Shown here: positions 1 to 64,000 of the stretch, piece after piece
Layout of the letters: every line of letters begins with the position of its first letter
Numbering within the stretch: the stretch's first letter is position 1
DNA from: Desulfosoma sp.
GTDB lineage: Bacteria > Desulfobacterota > Syntrophobacteria > Syntrophobacterales > DSM-9756
NCBI GenBank assembly: GCA_037481835.1
Contig: JBBFKW010000008.1
Coordinates: 32,001-96,000 of the forward strand
Direction of reading: 5' to 3'
Length of the DNA: 64,000 nucleotides
Translations under genes and position numbers: made by a program
The notes under the pieces: generated by a model
The model's database searches: none
What the model saw: the letters and a program-made list of their open reading frames with translations, nothing else
What the model was told of the DNA's origin: nothing

Positions 1-111
1 TTCCACTTGTGGGCCGGAGGTTGGAAGACATCTCCGCCCTGTTACCCTCTCCCCTCCCCCAAGGGGGAGTGGAAATCTCTTGCCTGAGTGGCTTCTCTTC
101 TCAAAACCGCC

Positions 112-444
112 CTATTGTGATGCAGGGCGGGAATCGTTCGCCGGGCCTGTTTCAGCCAGGCGGTAAGCAAAGTAGGCGCCCCTTTTTTCCCCTTCCGCGA
201 GCAGGCCGTACTTTTTCAGCGAGGCCGTCCACCATAGGACCTCATGGGCGGGCAGGCCGGTCGCTTCCGCCATCTCCGGCACCGTTTTCGCTCCACTGCG
301 AAGCGCCTCCGTCAGGGCCGCAATAATTTTCTTTTGCGCCTTCACGTCCGCCGTGACGCGCTGCACGGTGTCCTTGCGAAGAGCCCGCATTCGTTTAAGG
401 ATTTCCCTGTGCGCTGACTTTTTCGAAACCTGTTCCCCTTCCAT
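112..444 (-). CDS. Small winged helix-turn-helix protein, last gene of the hdrA-like operon
   Basis: GAKTVPEMAEATGLPAHEVLWWTASLKKYGLL looks like a wHTH; AAGGA SD before ATG at 444. Confidence 0.7.
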   Translation of the reverse strand: MEGEQVSKKSAHREILKRMRALRKDTVQRVTADVKAQKKIIAALTEALRSGAKTVPEMAEATGLPAHEVLWWTASLKKYGLLAEGEKRGAYFAYRLAETGPANDSRPASQ

Positions 445-486
445 GGTTTTATCCTTTTGCGTTTTTCGAAAAATTTTCCGCACACG

Positions 487-2409
487 TTACGCCGCCTGGT
501 CCGAGACGATGGCATCCACCATGGCTTCAAACTGGGCCAACGTGGAGCCCTTGACCTGGATGGCGCCTGTAGGGCACACGGCGACGCATGCGCCGCAGCC
601 GAGGCAGAGCGCGGAAACCACTTGAGCCCGGCGCACCGTCCGGCCGTCTTTTTCCGTTTCCACCATGCGGATGGCCCCGTCCCGCAGGCAGGCGTCCACG
701 CAGGCCCCCGTGCCTTCGCATTTTTCCGGGTCAACTTCCGCGACGAAAGGATCCAGTTGGACGGAGCCTTTGGCCAGAAGCACGGCGGCCTTTGAGGCCG
801 CCGCAGAAGCGGCGTTGCACGATTCGCCGATATCCATGGGCGCCTGGCAGGTCCCGGCGAGCAAAAGACCGGCGGTCGCCAGTTCCACGGGCCGCAGCTT
901 GGGATGCACTTCCAACAAGAAGCCGTCCGCGCCCACGGGAAGCTTCATCATGTCCACGAGATCCCCGATATCCGAGGGTTCCATGCCCACGGCGAGGACG
1001 ACCAGGTCGGCGGGGATTTCCACCTCTTCGCCGAATGTCAGAGTGTCTTGAACACGAACGACGATGGGAAACGGGAAGGTGCCCTCGGAGCGTTCCACCC
1101 GGGGCGGGTTTTCGGGTTCGAACCTCAGGAAGAGAACCTTGTTGCGCGCCGCCTGCTGGTAAAGCTCCTCCTGTCCTCGGCCGTAAGCTCGAATGTCCCG
1201 GTACAATTCAAACACCCGCGTGCCGGGAAAACGTTCCCGAACCTGGTTGGCGGCGAAAAGGGTCGCCGAACAACACGTGCGCGAACAGTACTCGTTCAGG
1301 CGCCCGGAGGCGTTTTCCTCATGAATGCCGGGAATCTGGCGGCTTCCCACGCAGTGGATCATGGCGATGCTGCGGATGGGCCGTCCCCTGAAGGTCAAGA
1401 GGGCACCGGAGGGGTCGGCGTCCCGGAGAGCCTCGACGAATTCGGGAAGTGTGATCACTTCCGGGAATTCTTCATAGCCGTATTCTCCCCGGCGCGGCGT
1501 GTAGGGCTTGAATCCGGTGGCGAGAACCACAACGCCGGTTTCCACGCGAAACCGGTTCTTGGCCTTCGGAGCGGGGCGGATCAGGGCGCCTTTGGACGGA
1601 ACGTAGACGGGACCGTTTCCGGTCAAGGCCTCTTCGGCACGGCGCAGGGTGTCGTCCGCTTCCTGAAGTGGTGCCGTTTCCACCTCCAGCGAGAAGTTCC
1701 CGACGTAGCCTTCAAAGCCCACGATGCGCGCACAGGGATGAAAGGCGATGGAGCCGTGTTCTGAAATGCGCCGGGCCAGGGACAGGATGAGTTCGCAGGC
1801 CGGCTCGCCCGTCGGGGCCACACGGTCCAGGGCCGCCGTGCGGCCGCCCATCCACGGCGTTTTTTCCAAGAGATCCACGGCAAACCCTCTTTCCGCAAGA
1901 TCCAGGGCTGCGCGCATGCCGGCGATCCCCGCCCCGATCACCGTCGCGTGCTGTTTCGCCTCCACCCGCAGCGGTTCCAGGGCTTCCAGCCGACGTGCTT
2001 TGGCGGCCGCCGCCGCGATGAGTGTGAAGGCCTTGTCCGTGGCGGCATCCCCGTGATGCACCCAGCTTACCTGTTCCCGGATGTTTGCGTGTTCGTACAC
2101 GTAGGGGTTGACCCCGGCCCGTTCCAGGACGCGCCGGAACGTCGTCTCATGGAGGCTCGGCGAGCAGGAAGCCACCACCACCCGGTCCACGAGGCCTTGT
2201 TTCAGGTCGTCCAAGATGAGTTCCTGGCCTGGGTCGGAACACATGAACATGTTGCGCCGAGCCGTCACCACCCCCGGGATGCTCTGCGCCCTCTCACAGA
2301 GGGCCTCCACATCCACATGATCCGAAATGTTTCCGCCGCAATGGCAGATATAGACGCCCACACGCGCTTCTTTCGCCTCGTTCGGGGACGGTTTGTCACG
2401 ATTTTCCAT
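487..2409 (-). CDS. hdrA: Heterodisulfide reductase subunit A-like flavoprotein (N-terminal domain, FAD domain, C-terminal ferredoxin)
   Basis: GVYICHCGGNI, MCSDPGQ, VASCSP, VIGAGIAG, IHCVGSRQ...YCSRTCC, CLGCGACVAVCP; GGAGA SD before ATG 2409. Confidence 0.9.
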   Translation of the reverse strand: MENRDKPSPNEAKEARVGVYICHCGGNISDHVDVEALCERAQSIPGVVTARRNMFMCSDPGQELILDDLKQGLVDRVVVASCSPSLHETTFRRVLERAGVNPYVYEHANIREQVSWVHHGDAATDKAFTLIAAAAAKARRLEALEPLRVEAKQHATVIGAGIAGMRAALDLAERGFAVDLLEKTPWMGGRTAALDRVAPTGEPACELILSLARRISEHGSIAFHPCARIVGFEGYVGNFSLEVETAPLQEADDTLRRAEEALTGNGPVYVPSKGALIRPAPKAKNRFRVETGVVVLATGFKPYTPRRGEYGYEEFPEVITLPEFVEALRDADPSGALLTFRGRPIRSIAMIHCVGSRQIPGIHEENASGRLNEYCSRTCCSATLFAANQVRERFPGTRVFELYRDIRAYGRGQEELYQQAARNKVLFLRFEPENPPRVERSEGTFPFPIVVRVQDTLTFGEEVEIPADLVVLAVGMEPSDIGDLVDMMKLPVGADGFLLEVHPKLRPVELATAGLLLAGTCQAPMDIGESCNAASAAASKAAVLLAKGSVQLDPFVAEVDPEKCEGTGACVDACLRDGAIRMVETEKDGRTVRRAQVVSALCLGCGACVAVCPTGAIQVKGSTLAQFEAMVDAIVSDQAA

Positions 2410-2443
2410 GGACATTCTCCTTGGAAACCGGCGGTGCGGCGGC

Positions 2444-3754
2444 TCAGGCTGCACGCCCCGCCACCTTCTTGCGCCCGGCCAGATAGGTCGCCGCATGCAT
2501 GGCGGCGGCGCTCGCCTCCGCAATGCTGTCCACAATATCCTTGGGGCCTGCCGCCGCGCCGGCGGCAAAGATGCCCGCCTCACCCGTCCAGGTCGGGGCG
2601 AGCTTGGGTTCGGGGCCTGAGATGAAGCCGTCGGATCCCGTCATGATGGGCGCCCGACCCGCCGGGTTCCACCCGGGAACCTTTCCGAGGGACAAGACCA
2701 CAAGATCATGGGACGCCGCACTCACGCCGCCGTCCATCTGATCTTCGTATCGCACGGTCACGGAACCGTCTTCGCCCGGTTCGATCAAGGCTACCTTGGC
2801 CTTGACGAAGCGGATACCCATGGCCTGCGCGTTTTGGAAAAACTGCTCGTAGTTCTTCCCGAAGGCGCGGATGTCCATGTAATAGATGGTAATGTCCGCA
2901 AGGGGGAGCGCCCCGGAAAGGAGCATGGCCTGCTTGATGGCATACATGCAGCACACCCTGGAACAATACGGAATCCCGAGGCTTTTGTCCCGCGATCCGG
3001 CGCACTGGACGAAGGCGATGGAATCGGGTTCCCTGCCGTCGGATGGACGGAGCACTCGGTTGTACGGCCCGTGGGGCGCCAAGAGCCGCTCCATCTGGAG
3101 CGCCGTGATGACATTGGGGACCGCGCCCCTGCCGTACTGGGCCTTGTCCTCCAGGGGGGTCACGGAAAAGCCCGTGGCGACGACAGCCGCGATGGCTTCG
3201 ATGACGAGAGTGCGGGGTTCCTGGTCGTAGCGCACGGCGTCGGTGGGGCACACCGTCGCGCAGGTGCCGCACAGCATGCAGTGGTCCGGATCCATGACGG
3301 CGATTTGAGGAACCGCGTTGGAAAAGGGGACGCAAATGGCTTTTCGGGCGGCGAAGTTGCCCTGGTCCGGGTCGGGCACGTAAACCGGGCAGTGGTATTC
3401 GCATTGGCGACACCCGATGCAGCGCGTCTCGTCCACATAGCGGGGTTTTTTCCGCACCTGAGCCCGGATCATGCCCGATGCGTCCCTTTGTAGAGTTTCC
3501 AGCTCGCAGTAAGTGAAGAGCGTGATCTTTTCGTGGTGCGCCGCCGCGGCCATTTTGGGGGTCGTGATGCAGCTGGCGCAGTCCAGAGTGGGAAAAACCT
3601 TGGACAGGCGGATCATGGTGCCGCCGATGGTCGCGTCCTTTTCCACGACGGCCACCGAATAGTCCTGGTCCGCCAGGTCCAGCGCCGCCTGAAGACCGGC
3701 GATCCCTCCTCCGATCACGAGCGCATCGAAGCGATGGGTTTCATGCGATGCCAT
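2444..3754 (-). CDS. hdrA: Heterodisulfide reductase subunit A-like flavoprotein (FAD domain with inserted 2x[4Fe-4S] ferredoxin)
   Basis: VIGGGIAG, KVFPTLDCASCI, CIGCRQCEYHCP, CMLCGTCATVCP, VQCAGSRD...YCSRVCCMY. Confidence 0.9.
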   Translation of the reverse strand: MASHETHRFDALVIGGGIAGLQAALDLADQDYSVAVVEKDATIGGTMIRLSKVFPTLDCASCITTPKMAAAAHHEKITLFTYCELETLQRDASGMIRAQVRKKPRYVDETRCIGCRQCEYHCPVYVPDPDQGNFAARKAICVPFSNAVPQIAVMDPDHCMLCGTCATVCPTDAVRYDQEPRTLVIEAIAAVVATGFSVTPLEDKAQYGRGAVPNVITALQMERLLAPHGPYNRVLRPSDGREPDSIAFVQCAGSRDKSLGIPYCSRVCCMYAIKQAMLLSGALPLADITIYYMDIRAFGKNYEQFFQNAQAMGIRFVKAKVALIEPGEDGSVTVRYEDQMDGGVSAASHDLVVLSLGKVPGWNPAGRAPIMTGSDGFISGPEPKLAPTWTGEAGIFAAGAAAGPKDIVDSIAEASAAAMHAATYLAGRKKVAGRAA

Positions 3755-3766
3755 AAGGGTCCTTTC

Positions 3767-4225
3767 CTACGCCGTCATCGCCCGGGGCGTCTCAGCACCC
3801 GGCGTCGTGGGCGGGCTTTCCGTGCCCGGCGGTCCCAGCTCCTGGACGAGGGCGTGCATCTGCTTCACTTCGTTGACGAAGGCCCGGGTGCACACGGTGC
3901 AGATGGACGTCAGCCGCAGGCGCCGAATGTCCAGGCCGCGTTCCTTCATGATCTGGTAGACGCGGTCGATGCACTTGGCCAAGGCCTCGTAGGCTCCCTC
4001 GTAAGGGCATTCCACCCCGCAGCTCATGACGATGATCCCGGCAATGCCCTTGGCGAAACAGTCCAGATAGAACTTTTCCGGGAAGAGCACCGGAGCCTTC
4101 ACCTTGATGATGTAGGTGTTGGCGGGGTAGCTCATGTGCGCCTGCCCGACGGCATCGGCCCCCGGGTAGGCGCAGCTTTCCGTCGCCAAAATCAGGATCT
4201 TTCCCTTATAGGGCGCGGTGTCCAT
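3767..4225 (-). CDS. mvhD: MvhD/FlpD-like iron-sulfur subunit (divergent)
   Basis: CAYPGADAVG...YP, GIIVMSCGVECPY, GLDIRRLRL; adjacent to hdrA. Confidence 0.8.
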   Translation of the reverse strand: MDTAPYKGKILILATESCAYPGADAVGQAHMSYPANTYIIKVKAPVLFPEKFYLDCFAKGIAGIIVMSCGVECPYEGAYEALAKCIDRVYQIMKERGLDIRRLRLTSICTVCTRAFVNEVKQMHALVQELGPPGTESPPTTPGAETPRAMTA

Positions 4226-4237
4226 GACGTATCCCCG

Positions 4238-4492
4238 TTACTTCTTGCGCATGACGAAGATGCGCTCGTAGCCGTCGGCGGGAAGATGCCCCAAGTACTC
4301 GTGCCCCACCTTTTTCGCCCAGACGGGGATGTCGTTTTTCGTGCCCGGATCGTTGGAAAGGATTTCCAAAACATCGCCGACCTTGACCTTGCCAATGGCC
4401 TTCTTGGCTTCCAAAAGGGGGCCCGGGCAGGCGCTGCCTCGAGCGTCCACAACCGAGGCGGGCTGAAGGTTTTGCAGATCCATGGATGTCAT
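4238..4492 (-). CDS. tusA: TusA/SirA-family sulfur carrier protein
   Basis: DARGSACPGP signature, GDVLEILSNDPG, DIPVWAKKVGH; AGGAG SD before ATG 4492. Confidence 0.9.
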   Translation of the reverse strand: MTSMDLQNLQPASVVDARGSACPGPLLEAKKAIGKVKVGDVLEILSNDPGTKNDIPVWAKKVGHEYLGHLPADGYERIFVMRKK

Positions 4493-4840
4493 CGTCTTGC
4501 TCCTTTTGCTCATGGGCTCACATCGATGTTTTCCAAAACCGTCGCCCACACTCAGGGCAAAGCCCGTGCCAGGCGGGTCTTTCCCCATAAGGGGCGCCGT
4601 TTCCCAAGGATCCGCCGGCTTTGCCTCCCCCCATCCCCCCATGCCGCTTGCGCCTTCGAAAAAGGCGCGGGGCCGCACTCCCCATGGAACGCGCCCCTGG
4701 GGAACAGTGTGTTAAAGTCTGAACAGATGTTTTGTTCATGATTAAACAGGCGCTAAATTTTGGGGGCACACAAGGGGGGATGCATTTTATCGAGGCGTCA
4801 TTATTCAACTTATGGCACAAGAGGGAGGAGGCCCTAGGGT

Positions 4841-4858
4841 TCGGCAAGATTGTTGCTT
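4841..4858 (+). promoter_or_regulatory. Putative sigma54 -24/-12 promoter for the dsrE-like gene
   Basis: TCGGCAAGATTGTTGCTT, with GG(4843-4844)-N10-GC(4855-4856) and TTGC at -12. Confidence 0.5.
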
Positions 4859-4960
4859 AAGGGGGTGTCCCTTGAGCGTCGGGAGGCCCCGGGCGGTGCT
4901 GGAGGCGGCCGCACGGGGGTTGGGTCGGGATCCATTTGTCGAGAGGAAAGGAGAAAGGCC

Positions 4961-5320
4961 ATGAAGTTATGTTTTGTCATTTCCATCGGATTCGAGCGGT
5001 CGGGGTCTGCGACGCGGGCCATGCAGTTTGCAAGCATCGCCGCCGAGCAAGGGCATCACGTGGAGGTCTTCCTCATCGACGATGCCATTCATTGGGCGCA
5101 GATCGGCATGGCGGAAGGGATCCGCTCTTCGACGGGCGAGCACATGAAAGACCTTCTGGACACCCTCATCGCCCGAAAAACCCCCATTCACGTGTGCAAG
5201 GCCTGTGCGGACAAGCGGTTGGTCTCGCCCGATGACCTCATCGCAGGGGCGGTCATTTCGCCGGCACCGGTCCTTGTAAAGATGATCGGCGATCCCGAGT
5301 ACAAGGTCCTGACTTTTTAG
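4961..5320 (+). CDS. DsrE/DsrF-like family protein
   Basis: A..AAEQGHHVEVFLIDDAI, IHVCKACADKR; AGGAG SD. Confidence 0.85.
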   Translation: MKLCFVISIGFERSGSATRAMQFASIAAEQGHHVEVFLIDDAIHWAQIGMAEGIRSSTGEHMKDLLDTLIARKTPIHVCKACADKRLVSPDDLIAGAVISPAPVLVKMIGDPEYKVLTF

Positions 5321-5533
5321 AATTTCCAAAATCATCCGGGACCGGCGCCTTCGGGCCTGGCGGGTCTCACCGTCGCCCGAAGGGCGCCGAGTCCGGCAGC
5401 CGAGTAGATTTGGATGCCCGAAGGGTTAGCCGTGAAATTGTCGGCATTAGGGGTTTGCTGTGCGATGAAATTTTGCCATTATGGGGGAGCGTCTTTTGAG
5501 CGCAGTGACCGCTGAGGGCGGGAGGATACGACA

Positions 5534-6283
5534 ATGCACCGAGTTTCTCATTCCTTTTTGTCAAGGATCTCCGCTGCCGCCATGGCGGCGGTCGTGCTTT
5601 TCGCCATGGCGCCGGAAAGCCGTGCCGCCGACAACGCCCCCCTTCAAAAACTCGTCGCCAACATCCATTGGCTGGGCCACGACGCCTTTCGCATCGACGG
5701 CAACGATGCGGTCATCTACATCGACCCCTACCGGCTCAAGGGCGGCCCTGCGGCCGACTTGATCCTCGTCACACACGATCACGCCGACCACGCATCCCCG
5801 GCTGATGTGGAAAAGATCCGCAAGGCGGATACGGTCATCGTGACCACGGCCGCTGCGGCATCGAAATTTTCCGGAGAGGTCCGAACGGTCAAACCCGGCG
5901 ATGAAATCAGCGTGAAAGGGGTCGGCATCCGTGCCGTTGCGGCCTACAACCTCACCAAGTTTCGAAGTCCGGGAGTGCCCTTTCATCCCAAGGAAGCCGG
6001 CCACGTGGGGTTCGTCGTCACGGTGGACGGGGTCCGGATCTATCATGCCGGAGATACGGACCTCATTCCGGAAATGGCGGGACTCGCCCCGGATGTGGCG
6101 CTCCTTCCGGTAAGCGGCACCTACGTGATGACCGCAGAGGAGGCCGTGGAAGCGGCGGCATCCATCGGCCCGAAGGTGGCCGTCCCGATGCATGTGGGGG
6201 AAGGGATCGGTACCTTGGAAGATGCCGCACGTTTTAAGTCCAAGGCCGGCGTTCCCGTGATCGTTCTTCCCATGGAAAAATGA
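5534..6283 (+). CDS. Metallo-beta-lactamase-fold hydrolase with N-terminal signal peptide
   Basis: WLGH, IYIDPY, THDHADH, YHAGDT, VPMH; hydrophobic N-terminus ending SRA-A. Confidence 0.85.
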   Translation: MHRVSHSFLSRISAAAMAAVVLFAMAPESRAADNAPLQKLVANIHWLGHDAFRIDGNDAVIYIDPYRLKGGPAADLILVTHDHADHASPADVEKIRKADTVIVTTAAAASKFSGEVRTVKPGDEISVKGVGIRAVAAYNLTKFRSPGVPFHPKEAGHVGFVVTVDGVRIYHAGDTDLIPEMAGLAPDVALLPVSGTYVMTAEEAVEAAASIGPKVAVPMHVGEGIGTLEDAARFKSKAGVPVIVLPMEK

Positions 6284-6298
6284 CCCAAGGAGCCTCCC

Positions 6299-7411
6299 AT
6301 GACGAGCCGAGGATTTTCCGGAAAATTGCTCGAACCTTTTCCCCTGGGCGACTTGGCGCTCAAGAACCGAGTGGTCATGGCGCCCATGACGCGGTCCCGG
6401 GCCGGCGAAGAACGTCGCGCCAATCCTCTCATGGCCGAATACTACGCCCAACGGGCTTCAGCGGGCCTGATCATTACGGAAGCGACGGTTGTTTCCAAGC
6501 AAGGCATCGGCTGGCTGAACACCCCCGGCTTGTATCATAACGAGCAGGCCCTTGCGTGGCGGCTCGTCACGGATGCCGTGCACGCCCACGGAACGCCCAT
6601 CTTTGTGCAGCTTTGGCATTGCGGGCGAGCGTCCCACAGCAGCTTTCAGGAAAACGGCGCCCTTCCGGTCGCCCCGTCGGCCGTCAAGCTGAACGGCGAC
6701 ACCCTTCGCACGCCCATCGGCAAACAGCCTTATGAAACCCCGAGGGCTTTGGAGACGGAGGAAATTCCAGGCATTGTGGAAGACTATCGAAAAGCGGCCG
6801 AACGGGCCAAGGAGGCCGGCTTCGACGGGGTGGAAATCCATGCCGCAAACGGCTACCTCATCGACCAGTTCCTCCAATCGCGCACCAATCACCGCACGGA
6901 TCGCTACGGCGGCAGCGTGGAAAACCGATACCGGTTCCTGGACGAGGTGGTTCGCGCGATCCTGACGGTTTGGCCCTCCTGGCGCGTCGGGGTGCGCCTC
7001 TCTCCCAACGGCGTCTTCAACGACATGGGATCCCCGGATTTCCGGGAAACTTTTCTCTACGCCGCGCGACAGCTCGATTCCCTGAACCTCGCTTACCTCC
7101 ACATCGTCGACGGGTTGGCTTTCGGCTTCCACGGCCTTGGCGATCCGATCACACTGCAGGAATGCCGCACCGTTTTTCGAGGCCCGCTCATGGGCAACTG
7201 CGGCTACACGCGCGAATCGGCGGACGCCGCCATCGCCGAAGGCCATGCGGATCTCATTTCCTTCGGCCGCCCGTATCTCAGCAATCCGGACCTGGTGGAA
7301 CGCTTCGCCAACAACTGGCCCCTGAATCCCGAGGCCGACCCTCGAGTGTGGTATTCCTTCGACGCCGTCGGCTACACGGACTTTCCCCGCTACGGGGAGG
7401 CCCACGCCTGA
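6299..7411 (+). CDS. nemA: Old Yellow Enzyme / NemA-like alkene reductase
   Basis: NRVVMAPMTRSRA, QLWHCGR, GFDGVEIHAANGYLIDQFL, GYTDFP. Confidence 0.9.
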   Translation: MTSRGFSGKLLEPFPLGDLALKNRVVMAPMTRSRAGEERRANPLMAEYYAQRASAGLIITEATVVSKQGIGWLNTPGLYHNEQALAWRLVTDAVHAHGTPIFVQLWHCGRASHSSFQENGALPVAPSAVKLNGDTLRTPIGKQPYETPRALETEEIPGIVEDYRKAAERAKEAGFDGVEIHAANGYLIDQFLQSRTNHRTDRYGGSVENRYRFLDEVVRAILTVWPSWRVGVRLSPNGVFNDMGSPDFRETFLYAARQLDSLNLAYLHIVDGLAFGFHGLGDPITLQECRTVFRGPLMGNCGYTRESADAAIAEGHADLISFGRPYLSNPDLVERFANNWPLNPEADPRVWYSFDAVGYTDFPRYGEAHA

Positions 7412-7448
7412 AAACAGGAGCCCCGACGTTTTTGCACATCCCGGGTTC

Positions 7449-8261
7449 TTATCCGTTCCGTGTCCCCTTCCCTTTTGATTTCCTGGGAAACCAGGGGATA
7501 AAGGTGGAGGTCCGTTCCACGTAGTCTCGGTATTCGGGACGGGTTTCGGTCAGGGTTCGCTCCAAGAGGGTGACGCCGGAGACGCGAAGCAAAAGGAACG
7601 TGATCAGGGCGGGAGAAACGAAGGTCCATCCGCCGCCGGGGACGGAGAGGGCGATGAGGAACATTCCCCACCAGACCAGGGTTTCTCCGAAATAATTGGG
7701 GTGGCGGCTGTAGGCCCAGAGGCCCCGATCCATGACCTTCCCTCTATTTGCCGGATCTTTTTTGAACCGCAGGAGCTGGTAATCGGCGATGCTTTCGATG
7801 ACGATCCCCGCCAGGGCGACGGATCCTCCCACCAGGTCCGTCATCGTCAGATGATCGGGATAGGGAACGAGGCACGCCCACTGGACCGGCAGGGCGATGA
7901 TCCACAGCAGGACCGCTTGCAAGCCGAAAACCGCAAAGAGGCTCACCCTGGGAAACGCCGCGCCGTGCTTTTCCCGCATGGCCCGGTAGCGCGGATCCTC
8001 TCCCTTTCCCCAGCTGCGGTAAGTGATGTGGGCACATAACCGAAGGCCCCACAGGGTGGTCAGCCCCACGACCAAAAGGGTGCGCCGCCCGTATCCGGGC
8101 CCCAAGAACGCCGCAACCCACGCCACGACGACGAATCCCAAACCCCAGAAACGATCGGCCAGAGAAGCGTTTTTTTTGATCACCGTGAAGGGCCACAAGC
8201 CGATCATGAGGATCAGCGCGGCCGCAAGCGATGAAGTGAAAACAAGGGTTACGGGCGCCAT
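7449..8261 (-). CDS. DUF1295 family (steroid 5-alpha-reductase-like) membrane protein
   Basis: GEDPRY, ADYQL..FK, GLWAYSRHPNYFGE, SGVTLLE; AAAGGAG SD. Confidence 0.85.
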   Translation of the reverse strand: MAPVTLVFTSSLAAALILMIGLWPFTVIKKNASLADRFWGLGFVVVAWVAAFLGPGYGRRTLLVVGLTTLWGLRLCAHITYRSWGKGEDPRYRAMREKHGAAFPRVSLFAVFGLQAVLLWIIALPVQWACLVPYPDHLTMTDLVGGSVALAGIVIESIADYQLLRFKKDPANRGKVMDRGLWAYSRHPNYFGETLVWWGMFLIALSVPGGGWTFVSPALITFLLLRVSGVTLLERTLTETRPEYRDYVERTSTFIPWFPRKSKGKGTRNG

Positions 8262-9646
8262 GGGCCGGAACTCCTTTCCGACAAAGCGCGGCGAAGCGCC
8301 GCGTGCGTTTTTCGATCCAGGGGATAGGCCCATGCCACGGCCATGGCAAAGGCGTTGCAAAGGCTCGGCACCAGGGCATACAGGAGGCGCAGCCGCACCA
8401 GGACCGGTTCGCTCTGCACCACGTTGGGTTCGTACCCGGCGTGGCCCAGAAGCATCAAGGCCGCTCCCACACCCACCGCCGCCGCCAGTTTCTTTGCAAC
8501 AGACCAAACGCCAATGTAAAACCCTTCCAGCCGCTCTCCGGTGAGCCACTGATGATAGTCGATGACGTCGGCCTGCATGGCAGACGGCAAAGCGACCGTC
8601 CCGCCGAAGCCCATGCCGGAGAGGAAAACCAGCCCGGCATAGAGCACCTCATCCCCGCGGCCGAGGAAAAAGACTCCCGCGAAGGCGCTCGTGTTGATCG
8701 CCATGGCGGCCATCCACGCTTCCTTCTTTCCGAAAGCGGTCGCCAATCGAATCCAGGCGGGAAGGAAGACGATCCCGGTCACGAAGTAGATCATGAGGTA
8801 CACATCGGCCTTGGCAGACCCCAAGACATACTGGACATAATAGAGAATCAAGGTTGCCGGCAGGTTGCTCCCGAAAGCACTCACCGTGTAAGCAAATAAG
8901 AGAATCACGAACGGACGGTTTTTGAGCGACGCTTTGAGGTTTTGCCGGAAGCTCAACGGAGCCGCAGGCCATGAGCCCAGGGGGTGTCTTTCGTGCACGC
9001 GTGTTGCGCACACGATGCACGCCGCAACGAGAAACGGGGCGTAGAGGGCTCCCATGAGCCGAAACGTGGTTCGCTCCCCTTCCCCAGTCTCCGGAAGCGG
9101 AAGGAAGGCCCCGAGCAGCGCCGGAAAAGCGGCCGCCATCAGGATGCCCGCAAGGACGAACCCGTCTCGAAGGCCGAGCAGGCGTGTTCTTTCGTCGTAG
9201 TCCAGAGTGATTTCAGGACCCAGGGCTTCATAAGGGACTTCCACGATCGTCCAGAAAAGAAAGACGGCGAAAACGCATATGGAGAACCACCATCGAAGGG
9301 GATCCCCGGACCATGCCGGGGGATGGAACAACCCCCAGAGGGACGCCGCCAGAGGAAAGGCTCCGAAAAGGATGTAGGGGCGTCGTCGTCCCAGGGACGT
9401 TCGAGTTCGGTCGGAAATCCAGCCGCATAGGGGATCGCTCAAGGCGTCGAAAAGCCGGACGGCCAGAAGGACCGATCCGGCGCTGGCCGCCGAAAGGCCC
9501 ATGACATCCGTGTAAAATTTAGGCATATAGACGTAGACGGGAATGCCCACGACGGCCAATGCGAGGGCCGGCAGAGCGTAGCTGATGCGCAAACCGAGGC
9601 GGACCCGCTCGGATGGGTCCACGGCAGAGGGAAGGGAGCGGTCCAT
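8249..9646 (-). CDS. MFS transporter, GPH/MelB-like family
   Basis: About 12 TM segments, RLFDALSDPLCGWISDRTRTSLGRRRPYI, VPYEALGPEITLDYDERTRL; start uncertain by about 25 nt. Confidence 0.85.
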   Translation of the reverse strand: MDRSLPSAVDPSERVRLGLRISYALPALALAVVGIPVYVYMPKFYTDVMGLSAASAGSVLLAVRLFDALSDPLCGWISDRTRTSLGRRRPYILFGAFPLAASLWGLFHPPAWSGDPLRWWFSICVFAVFLFWTIVEVPYEALGPEITLDYDERTRLLGLRDGFVLAGILMAAAFPALLGAFLPLPETGEGERTTFRLMGALYAPFLVAACIVCATRVHERHPLGSWPAAPLSFRQNLKASLKNRPFVILLFAYTVSAFGSNLPATLILYYVQYVLGSAKADVYLMIYFVTGIVFLPAWIRLATAFGKKEAWMAAMAINTSAFAGVFFLGRGDEVLYAGLVFLSGMGFGGTVALPSAMQADVIDYHQWLTGERLEGFYIGVWSVAKKLAAAVGVGAALMLLGHAGYEPNVVQSEPVLVRLRLLYALVPSLCNAFAMAVAWAYPLDRKTHAALRRALSERSSGPWRP

Positions 9647-10007
9647 GACGCAAAATCCTATACGCGATTGCGGGTCCTCACCCAATTGCGTGTCCAGCAC
9701 CGCCTCCGACCCGGCGCGCCGCATCGACCCCATGCCGGTGACGGTGCCCCCGGCGCGTCTCATGGCGGAACTGGAAAAGATCCTCACGGCCATGCCCCGC
9801 ACGACCATCGTCGAACGCCGGTCCGATTTCCTCCGAGCCGAAGTCCGAAGCCTCTTGGGCTTCGTGGACGATGTGGAATTCTTTGTGGATCCGTCGCATA
9901 ACCTTCTCCACATGCGTTCGGCATCCCGCACCGGGTATTGGGACCTGGGCGTCAACCGAAGGCGCTTGGAAACCGTCCGCTCCCAGTTACGGCGCCGCTT
10001 GGGATGA
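9645..10007 (+). CDS. DUF1499 family protein
   Basis: CGSSPNCVSS, GFVDDVEF, RSASRTGYWDLGVNRRRLE; GGGAG SD before ATG 9645. Confidence 0.8.
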   Translation: MTQNPIRDCGSSPNCVSSTASDPARRIDPMPVTVPPARLMAELEKILTAMPRTTIVERRSDFLRAEVRSLLGFVDDVEFFVDPSHNLLHMRSASRTGYWDLGVNRRRLETVRSQLRRRLG

Positions 10008-10019
10008 AACCGGTGCCCG

Positions 10020-10436
10020 TCACGTCAACCATCGGTCCAGCCGAAAGGCGACGGCGTTCACCACGGCGCATAACACCCCTCCCCAAGCCGTGTCGGCGAA
10101 ACTCAGCGGAACCGGCCAGCGGGCCAGGGTGGACAGGTTCGTAAAATCATAGACGCCGTAGAGCGTCACCCCGTAGAGAAACCCCCAAAGCAGGGCCGAT
10201 AACAGACCGAACTCGGGGTTGACCCGCGGCAGGGCAAAAAGGAGGATCCCCAGGGGGATCAGCAGGTACACGATCACAGCGGCCCACCACAGGGGGGCAA
10301 GGGCATCGCCGTTGCGCCGAGCCAGATCGCCGAGCTGCGCCTTGTAAAACTTGGGCATGATCAGGCCCAGGTAGCTGAGGTCGATGGCGAGAAAGATCGC
10401 GGTGGTGAGAACGTAGAGTTTCAGGGCATGCCACAT
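10020..10436 (-). CDS. DUF2177 family membrane protein
   Basis: FLAID..YLG, YGVYDFTNLSTLARWP...DTAWGG; AAAGGAG SD. Confidence 0.8.
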   Translation of the reverse strand: MWHALKLYVLTTAIFLAIDLSYLGLIMPKFYKAQLGDLARRNGDALAPLWWAAVIVYLLIPLGILLFALPRVNPEFGLLSALLWGFLYGVTLYGVYDFTNLSTLARWPVPLSFADTAWGGVLCAVVNAVAFRLDRWLT

Positions 10437-10551
10437 GGAGCGCTCCTTTCCTCGAGAGCCTTGGCTTATCGGGAACAAGGGGTTACACAGACAAGCTAAG
10501 CGTCTTGAGCCCGTTTTCATCCCCTGACACCAAAAAAAGCGGAGCCTTTCC

Positions 10552-11826
10552 ATGAACCATCCACACGGCTGGAATATCGCGGTCATCGGGGCCGGCATCT
10601 CAGGCATCGCCGCGGCTTACGTTCTTCAGCGCGCACACCGGGTCACGATTTTCGAACGCAACGAATCCCTCGGGGGGCACACCCGCACGGTGGTCGTGGA
10701 CGACGGCTCCGACGCCGGACTTCCCGTGGATACAGGATTCATCGTTTTGAACGACCGCACCTATCCCTTGCTGCTCGCCTACTTCGACCAGCTGGGCGTG
10801 CGCCTGCGCAAAACCGACATGGCTTTTAGCTACTGGAACCCGACCCGCAACTTCTTTTATGCCGGAACCGGGTGGCGGGGCCTTCTGGCGCAGCCGAAAA
10901 ATATGGCGAATCCGAAGTTCTTGCGTCTTCTTTTGGGGATCGGCCGTTTCATGGCCACGACCAGACGGAGCCTCATGGAAGGATCCCTGCGGGGAATCAG
11001 CCTGGGTGATTATTTGGATCGACAAAGGTTTTCCAAAGAAGTGGTTCATGCTTTCGTCCTCCCCATGGCCGGCGCGATCTGGTCCACACCCGCCCGGGCG
11101 GTGGCTGCTTTTCCGGCCGAAGCCTTCGCCCGCTTCTACGAACATCACGGGCTGCTTTCCCTAAGGCGCCGTCCCCAGTGGTTTTTCGTCCACGGAGGCA
11201 GCCACAGTTACATCAAAGCTTTTCTGAAACGGTTCCAAGGAGAAGTGTTGACGCAGAAGGCCGTGGCCCGAGTGTTTCGCCATGAAGACGGCGTGGAGGT
11301 GTTGTGCGAAGACGGCGACCGTCGCCGTTTCGATGCCGTGGTTTTCGCCGCCCATGCTGACCAAACCCTGGCTATGATTGAAAATCCCGACCCTCGTGAG
11401 CGGGCTTTGCTTTCGGCGTGGCGCTACAACCGAAACCGAACCGTGCTCCACACCGATCCCAGCTATTTGCCGCCGAAATCCGCCGCGTGGGCGTCCTGGA
11501 ACTTCGTCGAAAGGCCCGGTTCCGACTCCGATCGGCGCCTTACGGTCACCTACTTCATGAACCGGCTCCAGGCCCTGCCGTCCGCGACGCCCTATTGTGT
11601 CACTTTGAACCCCTGGGCGGACCACCCGCCCCGAGGCGTCATCGCCGCCTTCGAAGACACGCATCCCATGTATACTTTTGAATCCATGGACACCCAGAAC
11701 GCCCTCCCGTCCCTGAACGGCCGGCATCGCAGCTACTTTTGCGGCGCCTACTTCGGGTACGGCTTCCATGAAGACGGCATCCGCTCCGCGCTGCAGGTGA
11801 CCCGAAACTTCGGATTGGATCTATGA
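10552..11826 (+). CDS. FAD-dependent oxidoreductase of cfa-linked clusters (UfaD-like)
   Basis: VIGAGISG, LGGHTRT, VDTGFIVLNDRTYP, ASWN, GAYFGYGFHEDG. Confidence 0.85.
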   Translation: MNHPHGWNIAVIGAGISGIAAAYVLQRAHRVTIFERNESLGGHTRTVVVDDGSDAGLPVDTGFIVLNDRTYPLLLAYFDQLGVRLRKTDMAFSYWNPTRNFFYAGTGWRGLLAQPKNMANPKFLRLLLGIGRFMATTRRSLMEGSLRGISLGDYLDRQRFSKEVVHAFVLPMAGAIWSTPARAVAAFPAEAFARFYEHHGLLSLRRRPQWFFVHGGSHSYIKAFLKRFQGEVLTQKAVARVFRHEDGVEVLCEDGDRRRFDAVVFAAHADQTLAMIENPDPRERALLSAWRYNRNRTVLHTDPSYLPPKSAAWASWNFVERPGSDSDRRLTVTYFMNRLQALPSATPYCVTLNPWADHPPRGVIAAFEDTHPMYTFESMDTQNALPSLNGRHRSYFCGAYFGYGFHEDGIRSALQVTRNFGLDL

Positions 11827-13820
11827 GCGCCCCCTCTTCTTTCCTGTTTTCGGGCATCGTCGAACACGAACGCCTGGAACCCGTCAAGCACGCCTTCCGC
11901 TACCCTGTGCGTGTCTTCGCCTTCGATGTGGACGACCTGCCCCGGCTCGGCGAGACCCTGGTCCTTTTCAGTCACAACCGGACCAATGTCACATCGCTGC
12001 ACGATAAGGATTACCTGGACGGCCGATCGGCACCAATCCGCCCTCGGCTGGAAAAGATGCTGGAAAAACGAGGCATCGCTCCCCCTTTCGGCCGTATCGT
12101 TCTCGTAACCTCGGCGAGGCACGGCACGCGGGTCTTCAATCCCGTGAGCTTCTACTATGTTTTCGATCCCCGGGGGGACCTCAAAACCGTCGTGGCGGAG
12201 GTGAACAACACCTTCGGCGAACGGCACCTGTACATCCTGTCCGAACCCCACCCGGATCCTCGAGGGGCTTTTCGACGCTACCACGCGGACAAGGTCTTTC
12301 ATGTGTCGCCCTTTCACGACATGTCGGGGCGCTACGAGTTTCTCTTCGGGGACATCCGTCGCGAACTTTCCATCGAAGTGAGATTGTGGAAAGAAGACCG
12401 CATGGTCTTTCGCGCGAGGCTGGAGGGCTCTGGAGAACCCTTGACAAACCGGGCGCTGGCCCGGTCGGTCCTCCGAGATCCCCTCTTGCCCCACTGGACC
12501 ATGCCCCGCATCTTGTGGCAGGCAGCACAGCTCTTTATAAGGAGGCGACTGCAGGTGTTTACCAAACCCACCGCGACCCACGAATGGACGTTGATCAAGA
12601 ACCCGCCCGGCGTCCTGGACAAGAGATTCGGCCGATGGTTTCTGGATCTTTTTTCTGCAGCCGAAAAAGGGGACCTGACCGTGACGCTTCCGGATGGAAC
12701 CCGCCACCGTTTCGGCACACCCGGCGACACACCCCATGCGGATCTCACCGTGCACGATCCTGGATTCTTCACGCGGGTTTTTTGGGCCGGGGATGTGGGC
12801 CTGGGAGAATCTTTCATGGACGGCATGTGGGACAGCACCGATCCCACGGCTTTTATCGCCTTTTTGATCCGCAACCGGGACGTGCTGGAAAACCGCCGGA
12901 GCACCGCCTCGAAACTCGCCGGGGTGCTGGATCGGCTGCGGCACCTGTCCCGGGCCAACACTCTCTTCGGGTCGCGGCGAAATATCCGGCGCCATTACGA
13001 TCTGAGCAACGAGCTCTTCGCGGCCTTTCTCGATCCTTCCATGACCTATTCCTGCGCCCTTTTCGAAAAGGACGGGGATGATTTGGAAGAGGCCCAGCGC
13101 CGAAAATTGCGACGCATCGCCCAAAAGGCCCGGCTCGGCCCGAACGACCACGTCCTGGAAATCGGGTGCGGCTGGGGAAGCTTTGCCGTGCTCGCCGCCC
13201 GGGAAACGGGCTGCCGCGTGACCGGCATCACGGTCTCCAAAGCCCAATGGGATTTCGCTCGGCAACGAGTTCGAGAAGCCGGGCTGGAAGACCGCGTGAC
13301 GATCCTCCTCCGGGACTACCGCCGAGTTCAAGGCCGGTTCGATAAGATCGTCTCCATCGAAATGCTCGAAGCCGTCGGGCACGAATACCTGCCCCGCTTT
13401 TTCCAGTGCTGCGAAAGGCTTCTCGCCCCGCACGGCCTTCTGGTCCTCCAAACCATCGCCATCCCCGACCATCGCTACGAACGCTATCGCAAAGGCTGCG
13501 ATTGGATCCAAAAATACATCTTCCCCGGCGGCATGCTCCCATCCCTCGGGGCGCTTTGTCAGGCCATGGCCGAAACATCCACCTTTTACGTGGAGTCACT
13601 GGAAAACATCGGGGTGCACTATGCCCGGACGTTACGGGAATGGCGTCTTCGGTTTGAAAAGAACCGAGAAGCCGTTCGACGGCTGGGTTTCGATGAGACC
13701 TTCCGGCGTATGTGGCTCTATTACCTGTGTTTCTGCGAAGCGGCCTTCGCCACGCGCACCCTGAACGACCTCCAATTGGTCCTGAGCCGCCCCAACAACC
13801 CCGCATTGGATGCCCCATGA
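11823..13820 (+). CDS. DUF1365 fused to a cyclopropane-fatty-acyl-phospholipid synthase-type SAM methyltransferase
   Basis: N-terminal FNPVSFYY, AEVNNTFGERH, KVFHVSPF; C-terminal HYDLSN, MTYSCA, LEIGCGWG, SIEMLEAVG, YIFPGG. Confidence 0.9.
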   Translation: MSAPSSFLFSGIVEHERLEPVKHAFRYPVRVFAFDVDDLPRLGETLVLFSHNRTNVTSLHDKDYLDGRSAPIRPRLEKMLEKRGIAPPFGRIVLVTSARHGTRVFNPVSFYYVFDPRGDLKTVVAEVNNTFGERHLYILSEPHPDPRGAFRRYHADKVFHVSPFHDMSGRYEFLFGDIRRELSIEVRLWKEDRMVFRARLEGSGEPLTNRALARSVLRDPLLPHWTMPRILWQAAQLFIRRRLQVFTKPTATHEWTLIKNPPGVLDKRFGRWFLDLFSAAEKGDLTVTLPDGTRHRFGTPGDTPHADLTVHDPGFFTRVFWAGDVGLGESFMDGMWDSTDPTAFIAFLIRNRDVLENRRSTASKLAGVLDRLRHLSRANTLFGSRRNIRRHYDLSNELFAAFLDPSMTYSCALFEKDGDDLEEAQRRKLRRIAQKARLGPNDHVLEIGCGWGSFAVLAARETGCRVTGITVSKAQWDFARQRVREAGLEDRVTILLRDYRRVQGRFDKIVSIEMLEAVGHEYLPRFFQCCERLLAPHGLLVLQTIAIPDHRYERYRKGCDWIQKYIFPGGMLPSLGALCQAMAETSTFYVESLENIGVHYARTLREWRLRFEKNREAVRRLGFDETFRRMWLYYLCFCEAAFATRTLNDLQLVLSRPNNPALDAP

Positions 13821-13900
13821 GCACAGGGGCGCGGGAGAAATGCGGGGTTAAGCGAAGAAAAACCCAGCAAAAACCGTTACGGTTCCAAGCACCTGGGATT

Positions 13901-14551
13901 CTAGGGGGCTGCGCATCCGGAGGCGGCGACGGCGTGAAGCCCGCCGAGAGAAAACCGGACGATGTGGTCCGCCAGGCGCTCCATGAGTTCTTCCGAAAGG
14001 GGTTCCCGCAAGAGGTATTCCAGGTCCTCCGGGCGTACCGTGAAAACGGCCCGGCATTGATTGATGACGCTCAGCTCGCAAAAGAGGAGTTTTTCGTCGT
14101 CGGTGTCGAGCCCCGTGATTTCGGAAAGAAGGCTGAGAAGAAACATCCGCCTCGGTTCGATGAGTTTATGGAGGATGTTCCGGATGAGACCCGTGGGGTT
14201 GGCCAGTTCCTGGAAGTAGAGCCGGGTGAACTGCCCGCGCCGGCTCTTTTCCACGAAAGCCCGAAGAAGATGGCGGATCAAAAGCGAAAAACGCTCCTCG
14301 GGCGGACGATCGTGGGGCACCGAAAAGCCCTCCTGCATGTCTTTCTGGAAGGCATGTTTCCAAGCTTCCACGTAGAGGGCGGCCTTGTCCCCGAAGTAAT
14401 AGTTGGCCGCCGCACTGTTGGCTTTGGCCCGCCGGCAGATGTCGGCAAGGCGCGCCCCATGGAAGCCCTTTTCCGCAAAAACGTCACACGCCGCTTCCAA
14501 AAGACGCGTGCGGGTGGCCATTCCGTCCCGTCGCAGTCCCATGCCCTCCAT
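13901..14551 (-). CDS. TetR-family regulator (CecR/DUF1956-like C-terminus)
   Basis: TRTRLLEAACDVFAEKGFHG..ICRRAKANSAAANYYFGDKAALY; divergent from the RND operon. Confidence 0.85.
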   Translation of the reverse strand: MEGMGLRRDGMATRTRLLEAACDVFAEKGFHGARLADICRRAKANSAAANYYFGDKAALYVEAWKHAFQKDMQEGFSVPHDRPPEERFSLLIRHLLRAFVEKSRRGQFTRLYFQELANPTGLIRNILHKLIEPRRMFLLSLLSEITGLDTDDEKLLFCELSVINQCRAVFTVRPEDLEYLLREPLSEELMERLADHIVRFSLGGLHAVAASGCAAP

Positions 14552-14606
14552 GCCTTTCCAAAAAGAAGGATTTGACTTTTTGCGAACAACGATTTAAACG
14601 CCAAAA

Positions 14607-14624
14607 TTCAAATCGTCATTTGAA
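14607..14624. promoter_or_regulatory. Perfect palindrome, probable TetR operator
   Basis: TTCAAAT-cgtc-ATTTGAA in the AT-rich gap between tetR and the RND operon. Confidence 0.6.
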
Positions 14625-14666
14625 GTAAACGTTTGGATTTGTCAACCGTTTCCTTGGGGGTGCTCT

Positions 14667-15893
14667 ATGGAATCGGGAAAAAGGCCCTCGGGCATGCCAT
14701 CCTCCTCGGCCCTCTCCTGTGACGACCCTTCCGGCGCCGCCGCCGGCTCGCCACATTCCGTGGGGCCTGGATGGCTCTGGGCTTTGTGGTTCGCGGTCTT
14801 TGTCTCTCTTCCGCTCTCTTCGGGTCTGGCCGCCCCGCCGGGACCGGCCGGCGATGGGCCCGTGACGGTGGGGGTGGTCCCCGTAACGATCCAGGACGTG
14901 AACCCCGCGGCGGAATATGTGGGGCATGTGGAAGCCATTCAGGCGGTGGATATCCGGGCGCGCGTGGAAGGGTTCCTTCAGGAGGTTCGCTTTCGCGAAG
15001 GGTCCCGGGTGCGCGCCGGGGATGTGCTCTATGTCATCGAACAAGACCTTTACAAGGCGCGGGTGGATGCCTCCAAAGCCCAGCTGGCCCAAGCGGAAGC
15101 CGCTTTGGATCGCTCCGAACGGTATCTCAAGAGGCTTCAGGCGGCGCGAGCGGAAAGCGTTCCGGCGACGGACATGGACAACGCCGTCGCCGCACGGGCC
15201 GAAGCGGCGGCACGCCTCCAAGCGGCCAAGGCGCAGCTTGCCGTCGATCAAATCCAACTCGCCTATACGGTGGTCTCATCCCCCATCACGGGGCGCATCG
15301 GCAAGACAGCCTACACGGTGGGAAATCTTGTAAACCCGGCTTTCGGGGTTCTGGCCCGGGTCGTCCAGGAAGATCCGATCCGCGTGGTGTACGCCGTCAG
15401 TGAAAACGACATGGCGGTGGTGCGCTCGGCCCTTCGGGAAGCGGCTTCGGGAGCCAAGAACCGCGTGCTGGCGCCGTCTTTGCGCCTCGCCGACGGGACC
15501 CTGTACGCTCAAACCGGCACCGTGGAATTCGTGGACAACCGAGTGGATCCCGCTACGGGGACCATCGCCGTGCGCGCCGTTTTCCCCAATCCCGAAGGCG
15601 TCCTCATTCCCGGCCAGTACGTCACGGTGCTCGTCAAGAACCGGGACCCCAAGCCCATGCCCGTGGTGCCTCAGTCGGCCGTGTTGGTGGATCAAAAAGG
15701 AAAGTACGTCCTCACGGTGGACCAGGCGGGACAGGTGGTCGCCCGACCTGTGACCCTGGGGCCTGCCGTGGGCACGGCCTACGCAGTGACGTCGGGCCTT
15801 GCGGAAGGGGAGCGGGTCATTGTCCAGGGGATCCAAAAGGTGCGCCCGGGTCAGACCGTCCGGCCGGAAACGATTTCCGAAGCGGGGAGGTAG
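14667..15893 (+). CDS. RND efflux periplasmic adaptor (MFP)
   Basis: [39 protein letters not shown]; start uncertain. Confidence 0.9.
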
Positions 15894-15898
15894 CGGTC

Positions 15899-18800
15899 AT
15901 GTTTTCTCGGATTTTTATCGAGCGACCGCGCCTTGCGGCGGTGGTCTCCATCGTCATCACCATCGGGGGCCTCATCGCCCTATTTAACATCCCGGTGGCC
16001 CAGTATCCGCAGATCACGCCGCCGGAAATCTACGTCACCGCCACGTACCCCGGCGCAGGGGCCCAGGTGATCGCCCAAACCGTGGCCGCTCCCATCGAAA
16101 AGGAAGTCAACGGCGTGGAAGACATGCTTTACATGTCCTCCACCTGTTCCGACGACGGCACGTACCAACTGGCCGTCACGTTCGCCGTGGGGACCAATCC
16201 CGACATCGACCAGGTGAACTTGCAAAACCGCGTTCAGTTGGCCACGCCCAAGCTTCCTTCGGAGGTGGTCGCCCAGGGGATCAGCGTGCGGCGCCGTTCT
16301 TCCGACATCATGGCCGCCGTGAGTTTCTATTCCCCCAAGGGCACACAGAACATGCTCGCCCTGAGCAACTACATGAGCAATTACGTCAAAGACGCCCTGG
16401 TGCGTCTCCCCGGCGTGAGTGACGTCTTCATCTTCGGGGAGAAGGAATACAGCATCCGCATCTGGATGGACCCGGACCGCATGACGGCGTTGGGCCTTAC
16501 GGCCGAAGACGTCATCGCGGCAGTGCGCCGCCAGAACATTCAGGCCGCCGTGGGCTCCATCGGCCGGGAACCCATGGGGCCGAACCAGCAGGTGCAGTTT
16601 ACCATCCAGGCCAAAGGACGGCTGGACAAGCCCGACGAGTTCAAGAACATCGTCATTCGCGGAAACGACCAGGGCGGCTTGGTGCGCCTCGGCGATATTG
16701 CCCGCGTGGAACTGGCCGCCAAGGATTATTCCACGGAATCCATGCTGAACGGCAATCCCGCGGCCACGCTGGCGGTTTACAGGGCCACGGGGGCCAACGC
16801 CTTGGAAACCATGCAGGCCGTTCGGGAGGAGCTCAAGAGGCTGTCCAAGTCCATGCCCGAAGACATGGCCTACGAAATCATTTTGGACACGACGCGCTAC
16901 GTGTCCGCCGCCATCCATGAAATCGAATGGACCCTTGTGCTGACCTTCCTTCTCGTCCTTTTGGTCAACTACGTCTTCCTTCAGGACTGGCGGGCGACCC
17001 TGGTGCCTACGGCGACCATTCCCGTCTCCCTTATCGGCACCTTCGCGGTGCTCTTGGCCCTTGGCTATAACGCCAACACCATTTCCCTTTTCGCGCTCAT
17101 CATGGCCATCGGGCTCGTGGTGGACGACGCCATCGTGGTCGTGGAAAACGTTTTCCGGCTCATGGCCGAGGAAAACCTCCCTCCCAAGGAAGCCGCCATC
17201 AAGAGCATGGAACAGGTGACCGGGCCGGTGGTGGCGACGACTCTTGTTCTTTTGGCCATCTTCGTCCCGGTGGGGTTCATGCCGGGCATCACGGGGCAGC
17301 TTTATAAACAGTTTGCCGTGACCATCTGCACGTCGGTGCTCATTTCCACTCTGTGCGCCCTTACCCTGAGCCCCGCCATGTGCGCCACCATGCTTCGGCC
17401 GCACCGGCCCGCCCGGCGCGGGCCCTTCGCCTGGTTCAACCGCTTTTTGGACCGGGCCCGCCGCGGCTACGTGACCGGATCCGGGCTGCTCATCCGCAAG
17501 GCCGTCCTGGGCGCGCTCCTTTTCGCCGTGGTGATCGTGAGTGGCGGGGTCTTGTTTAACAAAAGCCCCACGAGCTTTCTTCCCGAAGAGGATCAGGGCT
17601 ACTTCTTTTTCAACACCCAGCTTCCCGAAGGGGCGTCCTTGGGGCGCACCTACGAGGTCATGAGGCGCATCACCGCCGAGATCCGCTCCATCGAAGGCGT
17701 CAAGGACGTCATCGGGGTGAGCGGGTTCAGTTTGCTGAGCGGCCGCGCAGCCAACGTGGGTTTCGGTATCGCCATCCTCAAGCCGTGGGATGAAAGGCCG
17801 GGGGCGTCGTTGCATGTGAGTGCCATCGTGAGGCAGGCACAAGGCCGGCTTGCGGCCATTAGCGAAGCCAATTCCTTCGCTTTCGCACCTCCGGCCATTA
17901 TCGGGTTGGGCACCACGGGCGGGTTCGACTTTCGGCTTCTGGCCAAGGAAGGTCAGAGCCCTCAGGAACTTTTCGGGGTGGCCATGTCGCTCATGATGGC
18001 CGCCAACCAGGACCCCGTTCTGTCCCGCGTTTTCACCACCTATACGGCCAACACCCCGCAGATCTTCTTCAACGTGGATCGCACCCGGGCCGAGTATATG
18101 AAGATCCCGGTGAGCCGCGTGTTTTCCACCTTGCAGGCGCACCTGGGTTCCGCCTACGTGAACGATTTCAACCTCCAGGACCGTACCTACCAGGTCAAGG
18201 TCCAGGCGGAGGCGCCCTATCGAGACGATCTTTCGGACATTCAGCGGCTCTATGTGCGCAGCGACACCGGCGATCTCGTCCCCTTGACGAGCCTGGCCAC
18301 CCTGTCCACCATCCTGGGCCCGCAGCTCATCAAGCGCTACAATCAGTTTCCCAGTGCCGACTTCAGCGGCCAGGCGGCTCCGGGGTTTTCTTCGGGACAG
18401 GCCATGGACGCCATGGAACGACTGGCGGCCAAGGTGTTACCGCCCGGCTACGGTTTTGAATGGGCGTCGGTGTCCTTTCAGGAAAAACAGGCTTCCGGCC
18501 AGGTGGTCTACCTGTTCTTCCTGGCGGTCCTCTTCGGGTACCTCTTTCTCGTCGGCCAATACGAAAGCTGGAACATTCCGCTGGCCATCATTTTTTACAT
18601 TCCCGTAGCGGCCCTCGGAGCCCTGGCGGGCTTGAGCCTCGTGGGCATGTCCCTCAGCATTTACGCCCAAATCGGCCTGGTGCTCCTGGTCGGCCTGGCC
18701 GCCAAGAACGCCATCCTTATCGTGGAATTCGCCCGGGACAGCCGAGCCCATGGATTGTCCATTTCGGAAGCCGCCTTGGCCGGGGCGGGCATCCGGTTTC

Positions 18801-19027
18801 GGCCGGTGCTCATGACGGCCTTCACCTTCATCCTGGGGGTGGCCCCCATGGTCATCGCCACAGGAGCGGGGGCGGGCAGCCGGCGGGCCATCGGAACCAC
18901 GGTCTTTTCTGGCATGCTCGTATGCACCGTTTTCGGCATTTTCCTCATCCCGTTCCTTTTCTACGTGTTCCAGACGGCTCGGGAAAAGGGGCGGGCATGG
19001 CGGGAAAAGCGCCGCGCCGAAAAGTAA
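15899..19027 (+). CDS. RND efflux permease, AcrB/HAE1 family
   Basis: [49 protein letters not shown]. Confidence 0.95.
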
Positions 19028-19034
19028 AACGCCG

Positions 19035-20495
19035 ATGGAGGGAAATGGCCCCATGCAGCACGCGAAAGCGACCGGCGCCCTGAAGGGCGCCTTCACGATC
19101 CTTTGGGTTTGGCTTCTCCTGCAGGGCTGCGCCCCCGTCGGGCCCCACTACAGGGCACCGGAACCTAAGGCCCCGAACCGCTGGCATGCTCAGGATGCCG
19201 GCCCGTGGGAGACCGCGTCCCCGGATCCGGCGGTTCTCGCCCGATGGTGGGAAACTCTCGGCGATCCCCTCTTGAGCGATCTGGAACGACAGGCCCTCGA
19301 AGCCAATCCGGACCTCAAGGCGGCGGTGGCCCGAGTGCGGGAGGCACGTGCCGTGGTCGGCGTGCAGAGGGCCGGCCTTTTCCCAGTGCTCGACGCCTCG
19401 GCGGAAGCGTCCCGAAGGCGCACCAGCGGGCGAGGGCTGACGGGTCGGGCCGTGGAAACGGATTACTACCAAACGGGTTTCGATGCGGGATGGGAGCTGG
19501 ACGTTTTCGGCGGCACCCGGCGCGGGGTGGAAGCGGCCGTGGCCGATTGGGAAGCCGCTTCGGCCGCCTACGACGCCGTCCGCGTGAGCCTCATGGCCGA
19601 AACCGCCCTGGCCTATGTGGAACTGCGGACCTACCAGGAACGACTGGCCCTGACTCGAAGAAACATCGCCGTGCAGGAAGAGACCTACGCCCTGAACGTG
19701 TCCCGATACAGCGCAGGCCTTATCGACGAACTGCCCGTCCAGCAGGCGCTCTACAACCTGGAACATACCCGTGCCGCCCTCTCCCCGCTGGAGACGGGTC
19801 TGGAAGCGGCCAAAAACCGTCTCGCCGTGCTCACGGGAAAAGACCCCGGAAGCCTGGAATCTGCGCTCGCCGAACCCCGCCCCATTCCCGGGGTGCCTTT
19901 GCGCATCGCCGTGGGGATCCCCGCGGAGGCGCTCCGTAACCGGCCAGACATCCGCCGAGCGGAACGGGAGCTGGCGGCGGCCACGGCCCGGATCGGCCAG
20001 GCGACGGCGGAACTTTATCCCCGGTTCCGCTTGTTCGGAACCATCGGCTTCGAATCCTTGTCCTCGGGAGATCTTTTTGATTGGGCCAGCCGTTTGTGGG
20101 CCATCGGTCCGGGGGTGCGCTGGCGTGTGTTCGACGCCGGAGAAATCCGAAAAAACATTGAAATCCGCACGGCACAGCAGGAACAGGCGTTTCGGCGCTA
20201 TGAGGCGGCCGTTTTGAAGGCGCTGGAAGAGGTGGAAAACGCTCTCGTCGCCCTGGCCAAGGAACAGAGAAGGCTGGAACAGTTGGAAAAGGCCGTGGAT
20301 GCCGCGCAAAGGGCGGAACTCACGGCCAAGGACCGCTACCAAGCGGGGCTCGTGGACTTTACGGACGTTCTGGACGCCCAGAGAACCCTGCAGGCCTTTC
20401 AGGATGAACGAGCCCAAAGCCGAGGAGCGGTCACCGCGACCCTGGTGCGCCTCTACAAGGCCTTGGGAGGCGGATGGCAGCCGCACCATCCTTGA
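19035..20495 (+). CDS. Outer-membrane efflux lipoprotein (NodT/OprM family)
   Basis: Lipobox LQGC, WWETLGDP, WELDVFGG, RPDIRRAE, LYKALGGGW. Confidence 0.9.
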   Translation: MEGNGPMQHAKATGALKGAFTILWVWLLLQGCAPVGPHYRAPEPKAPNRWHAQDAGPWETASPDPAVLARWWETLGDPLLSDLERQALEANPDLKAAVARVREARAVVGVQRAGLFPVLDASAEASRRRTSGRGLTGRAVETDYYQTGFDAGWELDVFGGTRRGVEAAVADWEAASAAYDAVRVSLMAETALAYVELRTYQERLALTRRNIAVQEETYALNVSRYSAGLIDELPVQQALYNLEHTRAALSPLETGLEAAKNRLAVLTGKDPGSLESALAEPRPIPGVPLRIAVGIPAEALRNRPDIRRAERELAAATARIGQATAELYPRFRLFGTIGFESLSSGDLFDWASRLWAIGPGVRWRVFDAGEIRKNIEIRTAQQEQAFRRYEAAVLKALEEVENALVALAKEQRRLEQLEKAVDAAQRAELTAKDRYQAGLVDFTDVLDAQRTLQAFQDERAQSRGAVTATLVRLYKALGGGWQPHHP

Positions 20496-20643
20496 GTTCC
20501 GGTTCGAATTTCATCCTTCGTTGCGACACCGCGACTTTCATAAAAGACGGCCATGCGCGAAGTGGGTCAAGGGGGTGGCGCGGTGCGGCCGTGATTCTTT
20601 CGGGGCTTCCCTGCGCTCACCCCAGCGGTGGTCCTAAGGCCTC

Positions 20644-23600
20644 TCACAGCGACAGGATGTCGGCCAAGCGTTTCTTTTCCGCGGCGGCGCCATCCCATGC
20701 CGGGAAGGCCCCCCCGAAGAACAGCGCAGCCCACTCCTGGTAGACGGCTTCAAGGGTTTGCGGGAACGGAGCGCCGTCTGCGGCCATGAGGCGGCAGAGC
20801 ACGTCCCAATCGGGAAGGCTTTCGCCCTGCTGCGCCAACCCTTTTGCCAACGAGAGCAAGCGGCCTTCCTGATTGACGATGATCCCCGTCTGTTCCCCGA
20901 AAGCGGCCGTAGGGAGCACCACGTGAGCCCATGAAGCCGCGGGGCCGAGAACGTTTTCCTGGAGCACGAGAAATTCAAGCCGGCCGAGCGATTCCAGGGC
21001 TTCCCTGGAGGCTTCTTCCACCAGGGCGCTATCCTGGAGGTACAGGGCGCGGATCCTCCCTGCAGAAACGGCTTCCATGACCCCGGTTTCCGGGGGAGCG
21101 GGAAGTTCTGCCCCGTCCCACAATTCCCGGATCCTGGCAAGTCCTTGGGCGTCGTCGAAAGACGTCCATCCCGGAAGGCGAGTCGGGCTCATCCCCACCA
21201 GGCACGCACCCACGGCGTTGGCATAGGGAGCCGCGAAAAAGAGCCCCGCGCCGTCCTTCTTGGCCGCGGCTTTCATGACGGAAACGAGAGCCCGGGCCGC
21301 CTGCATCGTTCGGTGGAGCGCCGGATCGGCCAGGTGTTCAAGAGGGGCCAGATCCAAGACGACGGCTGCGCTCCCCACGGCGGCGATGCCGTTGGCGAGG
21401 CTTTCCAAAACGTTCTTTTCGGCGGGCTCCAGGCAAACCCCTTTCAAGCTTTGCACCGCCTCGACCCCGAAGACCTTTTTGAGCGCCTCCAGCCCCTTGT
21501 CTCCGAACTTTTCCGCGCACTGCAAGGCCAGGCACGCCAAGAGATCCGGCCATTTCGCGCTGTCCGCAACGCTCGACAGTGCAGGGGCTCCTCGAAGACT
21601 TTCGGGCACTCGGCCCAAAACCCACAAGGGCACCCGAGCCTGATGCACCGCCCGGCGGATGGATGTGACCGTCACGGGGTTGGTGTCTTCGATCCGGTCT
21701 CCGACGAGGAGGATGGCCGGGGCCTGGGCGAGATCGGCCATGGGGGGCGCCAAGGATCGTCCCCCGTCGGCAAGGAGCCCGTAAAGCAGCGCCCCTTCGG
21801 CACTCCTTCGCCCCAGGGTATCCACGTACGGGGTTCGAAACCGCGTCCGCATCCATCGCTGCAGCAGATAGAGCCCCTCGCAGCTGAACCGCGGGGATCC
21901 CAAGGCGCCCACCGCTTCCGGTCCGTGTTTTTCCGCCGCCGCCTTCAGTCCCTGCAGGGCCGTTTCCAGGGCCTTCCCCCAGGACGCCTCGCGCAGCTCT
22001 CCGTTTTCGCGCACCAGGGGTTTGGTCGCGCGTTTTCCGCGCCAATGGTCGTCGTAAGCGCGGAATCGCCCTCTTCGGCAGGTGGATGCCCGGTTCGGGG
22101 CCGTGTCTCGGCCGTCGGCGATCCACACCAGGCGCTCGCCTTTGACCTTGAGGTCCACTTCGCAGCCGTAGCCGCACTGGATGCAGTGCGTCGGCACGGA
22201 CGCCCAATCCAGCCGTTCTACCGGGCGCCCCTGGCGGCGTTCCATGAGCGCCCCGGTGGGGCACAGGTCCACACACAACCCGCAGGAGACGCATCGGTCG
22301 TTGAATTTGGGCCAATCCTTGAAATCAATGGCGTTGCTGCACTGGAAGGTGCGGCACGCCACGTAGCAGCGTTCGCAGCGGATGCACTTGTTGGGGTCTA
22401 GGGCGATGACGGGATGGGTGTCGATGGCCGCCACGCGCTGGAAATGGATTTTCTTGCTGGGCTGTTCCCGCCAATCCACCTGGAACTCGTTCATGAGTTC
22501 CCGCAGGCGGCAATCGAAGGCGGCGCTACAGCCGCACACCAAACATCGCTCCGCCTCCCTCTTGGCCTGGGCTTCGTCCAAGCCCAGTTCCACTTCCATA
22601 AAGCTTTGCACACGCCGGGACACTTCCACTTCCGGCATGCGTTCCCGCGGGATGACTTTGTAGACCCCGAAAGGTTCCTTGTCGATCTCCTGCAGATCGC
22701 CTTTGCTGATGTTGAAATGCAAGGGTTCGGGTTCCACCTTGCCCGCCTGGAAAAATCGATTCAGGGAATAGGCGGCCTTGCGGCCGTCCGCCAGAGCGGC
22801 CACAACGGTCATGGGACCCCGGAACAAGTCGCCGCCCACGAAGATCATTTCCGCCCCCGTGTGCATGCTGCGCGGATCCCCGCCGATGGTGCTCCATCGG
22901 GTGATGGGGATCTTTTCCATGCCGGGGTCTTGGTCCGGGGTGAGCACCACCGGGTACTGGCCGATGGCACTGATGACCTGGTCCACGTCCAGAAGGGTTT
23001 CGGAGCCTTCCACGGGCACCGGGCGTCGGCGGCCGCTGGCATCCGGCTCCCCCAGTTCCATGCGGATGAATTCCAACTGCCGGACCCGGCCGTTGTCCCC
23101 GAGAACCCGCGTAGGCGCTGCAAGCAGGTGGATTTCCACGCCTTCGGCTTCCGCCGCTTCGATTTCCTCGTGGCTTGCGGGCATTTCCTTTCGAGACCGT
23201 CGATAAAGGATGGTCACCTTTTCGGCTCCGAGCCGAAGCGCCGACCGGGCGGCGTCGATGGCCACGTTGCCGCCGCCGATGACACACACGCGGCGGCCCA
23301 CCTTGACGGGTTTTCCGGCCCCGATGTTTTCCAAAAAATCCACGCCGCTTTCCACGCCCTCCAGGTCTTCGCCCACGATGCCCAACTTCCGGCTGGCCCA
23401 AGCGCCGATGGCCAGGAAAATGGCCCCGAAGCCTTCCTTCTTGAGATCATCCAGGGTGAAATCGCGGCCCCAGGCAACGCCGGTGCGCACGCGAACGCCC
23501 AGGCTGAGAATGCCGTCGATTTCCCAGTCGAGAATCTTCTTGGGCAGGCGGTATTCGGGAATGCCGTAGCGGAGCATCCCGCCCAGTTTTTCGCGGGCTT

Positions 23601-24270
23601 CGAAGATGGTCACCCCGTGCCCAAGGGCTCTCAGATAATAGGCGGCGCTCAGCCCCGCCGGGCCGCCCCCCACAACGGCCACGTGAAAGCCCGTATCCGG
23701 CGCCACCTTGGGAAGGATCCGCACGCCGGATTTCATTTCGAAATCGGCCACGAAGCGCTTGCAATGGTTGATGTTGACGGGCTCGTCCACCAGGTGTCGG
23801 CGGCACGCCCCTTCGCAGGGATGGGGGCACACGCGGCCGATGGTGGCGGGCATGGGGATCTTTTCCTTAATGAGGCGCACGGCTTCCAGGTATTCACCGT
23901 GGCGGATGAGCGCCAGGTAGCCTTGGATGTCCACGTTGGCCGGACAGGTCACCGAACAGGGAGCGACGCAGTCGCCGTAGTGGGTGTCCAAGAGCAACTC
24001 CAGGAGGAGCTTTCGGGTTTGGGAAAGGTCCGGGCCGGAGGTGCGGATGACCATCCCGTCGGAGACGGGCGTGCTGCAAGCCGCCTTGAACTGCTTTTCC
24101 CCTTCCACGGCCACGACGCATAACCGGCAGTTCTCCAAAGGGCGCAGCAGGTGCGTATAACACAGGGTCGGGATGTGGATCCCCTCGCGTTTGGCCACAT
24201 CCAAAATGGTGCTTCCTTCCGGCGCCTGCACCGTCCGTCCATCCATTGTGACCGTCACCGTTTTCGACAT
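20644..24270 (-). CDS. Multidomain Fe-S flavoprotein: 2Fe-2S, GltD/NfnB-like NAD(P)H-FAD module, ferredoxin, NuoG/molybdopterin-fold domain
   Basis: IPTLC..ENCRLC..AAC; CVAPCSVTCP..GRVCPHPCE; GGGPAG, GGGNVAID; CIRCERC; CIQCGYGC..C; VVLPTAAFGEQTG. Confidence 0.85.
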   Translation of the reverse strand: MSKTVTVTMDGRTVQAPEGSTILDVAKREGIHIPTLCYTHLLRPLENCRLCVVAVEGEKQFKAACSTPVSDGMVIRTSGPDLSQTRKLLLELLLDTHYGDCVAPCSVTCPANVDIQGYLALIRHGEYLEAVRLIKEKIPMPATIGRVCPHPCEGACRRHLVDEPVNINHCKRFVADFEMKSGVRILPKVAPDTGFHVAVVGGGPAGLSAAYYLRALGHGVTIFEAREKLGGMLRYGIPEYRLPKKILDWEIDGILSLGVRVRTGVAWGRDFTLDDLKKEGFGAIFLAIGAWASRKLGIVGEDLEGVESGVDFLENIGAGKPVKVGRRVCVIGGGNVAIDAARSALRLGAEKVTILYRRSRKEMPASHEEIEAAEAEGVEIHLLAAPTRVLGDNGRVRQLEFIRMELGEPDASGRRRPVPVEGSETLLDVDQVISAIGQYPVVLTPDQDPGMEKIPITRWSTIGGDPRSMHTGAEMIFVGGDLFRGPMTVVAALADGRKAAYSLNRFFQAGKVEPEPLHFNISKGDLQEIDKEPFGVYKVIPRERMPEVEVSRRVQSFMEVELGLDEAQAKREAERCLVCGCSAAFDCRLRELMNEFQVDWREQPSKKIHFQRVAAIDTHPVIALDPNKCIRCERCYVACRTFQCSNAIDFKDWPKFNDRCVSCGLCVDLCPTGALMERRQGRPVERLDWASVPTHCIQCGYGCEVDLKVKGERLVWIADGRDTAPNRASTCRRGRFRAYDDHWRGKRATKPLVRENGELREASWGKALETALQGLKAAAEKHGPEAVGALGSPRFSCEGLYLLQRWMRTRFRTPYVDTLGRRSAEGALLYGLLADGGRSLAPPMADLAQAPAILLVGDRIEDTNPVTVTSIRRAVHQARVPLWVLGRVPESLRGAPALSSVADSAKWPDLLACLALQCAEKFGDKGLEALKKVFGVEAVQSLKGVCLEPAEKNVLESLANGIAAVGSAAVVLDLAPLEHLADPALHRTMQAARALVSVMKAAAKKDGAGLFFAAPYANAVGACLVGMSPTRLPGWTSFDDAQGLARIRELWDGAELPAPPETGVMEAVSAGRIRALYLQDSALVEEASREALESLGRLEFLVLQENVLGPAASWAHVVLPTAAFGEQTGIIVNQEGRLLSLAKGLAQQGESLPDWDVLCRLMAADGAPFPQTLEAVYQEWAALFFGGAFPAWDGAAAEKKRLADILSL

Positions 24271-24635
24271 AAGAGCCCTCCGCAGCACTTTTGGAGAATC
24301 GTTGGAAACCCGCGGGTAGCGCCCCGGGCTGTCTTCCGCTGTCCTTTGGGGCCGACGCATCCACCCCAGGAGTGCACCCCTTGGGAGTGAAATTCCGGCA
24401 ACCCGGTAAACCTTTAAACCTTAAGCCGAGGTGATCCAAAGGAACCCCAACCCACCAGCGCCCCGGCTTCTTCGTTCAGTCCGTATGAGCGGCATCGGTT
24501 CCGAGATCGCCGGGCCATGTTTGAAGTCCACGGGAAGCGAAAACACCACGGGAGTTTCATGGGAAAGAGAGCGGTCACGTGCGCGGGACAAGGAGCGGGC
24601 CGGATTCCGGAAAAGCCGAAGCCGTCCGTGGGTCG

Positions 24636-25034
24636 TCATTGTTCCCGTTTGAGGAGCAGTTCGATGTTGTGGCGCAGCGCCTGGGGATCGACGGGCTTTT
24701 CCATGAAAATGTCGGCGGCGATCCAATCCAGGTCGTCTTCCACCGTCCGTGTGTAGCCTTTTTCCGATTCGGGCTGGGCCGAGACGATAATGATGGGGAG
24801 TTTCCTCAAAGACTCGTTTTGCCGCAGCTTGACGGCGAAACGCAGCCCTTCGTCCACCGTGGCCATCATGATGTCCAAGACCAGCAGATCGGGGCGCTCT
24901 TCTTCGATGAGCCGAAGGCCGTCCTGGGTGTTGCTCGCCGTCAGAACATCGTAGCCGAACCGCCGAAGAATGGCCCCCGTGATCTCCAAGAAACTGGGGT
25001 CGTCATCGATAATCACAATTCGTTTCCCGCTCAT
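24636..25034 (-). CDS. Single-domain response regulator (receiver)
   Basis: IIDDD, PDLLVLDIMM, LPIIIVSA, EKP. Confidence 0.9.
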   Translation of the reverse strand: MSGKRIVIIDDDPSFLEITGAILRRFGYDVLTASNTQDGLRLIEEERPDLLVLDIMMATVDEGLRFAVKLRQNESLRKLPIIIVSAQPESEKGYTRTVEDDLDWIAADIFMEKPVDPQALRHNIELLLKREQ

Positions 25035-27125
25035 TCATTCTCCCTCCCCTTCCGACAGCGACTCAGCCTGTGCTTCTCGCCCCGGCGGCACTTCCAAAAC
25101 GAAAGTGACCCCTTGTCCTGGGGCGCTTTCCACCCAAATGCGGCCTCCGTGCCGCTCCACCACGGTCTTGGTGATGAAGAGCCCGAGGCCGGTGCCCCGC
25201 GTCGCGGAACGCCGCGCGGACGGCAATCGCTGAAACTTTCTAAAAAGACGCTTCTGCTCCTCTTCCGAAAGCCCTGGCCCCGAATTCCACACTTCGCACC
25301 GAAGCTGGCCCGCCCGTGTCGGGCGCGCCGTAATGAGGATCCTTCCGTGAGGCTCGCCGTATTTGACGGCGTTTCCCAAGAGGTTGGTGAAAACGCCCCG
25401 AAACAGTTCGGGGTCCAGGACCCACGTCAAATCTTCCGGGACATCCTTTTCCACGTGCATCCCCTTTTCCCGCAAAGCGGGTTCCAAACCCGAGAGCACG
25501 GGATTCAGCACCTCCCCATCCAGCCGCGCCGGCCGAGGCCGGACGGGAAACTCATCTTTTTCGATTCGGGACAGGTCCAGATAGTGGCGGATCATCTCCA
25601 TGGATTGATCCAAATTGTTGCAGATGGCCTCGACCATCCTTCTCTGCTCATCGGTCAGAGGCCCGAAGATTTCCTGCCGCAGGGCGTTGGCGCTCATGTA
25701 CCCGTTGGCGATGGGCGATTTGAGCTCGTGGGTGACGAAGCTCAGCATTTCCAGGTAATACCGGTTGAGGCGTTCCAATTCGCGATTGGCCGCGTTGAGA
25801 TGGTCGTTGGTCCGGACCAGAGCGTCCATGTGGGCCTTGAGTTCGCTGAGATCGTGGAAAAAGCCGACGACGGAATAGGCCTCGCCGTCTTCCGGAAGCA
25901 TGGTCGCCGAAAGACGGATGGGTAAAAGCCTCCCGTCCTTGGTCCGCACCGTGGTGTTGTAGTCGACGAGGACCCCTGTGCCGCCGTAGTCCTCGCTCAT
26001 GAGGGCCTTCTTGATGGCGGAGGCTTCTCCTTCGGGGTAGAAGTCCCGCACATTGAGCCTGTAGAGCGCTTCGGCCACCGTGTAGCCGAGCAGCCGCTGG
26101 GCTCCCGAATTGAAAAGGATCACGCGCCCCTTGGCGTCGTTGGCCACAATGCCGTCGGGGCACGCCTCCAGCAATCTTTCTTCAAACTCGTAGCGCTTTT
26201 TCAGCCGCTCCTGGTACGAGCGGATTTCGCTCGCCATGAAATGGAAGCTGTACAGGAGCCGAATGAGCTCGTTTTCGCCGACTTCTTTGGGCACGCGACA
26301 CAAGGCGCAGGCCCGGTGAGGGTCTTCCCGGCCTTCGGAGGGGGCGGCGCGCCAGGGGAAGAGCCGCTCGCGGCTGGAATCCAACAGATACGGGCACATG
26401 CCCGGCGCCGGATCCTCGCGACTCCACGTGCTCGCCACGAGCCCTTCGCGGCACAAAGGCGCGACGTCCACGCTTTTCAAGACGTCCTGCATGCGCCCTT
26501 GAGCCACCAGGTGGGTCATTTCCAGGAGCCGCTGCACCGGCTGGGTGATCCTCGCGGTGAACCATCGGCTGATAAAGTACCCGACGGTGAGGATGAGCGC
26601 CGTGATGAGCAAAAGGGTTTGCAGCAGCCGTTCCCGCAGAGGCTTCATGAGGGGAAGTCGGATGCCGGTGCGGATGACCAGCACAGCCCCCGTATCCGGC
26701 CGAGCCGCCGTGAGAATCAGCTCGTAGGAGGGGTCCCGCAGTCCTCCCGAGCGGCGAAGCACGAACCCTTCCTGCCGCCTTTGCTCCACCCATCGGGTGA
26801 CGGCCTCGTCGAAGTCTTCCCCCGTCGCAAAGAGCACGGCGCCGTGGGCGTCTTCCAAGCGCAGAGAACGAAAGCCGGGATAAAAGGAGAGCTTTTCCTG
26901 AAGGCGGCCCCCCAAATCCTGCATCTTCGTGCGCGGCGGGGCGGCCTCGACCCATCCCAAAAGCCGTTCGCCCAGCTCCTGCAGCTGATCCTCCACCTGA
27001 TCTTCCATCGCCGGCAGGATGGACATTCGAATCCCGAGCCAGGCCGCGGCAGCCACGGAAAAGATCATGGTCAGCGAAACCACACTGATGGTCGTCTTGA
27101 ACTTTAGCCGCTCCAGAAACTCCAT
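25035..27125 (-). CDS. Membrane sensor histidine kinase (2 TM, interrupted HAMP, PAS, HisKA, HATPase)
   Basis: FVTHELKSPI, NLLGNAVKY, GTGLGL; PAS CPDGIVAND..FNSGAQRLLGY. Confidence 0.9.
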   Translation of the reverse strand: MEFLERLKFKTTISVVSLTMIFSVAAAAWLGIRMSILPAMEDQVEDQLQELGERLLGWVEAAPPRTKMQDLGGRLQEKLSFYPGFRSLRLEDAHGAVLFATGEDFDEAVTRWVEQRRQEGFVLRRSGGLRDPSYELILTAARPDTGAVLVIRTGIRLPLMKPLRERLLQTLLLITALILTVGYFISRWFTARITQPVQRLLEMTHLVAQGRMQDVLKSVDVAPLCREGLVASTWSREDPAPGMCPYLLDSSRERLFPWRAAPSEGREDPHRACALCRVPKEVGENELIRLLYSFHFMASEIRSYQERLKKRYEFEERLLEACPDGIVANDAKGRVILFNSGAQRLLGYTVAEALYRLNVRDFYPEGEASAIKKALMSEDYGGTGVLVDYNTTVRTKDGRLLPIRLSATMLPEDGEAYSVVGFFHDLSELKAHMDALVRTNDHLNAANRELERLNRYYLEMLSFVTHELKSPIANGYMSANALRQEIFGPLTDEQRRMVEAICNNLDQSMEMIRHYLDLSRIEKDEFPVRPRPARLDGEVLNPVLSGLEPALREKGMHVEKDVPEDLTWVLDPELFRGVFTNLLGNAVKYGEPHGRILITARPTRAGQLRCEVWNSGPGLSEEEQKRLFRKFQRLPSARRSATRGTGLGLFITKTVVERHGGRIWVESAPGQGVTFVLEVPPGREAQAESLSEGEGE

Positions 27126-27238
27126 GAGCACCCGTTCCGCAGAGGGTTCGCGTCGCGCTTCGGCCTCTCGTGCACTGGAGGACGGATCAGTGCGTTCAAC
27201 GTATCACAAACCACGGCCCCTGTCACACCCGTTTTGCA

Positions 27239-28519
27239 CTAAGGGCGCAGGATGGACGGGACCCAGAGGGTCAGAGGCGGCCATAGGGAGATGAAGGCGA
27301 GGTCCACAAGGAGCGCCACGAGAAAGGGCAGAATGCGCGCCACCACGGTTTCCAGCCGACATTGGGCGATGGTGCAGGAGACCACGAGACAGATGCCCAA
27401 CGGAGGGGTGAGCATGCCGATGGCCAGGTTCACCACGACGATGGCCCCCAACTGGGTGAGATCGATCCCCAGAGCCGGAACCAAAGGGAGAATGACGGGA
27501 ACAAGAAGAATGAGCGAGGCCGTGGTTTCCACGAAGGTTCCGGCGATGAGCAGGAGGAGGTTGATGAGCATGAGAAGGGCGATCGGGTGGGTCGTCACGG
27601 ACAAGAGCCCTTGAGCCAATCTACCCGGGATGTCCTCGATGGCCATGAACCAGCTGAAGATGGACGCCGTGGCGATGATAAACAGGATCAGGCTGCTGGT
27701 GAGGGCCGAGCGGATGAAAAGGTCGGGAAGGTCCTTCCAGCGCAGTTCGCGATGGACCCACAAGCCGACGAAAAGGGCGTAGAAGGTCGCCGCGGCCGCC
27801 GATTCCGTAGCGGTAAACACGCCGCTGAGGATCCCGCCCAGGATGACGACGGGAGCCCCCGCGGCCCACTTGGCATCCCACAGGGATCGGACGAAACGGC
27901 TCCAGGAAAAACGAACGATCGTGCTGTAACGATGTTTCCGGGAAAGCCATGTGGAGACGGCGATGAGACTCACGCCCATGAGCACGCCCGGGAGAATCCC
28001 GGCGGCGAAGAGCTTCCCGATGGATGCTCCCGTGAGAAAGCCGAAGATAATCATCGGGATGCTCGGCGGGATGACAACGCCTATGGATCCTCCGGCGGCC
28101 TGGACCGCCGCGGCGAACCCCTTGTCGTAGCCGCGGCGGATCATGGACGGGATGAGGATCGTTCCCACCGCCGCCGTGTCCGCGGCGGCCGACCCCGAAA
28201 TGCCCGCAAAAAACATGGCCGAAACCACGGCGACGGCCGCAAGCCCTCCGGGAAGCCAGCCCACGAGGGATTCGGCGAGCTGGACCACGCGGCGCGAGAT
28301 GCCCCCGGCTTCCATGAGGGATCCGGCGCACATGAAAAGCGGCACGGCCATGAGCGGGAAGGAATCCACGCCGGCGTAAAGGCGCTGGATGACCATCATG
28401 AGAGGCAAGTCTCCATGGAGCCACAGTGCCGCCAGGGAGGCCATGCCGATGGCCAAGGCGATGGGCGTGTTGGCCATGAACAAAACCATGAGGGTGACGA
28501 AAAGAATCAACGGCAGCAT
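27239..28519 (-). CDS. dctM: TRAP transporter large permease
   Basis: SFPLMAVPLF, FAGISGSAAAD, IPPSIPMI, GVFTATES, GMLTPPLG. Confidence 0.9.
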   Translation of the reverse strand: MLPLILFVTLMVLFMANTPIALAIGMASLAALWLHGDLPLMMVIQRLYAGVDSFPLMAVPLFMCAGSLMEAGGISRRVVQLAESLVGWLPGGLAAVAVVSAMFFAGISGSAAADTAAVGTILIPSMIRRGYDKGFAAAVQAAGGSIGVVIPPSIPMIIFGFLTGASIGKLFAAGILPGVLMGVSLIAVSTWLSRKHRYSTIVRFSWSRFVRSLWDAKWAAGAPVVILGGILSGVFTATESAAAATFYALFVGLWVHRELRWKDLPDLFIRSALTSSLILFIIATASIFSWFMAIEDIPGRLAQGLLSVTTHPIALLMLINLLLLIAGTFVETTASLILLVPVILPLVPALGIDLTQLGAIVVVNLAIGMLTPPLGICLVVSCTIAQCRLETVVARILPFLVALLVDLAFISLWPPLTLWVPSILRP

Positions 28520-28805
28520 CCCATCGCTCCAACGCCCAAGCCGCACCCCTCAGGCGCGGTCCTTCGCCCTTTTCCTTCGCCATGCTTGTCGCTGTGCGCT
28601 TCGCCTTTCCCTTCGCCGAATTGCAACATTAAAACCTCGCCCGCGGTTGGCCCGGCAGCCCGCCGCGCCATGCCCAGACACTCCTCGGCCATGAAAGAGC
28701 GCCCCACGCCGCATGGTCGCAGGCTCCCCGGTCCACGACTCACGCGACCGCCGGAGCCCTGCATCCTGCCCCTTGCCGTTTTCGGCCGTTCTTTTTCCTC
28801 CTCCG

Positions 28806-29297
28806 CTACCGCGGCGGCCCGGAATCCTTCGGCTTTCCGCTTTCGAGGGCAAGGCTTAAGGCATGGATGAGAAAAACAACCCCACTTAAAGGGATCACCG
28901 CATAAGGCAGGCCCATGGGAAGGCCCAGGGCCGCCGTCTTTTGGTGGGCGATAAAGCGGATGAACCGTACGCCGTATGCCATGAGGACCAGGAAAAAGAC
29001 GCTGGAAAGCCCCAACAGCACACGTTCCAGTGCCAGCCGCGCCGCCGGGGCCAATCGGCGAACGGCGACGTCGATGCCCACGTGGGCCCTTCTCCGATAG
29101 GCCGCCGTGGCTCCCAGGAAAGTGATCCACACAAGGAGGATCCGGCCCACTTCTTCGGACCAAAAAAGGGAGTGGTTCAGAGCGTAACGGAAAAACACCT
29201 GAAGGCCCGTGACCATGGCCATGGCCATGGCCAAAACCCCGACGGTGATTTCAATCCCGCGATTGATGCCGCGACTCAGCGCATGCACCCACTCCAT
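28806..29297 (-). CDS. dctQ: TRAP transporter small permease
   Basis: QVFFRY, WSEEVGR..VWITFLGA, HVGID; 4 TM. Confidence 0.9.
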   Translation of the reverse strand: MEWVHALSRGINRGIEITVGVLAMAMAMVTGLQVFFRYALNHSLFWSEEVGRILLVWITFLGATAAYRRRAHVGIDVAVRRLAPAARLALERVLLGLSSVFFLVLMAYGVRFIRFIAHQKTAALGLPMGLPYAVIPLSGVVFLIHALSLALESGKPKDSGPPR

Positions 29298-29312
29298 GGG
29301 ACCTCCCCGCCG

Positions 29313-30311
29313 TCATTGGCCCCGAATTTTGGCCACGGCGTCCAGGAACAGCGCAAGCATGTCCTGGACCTTGGGGTCCTTATAGATCTCCAGATCCTTC
29401 AGTACGGCCGCCTTGGCCCGAAAAGAAGCCAGGTCCGGCGCTTCGTCCACGATCATGCCCGCCGCCTTCACCTTGGCCAGGAAGTCCGCTTCGTTGTCCC
29501 GATTCCATTTCCTCTGGTAAGCCGCCGCCTCCTTCATGGCTTGGACGATCATCTCCTGGTCCTTGGCGGGAAGGCTGTTGAACCAGTCCAGGCTGGCCAC
29601 GTCGATATGCGCCGAATACACATGCCCGGTCAAGGACATGTACTTTTGGACTTCGAAGAGCTTGTAATTCCAGATGACCCACAGGGGGTTTTCCTGAGCG
29701 TCGATGGTTCCCTGCTGCAGTTCGGTGTAAATGGGCCAGCCCATGGGCGTCGGGTTCGCCCCCAGCACGCGCCACAATTCCTTGTGCAGGATGGATTCCA
29801 TGACGCGGATCTTCAACCCCTTGACGTCGTCCACCGTGTGGACGGGCCGCACGTTGTTGGTCAGATGCCGGAAGCCGTTTTCCGAATAGGCCAGCCCTTT
29901 GAAGCGGGCCCTTTCCAGGGCCTTGAGGAGCGCCTGCCCGGCGGGGCCGTCCAGAATCTGGTCGGCTTCCCTATTGTTGGCGAAAAGGAAGGGGTAGTCG
30001 ATGACGCGGGCTTCGGGGACGAAAACGTCGAACGGTCCCGACGTGATGACCCCCATCTGCACGGAGTTCATTTGGATCTGCTGGAGGATTTCCGTTTCGG
30101 TGCCCAGGGAGGCGCTGTGGAAGATCTTGACCTCGTAGTCCGATCGGGATTCCACCAGCTCCTTAAACTTTTCCGCACACACGTTCTGCGCCGACCCCGG
30201 CTTGGTGACGACCCCCAGTTTGATCACCCCGCCCGCATGGGCGTCCGCGCCCCACGCCAGGAAAAGGCTGACCGTCAACACCGCCAAAAGCCGTGCCCCG
30301 TGCTTCTTCAT
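29313..30311 (-). CDS. dctP: TRAP substrate-binding protein
   Basis: Signal peptide, ENGFRHLTN, DVKGLKIRV, LQQGTIDAQENP. Confidence 0.9.
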   Translation of the reverse strand: MKKHGARLLAVLTVSLFLAWGADAHAGGVIKLGVVTKPGSAQNVCAEKFKELVESRSDYEVKIFHSASLGTETEILQQIQMNSVQMGVITSGPFDVFVPEARVIDYPFLFANNREADQILDGPAGQALLKALERARFKGLAYSENGFRHLTNNVRPVHTVDDVKGLKIRVMESILHKELWRVLGANPTPMGWPIYTELQQGTIDAQENPLWVIWNYKLFEVQKYMSLTGHVYSAHIDVASLDWFNSLPAKDQEMIVQAMKEAAAYQRKWNRDNEADFLAKVKAAGMIVDEAPDLASFRAKAAVLKDLEIYKDPKVQDMLALFLDAVAKIRGQ

Positions 30312-31171
30312 GGCATCCTCCTTTCCTCGGTCTTGTCCTCCAGGCACCCATGCTGCGTGAGGTACTCCTTGGATGCCGCCACCACCTCATCCGGCGACCG
30401 TTCGCTGGACGGCACCGAAATGATCACGTGTCCTTCATAACCCCGTTCCTTGAGGCACCGGACGAAAGACAGGATGTCGAAAACCCCCTCCCCGAGCTGC
30501 GTATGGCGATGGGTTTCTCCTGCGGCAAGATCGGTGAGACGCACGAAGGCGATGTGGCTTTGAAGGCGGTCGAAAGCTTCACACGGGTCTTCCCCTTGGA
30601 GGACCCCGTAGGTGGGATCAAAGTCCACGGCCAGAGCCTCCGGTTCTTCCACTTCCTTGATGAATTCCAAAACCTGGGCGCTGGTGTGGATGAGCTGGTC
30701 CGGCTCGGGGCGAAAACACAGTTTCACGCCGAGCTTCTTGGCGATGGGGGTCACCCGGTGCATGTTGGCCACAAAGAGCCGCCACGCCTCCCGCTCGTTC
30801 ATGGACTCCGGGATGGGACCGCCGCCGTTGGTGGAGACCGTCGGGATGCCCAAAGCGGCCGCCAATCGCAGACAATCCAGCGTGTAGCGGATGCGCAATT
30901 CGCGCTCTTTCCAATCTTCCGCAAGCCAGTTGGGATGAGCCCCGTCGCCCAGAGCGCTCGCGTGCCAGCCGTTGAGGTTGACGACCTTGAGGTTTCGTTG
31001 TGCCAGGCACTGGCAGAGTTCGTCGATCGCCCCGGCTCGGAAATCTTCTGGAAAGAGATGGGGACGATCGGCCAGGAGTTCCACGCATCGGAAGCCTCCC
31101 TTGGCCACGGCGTCAAGAGCTTCCTTGAGGCTTTTGCGTCGAAAGGGCAGCGTGCTGTAGGCCCACTTCAT
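30308..31171 (-). CDS. Sugar phosphate isomerase/epimerase (xylose isomerase-like TIM barrel)
   Basis: GFRCVELLADRPH, PEP, DFD, HRHTQLGEG, GYEG; ATGA overlap with dctP. Confidence 0.75.
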   Translation of the reverse strand: MKWAYSTLPFRRKSLKEALDAVAKGGFRCVELLADRPHLFPEDFRAGAIDELCQCLAQRNLKVVNLNGWHASALGDGAHPNWLAEDWKERELRIRYTLDCLRLAAALGIPTVSTNGGGPIPESMNEREAWRLFVANMHRVTPIAKKLGVKLCFRPEPDQLIHTSAQVLEFIKEVEEPEALAVDFDPTYGVLQGEDPCEAFDRLQSHIAFVRLTDLAAGETHRHTQLGEGVFDILSFVRCLKERGYEGHVIISVPSSERSPDEVVAASKEYLTQHGCLEDKTEERRMP

Positions 31172-31209
31172 GATGTCTCTCCGTTCTCGGTTTGGAAGAA
31201 ACGCGCCCG

Positions 31210-33264
31210 TCACAGCTTCCGAAGAGCCGCGCGCCAATCCAAAGCCATGCATCCCTGAGCGTCCACCCGCACGGGGTTCATGTCCACTTCCGTGATCTGC
31301 GGAAAATCATAGAGGAACCATGAAAGCCGCACAATGGTTTCCAAAAGAGCATCTTCGTGCAAAGGCTTCCCCCCTCGAACGCCCCGAAGCACCGCCGCAC
31401 CCCGGCACCGCTCCACGAGCTCCCGAGCCTGTTCCTTATCCAAGGGGCCGATGCCCATGGCCGTTTCTTTGAAGACTTCCACGTAGACGCCCCCGAGGCC
31501 CACAAGGACGACGGGGCCGAAGTTATCGTCCTGACGGCCCCCGACGATCCATTCCATCCCGGGATCGGCCATCCTCTGGACGAGCACCGCCGGGCCGAAG
31601 CGGGCAAGCCGCCGGTAGGCGTCGCGGACGGCTTCCTCATCGGCGAGGTCGAGGGCCACCGCGCCCACATCGGTTTTGTGGACCACATGGGCGGCCGCCG
31701 TTTTCATGGCTACCGGATAGCCAAGACGCCCGGCGCAGCCCACCGCCTCGTCTTCGTGTGCGGCGATCGCCCACGGCACCGTGGGAATCCCGTAGCCGGC
31801 CAAAGCCGACGCCAAGGCGTCCGGGGCCACAGGCCCTTCGGCGCTCGCCGCCAGGGCGCGACGGGCTTTTTCGGGGTCCACGCCGTGAGGCCGCTTTTGA
31901 GCGAAAACGCGCCTCGGCTTTCCGCCGAAGTTCCGGTTCCAGGCGAGCGCCCGCAGAGCGTCGCGAGGGTCCGTAAAGAGGGGGTAGCCGGCGGTTTTTC
32001 GGTTCAGCTCGAGCTCCTTCTGCATGGTGAACACACAGACCGCAATGGGCTTTTGGGCCTCGCCCATCAGGCGCCCGAGGCTTTGGACCAGTTGCCGGGA
32101 TCCTTCCGCGTCGAAGATCCCTTGGTAGTTGTGGATGAAAAGCAGCCCGTCGATATCGGCTCGCGCCAGGGTTTGCCGGGCCAGCTTTTCGTAGAGCTCC
32201 AGGTCGAACACATCGCCCAAGTCCATGGGGTTGTGAAACTGGATGACCCCGGCCCGGGCGTGGCTTTCCGCCATTTTGACGAGCTCTTCGGGAAAGGGGG
32301 GCAGTTCGAAGCCGAACTCGTCCGCCGCATCGGCCGCCATGACCGCATGGCCTCCCGAACGGGAAATGACGGCAAGGCGGCCTCCGCGCATCCTGGGCAG
32401 CAGAAAGCCCTTGATGGCTGTGAGGCCTTCGTTTTGGTCCGTGACGCGAAGAATGCCGCACTGGCGAAAGGCGGCATCGGTGACAGCATCGTCGGTTGCC
32501 AGGGATGCGGAATGGGACCGGGCGATGACGGCTCCCGCTCCGCCTCGGTTGGACTTATGCACGACGATGGGTTTCGCCGCCCCGGCGGCGATTTCCATGA
32601 GGCGCCGTCCCTGGGCAATGCCTTCCAGGTAGCCGAAGATGACGTCCGTTTGGGGGTCCTGGAGGTAATAGGCGAGAAGATCGTTTTCGTTCACATCGAG
32701 CTTATTGCCGATGCTGGCGAATTTGGAAAAGCCGATCCCTTCGGCGGCGCAGTGGTTGATCATGGTGGCGCCCACGCCGCCGCTTTGGGAAAAGATGGAC
32801 ACCCGCCCTGGAGGGGCTTCCGCCTTCATGGGCATGAACGGGACCGCGAGGCCCGTGTATCGGTTGATAATGCCGATGCAATTGGGACCGATCATGCGCA
32901 TGCCGTAGCGGGCCAAGGCCTCCTGGATTTCTTTTTCCAGTTCGGCGCGGTCGTCCCCCAGTTCCCGAAACCCGGCCGATTCCACAACGATGCGCCGGAT
33001 GCCCTTCTCGCCGCACCGGCGGATGATGTCCGGAACCGCCCGCGCCGGCACCAGCACCGCGGCGAGATCAACCGTTTCGGGGAGATCCTCCACGGACCGG
33101 TAAATCCTGTGGCCCGCAAAGACTCCCCCCTTAGGCCCCACCAGGTCAATGACGCCCTGGTATTGGAATTCCATGAGGTTGAAAACAATGGCGCGCCCCA
33201 GATTCGTCGGCGAACTGGAAACCCCGATCACGGCCACACTCTTCGCATCGAAAAAGCGCTCCAT
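31210..33264 (-). CDS. ADP-forming acetate/acyl-CoA ligase (fused alpha-beta)
   Basis: SVAVIGVS, SAGFRE, IGPNCIG, SQSGG, ARSHSAS, NPMDL, HKTDVG, FGPVVLVGLGG, DMNP. Confidence 0.9.
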   Translation of the reverse strand: MERFFDAKSVAVIGVSSSPTNLGRAIVFNLMEFQYQGVIDLVGPKGGVFAGHRIYRSVEDLPETVDLAAVLVPARAVPDIIRRCGEKGIRRIVVESAGFRELGDDRAELEKEIQEALARYGMRMIGPNCIGIINRYTGLAVPFMPMKAEAPPGRVSIFSQSGGVGATMINHCAAEGIGFSKFASIGNKLDVNENDLLAYYLQDPQTDVIFGYLEGIAQGRRLMEIAAGAAKPIVVHKSNRGGAGAVIARSHSASLATDDAVTDAAFRQCGILRVTDQNEGLTAIKGFLLPRMRGGRLAVISRSGGHAVMAADAADEFGFELPPFPEELVKMAESHARAGVIQFHNPMDLGDVFDLELYEKLARQTLARADIDGLLFIHNYQGIFDAEGSRQLVQSLGRLMGEAQKPIAVCVFTMQKELELNRKTAGYPLFTDPRDALRALAWNRNFGGKPRRVFAQKRPHGVDPEKARRALAASAEGPVAPDALASALAGYGIPTVPWAIAAHEDEAVGCAGRLGYPVAMKTAAAHVVHKTDVGAVALDLADEEAVRDAYRRLARFGPAVLVQRMADPGMEWIVGGRQDDNFGPVVLVGLGGVYVEVFKETAMGIGPLDKEQARELVERCRGAAVLRGVRGGKPLHEDALLETIVRLSWFLYDFPQITEVDMNPVRVDAQGCMALDWRAALRKL

Positions 33265-34072
33265 GCAGATCCCTCCTTGTCCACGCACCGTGGCGCAACC
33301 GCACCTCATCCGCAGCCTATCCGCTCCGCGTCCCGAAGCCCCCCTCCTCAAGCCCCGGGACGCCGCACCTCATTCGCCCCACACCATGCCACAAACCAGC
33401 CCGAACGGAAAGCCCCCCTCCGAGAACCAGCAAGGCCCATCGAAGTCTCTTTTGCCTTTAAAAACATCCCGCGGATTGAAATCCTTTAAAGTTCTTATTT
33501 TTGCGCGGACTCCGTGACGACTGCGGCGCCCCCTTGTGACGACAATCGGGCCCCGTGGTGAGCAAAAAAGGCACTCCAGTCGCTCCGGAGAGGCTCGTCC
33601 CCGCAGCCGTGACGGATCCGGTTTCTGATGACCTGGAATGGGTGAACGATTTCTACAGGCATATCATGATACGCCCCACTTGGCTGGCACCACAGAGGGA
33701 TTCCATGTTGGTGAATTATACGTGCGGAGGAGGGGCTGTATTTTCAAAGCAGCGCCGTTGGATCCGGCATCGACTGGCGGTAACCGTAACTGGGCGAACA
33801 TATGGGGGGAGGAATTCTCATTCCAGAGCGCACCGTGAGCCCGGCTTGCCGTAACAATCGGGAACCGATGCACGAAAGGAACGGATCCCCTCCGCCGCAC
33901 GGCTCTGCGCTCGAAGCGGGTCGATCAAGCTACAAGAGCGCCGCACCCACGGCAAGAATTTTTCCTTGCCCGAGGCTCGCCTCACGTGAGCGGGGTTGAA
34001 ATGAACCGATAATATGAACCATAATAAACAAAATGCGTTTCGACCCCTCGTCTTGATTCAAGGAGGAGAGCC

Positions 34073-35056
34073 ATGGCGAAGAAAATGCTTGTTGCCGCGA
34101 CGGTCTGGATCCTCGTGTTCGGCCTGTGTTCGATCGTGCAGGCGCAGGTCATGCCTCTCCCCACGGCCCAACAGGGTTTCAGTTATCCTCCCACCGCAAA
34201 TCCCGTGCTCAATGTCGATCCCTCCGTAGCCCGACCAATCGGCGTCGGGCCCGTTGCGGAAGGAGGCAGCGTCGTTCGGCTCCGGGTGGCCCTTCCCGCC
34301 TTCAGCGCCCCGGTGGACCTCTACTTTGGGGTCATGGCGCCGGCCTTGGATCCCATTCATTTGTACCTGTTGAAACCCGACGGGCAACTCGCTGTTTTCC
34401 AATCGGAACTCATCCCCTGGAAATCGGGGGTCACCCAGCCTGTAGATGAATTCCTTTTCGGGGACATCCCCACCTCGGCGCTCCCACCGGGTCAATACCA
34501 CTGCTATCTTCTGGCAAGCCCCGCGGGAAATCTTTCCCTCTATGACCTCTGGCATACCTATTTCGTGATTAAAGATGCCGCCGGGGGATGCGGAAGTTAC
34601 AACGGCCCCAGGTCCTTTTCCATGACCTTCGACCACTTGGCTCTGGTGAATCAGTATGCATATACGCAAGAAATTCGCATCACCGGCGTCGTTCCCTTTT
34701 CCCTTGGGGAGGACAATACATTGTCAGGGAGCGGCACCCTCCAAATCAGCACCCAGGGGGCATGGCCCGAGGCGACTTTCAGCGGCTCGGGAACCGTGGA
34801 CGAAAGGCTCGGCGGGAGACTCTTTTTCGACGAAAATTGCCAGGCGATCCTGGAAGTCGTTTTCGATGAGCAATTTCATCCATTCCCCGTGACCTATAAT
34901 ATCGGCGGAGTAGTGACTGTGGTCACGTATCCATTGGATTCTCATAACACATACACTCAATACTTCCATGTCATCGACGGGGCGACGGTTTCTGGGCCGC
35001 CGGTTTTCGGGGCCATGGAAGGCAGCTTTAATTATATTCTGCACATCGGCCCTTGA
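34073..35056 (+). CDS. Secreted hypothetical protein (two beta-rich domains)
   Basis: AAGGAGG SD, signal peptide ending VQA, lower GC than the flanks. Confidence 0.7.
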   Translation: MAKKMLVAATVWILVFGLCSIVQAQVMPLPTAQQGFSYPPTANPVLNVDPSVARPIGVGPVAEGGSVVRLRVALPAFSAPVDLYFGVMAPALDPIHLYLLKPDGQLAVFQSELIPWKSGVTQPVDEFLFGDIPTSALPPGQYHCYLLASPAGNLSLYDLWHTYFVIKDAAGGCGSYNGPRSFSMTFDHLALVNQYAYTQEIRITGVVPFSLGEDNTLSGSGTLQISTQGAWPEATFSGSGTVDERLGGRLFFDENCQAILEVVFDEQFHPFPVTYNIGGVVTVVTYPLDSHNTYTQYFHVIDGATVSGPPVFGAMEGSFNYILHIGP

Positions 35057-35103
35057 ACCTGCGAAACGCCCATGGGCAATCCCCAAGTTCCCGCATCGGG
35101 TGC

Positions 35104-35132
35104 TTGACAACCAGAGGTCATGTGGATAAAAG
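35104..35132 (+). promoter_or_regulatory. Putative sigma70 promoter of fabD
   Basis: TTGACA-N17-TAAAAG. Confidence 0.45.
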
Positions 35133-35180
35133 CGGCGGCACGGATTCCAACCATCACCGTCACGAGAAAGAGCCGCCGCT

Positions 35181-36107
35181 ATGAAAAGATGGGTCTTTTT
35201 GTTTCCCGGCCAAGGGTCCCAGTATGTGGGCATGGGCAAGGACTTGTATGAGAACTATCCGAAAGTTCGGGAACTGTTCCACCGTGCCGACGATATTCTC
35301 GGCATGGGGATCACCAAGCTCTGCTTCGAAGGGCCCGAAGACGTCCTGACCCAGACGCAAAACGTCCAGCCGGCCATCACGGTGGCCAACCTGGCGTGCC
35401 TCACGGTCTTGGCCCATCACGAAATCTTCCCGGTGGCGGCCGCCGGGCACAGCCTGGGCGAATACAGCGCCCTGTACGCCGCCGGTGTCTTGTCGCTGGA
35501 AGACACTTTGAAACTCGTCCGATGGCGCGGGCTCTATATGCACGAGGCATCCTTGGAGACGCCCGGGGCCATGGCCGCCGTCATGGACATGCCGGAAGAG
35601 AGGCTTCAAAACATCTGCCGGCTGTGCGATGTGGAAATCGCCAACATTAACAGCCCGGACCAGGTCATCATCACGGGACCCGTGGACGCCGTCGACAGGG
35701 CTTTGGAAGCCAGCGCCGCCGAAGGGGCCAAGAAATGCGTGAAGCTTAATGTGAGTGGCCCGTGGCATAGTCGGTGCCTGGAATCGGCCCGACAGAAGTT
35801 CGAACCCCATGTGCGGGCCGCAGCTTTTTCCGACCCGAGAATCCCCATCGTCAACAATGTGGACGCCAAGCCCCTCAAAAACGCCGCCGAAGCCCCGGAA
35901 AAGCTTGTTCGGCAAATCTGCGGCGCCGTCTTGTGGAAGCAATCCATGGAGTGGTTTTTGGCCAACGGCTATGATCACTTTGTGGAAGTGGGACCCAAAA
36001 AGGTCCTCCGGGGGCTCATGCGGCGTATCGACCGGAAAGTCATCATCCACAACGTGGAAGATGCCGCAACCCTGGCCTCATTCCTCCAGGCCAACGGCTC
36101 CGACTAG
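35181..36107 (+). CDS. fabD: Malonyl-CoA:ACP transacylase
   Basis: FPGQGSQYVGMG, GHSLGEYSAL, LNVSGPWHS, EVGPKKVL. Confidence 0.95.
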   Translation: MKRWVFLFPGQGSQYVGMGKDLYENYPKVRELFHRADDILGMGITKLCFEGPEDVLTQTQNVQPAITVANLACLTVLAHHEIFPVAAAGHSLGEYSALYAAGVLSLEDTLKLVRWRGLYMHEASLETPGAMAAVMDMPEERLQNICRLCDVEIANINSPDQVIITGPVDAVDRALEASAAEGAKKCVKLNVSGPWHSRCLESARQKFEPHVRAAAFSDPRIPIVNNVDAKPLKNAAEAPEKLVRQICGAVLWKQSMEWFLANGYDHFVEVGPKKVLRGLMRRIDRKVIIHNVEDAATLASFLQANGSD

Positions 36108-36229
36108 GAGGCTGTCTAAGAACGAACCCGAAGGCCTCTTGTCCTGGGAGCGCGGGCCTCCGGCCCGCACGAGAAGCGGGCGAGACGCCCGCGCTCCCAG
36201 GAATATGCCATTCTCGGACAGCCTCCTAG
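36104..36229. mobile_element. MITE-like element with CTAG ends and a nested REP-like double hairpin
   Basis: Ends CTAGGAGGCTGTCTAAGAA and TTCTCGGACAGCCTCCTAG (17/19 inverted match); internal perfect 16-bp inverted repeat spanning 36142-36202. Confidence 0.7.
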
Positions 36230-36269
36230 GGCTTTCCCGTGGCTCCCTATGGTTTGCATCATCCGGCGT

Positions 36270-38429
36270 TCACTCATGGGTCTCTTGATACAGGACTTGT
36301 ACGGCTTGGTGGATGACGGTTTCCGGGACGGCGGTGCGTCTTTCGACGCGGCCGATACCCTGTGGGACGATCCACACGAGTCCTGAGGCGCCTTTCTTCT
36401 TGTCGTGGTGGATGTGGCGAAGCAGCCCTTGGGAATCGGCCGCAAGGGGCGTCGTCAGCGGCAGGTGATAGGCCCGCAGGACGCGATCCATCCGCGCCGC
36501 CAGTTCCGGATCCGTTACCCCCAAAAGGATCCCCATTCGGACGGCCACCCTCATCCCGAGGGCCACCGCATGACCGTGGGGAAGCGTGTAGCCGCTCAGG
36601 GCTTCCAGGCCGTGACCCGTAGTGTGCCCCAGATTCAGCAGTTGGCGCAGCCCGAAATCCTTTTCGTCGGCCGCCACGTAACGGCCTTTCAAGGCAAGGC
36701 TTCGAGAGACGAGATTCTGCGCCATGGAAAGCGGCAGCGGGAAGGACACCCCTTTCGGGCCGCAGGCATCGGCATGGGCTTCCAGGGTTTCCATGAGGCC
36801 GCCGTCGTCTAGGAGGGCGTACTTGATCACTTCGGCCATGCCGTTTTGCCATTCCGCATCGGGCAGTGTCTGGAGAAACACGGGATCCACCAGAACGGCC
36901 TGGGGGTGATGGAACGTGCCGATGAGGTTTTTCCCTTCCTCGAGATCCACCCCCGTTTTTCCTCCGAGGCAGCTGTCCACCTGGGCCAAAAGCGTTGTGG
37001 GCACCTGGACCAGGGGAACGCCCCGCATGAAGATGGAGGCGAGAAAACCGATGACATCCCCCGTGACCCCGCCTCCCACGGCGACAAAGACGCTGCCGCG
37101 GTCCGCGCCGTGCCTCAGGGCAATCCGGGCGAGTTCTTCCACCGTCTGGAGGCGCTTTTTGTCTTCACAGGCGTCCCATTCGATCCATGCCTCGGAAAAC
37201 TGCTCGCGGCCCAAGGTGTCCCCCCACAGGGACGCCACCTTCCGGTCCACGAAGAAGTAGGGGCGGCGTTCCGGGACATGGTCCCGCAGCCATGAGCGAA
37301 GGGACTTGGCCCCATGAGGTTCCAAGGTGACGGCAGGGGGAAGGCACAGAGCCCAAGAGGGCCCCTCGTGAATTTTCATTGTCGTCGCCTGGGAGACCGC
37401 AGCGTGCGGTGACCGGGGCGCGGCGTCCCCCGTCCCGACGGCGTCCTCCATCGAAGTTTCAGCGTGCCCTGACAAAGCAGAAGCCGGAGAATTATCCTCT
37501 TGGTGGGCCGGGGCTTCGCGGCCTTTACCGTCCCCGGCGTTCGGCAGACTGTGCCCGTGGTTGTTGGCGTTGTGGTGCCAAGTGAGGAGTCTGTTCGTTT
37601 CTTCCAGGGCCTGGAGGCAGAAGTCCCCGAAATGGGACCGGGTTTTTTCGAAGGCCTCAAGGAAGTCCTGCCACCGGCCGTGTTCCACGGCATCGGCGGT
37701 TTCGGAAAACACGCGGCGAAGCACCCGAAGCGCTTCATTCTTATAGGGGTTTTCCATGGCGATGGCCGCATAGAGGGCCGGATCCTGGGCGAACAGCCTT
37801 CCGATGAGGTCCAATTCCAACCGGTAGATGGGGCTCGTATACCGCAGGCTTTCCGCGGCGTCGATCCCCAGGTCCCTGAGACAATGCCCCAAGACCACCG
37901 TCGTCACGTGGGGGATAAGCTGGATGACGGTCATCATGCGGTCGTGTTCTTCCGCCGAACACACGTGAATCTTGAGACCCGCGCGGCGAAGCACATCCAT
38001 GAGCCATTCCCGGGGACCGTCGGCCACCCGGCCCGGGCACACGATCATGGTCTGGCCGACGAAATCCTTGACATAAGGCCCATACATGGGATGGAGGCCC
38101 ATGTACCATGCGGCGGATCCTTCCATGGCTTTCAGGGGCGGCACTTTCAAAGAGCAAATGTCCACGACCAACTGGCCCGATCGAAACCGCGGGGCCAGGC
38201 TTTCCAATATACGGAAAGCTTTGTGGAGCGGCACGCTGACGAGGACGGCATCCGACCGATCGATGACGTCTTCGTTGCTAAGCGGCGTGGCCACATCGGA
38301 TATAGCGACCGGGTATCCATGGTCCTCGAAGAACCGATGAAAGAGCTTGCCCATGGCGCCCAGGCCGCCGATGATCCCGATGCGGGGTTTGTCCTTCCAG
38401 TGACTAAAATCCGACACGCTTTCCGTCAT
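36270..38429 (-). CDS. aroB: Prephenate dehydrogenase (TyrA) - 3-dehydroquinate synthase (AroB) fusion
   Basis: IIGGLGAMG, DICSLK, LHPMYGP, EHDRMM; then GGGVTGD, MRG..QVPTTLLAQVDS..GGKTG, GKNLIG, LNLGHT.GH. Confidence 0.85.
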   Translation of the reverse strand: MTESVSDFSHWKDKPRIGIIGGLGAMGKLFHRFFEDHGYPVAISDVATPLSNEDVIDRSDAVLVSVPLHKAFRILESLAPRFRSGQLVVDICSLKVPPLKAMEGSAAWYMGLHPMYGPYVKDFVGQTMIVCPGRVADGPREWLMDVLRRAGLKIHVCSAEEHDRMMTVIQLIPHVTTVVLGHCLRDLGIDAAESLRYTSPIYRLELDLIGRLFAQDPALYAAIAMENPYKNEALRVLRRVFSETADAVEHGRWQDFLEAFEKTRSHFGDFCLQALEETNRLLTWHHNANNHGHSLPNAGDGKGREAPAHQEDNSPASALSGHAETSMEDAVGTGDAAPRSPHAAVSQATTMKIHEGPSWALCLPPAVTLEPHGAKSLRSWLRDHVPERRPYFFVDRKVASLWGDTLGREQFSEAWIEWDACEDKKRLQTVEELARIALRHGADRGSVFVAVGGGVTGDVIGFLASIFMRGVPLVQVPTTLLAQVDSCLGGKTGVDLEEGKNLIGTFHHPQAVLVDPVFLQTLPDAEWQNGMAEVIKYALLDDGGLMETLEAHADACGPKGVSFPLPLSMAQNLVSRSLALKGRYVAADEKDFGLRQLLNLGHTTGHGLEALSGYTLPHGHAVALGMRVAVRMGILLGVTDPELAARMDRVLRAYHLPLTTPLAADSQGLLRHIHHDKKKGASGLVWIVPQGIGRVERRTAVPETVIHQAVQVLYQETHE

Positions 38430-38489
38430 GGTTCCTCCATACGCCGTCGTTCCTCGCGCCTTCCGGTTTCAAGGCTTCTTGCCCCTCCT

Positions 38490-39563
38490 TCACGAGGCCC
38501 CGGCCGCCGCCTTGGCCGTATCGTCCCGGCCTTTGCGATGGGTCCTGAGGATGGTTCGCCCCACGGCTTGGGCCACGGGCTCGAGCCGATCCAGGAGGTT
38601 CGCCATGGCTTCGGGCGTCAGGGATTGGGATCCGTCACTCAGAGCCTCGTGGGGCCGCACATGCACTTCCAGCATGAGCCCGTCGGCGCCGGCGGCCACG
38701 GCCGCACAGGCCATGGCGGGAATGAGGTCCGTGCGACCCAGGGCGTGGCTGGGATCCACGATGACCGGCAGGTGGGTGAGTTTTTTCAGCAAAGGCACGG
38801 CGCTGAGGTCCAAAGTGTTTCGCGTTTCCGTCTCAAAGGTGCGGATGCCGCGTTCGCAGAGGATCACCTTCTCGTTGCCGTGGCTCACGATGTATTCGGC
38901 CGACATGAGGAACTCTTTGATGGTGGCCGACATGCCGCGTTTGAGGATCACCGGCTTGTCCACCTGCCCCACTTCGGTCAAGAGTTTGAAGTTTTGCATG
39001 TTGCGCGTGCCGATTTGGAGCACGTCGGCGTATTTGTAGACCAGAAGCAGGTCTCGGGCGTCCATGACCTCCGTGACCACCGGCATGCCGGTGCGGCTGC
39101 GCACGTCGCTCATGAATTTCAGGGCCAGTTCCCCAAGCCCCTGGAAGCTGTACGGGGATGTGCGGGGTTTGAAGGCGCCGCCCCGCAGCATGGGAATGCC
39201 CAGGGCGTGGAGAGCGTCCGCGATTTCATCAAGAACCTCCCTGCCCTCCACAGCGCACGGGCCGGCGATGATGGGAATGGAGCGACCGCCCAGTTCCACG
39301 TGGGCGCCGATGGAAATGGTCGTGTTTTCTTCCTTGAACTCGCGGCTCACGAGTTTGTACGGCTGCAGGATGGGATGTGCCGCTTCCACGCCCGGAAAGC
39401 TTGCAAAAGGAATCTCCTGGATGAGGTCCCTTTCGCCGATGATTCCCACGATGGTGCGGCGTTCGCCCCGGGAAAGATGGGTGCGCAACCCCATCTTTTC
39501 CACTCGAGCCACCAGTTGCCTCAGTTCTTCGTCCGTGTGTTCGGGTTTCATGACAACAATCAT
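38490..39563 (-). CDS. aroF: DAHP synthase, type I-beta with N-terminal regulatory domain
   Basis: IAGPCAVE, RGGAFKPRTSPYSFQGLG, QIGTRNMQNF, LCERGIR, DPSH. Confidence 0.95.
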   Translation of the reverse strand: MIVVMKPEHTDEELRQLVARVEKMGLRTHLSRGERRTIVGIIGERDLIQEIPFASFPGVEAAHPILQPYKLVSREFKEENTTISIGAHVELGGRSIPIIAGPCAVEGREVLDEIADALHALGIPMLRGGAFKPRTSPYSFQGLGELALKFMSDVRSRTGMPVVTEVMDARDLLLVYKYADVLQIGTRNMQNFKLLTEVGQVDKPVILKRGMSATIKEFLMSAEYIVSHGNEKVILCERGIRTFETETRNTLDLSAVPLLKKLTHLPVIVDPSHALGRTDLIPAMACAAVAAGADGLMLEVHVRPHEALSDGSQSLTPEAMANLLDRLEPVAQAVGRTILRTHRKGRDDTAKAAAGAS

Positions 39564-39650
39564 GGCAGGTCCTCCTTGCCTTGTGTCTGAGGAAAACGCG
39601 CGTGTTTCCCTCTTTGTTTAAGTTATCGGCACGGTCGTGCCGAACCTCCA

Positions 39651-39685
39651 AAACACAAAAGGCCGTGAGCTTGTGCCCACGGCCT
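39651..39685 (-). terminator. Second intrinsic terminator of the aroF leader
   Basis: Minus strand AGGCCGTGGGC-acaa-GCTCACGGCCT followed by TTTGTGTTTT. Confidence 0.65.
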
Positions 39686-39697
39686 GGCAAGGTCCAT

Positions 39698-39735
39698 AAA
39701 AAAGGCCGTGGGCTTTTGGGGTCAGCCCACGGCCT
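39698..39735 (-). terminator. Attenuator terminator of the aroF leader
   Basis: Minus strand GGCCGTGGGCT-loop-AGCCCACGGCC followed by TTTTTT. Confidence 0.8.
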
Positions 39736-39765
39736 CGGTGCCGGCGTCCAAGGACTTCGGACGGC

Positions 39766-39852
39766 TCAGCGCGGTGGTCGGCCGACCCCATCGGGGCCGT
39801 AATACCACCCATAATAAAAGTAAAAGCGCCGAGCCGTTCCCTTGATGCTCAT
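39766..39852 (-). CDS. Aromatic-amino-acid attenuation leader peptide MSIKGTARRFYFYYGWYYGPDGVGRPPR
   Basis: Translated by hand; AAAGGA SD; 8 aromatic codons out of 9; precedes two terminators and aroF. Confidence 0.85.
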   Translation of the reverse strand: MSIKGTARRFYFYYGWYYGPDGVGRPPR

Positions 39853-39906
39853 CGTCCGTCCTTTCAGGTGGACCATCACGCCCTGCGTACTCTTGGCAGG
39901 TGATCC

Positions 39907-39936
39907 CTTATAGAGGAGCTCATCGGGGGATGTCAA
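39907..39936 (-). promoter_or_regulatory. Sigma70 promoter of the aro leader/operon
   Basis: TTGACA-N18-TATAAG on the minus strand. Confidence 0.6.
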
Positions 39937-40006
39937 GAGCCTTGGTGCATTTTTTTCGGCACTGCGGGGAGGGGGTCGTCGTGCGCGCTCTCTTTAGAAC
40001 TTTTCC

Positions 40007-40035
40007 TTGACAAGCCGAGGGGGATTGCCTATAGG
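40007..40035 (+). promoter_or_regulatory. Sigma70 promoter of rplM-rpsI
   Basis: TTGACA-N17-TATAGG. Confidence 0.55.
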
Positions 40036-40083
40036 ACTGAGCTTCGAGTCGGTCACCAGTGGCGGTTTAATGGAGATATACGC

Positions 40084-40539
40084 ATGAAAACGACCAGTGC
40101 CAAGTTTGATGCCAACGGAAGAAAGTGGATCGTGGTGGACGCCGAAGGTCAGGTTCTCGGCCGGTTGGCCAGCGAAATCGCCGTGAGGCTTCGGGGCAAA
40201 CATCTGCCCACCTTTTCCCCCCATCTGGATACGGGCGATTTCGTAGTGGTCATCAACGCCGAAAAAGTTCGTCTCACCGGCCGCAAGTGGGACCAGAAAA
40301 AATACTATCGCCATTCGGGCTACCCCGGAGGGCTCAAGGTCACCACGGCGAAGAAACTCAATCAGGAACACCCCGAGCGGCTCATTGAATTCGCCGTGCG
40401 CGGCATGCTCCCCAAGAATCGACTGGGCCGCAAGCTCCTCAAGAAGCTCAAGGTCTACAGCGGGGCCGAGCATCCTCATGAAGCCCAGCAGCCCACCCCG
40501 TTGAAACTCGGCGGCCGGGCGCCGGTAAAGGAGTCGTAA
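40084..40539 (+). CDS. rplM: 50S ribosomal protein L13
   Basis: [47 protein letters not shown]. Confidence 0.98.
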
Positions 40540-40540
40540 C

Positions 40541-40933
40541 ATGGCGGAACAAAGCTTTTATGCCACGGGAAAGCGCAAGTCGGCGGTAGCCCGGGTATGG
40601 CTTAAGCCGGGCACGGGTCGCGTGATCATCAACAACAAGCCCATCGATGAATACATCGTTCGGGAAACGAGCAAAATGCTCATCCATCAGCCGCTCATGC
40701 TCACCGGCACTTTCGGCAAGCTGGACGTATACGTCAACGTGAGCGGCGGGGGGCTGAGCGGCCAAGCCGGCGCCATCAAGCACGGCATTTCCAAGGCCCT
40801 GATGGAATTCAACCCCGAGTTCCGCCAGGTTCTTAAGCGCGCCGGATTCATCACCCGAGATTCCCGCGTGAAGGAACGGAAAAAATACGGGCAGCGCGGC
40901 GCACGAGCTCGGTTCCAGTATTCCAAACGCTAG
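40541..40933 (+). CDS. rpsI: 30S ribosomal protein S9
   Basis: [44 protein letters not shown]. Confidence 0.98.
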
Positions 40934-41133
40934 GAGTTCATCCGGGAAAGGATGCGCCTCGGGAGCGTGCTCCTGCCGCACGGTATCGCTGGGCGGGTCG
41001 GAGGTTCAAGCTCCCGGGAAATCACGGACCGGCCGACCTTTTTCATACCGGGAAGGAAACCTTTCAGGGGCTCTCGCCGACGGCGCGGGCCCCTGAACTT
41101 TGTTCGGGCTGTGCCGTCGAAAGGAAGACTGTC

Positions 41134-42171
41134 ATGGTGCCTGTGTCCATCGCCGGAGCGTCCGGGTATACGGGTTTTGAACTGCTAAGGCTATTGAGCG
41201 GCCATCCGCGGGTGCGTGTCACCACGATCACCTCTCGCGCCAACCAGGGCGAAGCCCTCGCCGACGTCTATCCGGCCCTGCGCGGCCACGGCGATCTGCA
41301 CTTTGAGGATACGGACCCGGACGTCCTCACGCGAAACGCCCGACTCGTCTTTACCGCCCTGCCCCATCATGCGGCCATGGAAATCATCCCATCCCTCTTG
41401 GACCGTGGGGTCAAGGTGGTGGATCTGAGCGCCGATTTTCGATTCCGGGACGCCGCCGTCTACGAGGCCTGGTATGAAAAGCACACGGCGCCCCATCTTC
41501 TGGAAGAAGCCGTCTACGGCCTTCCGGAGCTGTATCGGGATCGGATCGCCGGTGCCCGCCTCGTGGGCAATCCGGGATGCTATCCCACAAGCATCATCCT
41601 GGCCTGCGCCCCGCTCGTAAAAGAAAAGCTCATCGTGCCGGAAACGATCCTGGCCGATTCCAAATCGGGGGTGACGGGAGCCGGCCGAGGCTTGGCGCTT
41701 ACGACCCATTACTGCGAAGTTAACGACGGCTTTCGGGCCTACAAGGTCGCCGAACATCGCCACACGCCCGAAGTGGAACAGGAATTGAGCCTCCTTGCGG
41801 GAAGGCCTGTGCGCATCACCTTTACGCCCCATCTGGTGCCCATGAGCCGCGGGATTTTGAGCACCGTGTATGCCCAGCTGGCACCCGGCGTGGATGCATC
41901 CAAAGTGACGGAGGCCTTCCGCAGCTTTTATGAATCGGCCCGATTCGTCCGCCTGTGCCCTCCTGGGCAATTCCCCACGACCTTGCAGGTGCGCGGCAGC
42001 AATTACTGCGATATCGCCTGGAAGACCGACCCGCGCACGGGCCGGGTGATCGTGGTTTCCGTCATTGATAACCTGACCCGGGGCGCTTCGGGCCAGGCCG
42101 TGTGCAACATGAACCTCATGCTCGGCTTTCCCGAAGACTGCGGGCTGGAAGCCGCACCGTGGCAGCCGTGA
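41134..42171 (+). CDS. argC: N-acetyl-gamma-glutamyl-phosphate reductase
   Basis: [43 protein letters not shown]. Confidence 0.95.
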
Positions 42172-43031
42172 GCGCTTCACCGGTTGAACCCTCAGCCGCC
42201 TCCCAGGGCCCGGGCGGGCCGTTTCGTGCCTCCCTGGATCCGCAAGCGAAAAGGAATTTCAAGCTCGTCCTGGAATACGACGGGTCCAACTATCACGGCT
42301 GGCAACGCCAAAAAGGGGTGCTCACCCTTCAGGAAGTGGTGGAATCGAAGCTGGGCATCATGCTGGGACGTCCCGTCACGGTGCGGGCTTCAGGGCGGAC
42401 CGATGCGGGAGTCCATGCCCTAGGGCAGGTGATTAATTTTTATGCCAAAACCCGCCTGGGCCCCCTGGATTTTCAAAGGGGTCTGAACGGCCTCCTGCCG
42501 CCGGACATCGTGGTGCGCCACGCGGAGGAAGTGCCCGATTCCTTTCACGCCTCTTATTCGGCGGTGAGCAAGATTTACGAATACCGCATCCTCAACCGCC
42601 CCCTCCCCTCCGCTCTGGAACGGCTCTACGCCTGGCATGTGCCCAAAACCCTGGACCTGGACCGCATCCGGGAATGCCTTCCCGTGCTCCTGGGCGAACA
42701 CGATTTCAGCGCCTTTATGGCCGCCGGATCTTCGGTGACCAACCCCGTGCGCGTCATGATGGAGGCCCAGGCCTGGCGCCCAGATCCGGATCATCTCTAT
42801 TTCCGCTTTCAAGCGACGGGGTTTTTGCGGCATATGGTGCGCAATCTCGTGGGCACTCTGGTCCAGGCGGGTCGCGGCACCATGACCCCTCGGGACCTGG
42901 CCGCCGTTTTGGAAAGTCGGGATCGGTCGCGGGCGGGCATCACGGCGCCGGCCCACGGGTTGTATCTCGTGTGCGTCTTTTACGGGAGGGGAGAACACAA
43001 CCGCGTTCCACACATAGGGGAAGAGACATGA
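42168..43031 (+). CDS. truA: tRNA pseudouridine(38-40) synthase
   Basis: [44 protein letters not shown] start inferred. Confidence 0.95.
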
Positions 43032-44227
43032 AACTTTCACAGCGAGTCAGCCAGGTGAAACCTTCGGCAACCCTTGCCATCAATTCCAAGGCCAGGCTTC
43101 TGCGCAGTCAAGGAGTGCGGGTCATCAGTTTCGGGGTCGGGGAACCGGATTTCGACACGCCCCATCATATCGGCCAGATGGCGATGCAGGCCGTTCTCAG
43201 GGGACAGACACGGTACACGCCCGTCCAGGGCATTCCGGAACTGAAGGACGCCGTGATCCAGACCGTGGAGGCGGACTACGGCCTTGCCTACGAGCCCGAC
43301 GAAGTGCTTGTCTCGTGCGGCGGCAAACACTGCCTTTACAACCTGTTTCAGGCGGTCTTGGATCCTGGAGACGCCGTAATCATCCCCAGCCCTTACTGGG
43401 TCTCCTATCCCGACATGGTGCGTCTGGCCGGAGCCGAACCCGTGTTTGTGCCGTGTGCCGAGGCGCGCGGCTTCAAAATGACTCCAGAAGATCTTCGCCG
43501 ATCCATCAGCCCGAGGACCCGGATGCTCATCCTCAACAGCCCGTCCAATCCCACGGGAACCCATTATCGACCGGAGGAACTCCGCGCCCTGGCCGAGGTG
43601 CTCCTGGAGCACGATCACGTGATCATCGTATCCGACGATATTTATTACCGAATCCTCTTCGACGATCTGGCCTGGGCCAATATCGCCATGGTGGAACCCC
43701 GGCTGAAGGAACGCACCTTCATCGTCAACGGTGTCAGTAAGACCTACGCCATGACGGGGTGGCGCATCGGCTATCTTCTGGGACATCGGGATGTGATCAA
43801 GGCCGCGGGAAAAATCCAGAGCCAATCGACGAGCAACCCGTCATCCGTGGCCCAGTGGGCGGCCGTGGCGGCGCTCAAAGGCGAACAAGAAACCTGCCGC
43901 ACGATGGTTGAGGTCTTTGCCGAACGGCGGGCCTATGTCATGGACCGGCTGGCACGGCTGCCCGGGGTGACCTGCCCCGTGCCCGATGGAGCCTTTTATG
44001 TTTTTCCCAACGTGAGCGCCTTCTATGGGGCAAAAGTGGGAGGACGGACCATCGACGGCTCGTCCACCCTGGCGGATTACCTCATGGAAGAAGTGCACCT
44101 GGCAGTGGTTCCCGGGGAAGCCTTCGGGGAAGACCGATGCATTCGGCTGTCTTTCGCCCTGTCCATGGAGGAGCTGCGGGAAGGGTTCGACCGCCTGGAA
44201 AAGGCCCTGCTGCGCCTTCGGGGGTGA
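43028..44227 (+). CDS. PLP-dependent aspartate aminotransferase-like (class I/II)
   Basis: VGEPDFDTP, PYWVSY, NSPSNPTG, SDDIY, SKTYAMTGWRIG. Confidence 0.9.
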   Translation: MKLSQRVSQVKPSATLAINSKARLLRSQGVRVISFGVGEPDFDTPHHIGQMAMQAVLRGQTRYTPVQGIPELKDAVIQTVEADYGLAYEPDEVLVSCGGKHCLYNLFQAVLDPGDAVIIPSPYWVSYPDMVRLAGAEPVFVPCAEARGFKMTPEDLRRSISPRTRMLILNSPSNPTGTHYRPEELRALAEVLLEHDHVIIVSDDIYYRILFDDLAWANIAMVEPRLKERTFIVNGVSKTYAMTGWRIGYLLGHRDVIKAAGKIQSQSTSNPSSVAQWAAVAALKGEQETCRTMVEVFAERRAYVMDRLARLPGVTCPVPDGAFYVFPNVSAFYGAKVGGRTIDGSSTLADYLMEEVHLAVVPGEAFGEDRCIRLSFALSMEELREGFDRLEKALLRLRG

Positions 44228-44240
44228 GTGCGGGGGGGTG

Positions 44241-44538
44241 CCCCCCTCACCCTACCCTCTCCCCCCAAAGGGGGGAGAGGGTTCGAGAAGCTTGCGTATT
44301 GCCAGGCCTCCACTTCCCACTTTATCCCCCAAGGGGGGGGAGGGGGCGTGAAGTTTTCGTATTGCCAGGCCCTTACTTTCCACCCTATCCCCCAAAGGGG
44401 GGAGAGGGGGCGTGAAGCTTGCATACTGCCAGGCCTCCACTTCCCACTTTATCTTAAAAGGGGGGAGAGGGTGCGCGAAGTTTTCGTATTGCCGGGCCCT
44501 TACTTTCCAGCCCATCCCCCAAGGGGGGGGAGAGGGGG
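44241..44538. repeat. Tandem array of about 4.7 units of 63-64 bp (BoxC-like C-rich/G-rich palindrome), ABAB higher order
   Basis: GAAG(C/T)TT..TA(T/C)TGCC anchor at 44287, 44350, 44414 and 44477. Confidence 0.85.
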
Positions 44539-44599
44539 CATGGTTGCGCCTTCGGTGCATTAAACGAGGCTATCCCCAAACCTCCGGGATGTCGGAAAT

Positions 44600-44630
44600 G
44601 TAGGTTGGGGTGAGCGCAGCGAACCCCAAC
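44600..44630 (+). repeat. GTAG-type REP hairpin
   Basis: GTAGGTTGGGGTGAGCGCAGCGAACCCCAAC, identical to 62037-62067. Confidence 0.8.
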
Positions 44631-44671
44631 ACACTCCCCCCAACCTCCTATGGGATCTCTCTCACGGATCC

Positions 44672-46096
44672 CTAAACCACGCCCTTTTCTTTCAGCTGCT
44701 GGAGCCTGCCTTTACCCACGCCGAGGTATTTTTGGTAAATGAACTCGTTGTCCGCGCCCACGGGCCGGCAAATCCACTTGATGCGCCCGGGGGTTCGGCT
44801 CATGGCCTTGAACGACGAATTCTGGATGAGCACTTCTCCGTAGTAGGGGTCTTTGCGCTTGACGAAACTTTCCCGCACGCGCCAGTGCTCCCGGGTGAGC
44901 ACATCCGTGGGCGTTTCCAGACGGCCTGTTACCACAGTGCCCTTCTTGTCGGGACGGCGGCTGTATTCCGTGAGCATCTGCAGGATTTCCTCCGAGGTGT
45001 AGTTTTCCGTAAACTTTTCAATTTCGTGCTGGATCTTGGGCTGGTTTTCCGGCGTGAGCCGTTCCTTGATGGTCGGGAACATTTTCTGCAAATCGGGCCG
45101 ATTCATGATCTCGCACAAGGCCGCCCAATTGGGATCCGTAAAACCGGACATGAAGGTATAGCCGTCCTTGCACTTTACATAGGTGTAAGGGAAGACCGCG
45201 TAGTCATAATTGCCCGCCCGCGGCATTTCGTTTCCGGACATGTGGTAATATTGCATTACGTAATTGGAAATGGCCATGAGGCCTTCCGGAGGGGAACAAT
45301 CCACGAATTGTCCTTGGCCTGTACGGCGCTTGACCAACATGGCCGCCTGGATGCCGAATGCGGCCCAGGCGCCGCCCACGTACCAGCCCATCCAGTTGCC
45401 GTGCTTCAAGGGCCTCTTGTATTCGGGGGGAACTTCCGGGTCCAGATCGGGCTCACCGGTAATGGACATGATCACGCCGCGGGCTTGGGCCACGATGTCG
45501 TAGTCCGGCTGGTTGCTGAATTTTTCAGAATCCTCGCCGAACTGGCCGTAGCTGTGCATGGCACAGTAAATGAGACCCGGGTTGAGGGCCTTGAGTTGTT
45601 CGTAGCCGATGCCCAGCTTGTCCATGTACCCCGGTTTGAAGGCTTCAATGACCACATCGGCCCGGGACGCCAGGGTGCGGAACATGGCTTGGCCTTCCGC
45701 CGTTTCCAGATTGAGCGTGATATGGAATTTGTTTCGCGCCTCGGTCATGTAGGCCAGCCCGGTGTCCTTGATCATGATGCCGTAGGGCGTCATTTTCCGG
45801 GCCAAATCCCCCGCCGGAGGCTCGATGCGGATCACTTCCGCGCCGAATTCCGCAAGGATCGACGACGCGTACAGGGCACCGAAGTTGGCGTAGCTCACAT
45901 CCAGCACCAGCATGTCGTCCAGGGCTTCCGGCTTTCGGAAGCTATCCCTTGGATTGGTTTCCGCGTACGCCCACTTGGCGTACCCTTCGTTGATGGCAAG
46001 ACCGACGATGGTCTTGTCTTCTTTGAGCATGGCGGCCAGAGCGTCATCGTCGAACATATCGTCATAGACCGAAGGTCCCAATTTCTTGTCCGTCAT
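44672..46096 (-). CDS. Class III CoA-transferase (CaiB/BbsF-like)
   Basis: [46 protein letters not shown]. Confidence 0.9.
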
Positions 46097-46135
46097 TCTC
46101 GTCCTCCCGAACCGAAAAGGTGATCGTCTGGTGTC

Positions 46136-47470
46136 TTAGGCCAGTTTCAACCCGCTCTTGCCGTCCCAGTCAGGCGGCGGGCAATGGGACGGCACGGCCG
46201 GGTTCCATTGGAAGATGACCTTTTCCGCTTTCAGCCGTTCCACTTCGTCGTGCGGCAGACCCAGGAGCTTGGTGAGCACGTATTCGTTGTCGAACCCCAG
46301 AGGCCGGCATCCCCACAAGAGTCGGCTCGGCGTTTCGCTCATGCGCGGCGGGTACACCTGCTGGACCATGGGACCGTACAGGGCGTCTTCGTATTCCTGC
46401 ACGGCGCCCCTTTGACGGAAATGGGGCCGATGATAGGCGTCCTTGGCCGTGATGACCCGCGAGGCGGCAAACCCGTACTGATTGCCCAACGCTTCCACCT
46501 CTTCCACTTTCTTCGTGCGCGTCCAGGCATCGATGATCTTCAAGAGTTCCCGGGCGTTTTCGTCCTTGAGCCTTTCCAGGGGGTCGGCGAACCGTTGGGC
46601 CAGTTCCGGTTTTCCCATGGCTTGGCACAAGCCTTGGAAAGACGCGTCATCGAAGGCGGCCAGAGCGATCCAGCCGTCCGAACAATCGAAAAGATCGGAC
46701 GGGCACACCGCCAGGTCTCGGTTTCCGGACCGGGGCCGGTCTTTCCCCGTAAGGTACGTGTATAGCCACGTCCAATCCAAGAAGCGGATGACGTTTTCCA
46801 CCTGCATGTAATCGATGAATTGGCCTTCCCCGGTGCGCTCACGGTAATTGAGAGCGGCCATGATGGCCACGGCGCACATCAAGGCCGTGATCCAGTCGGC
46901 AATCCACACTCCCGACTTGATGGGCCCTCGGCCTTCAAAGCCGGTGATGGGAGAAAGGGCGCCCATGCTCTGGGCCACGGCGTCATAGCTCGTGCGGCCG
47001 GTCCACGGCCCCCAGCTCCCATAGCCCGACACATGAAGCTGAATGATCCGGGGGTTCACTTCCCGGAGTTCCTTGTAGCTCAAGCCCCATTCCGCCATGC
47101 GGCCGGGAGTCAAATTGTCTGCTACCACATCGGCCTTCTTGACCAGTTCCAGGAACAATTCCTTCGCTTTGGGATGGCCCAAGTGCATTCCCACCCAGTA
47201 CTTATTGTGGTTTTCAATCTCCAGACCCGGCGACATGTTCTTCCAGAAGAAGGCGTAGGGGGTCACAAAACGCATCTGGTCGCCCTTTTGCCCCTCGAAC
47301 TTGATGACCTCGGCGCCGAATTCCGCCAGGTAGTCACAACACGCCGGGCCCAAAACCACGTAACAGACCTCCAGGACCCGAACCCCCTCCAGGGGCATGC
47401 GCTTTCCAAAAAGGTTTTCCACGTTGAACAATTCCTTCATGCGCTGCTGGTACGATTTGCCTTGGTCCAT
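46136..47470 (-). CDS. Class III CoA-transferase (CaiB/BbsE-F-like)
   Basis: [45 protein letters not shown]. Confidence 0.9.
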
Positions 47471-47783
47471 TCAGATACCTCCTCTGGGTTGGCGAATCGT
47501 TCTTCGGGTCCGAACACTTCGGACCGGCCTCGGGTGGGATAAACAGAGATGACGGCTTCACGGACCGATCGGAACAAAGCACGGGGAAAGAACCCTGGGT
47601 GCGCTGAAGAGGTCGAGGAGGCCTGAAGGGGGAAAGGTGTCGCTGGATCCTGTGACGTCGCAGAAGATGAGCAAGATTCGCCGTCGCGCGCGTCCGAACG
47701 GTCTTTTTGTGAACCGAGTTTGCTTCTAGCAAAATCCTTCAGGTCGGGTCAAGGAAGATTTAGGGAAGATGCGGGATTTTGGG

Positions 47784-47812
47784 TTGACAGACAAGGGAGA
47801 GTCAAGTAGAGA
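47784..47812 (+). promoter_or_regulatory. Putative sigma70 promoter of the liv operon
   Basis: TTGACA-N17-TAGAGA. Confidence 0.4.
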
Positions 47813-47903
47813 GCAAGGGGCGTGTTTCAGTGAATAATCTTGAGATGTTGGACCTTGTTCGGGCATTTGGGGATCGTTAAAGACGCAGGCAAAGGAGGGT
47901 ACT

Positions 47904-49034
47904 ATGGGACGCAGAAGGTGGACGGTTCTTTTGGCTGGTTTGTGCTGTGCGGCCTTCGCTTTGGCGGGACCCGCAGCCGCCGAGGACACCATCAAGATCG
48001 GGGCCTATCTGCCCATGACCGGAGCGGTGGCGGCCTACGGCCAGATGGAATGGGACGGCATCCAGATCGCCAATGAGATCAAGCCCACGGTGTTGGGCAA
48101 AAAGATCGAGCTGGTCCTTGTGGACACCAAGAGCGACAAGATCGAGGCGGCCAACGCCGTGAGTCGCCTGGTGGAAAAGGAAAAGGTGGCGGGAATCATC
48201 GGGGAAGCCATCAGCGGCAACTCCATGGCCGGCAATCCCATTTCGGAAGCCGCCAAGATCGTCTCGGTCAGTCCCACAGCGACCAACCCGCTGGTGACGC
48301 AGGGCAAGCAGTACGCCTTCCGCGCCTGCTTCATCGACCCGTTCCAGGGGGAAGTGGCGGCCCGCTTTGCGGTCAATGAACTCAAGGCCAAAACCGCCGC
48401 CGTCATCATCGACATCGCTCAGGACTACTGCGTGGGGCTCGCCAATTTCTTCGTCAAGGAATTCGTGAAACTCGGCGGCAAGGTCGTCTCCACCACCTAC
48501 ATCCAGACCGGCGACCAGGACTTTTCGGCCCAGCTTTCCTCCGTGCAGGCCGCCAAGCCCGACATCATTTATGCGCCCAACTACTACACGGAAGACGCTC
48601 TGATGGCCAAACAAGCCCGGGATCTGGGCATCAACGCGCCCATCCTCACGGGTGACGGCGCCCAGGCCGAAGAACTCATCAAGATCGGCGGCAAGGCGGT
48701 GGAAGGCATGTACTTTACCGGTCATTTTCACAAAGAAGCCGCATCCACCGATCTGGCAAAGGAATACATCAAGCGGTTTGAAGACAAGAAAAAGAAGGAA
48801 GCCGACGCCTTCGGGGCTCTTGCGGCCGACGCTTACTTCCTGCTCATCGAAGCCATCGAAAAGGCCGGATCCACAGACGGCACCAAGGTCCGCGAAGCCA
48901 TGGTGGCCATCAAGAACTTCCCCGGCGTTTCGGGCATGATCACCATGCAGGATAACGGCAACCCGGTAAAGAGCATGGTCATCAACAAGGTCAAGGACGG
49001 CAAGTTCGTCTATGTGACGACCGTGAACCCGTAA
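47904..49034 (+). CDS. livK: Branched-chain amino acid-type ABC substrate-binding protein
   Basis: Signal peptide, IKIGAYLPMTG, FRACFIDPFQG, GDQDFSAQL. Confidence 0.9.
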   Translation: MGRRRWTVLLAGLCCAAFALAGPAAAEDTIKIGAYLPMTGAVAAYGQMEWDGIQIANEIKPTVLGKKIELVLVDTKSDKIEAANAVSRLVEKEKVAGIIGEAISGNSMAGNPISEAAKIVSVSPTATNPLVTQGKQYAFRACFIDPFQGEVAARFAVNELKAKTAAVIIDIAQDYCVGLANFFVKEFVKLGGKVVSTTYIQTGDQDFSAQLSSVQAAKPDIIYAPNYYTEDALMAKQARDLGINAPILTGDGAQAEELIKIGGKAVEGMYFTGHFHKEAASTDLAKEYIKRFEDKKKKEADAFGALAADAYFLLIEAIEKAGSTDGTKVREAMVAIKNFPGVSGMITMQDNGNPVKSMVINKVKDGKFVYVTTVNP

Positions 49035-49220
49035 GGCTTCGGGACGGCCCATCCTCTTCACCCAGACGGAGGGACGAGGACCGGGCCGAGCGGAGGCGCC
49101 CGCGAGGCGCCATGCCCCGGGGCTTACTTGGAAACCCCTAAGCCATGGAGGAGCAGGGCCGAAGTCATACGCCCTGCTCTTTTTTGCGTCACGCCTCTTG
49201 GAATCGCTAAAGGACACATC

Positions 49221-50114
49221 GTGACGGCAACCAACTTCATGCAACAAATCATCAACGGGATCTCCCTGGGGAGTCTTTACGCCCTGGTGGCCATCGGCTA
49301 CACGATGGTCTACGGGATTCTTCGGCTGATCAATTTCGCCCACGGGGATCTCCTCATGGTGGCGGCCTATGCGGCCATCTACGCCGTGTCCCTCTTAAGC
49401 CTTCCCTGGCAGATCAGTTTTCCGCTGGTCATGGTCCTGACGGGCCTTTTCGGTATCCTTCTCGACCGCGTGGCTTACAAACCTCTGCGGGACGCCCCCC
49501 GCATCTCCTTGCTCATTTCGGCCATCGGCGCCTCATTCCTTCTGGAAAACCTGGCCATTGTCCTGATCGGCGGGGTTCCCAAGGGCTTCCCGCGTCCGGA
49601 GGCCTTCGCCAGGGTCATCGACCTTTGGGGCCTGCGCATCCAGGTGCTCACCGTCTACACCCCCGTCCTCACCCTGGTCCTCCTCATGGGCTTGCTCTAC
49701 ATTGTCCATCGCACCAAGGTGGGAAAGGCCATGAGGGCAGCCTCCAAGGATTTCGAAACGACCCGACTCATGGGCATCAATCTGGACCGGATCATTGCCG
49801 TGACGTTCTTTCTCGGATCGAGTCTCGCGGCGGCGGGCGGCATCATGTGGGCCATGAAGTACCCTCAGGTCAACCCGTTCATGGGGGTCATCCCAGGCCT
49901 GAAAGCCTTCATCGCCGCGGTCCTGGGCGGGATCGGCAACATTGTGGGCGCCGTGGTGGGCGGATTCGTCCTGGGCCTCGGGGAAATCCTCATCGTCGCC
50001 TTGTTTCCCCAAATGGCCCAGTATCGGGACGCCTTCGCCTTTACCGTGCTGATCCTGGTGCTTCTCTTCCGCCCCACGGGCATCATGGGCGAACCCATTA
50101 CGGATAAGACGTGA
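49221..50114 (+). CDS. livH: BCAA ABC permease
   Basis: QQIINGISLGSLYALVAIGYTMVYGILRLINFAHG, KAFIAAVLGGIG. Confidence 0.92.
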   Translation: MTATNFMQQIINGISLGSLYALVAIGYTMVYGILRLINFAHGDLLMVAAYAAIYAVSLLSLPWQISFPLVMVLTGLFGILLDRVAYKPLRDAPRISLLISAIGASFLLENLAIVLIGGVPKGFPRPEAFARVIDLWGLRIQVLTVYTPVLTLVLLMGLLYIVHRTKVGKAMRAASKDFETTRLMGINLDRIIAVTFFLGSSLAAAGGIMWAMKYPQVNPFMGVIPGLKAFIAAVLGGIGNIVGAVVGGFVLGLGEILIVALFPQMAQYRDAFAFTVLILVLLFRPTGIMGEPITDKT

Positions 50115-50134
50115 GTCCCTCGAAGGATTCCATC

Positions 50135-51178
50135 ATGGAAACGTCCATACGAAACACCCTGTGCAATATTGCGCTCTTGGCCGTCTTGGCCGTGGTGCTC
50201 TATGTCTTCGAAAAGCACGGCACCGAATACCAGATCCGCATTCTCAACAACATGGCCATCTTCATCACGCTGGCGGTGAGCTACAACCTGGTGAACGGCT
50301 TCTGCGGCATCCTCCACCTGGGCCCCAACGCCTTCATTACCATCGGAGCCTACACGTCGGCACTGCTCACCATGAGCCCCGCGGAAAAGCAGTTGAGCTT
50401 CATCATCGAGCCGCTCATCTGGCCTTTGAGCGTCATCCAGGTGCCGTTTGCCGTCTCCTTGATCGCTGCAGGGGTTACGGCCACCGTTTTCGCCTTCCTG
50501 ATCAGTTTCCCCGTGTTCCGTGTGCGGGGCGACTATCTCGCCATCGTCACCCTGGGCTTCGGCGAAGTGATCCGCGTGCTCTGCAACGCCATGCAAAGCC
50601 TGACCAACGGCCCCCTGGGCCTGAAGGGCCTTACGCCGTACACCACCCTGTGGTGGTCGTGGGGGGTGGCCGTTTTCACCGTCGTGGTCATCACCAAGCT
50701 CGTCAACAGCAGCTACGGTCGGGCCATGAAGGCCATTCGCGAAGACGAAACGGCAGCCAAGGCCATGGGCGTGGATCCCTATCGGCATCTCCTGCTGGCC
50801 TTTCTTATCAGCGCTTTCTTTTCCGGTGTCGCCGGAGGACTCCTGGCTCACCTCATCACGACCATTTCCCCGACCCTGTTCACGTTCTTCTTGACCTTCA
50901 ATCTCCTCATCATCATCGTCGTCGGCGGTTTGGGCAGCACAAGCGGGGCCGTCATCGCGGCGGCGCTTTTCGCCTGGGGCGGGGAGGCCTTGCGGGTGGT
51001 GGAAAGCCCCATGAACCTGGGCTTCGTCACCCTTCCCGGCATCCCGGGAATGCGCATGGTCCTTTTCAGCATCATCCTCATGGTGGTCATCCTCTTTGCC
51101 CGGCGCGGCATCATGGGGCGAAGCGAACTGTCCTGGAACCGAGTGTTCGCCGCGCTCCGCCTTCAGACCAAGGCATAG
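50135..51178 (+). CDS. livM: BCAA ABC permease
   Basis: RVRGDYLAIVTLGFGE, GRAMKAIREDE, VGGLGS. Confidence 0.92.
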   Translation: METSIRNTLCNIALLAVLAVVLYVFEKHGTEYQIRILNNMAIFITLAVSYNLVNGFCGILHLGPNAFITIGAYTSALLTMSPAEKQLSFIIEPLIWPLSVIQVPFAVSLIAAGVTATVFAFLISFPVFRVRGDYLAIVTLGFGEVIRVLCNAMQSLTNGPLGLKGLTPYTTLWWSWGVAVFTVVVITKLVNSSYGRAMKAIREDETAAKAMGVDPYRHLLLAFLISAFFSGVAGGLLAHLITTISPTLFTFFLTFNLLIIIVVGGLGSTSGAVIAAALFAWGGEALRVVESPMNLGFVTLPGIPGMRMVLFSIILMVVILFARRGIMGRSELSWNRVFAALRLQTKA

Positions 51179-51188
51179 GGTAGTGGGC

Positions 51189-51962
51189 ATGAACGATTTC
51201 TTCCGACTTGACAACCTGGTCATGCAGTTCGGAGGCCTCACGGCCGTCAAGGATTTTTCCATCACCATCGACCCCGGGGAATTGGTGGGACTCATCGGCC
51301 CCAATGGAGCGGGCAAGACGACGGTGTTCAACATGATCACGGGCTTCCTGACCCCCACATCCGGCAAGGTCCTGTGGCAGGGACAGGATATCACCGGCCG
51401 GCCCCCCCACGCCGTCACCGCTCAAGGGATCGCCCGAACATTTCAGAACATCCGCCTCTTTTCGGACATGACCGTTTTGGAAAACGTCATGGTCTCCTTC
51501 CATCATACGATCCGTTCCCGGTTTTGGAAGGCCATGCTGGGGCTGCCATCCCACAAGAGGGAAGAGCGGCGGATCGAAAAAGAAGCGCGCGGCTTTTTGG
51601 AAGAACTCCACTTGGGACACCTTGCCGACGAAAAGGCCGGCTCCCTGCCCTACGGTCAGCAACGCCGCTTGGAAATCGCTCGGGCCCTGGCCGCCCGGCC
51701 GAAACTGCTCTTGCTGGACGAACCGGCCGCAGGCATGAACCCCCAGGAGACCATGGAGCTGGCCAAGCTCGTTCGGGAAATTCGAGATCGGCACCGGCTG
51801 ACCATTTTTCTCATCGAGCACGACATGAAATTCGTCATGGGCCTTTGCGAACGGATAAAGGTCCTGGATTATGGGATCACCATCGCCGAAGGCACGCCTG
51901 GGGAAATCCAGCGCCATCCCGACGTCATCAAGGCTTACCTGGGAGAGCCCAAGCATGCTTGA
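51189..51962 (+). CDS. livG: BCAA ABC ATP-binding protein
   Basis: FGGLTAV, GPNGAGKTT, LPYGQQRRLEIARAL, DEPAAG. Confidence 0.93.
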   Translation: MNDFFRLDNLVMQFGGLTAVKDFSITIDPGELVGLIGPNGAGKTTVFNMITGFLTPTSGKVLWQGQDITGRPPHAVTAQGIARTFQNIRLFSDMTVLENVMVSFHHTIRSRFWKAMLGLPSHKREERRIEKEARGFLEELHLGHLADEKAGSLPYGQQRRLEIARALAARPKLLLLDEPAAGMNPQETMELAKLVREIRDRHRLTIFLIEHDMKFVMGLCERIKVLDYGITIAEGTPGEIQRHPDVIKAYLGEPKHA

Positions 51963-52656
51963 AGTCAAGGATTTGCATGTCTACTACGGCGGCATTCACG
52001 CGCTCAAGGGCATCCACCTCACGGTGCCCCAAGGCCGCATCGTGACCCTCATCGGCGCCAACGGGGCCGGCAAGACCACGACGCTTCGGGCCATCTCCGG
52101 CCTTGTTCGGCCGAAGCAAGGCAGCATCACGTTTCTCGATCACGATCTCACGAAACTTCCCACCTACAAGATCATCCGCCTGGGGATCGGCGTGGCGCCC
52201 GAAGGCCGCCGCGTGTTTCCCAACCTGAGTGTCCTGGAAAACCTGGAATTGGGGGCCTACAACAGACCCGTCGGGGATTTTCAGAAAGACTTGGAGTGGA
52301 TCTACTCCCTTTTCCCGCGCCTCAAGGAACGGAGCAAACAGCTGGCAGGGACGCTGAGCGGCGGGGAACAGCAGATGCTGGCTTTGGGCCGTGCGCTCAT
52401 GAGCCGACCGAGCCTCGTCCTGCTGGACGAACCCAGCCTGGGTTTGGCTCCTTTGGTCGTGGAAGAAGTCTTCCAGACCATCCAGACCATCAACGCCCAA
52501 GGGGCGACCATTTTGCTCGTGGAACAAAACGCCATGGCGGCCCTCCATGTGGCCCACTATGCCTACGTGCTGGAAACCGGGCGCATCACCCTGGAAGGGA
52601 CCGGCGCGGAACTGCTTCAAGACGAACGCGTGCGCAAAGCCTACCTCGGCGAATAA
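51955..52656 (+). CDS. livF: BCAA ABC ATP-binding protein
   Basis: GANGAGKTT, LSGGEQQMLA, DEPSLGLAP. Confidence 0.93.
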   Translation: MLEVKDLHVYYGGIHALKGIHLTVPQGRIVTLIGANGAGKTTTLRAISGLVRPKQGSITFLDHDLTKLPTYKIIRLGIGVAPEGRRVFPNLSVLENLELGAYNRPVGDFQKDLEWIYSLFPRLKERSKQLAGTLSGGEQQMLALGRALMSRPSLVLLDEPSLGLAPLVVEEVFQTIQTINAQGATILLVEQNAMAALHVAHYAYVLETGRITLEGTGAELLQDERVRKAYLGE

Positions 52657-53364
52657 TCAATACAACGCCGAAAAAGCCGCCCATGCGTTCCTGACGAAGG
52701 CGGCCACCTTGCGCGGGTCTTTGCGTCCCGAAGGATCTTCAAGACCCGTATGGGCATCGACCCCGAAGGGCCGCACCTTGCGCACGGCTTCGGCCACGTT
52801 TTCGGGGGTGAGGCCCCCCGCGAGAATCACCGGCTTGGGAGAAACTTCCACGATCCTTCGACTGACCTCCCAATCATGGGTCTTGCCGGTAGCCCCGCAG
52901 GCGCCGGTTTCGGGATCGAACGTGTCCGTGATCAGGGCATCCACATAAGGCGCAAAATCCATGACGGTTTGTTCCAGATCTTCCGAGGGCATTCCGGGGC
53001 GCACGATGACACTCTTGATCACTACAAGGCCAGGACGCGCGGCCTTGATCCGGCGGATGTCCTCAACGGGTGTTTCCCCGTGGAGCTGCACCGCCCGGGC
53101 GCCTAAAAAGGCACACAGATCCAGCACCTCTTTCCAATGAAAGGCGTAGGTGATGAGCACGGCGAAGACGTCTCGGGGAAGATTCTCAATAATGCGGGCC
53201 GCTTCCCGTTCAGTGAGATCCTCTCGGTGAACGCTCAGCCGCAAAGGAAAACCCAGCCAACGGATTCCCAGCCCGACGAGCATTCGAGCCTCATCCGCAT
53301 CCGCAATGCCGGCCACTTGAATGATTGGCTTTTGGAGCCTCACGGCCATCGGCTTTCCAGGCAC
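52657..53364 (-). CDS. trpF: Phosphoribosylanthranilate isomerase
   Basis: VQLHG, GATGKTHDW, ILAGGLTPENV, GVDAHTGLE..GRKD. Confidence 0.85.
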   Translation of the reverse strand: MPGKPMAVRLQKPIIQVAGIADADEARMLVGLGIRWLGFPLRLSVHREDLTEREAARIIENLPRDVFAVLITYAFHWKEVLDLCAFLGARAVQLHGETPVEDIRRIKAARPGLVVIKSVIVRPGMPSEDLEQTVMDFAPYVDALITDTFDPETGACGATGKTHDWEVSRRIVEVSPKPVILAGGLTPENVAEAVRKVRPFGVDAHTGLEDPSGRKDPRKVAAFVRNAWAAFSALY

Positions 53365-53407
53365 CTCCCATGGCCCGCCGCCCCCTCCCGGCCCGTCGAC
53401 ACTGCTT

Positions 53408-54511
53408 TCAGGCTTCGCTCAGACTATCCTCGAGCGCCGAAGCCACACAGGAGATATCATCGTCTGTCATGGCGGGCCCCATGGGGAGGCTCAGCACCTC
53501 GGCGTGGATGCGTTCGGTCACGGGATAAGATCGCCCGGGCATTTCCCTGTAGGCGCCTTGCTTGTGGGGCGGAATGGGATAATGGATCAAGGTCTCGATC
53601 CCCCGCTCAGCCAAACGGCGCTGGAGGACATCCCTGTGCTTCGTGCGGATGACGAAAAGATGCCAGACCGGTTCGGCCCAGTGAGGCACGTGAGGAAGAA
53701 CGATTCCGGGAAGGGTGGCGAGTCTCTCGGCATACCGCGCCGCAACAAGGCGGCGGCGGTCGTTCCAGGCGTCGAGCCGTGTCAGTTTGACCCGCAGGAA
53801 AGCAGCCTGCAGTTCGTCCAAGCGGGAATTGAACCCTTTGTCTTCGTTCAAGTATTTTACGGAGGAGCCGTAATTGCGAAGAAGGCGCACCCGCTCGGCT
53901 AAAGAGTCGCAATTGGTCGTGACCGCCCCGCCGTCTCCGAAAGCCCCCAGGTTCTTTCCGGGATAAAAACTAAATCCCGCCGCATCTCCCAGGCTTCCCG
54001 TCCTTCGGCCCTTGTATCGCGCCCCGTGCGCTTGGGCCGCATCTTCGATGACCCTGAGGTTGTGTGCGCGGGCGATCTCCCGGATGGGATCCATGTCGGC
54101 CGGTTGCCCGTAGAGGTGCACGGCGATCACCGCCCGCGTGCGCGGCGTGATGGCTTCTTCGATGCGGGCGGGGTCCATGTTGTACGTGGATTCCAAAGGC
54201 TCGACGGGCACGGGAACCGCTCCGGCGTAAGAGACGGCAAGCCAGGTCGCAATGAAGGTGTTGGCCGGAACGATGACTTCATCCCCTGGGCCGATTTCCA
54301 TGGCCCGGAGGATGAGATGCAAGGCATCCAGGCCGTTACCCGTGCCGATGCAGTGCTTCACGCCGCAGTAGGCGGCGAATTCCGACTCGAAGGCCTGAAG
54401 TTCCCCACCGAGGATGTAGCGGCCGGAGGCCATGACCCGGCGGTAGGCCTCATCCAAGGCGTCTTCGAGTTCATGATACATGGCCTTCAGGTTAAGAAAC
54501 GGAACCCTCAC
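53408..54511 (-). CDS. DegT/DnrJ/EryC1/StrS aminotransferase (FdtB/QdtB-like)
   Basis: [50 protein letters not shown]. Confidence 0.9.
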
Positions 54512-54921
54512 CCCGTCTTTTCCCGATGGAACGTTTCGTAGTCGCGGATGTAATCCTTTTCATCGTACGGCATGGATGCGAGCACGAGGCAGATCCCCCC
54601 GGACGAGAAATTTTCCAGCTCCCTCCAGATCATCTCGGGAACGTAGAGCCCGTAATAGGCCCGGTCCAGGTGGATGCGCCGACGTTCGCACCCGTCGTCC
54701 AAGACCACATCAAAGGCGCCCATGACTGAAACGATCAGTTGCTGCAATTGCCTGTGCGCATGCCCGCCGCGGCTTTCGCCTCCCGGAACGTCGTACAGGT
54801 AATAGACCCTCTCGATGCTGAACGGCAGGTGGACGCCGCCGTAAATAGGCGTGATGGCCCCCTGCCGATCGCTGATCTTGGGGAGATCGATGAGTTTGCA
54901 ATCATGAACGGTGGTTTTCAC
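54508..54921 (-). CDS. dTDP-sugar 3,4-ketoisomerase (FdtA/QdtA/WxcM-like)
   Basis: [30 protein letters not shown]. Confidence 0.9.
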
Positions 54922-55358
54922 AGGCCTCGGTTCATCCTCTTGAAGGCTTCGTAGTCTCGAACGTAGTCTTCCAGGTCATAGGATTTGGAGGCGAGCACCA
55001 GAGCCACGGCATTGGTGGAAAAATGTTGCATGCGCCGCCAAATCATGTTGGGCACGTACAGGCCGTAATAGGCCCGGTTGAGCATGACCGTCTTTTGAGC
55101 CAGGCCGTCGTCCAGGAACACTTCGAAGCTTCCCGACAGGGCGATGATCACTTCGTGGAGCGTGCGGTAGGCGTGGCTGCCTCGGGATTCGCCGCCGGGG
55201 ACGTCGTAAATCCAATAAACCCGCGCGATGTCGAAGGGAATATGCCGATGGGCCTCAATAAAGGTGAGGTTTCCTCGATCGTCCAGGATCTTGGGAAACT
55301 GGATGATGGCCGTATCGTAGACGGATCGGGATGAGAGCGGTTCACTTCGGGACACCAC
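54918..55358 (-). CDS. Second FdtA/WxcM-like cupin (RGSHAY variant)
   Basis: DDRGNL, IPFDIARVYWIYDVP, RGSHAY, DYVRDY. Confidence 0.88.
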   Translation of the reverse strand: MVSRSEPLSSRSVYDTAIIQFPKILDDRGNLTFIEAHRHIPFDIARVYWIYDVPGGESRGSHAYRTLHEVIIALSGSFEVFLDDGLAQKTVMLNRAYYGLYVPNMIWRRMQHFSTNAVALVLASKSYDLEDYVRDYEAFKRMNRGL

Positions 55359-55602
55359 GCCGTGCCTCCGAGGACAAAATGCCTTTCAATCGGTTGCGAA
55401 GCCTCCTTTTGAGGAGGCGCGGCACATGTTTCATGCAACACGGTGTTTGTCAAGCGACAAAAAAACGCTGATTTTTTTTTAATACGCCCTGTTGGAAACC
55501 CTTGGCAATTCCCGTATAAGATATCGTGACCGAAAAACATGCGAAAGGACGTTCGCTTTGTCCCAAAGCCCTTATCGCCCTGCATCTCCTGACGGCCCGA
55601 CC

Positions 55603-56898
55603 ATGAGCGCCCCATTGGCGGAAAGGATGCGCCCGCGGACACTCGAAGAATTCGTGGGACAGAGGCATCTTCTGGGGGAAGGCAAGATCCTCCATCGCCT
55701 CCTCAGTGGTTCTCTTTTTCAGTCCCTGATTCTGTGGGGCCCGCCCGGCTGTGGCAAGACGACCCTGGCCCGTCTCATCGCCGCCCGCACTCAGGGGCAC
55801 CTCATGGCTCTTTCCGCCGTCACGGCCGGGACGAAAGACATCCGCGAAGCCGTCGATGAGGCCCGTCGGGTCTTTGCCGCCTCTCGAAAGCGCTCTTGGC
55901 TCTTCATGGACGAAATCCATCGTCTGAACAAAGCCCAGCAAGACGTGCTCCTTCCCCACGTGGAAAAGGGAACCGTTTCCCTTCTGGGGGCGACGACGGA
56001 AAACCCGTCCTTCGAAATCATCCGCCCGTTGCTGAGCCGCTGTCACGTACTGGTTCTGGAATCGCTGACCCCGGAAGACCTAAAGACAGTCATCGAAAGA
56101 GCCTTGACGGATGCGGAGCGGGGGTTGGGGCCGCTCCGCCCCGTTGTGAGCGATGAGGCGCTGAGGCTTCTTGTGGAGGCGGCGGGAGGCGATGCCCGCG
56201 TAGCGCTCAATCTCTTGGAAACCGCCGTTTTGAGCACACCGCCCGATGCGAACGGCATCCGACGGGTCGAGGCGTCCACGGTGGTGGACGTCATGGAACG
56301 GCCGCCTCATTACGACAAGAGCGGCGAGGAACACTACAACCTCATTTCGGCGTTTCACAAAAGCCTTCGCGGCAGCGATCCCGACGCGGCGCTCTATTGG
56401 TATACGCGCATGCTCCAGGCCGGAGAGGACCCCCTTTACATCGGCCGCAGGCTGGTGGTGGCGGCATCGGAAGATGTGGGCCTGGCGGATCCGTTCGCCC
56501 TGGTTCTCGCCATGAACGCCGTTCGGGCTTACGAACTCCTGGGAAGCCCCGAAGGGGAACTCCATTTGGCCCAAGCCGTGGTGTACGTGAGCCTTGCGCC
56601 CAAAAGCAACAGCGTCTACAAGGCCTTGACGGCCGCGCGGGACACCGCCCGAAAGACGCCTTTCGACCCCGTGCCCTTCCATTTGCGGAACGCTCCGACG
56701 GCCCTTTTGAAAGAATTGGGGTACGGCAGAGCCTACCGGTACCCTCATGACGACCCGGAAGGGTGGGTTCCGGAAATGTATTTCCCGGAAGCGCTGGCGG
56801 GAACCGTGTTCTACGAGCCCACTCCGCGGGGCTGGGAGGGGAAATGGAGGGAGGCCCTGGCTCGGAGGCGCCGCCGGGCCGAAAGGGAAAGCCCTTAA
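55603..56898 (+). CDS. rarA: Replication-associated recombination protein A
   Basis: [52 protein letters not shown]. Confidence 0.95.
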
Positions 56899-56908
56899 GG
56901 GACACAGA

Positions 56909-58462
56909 ATGAAAACGGATCGCGGAAACGTCGTGACCATGGACCGCTTTTATCCCTTGAAATCGTGGCGGCAAAACAAGATCGCCCCATCGGTTGCTGT
57001 GCAGGGCGCGGCATCCAAGGCGTCTGCTTCCGTCCCGCAGGGAAAACCCTTCCGGCTGGTGAAGTACGTGGCGGTCTCCAGCCTGGTGGTGATTCTGGTG
57101 AGCACCGTTTTTCTCTCCGGGTTCCTTTCCCATAGGGCGAAAAAGATCCTCGTGCAAAAAAGCGAAGAATACGCCTTCCTTACGGCGGAAAACCTGAACC
57201 ACCAAGTATTCTATCAATTTACGGCGCCGACTTTCATGATCGAAGGCGAAATTCGCCTGAGCCGAAAGGATCAGTACGATCGGCTGGATAAAGTGGTCAA
57301 GAGCGCCATCCACGGCCTTGCCATCGAACGGGTGGACATCTACACCACGGAAGGGATTCTCACTTACAGCACCGAAGAGGTCCCTTTGGGAGAAAAGAGA
57401 GACCTGGGCGAGCCGTTCCAGAAGGCGCTGGCGGGCGATGCCGTCTCCATCACGGAAGGACGCCGGCATTCCATCCTGGGCGTGTCTTGGGCCATCGGGC
57501 CTCAAAAAATGCGCACCTACTTGCCCATGTGGGTGGAAATGCCCCTGAGCTGGAAGCGGGGGCGCGTTATCGGCGTTTTTGAAATCACCCAAGATATCAC
57601 GGCGGACCAGGCGAACATCACGCGGTTTCAGATCATCATCTTTGCCAGCGTGGCCGCCTTCGTGGGCGTCTTGTTTGCGGCGCTGGTGGCCATCTTGCGG
57701 CGGGCTGAAAACATCCTGGAAGCGAGAGCCCGGGAACGGCAAAAACTGGAGGAGGAACTCAACCGGGCGGAAAGGCTGGCGGTCCTCGGGGAAATGATCG
57801 CCGGGGTGTCCCACGAGATCAAGAACCCCCTGGGCATCATCCGCAGCACGGCGGAACTGCTGGAAAAGCGCTTGGATGAACCCCGCCCGAAGAAGCTCGC
57901 CTCCATCTTGGTGGAAGAAGCCACGCGGCTGAACAACATCGTCACCGAATTTTTGGACTTTGCCAGGCCGAAGGACTTACGGGTGAGCCCGTGCCGGGTG
58001 GAAGACGTCTTGGAGCGCAACCTCACGGTCATCGAGGCGGAGTGCCAGAAGCGAAACATCCGGATCGAAAAGGACTACCAGACGGGGGATTATGTGTTGG
58101 ACGCAGACGCGAACCTCCTTTACCGCGCCTTCATGAACCTCATGGTCAACGCCGTCCAGGCCATGGACGAAGGCGGCACGCTGCGCATCGAAACGTCCCT
58201 GCGGTGCCTGGACAGTCGCCAAGATCCCGTGGTGGAGGTGCACATCGCCGACACCGGCCCTGGAATTCCGCAGGAGGTGTTGGGAAAGATCTTCAACCCG
58301 TTTTTCACCACCCGGGAAAAGGGAACGGGACTGGGGCTGTCCATCGTGCAGAGTATCGTCCAGAGCCACCACGGCACGGTGGATTTGGTGCCCCGGGCCG
58401 AAGGCGGCACGACCGCCGTCGTGCGTCTGCCGATGCGCCAACCGGAAACCTTAGAGGGCTGA
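56909..58462 (+). CDS. Membrane sensor histidine kinase
   Basis: 2 TM, GVSHEIKNPLG, NLMVNAVQAM, DTGPGI, FFTTREKGTGLGL. Confidence 0.9.
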   Translation: MKTDRGNVVTMDRFYPLKSWRQNKIAPSVAVQGAASKASASVPQGKPFRLVKYVAVSSLVVILVSTVFLSGFLSHRAKKILVQKSEEYAFLTAENLNHQVFYQFTAPTFMIEGEIRLSRKDQYDRLDKVVKSAIHGLAIERVDIYTTEGILTYSTEEVPLGEKRDLGEPFQKALAGDAVSITEGRRHSILGVSWAIGPQKMRTYLPMWVEMPLSWKRGRVIGVFEITQDITADQANITRFQIIIFASVAAFVGVLFAALVAILRRAENILEARARERQKLEEELNRAERLAVLGEMIAGVSHEIKNPLGIIRSTAELLEKRLDEPRPKKLASILVEEATRLNNIVTEFLDFARPKDLRVSPCRVEDVLERNLTVIEAECQKRNIRIEKDYQTGDYVLDADANLLYRAFMNLMVNAVQAMDEGGTLRIETSLRCLDSRQDPVVEVHIADTGPGIPQEVLGKIFNPFFTTREKGTGLGLSIVQSIVQSHHGTVDLVPRAEGGTTAVVRLPMRQPETLEG

Positions 58463-58517
58463 AAGAGCATAGCTGTTCGGAGGGATAGGCAGTCCCGAGG
58501 CACCAATCGAGACACCC

Positions 58518-60008
58518 ATGGGAAACATCCTCATCATCGACGACGAAAAGAACTATCTCGTCATCTTGGAAGACCTCCTTTCCGAGGAAGGCCACCACGT
58601 CCTTACGGCCGAAAGCGGTCCGCAAGGACTGGATTTGGTGAAAAACAACGATCTGGACGTGGTCATCACGGATATGAAAATGCCGGGCATGGACGGCATG
58701 CAGGTCCTGGAAGAGGTCCGCGCCGTGGATGCCGACCTTCCGGTCATTATGATGACGGCTTACGGCACGGTGGAAAAGGCCGTGGAAGCCATGAAAAAAG
58801 GGGCGTTCCACTATATCTTGAAGCCCTTTGAAAACGAGGAACTCAAGGTCCTGGTCCAAAAGGCCGTGGAACACCACCTCATCGTCCGCCAAAACCGGCA
58901 GATGAAGGGAATCCTGGAAGAGCGCCATCACTTTCACAACATTGTGGGAAAAAGCGCCCCCATGCAGAAGGTCTACGACCTCATCCGCAAGGTGGCGCCC
59001 ACCAAGGCGACGGTGCTCATCACGGGGGAATCGGGCACGGGAAAGGAACTCATCGCCCGGGCGATCCATTTCAACAGCCCTCGGAAGGCTGGCCCCTTCA
59101 TATCCGTGAATTGCGGCGCCCTTCCGGAAAACCTTCTGGAAAGCGAACTCTTCGGCCACGAACGGGGCGCTTTCACGGGCGCCGTGGGGCTGCGCAAGGG
59201 TCGATTCGAACTGGCCCACGGCGGGACGCTTTTTTTGGACGAAATCAGTGAAATGTCTCCACCGCTTCAGGTCAAGCTCTTGAGGGCCTTGCAGGAAATG
59301 CGCTTCGAACGCGTCGGCGGCACGGAAACGCTCCATGTGGACGTGCGCGTCCTGGCTGCTTCAAACCGAAACCTCAAAGAAGAAGTGGCTGCCGGCCGAT
59401 TTCGATCCGATCTCTTCTTCCGTCTCAACGTGGTCCACATCCAGCTGCCGCCTCTTCGGGAGCGCACCGGGGACATTCCGCTCCTTGCGGCCTATTTTCT
59501 AAAAAAGTACGAAAAACAGACAGGGCGCGAGGAGATGAGCATCCGGCCGGACGCCTTGCGGACTCTCCTGGATTACCCATGGCCGGGAAACGTGCGGGAA
59601 CTGGAAAATGTCATCGAACGGGCCGTCATCCTGTGCCCAGGCAGAGAAATCACCCCTGACGATCTACCGAGCGAACTCCTACGACCTTCCTCCCCCTCCT
59701 TGGCTTCAGGAGGCGGACCGCCCCCTTCCCGTGGCGAAGATCTCGACCTTTCCCCAGAAAGCCCGTACCGGGCGGAAGCGGAACGGCGCCTTCCGCCGGG
59801 GCCGCAGCGCGTGCGCCAGCTTCGGGCTCTGGATTTCATCCACAGCCACGGCTACATCACCAACCGCGATTATGCGCGGCTGAACGAACTTTCGGAACGC
59901 CAGGCCCTTCGCGAACTGACCGAGATGGTGGATCGGGGCGTCCTGGTGCGCGTGGGAAAAGGCCGGGCCTGCCAATACGTTTTTCCGGAGCCCCCCCGGA
60001 TGCCGTAA
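58518..60008 (+). CDS. Sigma54-dependent response regulator (NtrC-type) with atypical C-terminal wHTH
   Basis: Receiver domain, [31 protein letters not shown]. Confidence 0.93.
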
Positions 60009-60118
60009 GGGCGGCCCCCTCACCCCGTGGGGCCCAATGCCGGCTCATGACGGCGGCACACGGCGGGCTTTTTCGGAAACGCCGGCAAACCGGCCCACCG
60101 GGTCCCCCTGGGCAAAGC

Positions 60119-60148
60119 GCTTGACATCGCAGGTCAAGCCAATAGAAT
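60119..60148 (+). promoter_or_regulatory. Sigma70 promoter with an overlapping inverted repeat
   Basis: TTGACA-N16-TAGAAT; GCTTGAC-N7-GTCAAGC at 60119-60139. Confidence 0.6.
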
Positions 60149-60218
60149 TGCGCGGAGACCCGAGACGGCTACGGCCCCTAACCCCTCCATGTGACCAGAA
60201 TCAATAGGAGAATCACTT

Positions 60219-61772
60219 ATGCAAACGGTGGCGGACAAGATCAGGGAACTGCGAGAGAGGGAAGCGAAGATCAAGGAGATGGGCGGCGAAAAGGCCGTCG
60301 CCGCGCAGCACGAACGGGGAAAGCTCACGGCGCGGGAGCGCTTGGAATATTTTTTTGATCCCGGCACGTTTCGGGAACTGGATATCTTCGTCAAACACCG
60401 GGGAACACTTTTCGGCTTGGACAAAATGGACATTCCCGCCGACGGCGTCATCACGGGCTACGGGTTGGTCAACGGCCGGCAAGTGTTCGCCTTTTCCCAA
60501 GATTTCACCGCCCGGGCCGGCACCCTGGGGGAGATGCATTCCCGAAAGATCTGCAAAGTCATGGACCTGGCCCTCAAGGCGGGTAAACCCTTCGTGGGTT
60601 TCAATGATTCCGGCGGCGCCCGCATCCAGGAAGGCGTGGACGCCCTTTCCGGATACGGCCAAATCTTCTACCGGAACGCCATCAGTTCCGGGGTTATTCC
60701 CCAGATTTCCGCCATCATGGGCCCGTGCGCCGGAGGGGCGGTCTATTCGCCGGCCATGACGGACTTCGTCTTCATGGTGAAAAACACGAGCTACATGTTC
60801 ATCACCGGCCCGGACGTCATCAAGTCCGTGCTCGGCGAAGAGATCACCCAGGAAGAACTGGGCGGCGCCATCGCCCACAGCACGAAGAGCGGGGTGGCGC
60901 ACTTCGCCTGCGAAAACGACCGTCACGCCATCGATGAAATCAAACGGCTGCTGAGTTTCCTGCCGGACAACAACATGGAAGATCCGCCCATCGTGGACAT
61001 GGGGGACGACCCTTACAGGCCGGCGCCCGAATTGGACACCATCCTTCCGGACAACCCCATGGGCGCCTATGACATGAAGGACGTCATTCGAGCCATCGTG
61101 GATCGCGGCGACTTTTTCGAAGTGCACGAAGGCTACGCCCAAAACATGGTGGTCGGCTTTGCGCGCCTGAACGGACGGCCCATCGGCATTATCGCCAACC
61201 AGCCCAAGGTCTTGGCCGGCTGCCTGGACGTGGACTCTTCCGACAAGGCCACCCGGTTCATCCGGTTTTGCGACGCCTTCAACATCCCGTTGCTCACCCT
61301 GGCCGACGTGCCCGGCTACCTTCCGGGAAAGCAGCAGGAATGGGGCGGCATCATCCGGCACGGCGCCAAGCTCCTGTGGTGCTACTCGGAAGCCACGGTC
61401 CCCAAAGTGACCCTCATCATCCGCAAGGACTACGGCGGATCTTACCTCGCCATGTGTTCCAAGGACCTGGGCGCGGACATCGCTCTGGCCTGGCCCACGG
61501 CGGAAATCGCCGTCATGGGCGCCGAAGGAGCGGCCAATATCATTTTTCGAAAAGACATTCAGACCGCACCGGATCCCGTGGCCAAGCGGAAGGAAAAAAT
61601 CGAGGAATACCGAAATCTCCTCTATAACCCCTACATTGCCGCATCCCGGGGATATATCGACGGGGTCATCGTCCCGAGCGAAACGCGGGCACGGCTCGTG
61701 GAAGCCTACGAACTCTTGGCGACCAAGCGCCAGGCCCTGCCGCCCAAAAAGCACGGAAACATCCCCATGTAA
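60219..61772 (+). CDS. Acyl-CoA carboxyltransferase (PccB/MmdA-like)
   Basis: GKLTARER, DSGGARIQEG, GPCAGGAVYSPAMTDF, RFIRFCDAFNIP, KKHGNIPM. Confidence 0.93.
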   Translation: MQTVADKIRELREREAKIKEMGGEKAVAAQHERGKLTARERLEYFFDPGTFRELDIFVKHRGTLFGLDKMDIPADGVITGYGLVNGRQVFAFSQDFTARAGTLGEMHSRKICKVMDLALKAGKPFVGFNDSGGARIQEGVDALSGYGQIFYRNAISSGVIPQISAIMGPCAGGAVYSPAMTDFVFMVKNTSYMFITGPDVIKSVLGEEITQEELGGAIAHSTKSGVAHFACENDRHAIDEIKRLLSFLPDNNMEDPPIVDMGDDPYRPAPELDTILPDNPMGAYDMKDVIRAIVDRGDFFEVHEGYAQNMVVGFARLNGRPIGIIANQPKVLAGCLDVDSSDKATRFIRFCDAFNIPLLTLADVPGYLPGKQQEWGGIIRHGAKLLWCYSEATVPKVTLIIRKDYGGSYLAMCSKDLGADIALAWPTAEIAVMGAEGAANIIFRKDIQTAPDPVAKRKEKIEEYRNLLYNPYIAASRGYIDGVIVPSETRARLVEAYELLATKRQALPPKKHGNIPM

Positions 61773-61783
61773 CCGCCTTTTTG

Positions 61784-61817
61784 CCCACCGGGGCGGGAGT
61801 TTTTCCCGCCCCGTGGG
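61784..61817 (+). terminator. GC-rich hairpin after the carboxyltransferase gene
   Basis: GGGGCGGGA-loop-TCCCGCCCC. Confidence 0.5.
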
Positions 61818-62036
61818 GTCCCCGACTTTTCATCCCGTCGGTTCGAGAACTTAATTCAAAAGAAAATAGCGCCGTGGCGCGAGGTAAAAAAAGGTCTCCC
61901 GCAAAGGCGCAAAGAAAGCGTTGTGAGCGGAAACGAGCGAGTTAGGACACCTTTGTGTGAAAGCCGCGGTCGGGATCCGGGAGGGCAGGACTTTCATGGT
62001 TCGTCGCCTCGCCGGCCACCATCCTTGAATAAACTC

Positions 62037-62067
62037 GTAGGTTGGGGTGAGCGCAGCGAACCCCAAC
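62037..62067 (+). repeat. GTAG-type REP hairpin (second copy)
   Basis: Identical to 44600-44630. Confidence 0.8.
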
Positions 62068-62243
62068 AAAAAGTGGGGATACACCGGCACGTTGCGGTGT
62101 CACAACGAACGATGAAACTCGAACCCCCGGGAGCTTGTCCGAGAACCTTTTATATGGAAGTCTCTTTAACACACCCTAACAGTCATGGCTCCCCTTGCGC
62201 CACCCCGCACAGATGAAAGATGTCGTCAAGGGAGAGTCCTTTC

Positions 62244-62295
62244 TGTAGGAGCCGGCTTGCCGGCGATCCCAATCGCGGCCAAGGCCGCTCCTACA
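62244..62295. repeat. GTAG REP doublet of a different family
   Basis: TGTAGGAGC...GCTCCTACA inverted ends with internal hairpins. Confidence 0.75.
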
Positions 62296-62409
62296 AGCGA
62301 CCGGAAACACAGTTCTTTCACCCTAACCACAAGACTTTCATCCTTCGTCGTCACGGGCTGCCCGTGATGGGGGCTAAGGAAACGCTTGACCGTCGCTCCA
62401 GGGGAAGTG

Positions 62410-62877
62410 TCAGGCCTGAGACGCCAAGCGATAGGTTCGGCCGGAGACGGTGAGCTTGTAAGTTCGCGAGTCGGGATCCAGGCTCAAGCGGGATGCCAGT
62501 TCGTAATAGGCCGACTTGCCGAACCGGGCGAGGAGGTGCTTTCGCGTCGCCAGGCAATACAAGGCGTTGTCGCCCTTGACGGAAAGGGTCTCGGGCCGCA
62601 GCGGCTCCCTTCGCCCGTCTTCCAACTGGATGTCCACGGATCGGACCGTGCCGTCGGATTCTTCCTCGATGAAGACGTACCGGACCCACAGCGGAGCGTC
62701 GGCAGTCCGCACGGGATGGACCTCTCCTTCGCAGCGCAGGTAATACCGGCCGTCCTTTTCGAAAAGGGACCGGCTGAGCATCCTAAAGAGCTCGGGGTCG
62801 GTCACCGGGTTTCCTTCGCAGAACCAGTTGCCGTGCCCGTCGATGTAATAATCGTAAAGGTGTTTCTGTTCCGCCAC
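62410..62877 (-). CDS. DUF1285-like protein
   Basis: IDGHGNWFCEG, V..ADAPL, Y..R..LLARF.K..YYEL; GTG start with GAGG SD. Confidence 0.65.
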   Translation of the reverse strand: MAEQKHLYDYYIDGHGNWFCEGNPVTDPELFRMLSRSLFEKDGRYYLRCEGEVHPVRTADAPLWVRYVFIEEESDGTVRSVDIQLEDGRREPLRPETLSVKGDNALYCLATRKHLLARFGKSAYYELASRLSLDPDSRTYKLTVSGRTYRLASQA

Positions 62878-62904
62878 GCCTGAGCCCCCTCGGGGCCCTG
62901 AAAA

Positions 62905-63195
62905 TCAGAAGGTGAAGTCCACGGCGATGATCTGCTCGCACATGGCTCGGACCAATTCCAGGACTTTCACATGGTCCGGATGGCTTTGATAGCGCTTGAG
63001 GGCTTCCATGTCCTTGAAACTGGAAACCAACGCAAAGTCGAAGGACCGTTCCGAATGCACGATGTCACGGCCGAAATCGTAGGAAAGAATTTCCGGGATG
63101 GCCCCGGGGAGCCGATCCAGCCCTTGCTCCAGTTGGGTGATGTCCGATTCGCCGATGCCGGGCTTGAATTTCATCACGACCACATGCTTGATCAT
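62905..63195 (-). CDS. Dabb family (stress-responsive A/B barrel) protein
   Basis: MIKHVVVMKFK, FDFALVSSF, YQSHPDH, AVDF. Confidence 0.88.
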   Translation of the reverse strand: MIKHVVVMKFKPGIGESDITQLEQGLDRLPGAIPEILSYDFGRDIVHSERSFDFALVSSFKDMEALKRYQSHPDHVKVLELVRAMCEQIIAVDFTF

Positions 63196-63272
63196 GCCGT
63201 CCTCCGTTTTTTCGAGTGCTCAGATGATGGCAGAAGCGCCCCCTTGCCCCACCGACGGCGCGGATGCCGCCC

Positions 63273-64000
63273 TTAACCCATCGTTTTGCTCTCCCGCAAT
63301 CGCCTCACGTCACCGATGCGGATGGTGAGCCGCTGCCCGTCGAAGTATTCCAGAAGGGGGATGGTGTACTTGCGGCTGGCCTGAGTCATTTCCTTGAACT
63401 GGGCCGCTGAGATTTCTCCGTGCTCGTTTAAAAATGCCACGAGCCGTTCCTGCAAATCGGCGATGGCGTCCGCGTGAAAGAAAAGATCTTCCTTCACCTT
63501 GACCAGCCGCCCTTGATTGAGCATCCATTCCAGCACGTCCTTGTGTCGGCGCGCCGTTCCCGGAAGATCGGCAGCCACATCCTTGAAAAACGGTGGCTGC
63601 AGCCATGCCTTTCGATAAATCTCTTCAAGCCGCTCTCGGATCGCCTTCTCCTCGGGGCTCAAATCCCCCTTGTGTCCCTCCAGCCGCACCCATTCCTTTT
63701 CCATGACGACGATCCCGTCGTCCGCCAAACGCCGCAAGACGGAATGGAGCAGCTTGGGGTCCACGGGCCGATCCGTCTGGGCGGGGATTTCCTCCTTGGG
63801 CATGCCGGGCTTCAAAGGATTCTTGGCGTGGTAGGCTTCGAGGATGGCCGTCACGTTGGCCTGGAGCGTCCTTAAGGATTCGGGGTCGATAAACCGGCGG
63901 TTTTCGCGGTCGTAGAGCACGGCTTTCTTCTGGTTGAGGAGCATGTCCAAGGCGTCGGTAAAGGCCTTGCCGGAAAGGTTTGCCCGAATGTGCAGTTCCT
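63273..64000 (-). CDS. selB: Selenocysteine-specific elongation factor, C-terminal winged-helix part (truncated by the window edge)
   Basis: YHAKNPLKPGMPKEE, LVKVKEDLFFH, SRKYTIPLLEYFD..T.R.GD.R. Confidence 0.9.
   Translation of the reverse strand, partial: ELHIRANLSGKAFTDALDMLLNQKKAVLYDRENRRFIDPESLRTLQANVTAILEAYHAKNPLKPGMPKEEIPAQTDRPVDPKLLHSVLRRLADDGIVVMEKEWVRLEGHKGDLSPEEKAIRERLEEIYRKAWLQPPFFKDVAADLPGTARRHKDVLEWMLNQGRLVKVKEDLFFHADAIADLQERLVAFLNEHGEISAAQFKEMTQASRKYTIPLLEYFDGQRLTIRIGDVRRLRESKTMG

Follow-up and report, generated by a model that had tools for sequence, protein, structure and literature searches.

The redox genes at the start of the window (the whole stretch of 64,000 nt of Desulfosoma DNA analyzed here, C8:32001-96000) are the first five of the eight genes of a conserved operon, accompanied by an extra divergent dsrE. 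The conserved unit is tusA-mvhD-hdrA(short)-hdrA(long)-wHTH-hdrC-hdrB-dsrE. It is a widely conserved and apparently unstudied operon of sulfate reducers; we found no account of the eight genes in the literature searched. We put at about even odds (probability roughly 0.5) the reading that it encodes a soluble Hdr-like complex, under sigma-54/PAS control, that acts on sulfur carried by TusA and DsrE, most likely reducing it. Here, we infer complex formation, substrate, direction, and signal from the sequence.

Operon genes inside the window

The six genes named in the sequence-only reading, i.e., tusA, mvhD, two hdrA, a winged-helix (wHTH) gene, and a divergent dsrE, were all found where it had placed them (Pfam/NCBIfam). 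The tight spacing on the minus strand also held, with gaps of 12, 12, 28, and 3 to 42 nt along tusA-mvhD-hdrA-hdrA-wHTH. At the head of the operon, tusA (most likely 4238..4492, minus strand, with the start chosen by comparison with 84-aa orthologues) encodes an 84-aa sulfur carrier with a single cysteine (PF01206, E 1.4e-20); Cys22 lies in a VDARGxxCPGPLLEAKK motif in 57/57 sequences. It is followed by mvhD/flpD (3767..4225, minus strand; PF02662, E 9.2e-21), which encodes a 152-aa electron-transfer subunit of the [2Fe-2S] type whose six cysteines are conserved in 52 to 54 of 54 sequences.

Each of the two HdrA proteins has lost domains that the other retains. The short HdrA (2444..3754, minus strand; 436 aa; NCBIfam HdrA2, E 1e-135) consists of the flavin domain and an inserted 2x[4Fe-4S] ferredoxin domain, without the N-terminal and C-terminal domains, and it aligns to residues 142 to 560 of solved HdrA (8rvv_A, E 5e-116; 5odc_A, E 4e-111). 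The GxGxxG motif is present, and both the DCxSC cysteines (C59 and C62) and the cysteines of the inserted ferredoxin are conserved in 57 to 58 of 58 sequences. The long HdrA (487..2415, minus strand, in an ORF open to 2583; 642 aa; NCBIfam HdrA2, E 5e-150) has the N-terminal domain, the flavin domain, and the C-terminal ferredoxin domain, without the inserted ferredoxin domain. Against 5odc_A, the aligned residues are 2 to 234 and 318 to 641 (E 1.2e-127), and a cysteine-free linker stands in place of 5odc_A segment 235-317. A cysteine at the DCxSC position occurs in just 2/60 long HdrA sequences, and DCxSC is thus kept in the short HdrA only. The genome has at least nine other HdrA-type loci, and in a tree of aligned segments the long HdrA of the operon is separate from nine paralogues encoded elsewhere in this genome (local support 1.0).

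Next comes a small winged-helix protein (112..444, minus strand, in an ORF open to 483), cysteine-free and 110 aa long from its ATG, which matched no Pfam family and gave weak ArsR-like scores. Its predicted model (pLDDT 89) places a basic helix of 47 residues ahead of a winged helix, with ArsR/SmtB/SqrR proteins as the best fold matches (E about 1e-3) and atlas clusters labeled “ArsR family/hypothetical.” Every public locus with at least 700 nt of upstream flank has the gene between hdrA and hdrC; public loci here means the best 80 of the 372 relatives found in species-representative genomes.

Continuation of the operon past the window edge

Inside the window alone, hdrB and hdrC are not visible, and the sequence-only reading had proposed an HdrA-HdrA-MvhD module without adjacent HdrBC, in which electrons would pass directly to sulfur bound to TusA or DsrE. 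Inspection of the sequence beyond position 1 had been named beforehand as a check that could refute this. It revealed hdrC-like and hdrB-like genes on the same strand immediately past the window edge, with no terminator-like site in the gap, and both genes are in the same place in 80/80 public loci (best 80 of 372) and in 11/11 loci of relatives. The flanking sequence refutes the module without HdrBC, which we now regard as extremely improbable; it appeared to lack HdrBC because the window edge cut the operon before hdrC and hdrB. The general idea of an HdrA redox complex coupled to protein-bound sulfur was nevertheless strengthened.

The hdrC-like gene (C8:31638-32006, minus strand) is short (109 to 122 aa) and encodes two CxxCxxCxxxCP motifs. 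It starts 105 to 144 nt after the wHTH stop, either at a GTG at window base 6, in which case window positions 1..6 hold its first codons, or at an ATG 33 nt before base 1. The description of positions 1 to 111 as non-coding is therefore correct for about 7 to 111 but fails for the first bases, where hdrC begins if the GTG is used. The best NCBIfam match is the QmoC N-domain (E 1e-23), and HdrC also matches (E 5.5e-14).

The start of the hdrB-like gene (C8:30671-31663, minus strand; 330 aa) is overlapped by hdrC. Pfam recognizes one CCG domain in its product (PF02754, E 1.3e-9), and the C-terminal CCG domain alone is cysteine-complete, with five cysteines (C213, C248, C249, C283, and C286) shared by all 39 sequences compared. 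The N-terminal half (residues 1 to 200) has no conserved cysteine across the same number of sequences, and YSG and DPHTT stand at the positions of the EtfD cysteine motifs. The predicted model (pLDDT 86.6) has EtfD as its best fold match, LutA as its second, and HdrB among the others, and sequence similarity to true HdrB is weak (E about 1e-3). Both the EtfD and LutA ranking and the weak similarity to true HdrB were counted against sulfur reduction by the complex, as was the fact that CCG-domain proteins are not all S-S-active.

Beyond hdrB lie a second dsrE (C8:30220-30588, minus strand; PF02635, E 8.6e-20), with C83 and C86 present in 64/64 loci, and, downstream of it, a gene for a PAS/sigma-54 activator (about C8:28484-29887, minus strand). 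This second dsrE is the conserved one, rather than the divergent dsrE inside the window (4961..5320, plus strand; PF02635, E 8.6e-21) noted in the sequence-only reading. The divergent gene is a lineage-specific addition: close copies at this site are limited to Desulfacinum-like relatives plus a few others, and an upstream DsrE-family ORF was found in just 4/52 loci.

Conservation and distribution

Among public loci with at least 6,300 nt of upstream flank (best 80 of 372), 54/55 have the seven genes from tusA to hdrB in order; a stricter count, in which one alignment had to cover at least 60% of each gene, gave 47/55. In relatives of the same order, all seven genes were found in 8/11 loci, and the other three loci are cut by contig ends. 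The expected linkage of tusA and dsrE across loci was borne out for tusA, which heads the cluster wherever the flank suffices, and for a DsrE-family gene downstream of hdrB, present in 52/53 loci with at least 3 kb of downstream flank, though not for the divergent dsrE. DsrE linkage was counted with iterated local profiles; tblastn with the in-window DsrE badly undercounted it.

Alternatively, the carriers could serve cofactor or Fe-S supply or repair, with the HdrB-like protein acting on a non-sulfur or small-molecule acceptor and the wHTH protein being an ordinary autoregulator. EtfD and LutA as the top fold matches of the HdrB-like protein fit such a role, as does the weak resemblance of the wHTH protein to ArsR/SmtB repressors. 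However, the operon begins and ends with different carrier genes in nearly every locus, further copies of TusA or DsrE have gathered nearby, and the wHTH protein is cysteine-free and encoded among structural genes with 3- to 42-nt spacing. We give this explanation little credence.

The operon occurs in 13/41 relatives and in about 15/401 sampled genomes of the phylum; because of this limited distribution, it is accessory to sulfate reduction, not essential. Carriers include strain NaphS2 and cultured Desulfacinum species, among them D. infernum and D. hydrothermale, whose HdrB-like protein is 76-77% identical.

Promoter and regulator

A pattern match placed a putative sigma-54-type promoter element, TGGCAC-N5-TTGC (4557..4571, minus strand), roughly 65 nt before tusA begins. 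In 44/45 loci with a divergent activator gene, such an element lies on the operon strand between that gene and tusA, while the same pattern turned up in 4.9% of 2,000 draws of random 281-nt windows from those loci. When the search was limited to 260 nt upstream of tusA, the motif was found in 13/55 loci; it usually lies further upstream than this, often before an extra TusA-like gene. A scan for sigma-70 promoters gave 0 matches, and terminator-like sites were no more frequent than in shuffled sequences. None of the latter fell in the wHTH-hdrC gap, which is weak evidence. The activator gene is adjacent to the operon in most public loci, and five cysteines in its PAS domain are invariant in 49/49 sequences.

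Comparison with known systems

The closest solved relatives are the methanogen MvhADG-HdrABC complexes (5ODC, 8RVU), which share with the operon HdrA-type flavin and Fe-S domains (E 1e-111 to 1e-127), MvhD, a CCG-fold subunit, and an HdrC-type 2x[4Fe-4S] subunit; an HdrC with two cysteine motifs and an MvhD are both found here. In contrast, the single four-domain HdrA of methanogens is represented here by domains split between the 436-aa and 642-aa proteins, the two cysteine-complete CCG domains of methanogen HdrB are reduced to one, and HdrC is short. The operon adds TusA, DsrE, a winged-helix protein, and a predicted sigma-54 promoter. Methanogens also have MvhA/MvhG hydrogenase genes with hdr; here, in agreement with the sequence-only reading, the neighbors scanned included neither hydrogenase nor flx genes. 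NiFe hydrogenase genes are on other contigs, and the operon itself encodes no hydrogenase, formate dehydrogenase, or NAD(P)H module. This absence of an operon-encoded electron donor was counted against the sulfur reductase function.

QmoABC and the QmoAB-HdrCB form reported for Gram-positive sulfate reducers (PMC10504309) also combine two unequal HdrA-like flavoproteins with MvhD-like and HdrC-like modules. Unlike in QmoABC, MvhD is here a separate gene, and the membrane haem-b domain of QmoC is absent, the HdrC-like protein covering residues 2 to 96 of the 360 of QmoC (84 bits versus a cut-off of 300). The aprBA linkage of QmoABC is not seen either, with no apr genes among the neighbors scanned. 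A separate, more distant Qmo-like set lies on contig C2.

An HdrL-type operon, tusA-mvhD-hdrL-hdrA-wHTH-hdrC-hdrB-dsrE, was found in loci L113 and L114. It has the same gene order, and its long HdrA is in sister position in the tree. In L113, about 314 extra residues, including a Fer4_20 and an NAD(P)-binding domain, are inserted into the first HdrA, whereas the 436-aa HdrA has the ferredoxin insert only and no NAD(P)H-binding GltD/NfnB-like insertion. The HdrL-type is a sister operon type with an NAD(P)H module in place of the short HdrA. Sets of HdrL, HdrA, and HdrBC genes have been catalogued at Desulfobacterium autotrophicum locus VIII (PMC2702500) and at Syntrophobacter fumaroxidans Sfum_0819-0824 (PMC5947623).

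Another candidate substrate is DsrC. The complex could be a cytoplasmic DsrC trisulfide/disulfide reductase, a soluble alternative to DsrMK, with TusA and DsrE simply shuttling sulfur to or from DsrC. The genome has dsrAB and dsrC, a weak NCBIfam DsrK match was seen (E 0.004), and DsrK too has a single CCG domain, which we counted in favor of this possibility. The S. fumaroxidans HdrABC/HdrL set was detected only with sulfate, and the authors speculated that this related set reduces DsrC (PMC5947623). However, dsrC is unlinked to the operon, on contig C1, linkage is constant for tusA and dsrE, and the operon is missing from most sampled genomes of the phylum. We consider DsrC reduction unlikely.

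The carriers themselves recall the sulfur-oxidizing sHdr complex, which TusA and DsrE proteins have been shown experimentally to feed (PMC11094781). The sHdr-LbpA system, with its TusA/DsrE3/rhodanese relay, resembles the operon in that TusA and DsrE-family transferases invariably go with the Hdr-like complex. Transferases of the sulfur oxidation type are also reported from sulfate reducers (PMC13293266). Could the complex run in the oxidative direction? Sulfane sulfur on the carriers would then be oxidized, with electrons leaving via HdrA to ferredoxin or another acceptor. Such a reaction could support the disproportionation of sulfur or the oxidation of sulfide by bacteria resembling sulfate reducers. 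However, sHdr has two HdrB, two HdrC, a small HdrA, and no MvhD, and needs lipoate-binding proteins, whereas each locus here has one hdrB and one hdrC, together with MvhD. The HdrA proteins are far closer to methanogen HdrA (E 1e-111 to 1e-127) than to sHdrA (6tjr, E 1e-23 to 1e-37), and a lipoate-binding protein gene was not noticed beside the operon in the general scan of its neighbors. We regard the oxidative direction as quite improbable.

Proposed function and implications

Under the preferred reading, reduction of carrier-bound sulfur, the short and long HdrA would form an obligate flavin-containing heterodimer, as their complementary domain losses suggest. Two outward electron ports may be provided by MvhD and by the ferredoxin domain inserted in the short HdrA, the likely partners being ferredoxin and an electron donor. 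HdrC would wire the flavin to the HdrB-like subunit, whose single non-cubane [4Fe-4S] site is predicted to act on sulfane sulfur that TusA and DsrE bring in persulfide form. Most likely, the carrier-bound sulfur would be reduced to sulfide, and flavin-based electron bifurcation may accompany this step. Transcription would proceed from the sigma-54 promoter, paired with the operon's own PAS-domain activator, whose five-cysteine PAS domain may detect the inducing signal, be it redox state or reactive sulfur.

It is tempting to go further and propose a bifurcating enzyme in which the TusA/DsrE persulfide, as a high-potential acceptor, replaces the heterodisulfide of methanogens, the five-cysteine PAS domain of the sigma-54 activator senses reactive sulfur or redox state, and the wHTH protein is a structural subunit replacing the missing C-terminal arm of HdrC. 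This fuller proposal is speculative, and the odds are against it. If it is true, a modest donor feeding electrons in via MvhD would allow sulfate reducers to generate reduced ferredoxin.

For the genes in the window, the main outcome is corrective, as the absence of HdrBC was a window-edge effect. Sulfate reducers have many HdrA-type modules with unassigned substrates, and this operon is one of the few in which gene context names a candidate, the sulfur held by TusA and DsrE, and predicts a dedicated sensor-regulator as well. The presence of the operon in cultured Desulfacinum species and in strain NaphS2 opens the reading to direct tests. If the reading is true, sulfate reducers would have a cytoplasmic route for zero-valent sulfur that may conserve energy.

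Gene content of the locus

The locus is an example of a conserved, as yet uncharacterised eight-gene operon, tusA-mvhD-hdrA-hdrA-wHTH-hdrC-hdrB-dsrE, with predicted sigma-54 control. The six genes that the sequence-only reading had placed in the window were all found at their positions by Pfam and NCBIfam matches, save that the small winged-helix protein (wHTH) matched no Pfam family. On the minus strand these are tusA (window 4238-4492, its start set separately), mvhD (3767-4225), two HdrA-like genes encoding a short (2444-3754; 436 amino acids) and a long protein (487-2415; 642 amino acids), and wHTH (112-444); a DsrE-family gene (4961-5320) lies divergently on the plus strand. The same reading had found no adjacent hdrB or hdrC, but hdrC-like and hdrB-like genes lie on the operon strand directly past window base 1; their apparent absence, which made the locus look special, results from where the window ends.

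The window spans C8:32001-96000. Beyond its base 1, contig C8 carries four further genes, all on the minus strand like the operon. The hdrC-like ORF (C8:31638-32006) has two CxxCxxCxxxCP motifs, and its top NCBIfam matches are the QmoC N-terminal domain (E 1e-23) and HdrC (E 5.5e-14). It starts at a GTG at window base 6 or at an ATG 33 nt before the window, so the gap from the wHTH stop is 105-144 nt depending on the start codon, and it overlaps the start of the hdrB-like gene (C8:30671-31663), which has one Pfam CCG domain. A second dsrE (C8:30220-30588) lies 3' of the hdrB-like gene, and the fourth gene (C8:28484-29887) encodes a sigma-54 activator whose domains are PAS, AAA+ and HTH_8.

On the other side, the divergent dsrE is flanked (window 5534-13820) by genes for a metallo-beta-lactamase-fold hydrolase with a hydrophobic N-terminus, an Old-Yellow-Enzyme-type flavin oxidoreductase, and an apparent lipid-modification cluster (DUF1295, an MFS_2 transporter, DUF2177, an amine-oxidase-like flavoprotein and a DUF1365-cyclopropane-fatty-acid-synthase fusion).

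Conservation and distribution

Within the same order, 13 of 41 genomes (the window's own included) encode an orthologue of the HdrB-like protein, and the gene order from tusA to hdrB is kept in 8 of 11 fetched same-order loci, the other three ending at contig edges. A scan of species-representative genomes gave 372 relatives, and the best 80 of the 372 loci were kept for synteny. Desulfacinum infernum and D. hydrothermale are the closest named carriers among these 80; most of the others are assemblies of Desulfobacterales, Desulfatiglandales (including strain NaphS2), Desulfosarcina, Desulfococcaceae and Syntrophobacteraceae, and one is an Archaeoglobaceae assembly. Where at least 6300 nt was present upstream of hdrB (n = 55, from the same 80), all seven genes from tusA to hdrB stand in order in 54 loci. 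A stricter count, in which a single alignment had to cover 60% of every gene, gives 47/55; seven loci fall below it only because a gene is split into two alignment pieces or has low coverage, and the eighth, L083, has N runs just upstream of wHTH.

The link between the Hdr-like genes and the sulfur carriers is strongly conserved. The proposed TusA/DsrE linkage holds in that a same-strand DsrE-family gene lies just 3' of hdrB in 52 of the 53 loci whose downstream flank reaches 3 kb, but the window-like arrangement, with dsrE upstream of tusA, recurs in only 4 of 52. The conserved unit is therefore an eight-gene one, to which the in-window dsrE is a lineage-specific addition. An additional TusA-like ORF precedes tusA in 19/53 loci. 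More widely, an even phylum sample of 401 genomes contained 31 with a match at E 1e-30 or better, 15 of them at orthologue level (E 1e-135 or better), and a profile search of a 1.84-billion-protein library, cut off at E 1e-30, returned 176 cluster representatives.

Several individual loci deserve mention. In L038, L042, L046-L048, L058, L064, L071, L076, L079, L080 and L095, operon HdrA or MvhD genes are split into two tblastn pieces; possible causes are in-frame TGA (selenocysteine), frameshifts and assembly errors. The L093 copy is complete and more divergent, and its contig was binned as Archaeoglobaceae. Copies of 54-56% identity lie on contigs labelled Spirochaetaceae, Gammaproteobacteria and Zixiibacteriota (L034, L057 and L091), labels that may represent binning errors or gene transfer. 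In a Desulfobacterales assembly (L058:10846-18396), three DsrE-family genes, a peroxiredoxin gene and a second Qmo-like set come after the operon; this set encodes QmoA-like, MvhD-fused QmoB-like and HdrC-like proteins plus a CCG protein of 146 aa. Two hot-spring metagenome runs contain 0.90 and 0.71 of the words sampled from the window's own locus (C8:28001-38000, L115), and two further runs, possibly the assembly's source, also match.

Predicted regulation

A pattern match identified a TGGCAC-N5-TTGC element on the operon strand at window 4557-4571, about 65 nt before the tusA start. Among loci whose activator gene is divergent from tusA (n = 45), 44 carry one such element, in operon orientation, in the region separating the two genes. 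The loose pattern occurred in 4.9% of 2000 random 281-nt windows from the same loci, and the true chance rate is somewhat higher because the searched intervals exceed 281 nt. The activator's PAS domain has five cysteines, spaced C-x4-C-x2-C-x11-C-x12-C, that are invariant in 49/49 sequences (the window's activator and 48 orthologues), and the domain may bind an Fe-S cluster or serve as a thiol switch. The operon would thus be sigma-54-dependent and switched by a thiol- or Fe-S-based sensor.

Components of the predicted complex

Judged by alignment to a solved HdrA (5ODC chain A), the short and long HdrA have lost complementary parts. The long protein aligns over residues 2-234 and 318-641 and lacks the inserted ferredoxin domain, while the short one aligns to residues 142-560, retaining that domain and lacking the N-terminal and C-terminal domains; both keep the GxGxxG dinucleotide motif. 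The DCxSC cysteines of the short HdrA are present in 58/58 sequences, and a cysteine occurs at the matching place of the long HdrA in 2/60. In the 5ODC study, a cysteine of the DCxSC region reportedly completes a cluster in the partner's N-terminal domain, which would fit an obligate heterodimer of short and long HdrA.

The predicted structure of the HdrB-like protein (pLDDT 86.6) matches the fold of EtfD (E 5e-9), as well as LutA and HdrB (E ~2e-5). Cysteines are retained only in its C-terminal CCG domain, where C213, C248, C249, C283 and C286 are invariant (39 sequences); the N-terminal lobe has YSG and DPHTT at the positions of EtfD's cysteine motifs. Both carriers keep their cysteines, Cys22 of TusA in 57/57 sequences and C83 and C86 of DsrE in 64/64 loci. 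The wHTH protein is predicted (pLDDT 89) to combine a 47-residue basic helix with a winged helix; it is cysteine-free and gives only weak matches to ArsR/SmtB/SqrR.

Relation to other Hdr systems and predicted function

The same gene order occurs in L113 and L114, two more distant loci from the same phylum, whose first HdrA carries an insertion of ~314 residues with Fer4_20 and an NAD(P)-binding domain, i.e., the HdrL type. A FastTree phylogeny of the long HdrA places the operon orthologues, L113/L114 and the Archaeoglobaceae copy together in a single clade (local support 1.0) that excludes nine paralogues from the window's genome; within it, the Archaeoglobaceae copy clusters with the HdrL-type loci. 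The window type is therefore a sister of the HdrL type without the NAD(P)H module. In contrast to HdrL, the window's short HdrA keeps only a plain ferredoxin insert, which would make ferredoxin, rather than NAD(P)H, a partner of the complex.

Besides dsrAB and dsrC, the window's genome encodes HdrA-type pairs at nine or more further loci. Such pairs lie on contigs C2, C4, C5, C10, C11, C12 and C13, often with an MvhD-like gene after them; one adjoins an Mvh-type NiFe hydrogenase (C13, ~139-146 kb), and a Qmo-like set lies on C2 (~92-96 kb).

A full-text literature search found no description of this gene set. Related systems have been described: nine Hdr loci catalogued in D. autotrophicum, among them one in which hdrL and hdrA4 lie in tandem and HdrB/HdrC orthologues are present (Strittmatter et al. 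2009, PMC2702500); an S. fumaroxidans HdrABC/HdrL set detected only with sulfate, for which the authors speculate that DsrC is the substrate (PMC5947623); QmoAB-HdrBC and "type II Qmo" variants (PMC10504309); and the sulfur-oxidising sHdr complex, which is fed by TusA and DsrE proteins (PMC11094781).

For the operon studied here, we infer the substrate, direction and electron donor, as well as the role of wHTH. The operon's most likely product is a soluble Hdr-like complex that acts on TusA/DsrE-bound sulfur, probably by reducing it.

Follow-up and report, generated by a model that had tools for sequence, protein, structure and literature searches.

How is transcription of a two-gene operon for entry into the shikimate pathway controlled in Desulfosoma sp., given that a very short open reading frame, rich in aromatic codons, and U-tailed hairpins lie just upstream of its first gene? 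The locus falls in a window of 64,000 nucleotides (the whole stretch of DNA that was analysed; contig JBBFKW010000008.1, positions 32,001 to 96,000), in whose own coordinates all positions are given. The operon comprises:

38490-39563, minus strand: aroF, a DAHP synthase with a ferredoxin-like N-terminal regulatory domain (Pfam DAHP_synth_1, E 2.7e-78; DAHP_snth_FXD, E 1.4e-19)
36270-38429, minus strand: tyrA-aroB fusion, prephenate dehydrogenase plus 3-dehydroquinate synthase (Pfam PDH_N, PDH_C, DHQ_synthase, DHQS_C)

The fusion is the final gene, and the next gene along, an acyltransferase (35181-36107, plus strand), is convergent with it. A sequence-only reading had taken the aromatic codons for the leader peptide of a ribosome-stalling attenuator, a core reading to which conservation, covariation and constrained folding lend strong support; very probably the operon of aroF and tyrA-aroB is under a ribosome-mediated (leader-peptide) transcription attenuator. 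What computation supplies is the ORF with its Shine-Dalgarno sequence, the promoter boxes, the terminators, their conservation, alternative pairings with covariation, and a match between codon type and pathway in sister leaders of the same genome. Among the sequencing runs that contain the stretch, no RNA run turned up.

The leader ORF and its start signals

The 28-codon minus-strand ORF, its Shine-Dalgarno sequence and the TTGACA-N18-TATAAG promoter claimed by the sequence-only reading were all confirmed on reading the DNA, and are laid out as follows:

39931-39936, minus strand: -35 box TTGACA (TTGAC at the same place in six relatives inspected)
39907-39912, minus strand: -10 box TATAAG after an 18-nt spacer (TATAA[GA] kept in six relatives inspected)
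39859-39864, minus strand: Shine-Dalgarno sequence AAAGGA, 6 nt 5' of the ATG (direct reading)
39766-39852, minus strand: leader ORF, 28 codons plus stop, MSIKGTARRFYFYYGWYYGPDGVGRPPR, with the ATG at 39852 and the TGA ending at 39766
39799-39825, minus strand: regulatory codon run, codons 10-18, TTT TAC TTT TAT TAT GGG TGG TAT TAC

The same -35/-10 pair is present in the six relatives inspected and transcription would start near 39900. A consensus scanner did not call the leader promoter, because it demands a T at the end of the -10 box where a G stands here. At an equal distance from the ATG a purine-rich AGGA/GAGG is found in all seven aligned family sequences, across which both the Shine-Dalgarno sequence and the ATG are conserved. 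A longer ORF from an upstream TTG was rejected, that TTG sitting 5' of the -10 box.

Codons 10-18 hold two Phe, five Tyr and one Trp, exactly as had been counted, making eight aromatic residues in nine. Codon choice in the run is TTT in both Phe codons and TAT in three of the five Tyr codons; the genome prefers TTC (67%) and TAC (68%). Among some 107,600 stop-to-stop frames of at least nine codons genome-wide, four have at least seven aromatic residues in nine, and of those reaching eight the leader is the only mixed Phe/Tyr/Trp frame, the other being a poly-T run. A chance origin of the aromatic run is thus excluded in practice.

Conservation across genomes

The leader DNA was matched in seven of the eight other genomes of the family, and each of the seven matches has a homologous ORF whose core is FYFYYGWY or a near variant. 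At the level of the order 30 aroF loci were found and 28 used, one being left out for having only 217 nt upstream (L025) and one as a 54%-identical paralog (L040). Aromatic-rich short ORFs before aroF, which the sequence-only reading had proposed to look for in relatives, are present in 28/28 usable Syntrophobacterales loci when at least five aromatic residues in nine are asked for, and in 27/28 with at least six. The leader peptides themselves differ widely, for example MFQSFYYYCYYYYCDYSRRDAGVCA as against MHTWRYYYYYYFCPSGGNASGMCCL, and the feature that persists across the order is their content of aromatic codons and not the RNA sequence. In control loci the signal is mostly missing: no more than four of nine residues are aromatic upstream of 37 of the 40 best aroF matches from other families of the phylum (three of the 40 have an upstream ORF with at least five and a terminator after it), and the same limit applies in 71 of 80 loci from genome contigs, mostly of Planctomycetota.

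These comparisons bear on a quite different reading, that the leader RNA binds a protein or a ligand (riboswitch-, TRAP- or T-box-like) and that the ORF is incidental and untranslated. The terminator stem core CCGTGGG/CCCACGG varies unusually little over the order and the sister attenuators and could mark a factor binding site, and within the family the aromatic codon run is almost invariant in its nucleotides. However the Shine-Dalgarno sequence and ATG are conserved, across the order it is the nucleotides that diverge and the in-frame aromatic codons that remain, and the codon type of the sister leaders (Trp, Phe, Tyr) follows the downstream pathway. Nor does any Rfam family match the leader at E up to 10, a cmscan of 38000-42000 at that threshold having given no match in 39560-39940, whether to a leader family or a T-box. 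A binding RNA with an incidental ORF is regarded as highly improbable. The T-box was rejected as a candidate on the lack of an Rfam match, and a TPP aptamer match at 41056-41143, scoring 20.6 bits where the gathering score is 54.3, was treated as chance.

Terminators and alternative pairings

A U-tailed terminator had been placed between the leader and aroF / tyrA-aroB; it is there, and there are two such hairpins. These and the segments that could compete for them are:

39794-39800, minus strand: segment 1, CGGCCCC, 5' half of the in-ORF hairpin (minimum free energy, MFE, fold), which a ribosome halted at the final aromatic codons would cover
39780-39790, minus strand: segment 2, TGGGGTCGGCC, antiterminator strand, with segment 1 (off) or the T1 5' arm and loop (on) as partner
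39717-39727, minus strand: segment 3, GGCTGACCCCA, upper 5' arm and loop of T1, partner of segment 2
39698-39736, minus strand: terminator 1 (T1), 13-bp stem, 9-nt loop, then 6 U (hairpin 39736-39702, -26.8 kcal/mol)
39651-39685, minus strand: terminator 2 (T2), 11-bp stem, 4-nt loop, U-rich tail (hairpin 39685-39660, -21.5 kcal/mol; found by the scanner too)

Over seven family sequences 98.8% of the cells in the T1 stem and 97.4% of those in the T2 stem are paired, and the leader of 341 nt folds with a z of -6.8 against shuffles. All 28 order-level loci have a U-tailed hairpin 20-51 nt 3' of the leader stop codon, and so at least one terminator, with two in 13 of them and a single one in 15. 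A second regulatory mini-ORF between T1 and T2 was rejected, its ATG (about 39696) not being conserved in relatives.

The antiterminator helix, 39790-39780 with 39727-39717, has 11 bp, with 95.9% of cells paired in the family and two compensatory pairs, C-G, U-G and U-A states all being found. The in-ORF hairpin helix of segments 1 and 2 is 91.8% paired in the seven sequences; most helix positions are invariant within the family and the off-state helices show no compensatory change. At -30.4 kcal/mol the duplex of segments 2 and 3 compares with -22.0 +/- 2.9 for dinucleotide shuffles, of which two in 200 were as good. The same test is weak outside the family, where 1 to 155 of 200 shuffles were as good for 20 f2/f3 sequences. 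Cognate pairs of leader and terminator reach -20.3 kcal/mol against -17.5 for non-cognate ones (0/10,000 permutations as low), and much of this signal is a family-block effect, the values being -26.0 for f1 with f1, -15.7 and -18.1 for the cross blocks and -16.8 for the rest with the rest.

The sequence-only reading had looked elsewhere for the antiterminator, in TACGGCC and CGGCC as complements of GGCCGTG in the 5' arm of the terminator. The complementarity is present and both segments are pairable in the seven family sequences (93.9% and 91.4% of cells), but they offer only 7 and 5 bp without compensatory change, TACGGCC would be hidden beneath a ribosome that had halted at the end of the aromatic run, and folding selects the 11-bp helix; theirs is not the best-supported register.

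For constrained folding the nascent RNA was taken before the 3' arm of T1 emerges, with a ribosome placed on the leader codons. At 37 C all 11 antiterminator pairs form whichever of codons 10-18 occupies the A site, as they do at 55 C for each of the eight aromatic codons; in an RNA free of ribosomes, or once codon 19 has entered the A site, none of the 11 forms. A ribosome that has reached the stop codon still leaves seven of the 11 pairs in this simple model. Once the 3' arm has been transcribed, T1 is the MFE structure in every state tested (13/13 pairs), and so antitermination must be kinetic. With the full terminators T1 and T2 always win at equilibrium, which means that equilibrium folding cannot test antitermination. 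The share of the T1 5' arm paired upstream, 0.56 without a ribosome, 0.59 when stalled and 0.61 at the stop codon over 28 leaders, does not discriminate, because a free GC-rich arm always finds an MFE partner. The energy cost of freeing the T1 5' arm is higher on stalling in only 19 of the 28 leaders.

The mechanism that we infer, in its leader translation and stalling, its termination efficiencies, its limiting amino acids and its relay, would run as follows. With charged Tyr-tRNA and Phe-tRNA at hand the ribosome would pass straight through the 28-codon leader, segment 2 being either under the ribosome or held by segment 1 in the in-ORF hairpin, so that T1 would fold, most transcripts would stop at its U-tract and T2 would catch those that escape. 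Should charged Tyr-tRNA or Phe-tRNA run low, the ribosome would stall on codons 10-18 and mask the 5' side of the leader hairpin (segment 1), freeing segment 2, which would pair with the emerging upper 5' arm and loop of T1 as a kinetic trap. The T1 3' arm, left unpaired, may then pair with the T2 5' arm, such that a single stall would put both stops out of action and let RNA polymerase through into aroF.

The stall might instead be placed at the end of the leader, as a nascent-peptide arrest at the C-terminal Pro-Pro-Arg/Cys-stop that senses a free metabolite or EF-P activity at termination and not tRNA charging. Pro-Pro stands near the end of all eight family leaders (PP[RC]-stop in seven, PPMI-stop in G006); however the CCACCG codons are also the 3' strand of a helix with the leader GGTGGT (90.5% paired), so a constraint on the RNA explains the Pro-Pro codons, and other families of the order end in ..GMLGN or ..GMR yet keep the aromatic run. 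Arrest of this kind seems very unlikely.

A possible relay between the two terminators

Quite how a single stall would deal with two terminators may depend on the T2 5' arm, which is complementary to the T1 3' arm. In all 13 tandem cases the duplex of these two arms has -16 to -25 kcal/mol; 12 of the 13 have it stronger than the control duplex (T1 5' arm with T2 3' arm), and 10 have it stronger than the stem of T2 itself. It also covaries, 32 of 5000 permutations being as low as against 380 of 5000 for the control, and at 37 C, for an RNA that ends at the T2 loop and has a stalled ribosome on it, the antiterminator plus the relay helix is the MFE structure. Taken together the energetics and the covariation suggest that a helix between the T1 3' arm and the T2 5' arm may act as a relay disarming both stops.

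A plainer arrangement has T1 and T2 as fail-safe stops in series without any relay, T1 alone being regulated and T2 constitutively trimming whatever passes, and this we rate as a real possibility, somewhat on the improbable side. It would fit with T2 being the MFE structure whenever its 3' arm is present, with one terminator being enough in 15 of the 28 order-level leaders, and with the relay state not being the MFE at 55 C, the stretch itself occurring in hot-spring metagenome runs. The similarity of T1 and T2 could moreover come from duplication, with concerted evolution of the duplicated hairpins. Several points tell against stops merely in series. Of the five tandem lineages that do not belong to the family, four have a relay duplex 7-9 kcal/mol stronger than its mirror-image control; the relay duplex covaries and the control fails to; and the T2 stem keeps one G-U in 7/7 family sequences just where the relay helix has a G-C. 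A strong constitutive terminator placed after a regulated one would also cap induction. No description of a double-terminator relay was found in a literature search that covered subscription journals thinly.

Which amino acids are sensed

The sequence-only reading had one leader sensing Phe, Tyr and Trp together with a weighting to Tyr. The weighting is borne out, the 28 order-level leaders totalling 150 Y, 53 F and 19 W, and so is the Tyr and Phe part of the claim, with Tyr in 28/28 and Phe in 26/28. The Trp part does not hold up as well: Trp occurs in 17 of the 28, and one leader of the same family (G007) has Gly (GGG) in place of the Trp codon. Joint sensing of Tyr and Phe by the aroF leader is likely, and equal sensing of all three doubtful.

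The three-input reading has the leader respond to the joint charging state of Phe-, Tyr- and Trp-tRNA, with its one TGG as a working third input and a shortage of any of the three opening the entry to the pathway. The TGG (codon 16) does lie amid Tyr codons, within the stretch that gives 11/11 antiterminator pairs on a stall; W is retained in seven of eight family leaders, a distant Desulfobacterota leader (L160) reads FFFGWYYY, and DAHP synthase supplies all three branches. However W is absent from 11 of the 28 order-level leaders, G007 having GGG at its position, and the operon adds tyrA, a Tyr-branch enzyme, and no Trp gene. In classical attenuators, moreover, a lone regulatory codon causes little stalling compared with runs. 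Dedicated Trp-rich leaders also stand elsewhere in the genome, before a second DAHP synthase with trpE and before a TrpB-like gene. A working Trp input is unlikely. Since Trp is not conserved and a separate Trp-rich leader exists, sensing appears to be split between isoenzyme operons and not integrated in one leader.

Relation to known attenuators

With the enterobacterial pheL-pheA and trpL attenuators (Rfam Phe_leader and Trp_leader) the system shares a leader ORF, a codon run, exclusive 1:2, 2:3 and 3:4 pairings and an intrinsic terminator, and differs from them in its mixed codons, its DAHP synthase target, its tandem terminators and the lack of an Rfam match. The his operon attenuator of Salmonella and E. 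coli is a chain of alternating hairpins through which a 5' shift propagates and of which only the last is a terminator. The relay principle there resembles that proposed here, from segment 2 with the T1 5' arm to the T1 3' arm with the T2 5' arm, whereas in the present leader the hairpin in the middle already has a U-tail and is a terminator.

Ribosome-mediated attenuation before aroF is an already known kind of switch, found in C. glutamicum, where the short aroR leader ORF with Phe-Tyr-Phe precedes a DAHP synthase gene and stalling raises transcription (PMC4046766, PMC11802643). There Tyr availability is reportedly without effect on the aroF operon (PMC11802643). The two systems are alike in a mixed Phe/Tyr leader directly before the DAHP synthase gene and in a separate Trp leader (on the trp operon in C. 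glutamicum), a functional likeness that implies no homology. They differ in that the run here is far longer and Tyr-dominated (8 aromatic in 9), that two terminators stand in series, that aroF is joined by a tyrA-aroB fusion and that the host is a sulfate reducer of the Desulfobacterota; their sequences are unrelated. The uORFC-13-1 motif of Acholeplasma has a conserved uORF, promoter, RBS and terminator stem before aroF, for which attenuation was proposed (PMC8632094). It differs in having a U-run encoding at least one Phe, a single terminator and a host in a different phylum, with no relation in sequence or structure.

E. coli runs DAHP synthases in parallel, each of which answers to an aromatic end product of its own. 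These isoenzymes stand under amino-acid-specific repressors (PMC11802643). Here two leader peptides, one Tyr/Phe-rich and one Trp-rich, would do the tuning in place of DNA-binding repressors, giving the shikimate pathway two entry operons, each with a DAHP synthase and a leader of its own (Tyr/Phe as against Trp), an RNA-level counterpart of the repressor-controlled isoenzymes. In literature of which subscription journals were thinly covered, no report of leader-peptide attenuation in Syntrophobacterales was found, and nothing on this element in work on delta-proteobacteria or Desulfobacterota. For the sulfate reducers and syntrophs of the Syntrophobacterales the locus is an additional regulatory switch, both well supported and unannotated, and its tandem terminators with covarying cross-pairing make for a testable design in which one sensing event could act on two stops.

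Sister attenuators in the same genome

The genome has further leaders of the same kind: Trp-rich ones before the second DAHP synthase with trpE (..FWWCWWWC..) and before a PALP enzyme, TrpB-like in appearance, a Phe-rich one before a PaaK-like ligase and a Tyr-rich one before an ABC transporter. The codon type of the leader tracks the downstream pathway. These leaders flag transporters and aryl-acid enzymes as belonging to aromatic amino-acid supply, and a covariance model of the cassette would annotate such leaders in many genomes.

From these copies a modular 'aromatic attenuon' can be tentatively proposed, a single RNA cassette in which a leader ORF is followed by two CCGTGGG-type terminators acting as a relay. 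The cassette would have undergone at least six duplications in this genome, with re-coding by codon swaps, and in each tandem copy one stall would disarm both terminators. The proposed copies are:

Tyr/Phe: before aroF and tyrA-aroB
Trp: before the second DAHP synthase with trpE, the TrpB-like gene and an indolepyruvate oxidoreductase
Phe: before the PaaK-like aryl-CoA ligase with its transporter
Tyr: before the ABC transporter

The sisters were judged by eye, the relay statistics being those of the 13 aroF-type tandem loci, and on balance the attenuon seems almost as probable as not. If it holds, an anaerobe would run its whole aromatic economy by attenuation alone, with control spanning de novo synthesis, isoenzyme choice, uptake and possibly the reductive assimilation of arylacetates. 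In three of four sisters the duplex of leader with T1 has -24 to -34 kcal/mol, at most two of 300 shuffles being as good; for the sister before the PALP enzyme it has -17.8 kcal/mol and 94 of 300 shuffles were as good.

Organisation of the leader and its operon

The aroF leader is a genuine, well-conserved predicted leader-peptide attenuator, of a mechanistic type already known. Its closest known counterpart is found before aroF in C. glutamicum, where the leader carries Phe-Tyr-Phe (PMC4046766, PMC11802643); a uORF motif upstream of aroF is described in Acholeplasma (PMC8632094). The ORF, Shine-Dalgarno (SD) sequence, promoter, aromatic run, U-tailed terminator and downstream aroF and tyrA-aroB genes of the sequence-only reading were all confirmed as written.

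39936-39931, minus strand: −35 box TTGACA, read from the sequence
39912-39907, minus strand: −10 box TATAAG, with an 18-nt spacer to the −35 box
39864-39859, minus strand: SD AAAGGA, 6 nt 5' of the ATG
39852-39766, minus strand: leader ORF MSIKGTARRFYFYYGWYYGPDGVGRPPR, 28 codons, from the ATG at 39852 to the TGA ending at 39766
39736-39702, minus strand: terminator 1 (T1), 13-bp stem, 9-nt loop and six U, −26.8 kcal/mol
39685-39660, minus strand: terminator 2 (T2), 11-bp stem, tetraloop and U-tail, −21.5 kcal/mol
39563-38490, minus strand: DAHP synthase gene with a ferredoxin-like N domain, the first gene after T2
38429-36270, minus strand: prephenate dehydrogenase/dehydroquinate synthase fusion, the second gene

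The operon ends with the fusion gene, the next gene (35181-36107) being a convergent acyltransferase, and a ribosomal protein S9 gene lies upstream of the leader on the opposite strand. The genome contains roughly 107,600 stop-to-stop frames that are 9 codons or longer; 4 have at least 7 aromatic residues in 9, and this leader is the sole mixed frame with 8 of 9, the other being a poly-T run. The 341-nt leader folds much more stably than its shuffles (z = −6.8; equalled by 0 of 100).

An in-frame ATG at 39876-39874 (minus strand), inside GTGATG, lies 8 codons 5' of the SD-proximal start, and so the leader in the window's genus might be 36 codons long. It has a counterpart in two related genomes (G003 and G001) and reads TTG in a third (G002); no such start occurs 3' of the −10 box in the three genomes of genus g3. 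Between T2 and the aroF ribosome-binding site there are extra hairpins at 39642-39627 and 39612-39589 (minus strand), of which at least the former (CGGCACG...GTGCCG) is kept across the genus in an alignment of seven family sequences, and they may be mRNA stabilisers or a processing site. A TPP-riboswitch-like match at 41056-41143 (plus strand; 20.6 bits against a gathering score of 54.3, E 0.88), just 5' of an aspartate-semialdehyde dehydrogenase gene (41134-42171), is probably due to chance.

Conservation of the leader peptide

The closest named AroF records, at 96% and 86% identity, are from an uncultured Desulfosoma and from Desulfacinum, in the order Syntrophobacterales. Leader DNA was matched in seven of the eight other family genomes, the exception (G004, in 380 contigs) being also without an ortholog-level AroF hit, and a homologous ORF is present in every family match (..RRFYFYYGWYYGPEGVGRPPR, ..QGFYFYYGWYCDPFGVGRPPR, ..FFTGFYFYYGWYCGPSGVSRPPC, ..FFTGFYFYYGGYYAPPGVAPPPC, ..AAGVYFYFRWYYCPVGVGPPMI). 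Thirty aroF loci were found across the order, and 28 were kept; L025, with 217 nt of upstream sequence, and the paralog L040 were excluded. The aromatic-rich short ORFs that the sequence-only reading had suggested looking for 5' of aroF in relatives are present in all 28, with at least 5 aromatics in 9 residues (at least 6 in 27), and a U-tailed hairpin follows 20-51 nt 3' of the ORF stop in every case, two hairpins in 13. Apart from the aromatics these peptides are dissimilar (for example MFQSFYYYCYYYYCDYSRRDAGVCA and MNSGLYYYWFYYYPLGGTASGMLGN), and therefore it is the aromatic codons, kept in frame, on which selection acts, an argument that the leader is translated.

Control upstream regions mostly have at most 4 aromatics in 9, as found for 37 of 40 regions lying before the top-scoring AroF matches in other families of Desulfobacterota (the exceptions include MSINGLQFNSSFFFGWYYYITSEIGARIR, with a terminator after it) and for 71 of 80 loci from genome_contigs, which are mostly of Planctomycetota. 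Of 69 metagenome loci whose upstream stretch was long enough, 15 reached at least 5 of 9. Tyr-rich leaders with terminators occur in five genome_contigs loci, four of them labelled Gemmatimonadaceae. Loci of the Gemmatimonadaceae type (L057, L058, L059, L079 and L089, and nine from metagenomes, such as L183, L195 and L220) have their own Tyr-rich leaders (e.g. MSIRASYYGYYYYATPLGP) and strong terminators before the same DAHP synthase type, and no likeness in sequence to the Syntrophobacterales leaders was seen. Rfam models gave no match to the leader, and a literature search limited largely to journals without subscription turned up no account of this element from Syntrophobacterales or Desulfobacterota, and none of a leader peptide combined with terminators in tandem.

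Amino acids probably sensed

The 28 leaders total 150 Tyr, 53 Phe and 19 Trp, with Tyr in all 28, Phe in 26 and Trp in 17, and at the window's TGG position one relative (G007) reads GGG. Within the window's run minor codons are favoured (TTT 2 of 2, TAT 3 of 5), the genome preferring TTC and TAC about 2:1. A second DAHP synthase in the genome (51% identity), followed by anthranilate synthase I, has a Trp-rich leader and two terminators of its own, and this layout recurs in three related genomes.

L121:1009-1250 (host genome, contig C6, outside the window): Trp-rich leader ..HFWWCWWWCVAHGCADGGASL with two U-tailed hairpins, DAHP synthase with an FXD domain downstream
L123 (G002), L124 (G005) and L122 (G015): same layout as L121

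It is concluded that the aroF leader probably reads mainly Tyr, with Phe, and that Trp would be read elsewhere. Of the proposed sensing of Phe, Tyr and Trp by one leader the Tyr and Phe part is thus likely and the Trp part doubtful, and the proposed Tyr weighting is supported, fitting the tyrA in the operon.

Predicted leader folding and antitermination

Without a ribosome the leader folds as a long hairpin in which segment 1 (CGGCCCC, 39800-39794) pairs with GGGGTCG of segment 2, GGTGGT with ACCACC, and the codon 6-9 region with the ORF end, the aromatic codons forming an internal loop. With this hairpin closed, T1 and T2 would form. The helices of this off state, terminators included, are 74-99% paired in the seven aligned family sequences, with no compensatory changes among them. 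The ACCACC strand doubles as the Pro-Pro codons at 39775-39767 (minus strand). Family leaders end in Pro-Pro-Arg/Cys-stop in seven of eight and in Pro-Pro-Met-Ile-stop in the other (G006), an ending that may be conserved through RNA constraint; a candidate alternative is that a slow Pro-Pro/stop step keeps the ribosome over segment 2.

Segment 2 (TGGGGTCGGCC, 39790-39780) can also pair with T1, along the upper part of its 5' arm and its loop (GGCTGACCCCA, 39727-39717). This antiterminator helix of 11 bp is 95.9% paired in the seven family sequences and has two compensatory pairs, one position varying from C-G (the window, L170) through U-G (L169) to U-A (the other relatives). The T1 loop is long and conserved in sequence, unlike the variable T2 tetraloop, because the antiterminator uses it. 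Beyond these pairs the duplex continues, with small internal loops, along the remainder of the 5' arm and reaches −30.4 kcal/mol, a value matched by 2 of 200 dinucleotide shuffles (−22.0 ± 2.9 kcal/mol). Cognate leader/terminator pairs average lower than other-genome pairs (−20.3 vs −17.5 kcal/mol; 0 of 10,000 permutations as low), a signal that is mostly the family against the rest of the order, and other families use a different register, e.g. CGCTTCAGG against CCTGAAGCG. The antiterminators first proposed, TACGGCC and CGGCC against GGCCGTG, were thus right in principle and wrong in register, folding having selected segment 2 with the T1 arm and loop. They are pairable in 93.9% and 91.4% of family cells, and are short and without compensatory change in the family; TACGGCC shares bases with segment 1 and would lie partly beneath a ribosome stalling at the last codons, and CGGCC is a part of segment 2 but pairs in a different register.

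A stalled ribosome was mimicked by masking 26 nt around its A site while folding the nascent RNA as far as the T1 loop. At 37 °C the complete set of 11 antiterminator pairs formed whichever of codons 10-18 occupied the A site, and at 55 °C it did so for all eight aromatic codons. None formed when the ribosome was absent or its A site was at codon 19, and a ribosome on the stop codon still left 7 of 11. As soon as its 3' arm is included, T1 is the minimum free energy (MFE) fold in all states, and therefore the choice between T1 and the antiterminator must be kinetic, as it likewise is in the classical trp attenuator. Two model-free tests on the 28 leaders gave weak results: the share of the T1 5' arm paired upstream (0.56, 0.59 and 0.61) did not tell the states apart, and the cost of freeing the arm went up on stalling in 19.

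The tandem terminators

T2 may be a plain fail-safe second terminator, or the T1 3' arm may pair with the T2 5' arm in a relay that would disarm both stops. The two arms are perfectly complementary (10 of 10 pairs in all seven family sequences), and across 13 tandem aroF leaders the duplex, at −16 to −25 kcal/mol, is stronger than a mirror control (T1 5' arm with T2 3' arm) in 12 and than T2's own stem in 10. It also covaries over seven non-redundant lineages (32 of 5000 permutations as low, vs 380 for the control). For RNA ending at the T2 loop and carrying a stalled ribosome, the MFE fold at 37 °C combines the antiterminator with the relay helix; at 55 °C it does not. The chances that the relay is real seem about evenly balanced, and a relayed double terminator is a plausible new twist.

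Putative sister attenuators in the same genome

What makes the genomic setting noteworthy is a codon-specialised set of sister attenuators, found by two motif scans (CCGTGGG-core hairpin and U-tail) with upstream regions read by eye. Such hairpins are rare in the genome, and nearly all clean, compact matches are aromatic leaders.

L125:145-335 (contig C1): ..IRWSWWWQAW, Trp-containing, before a PALP enzyme, TrpB-like in appearance
L126:65-400 (contig C2): MMTRFFRFYFIGEKGGFFFRKSTHGRAG, Phe-rich, two terminators, before a PaaK-like AMP-binding ligase and LivJ/LivH-type ABC transporter genes
L127:about 5030-5200 (contig C7), minus strand: ..LWRHGKWWCG.., Trp-containing, before indolepyruvate-type ferredoxin oxidoreductase subunits and ABC permeases
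L128:128-388 (contig C21): ..VYSGDSFYYGYGY.. (also given as ..VYSGDSFYYGYGYLRRSARR), Tyr-rich, two terminators, before a five-gene LivJHMGF-type ABC transporter

The codon type of these leaders tracks the downstream pathway, and nothing else speaks as strongly against the element being an RNA that is not translated. Of the four sisters tested, the leader before the second DAHP synthase, L126 and L128 show strong pairing of the leader 3' part with the T1 5' arm and loop (−24 to −34 kcal/mol, equalled by no more than 2 of 300 shuffles), and it is weak in the TrpB-like one (94 of 300). The L126 antiterminator pairs perfectly with T1 over 13 bp (−27.1 kcal/mol, 0 of 300), and this module hints at Phe supply from phenylacetate. 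In L128 the duplex reaches −33.8 kcal/mol (1 of 300), and its transporter may serve to take up Tyr or aryl acids.
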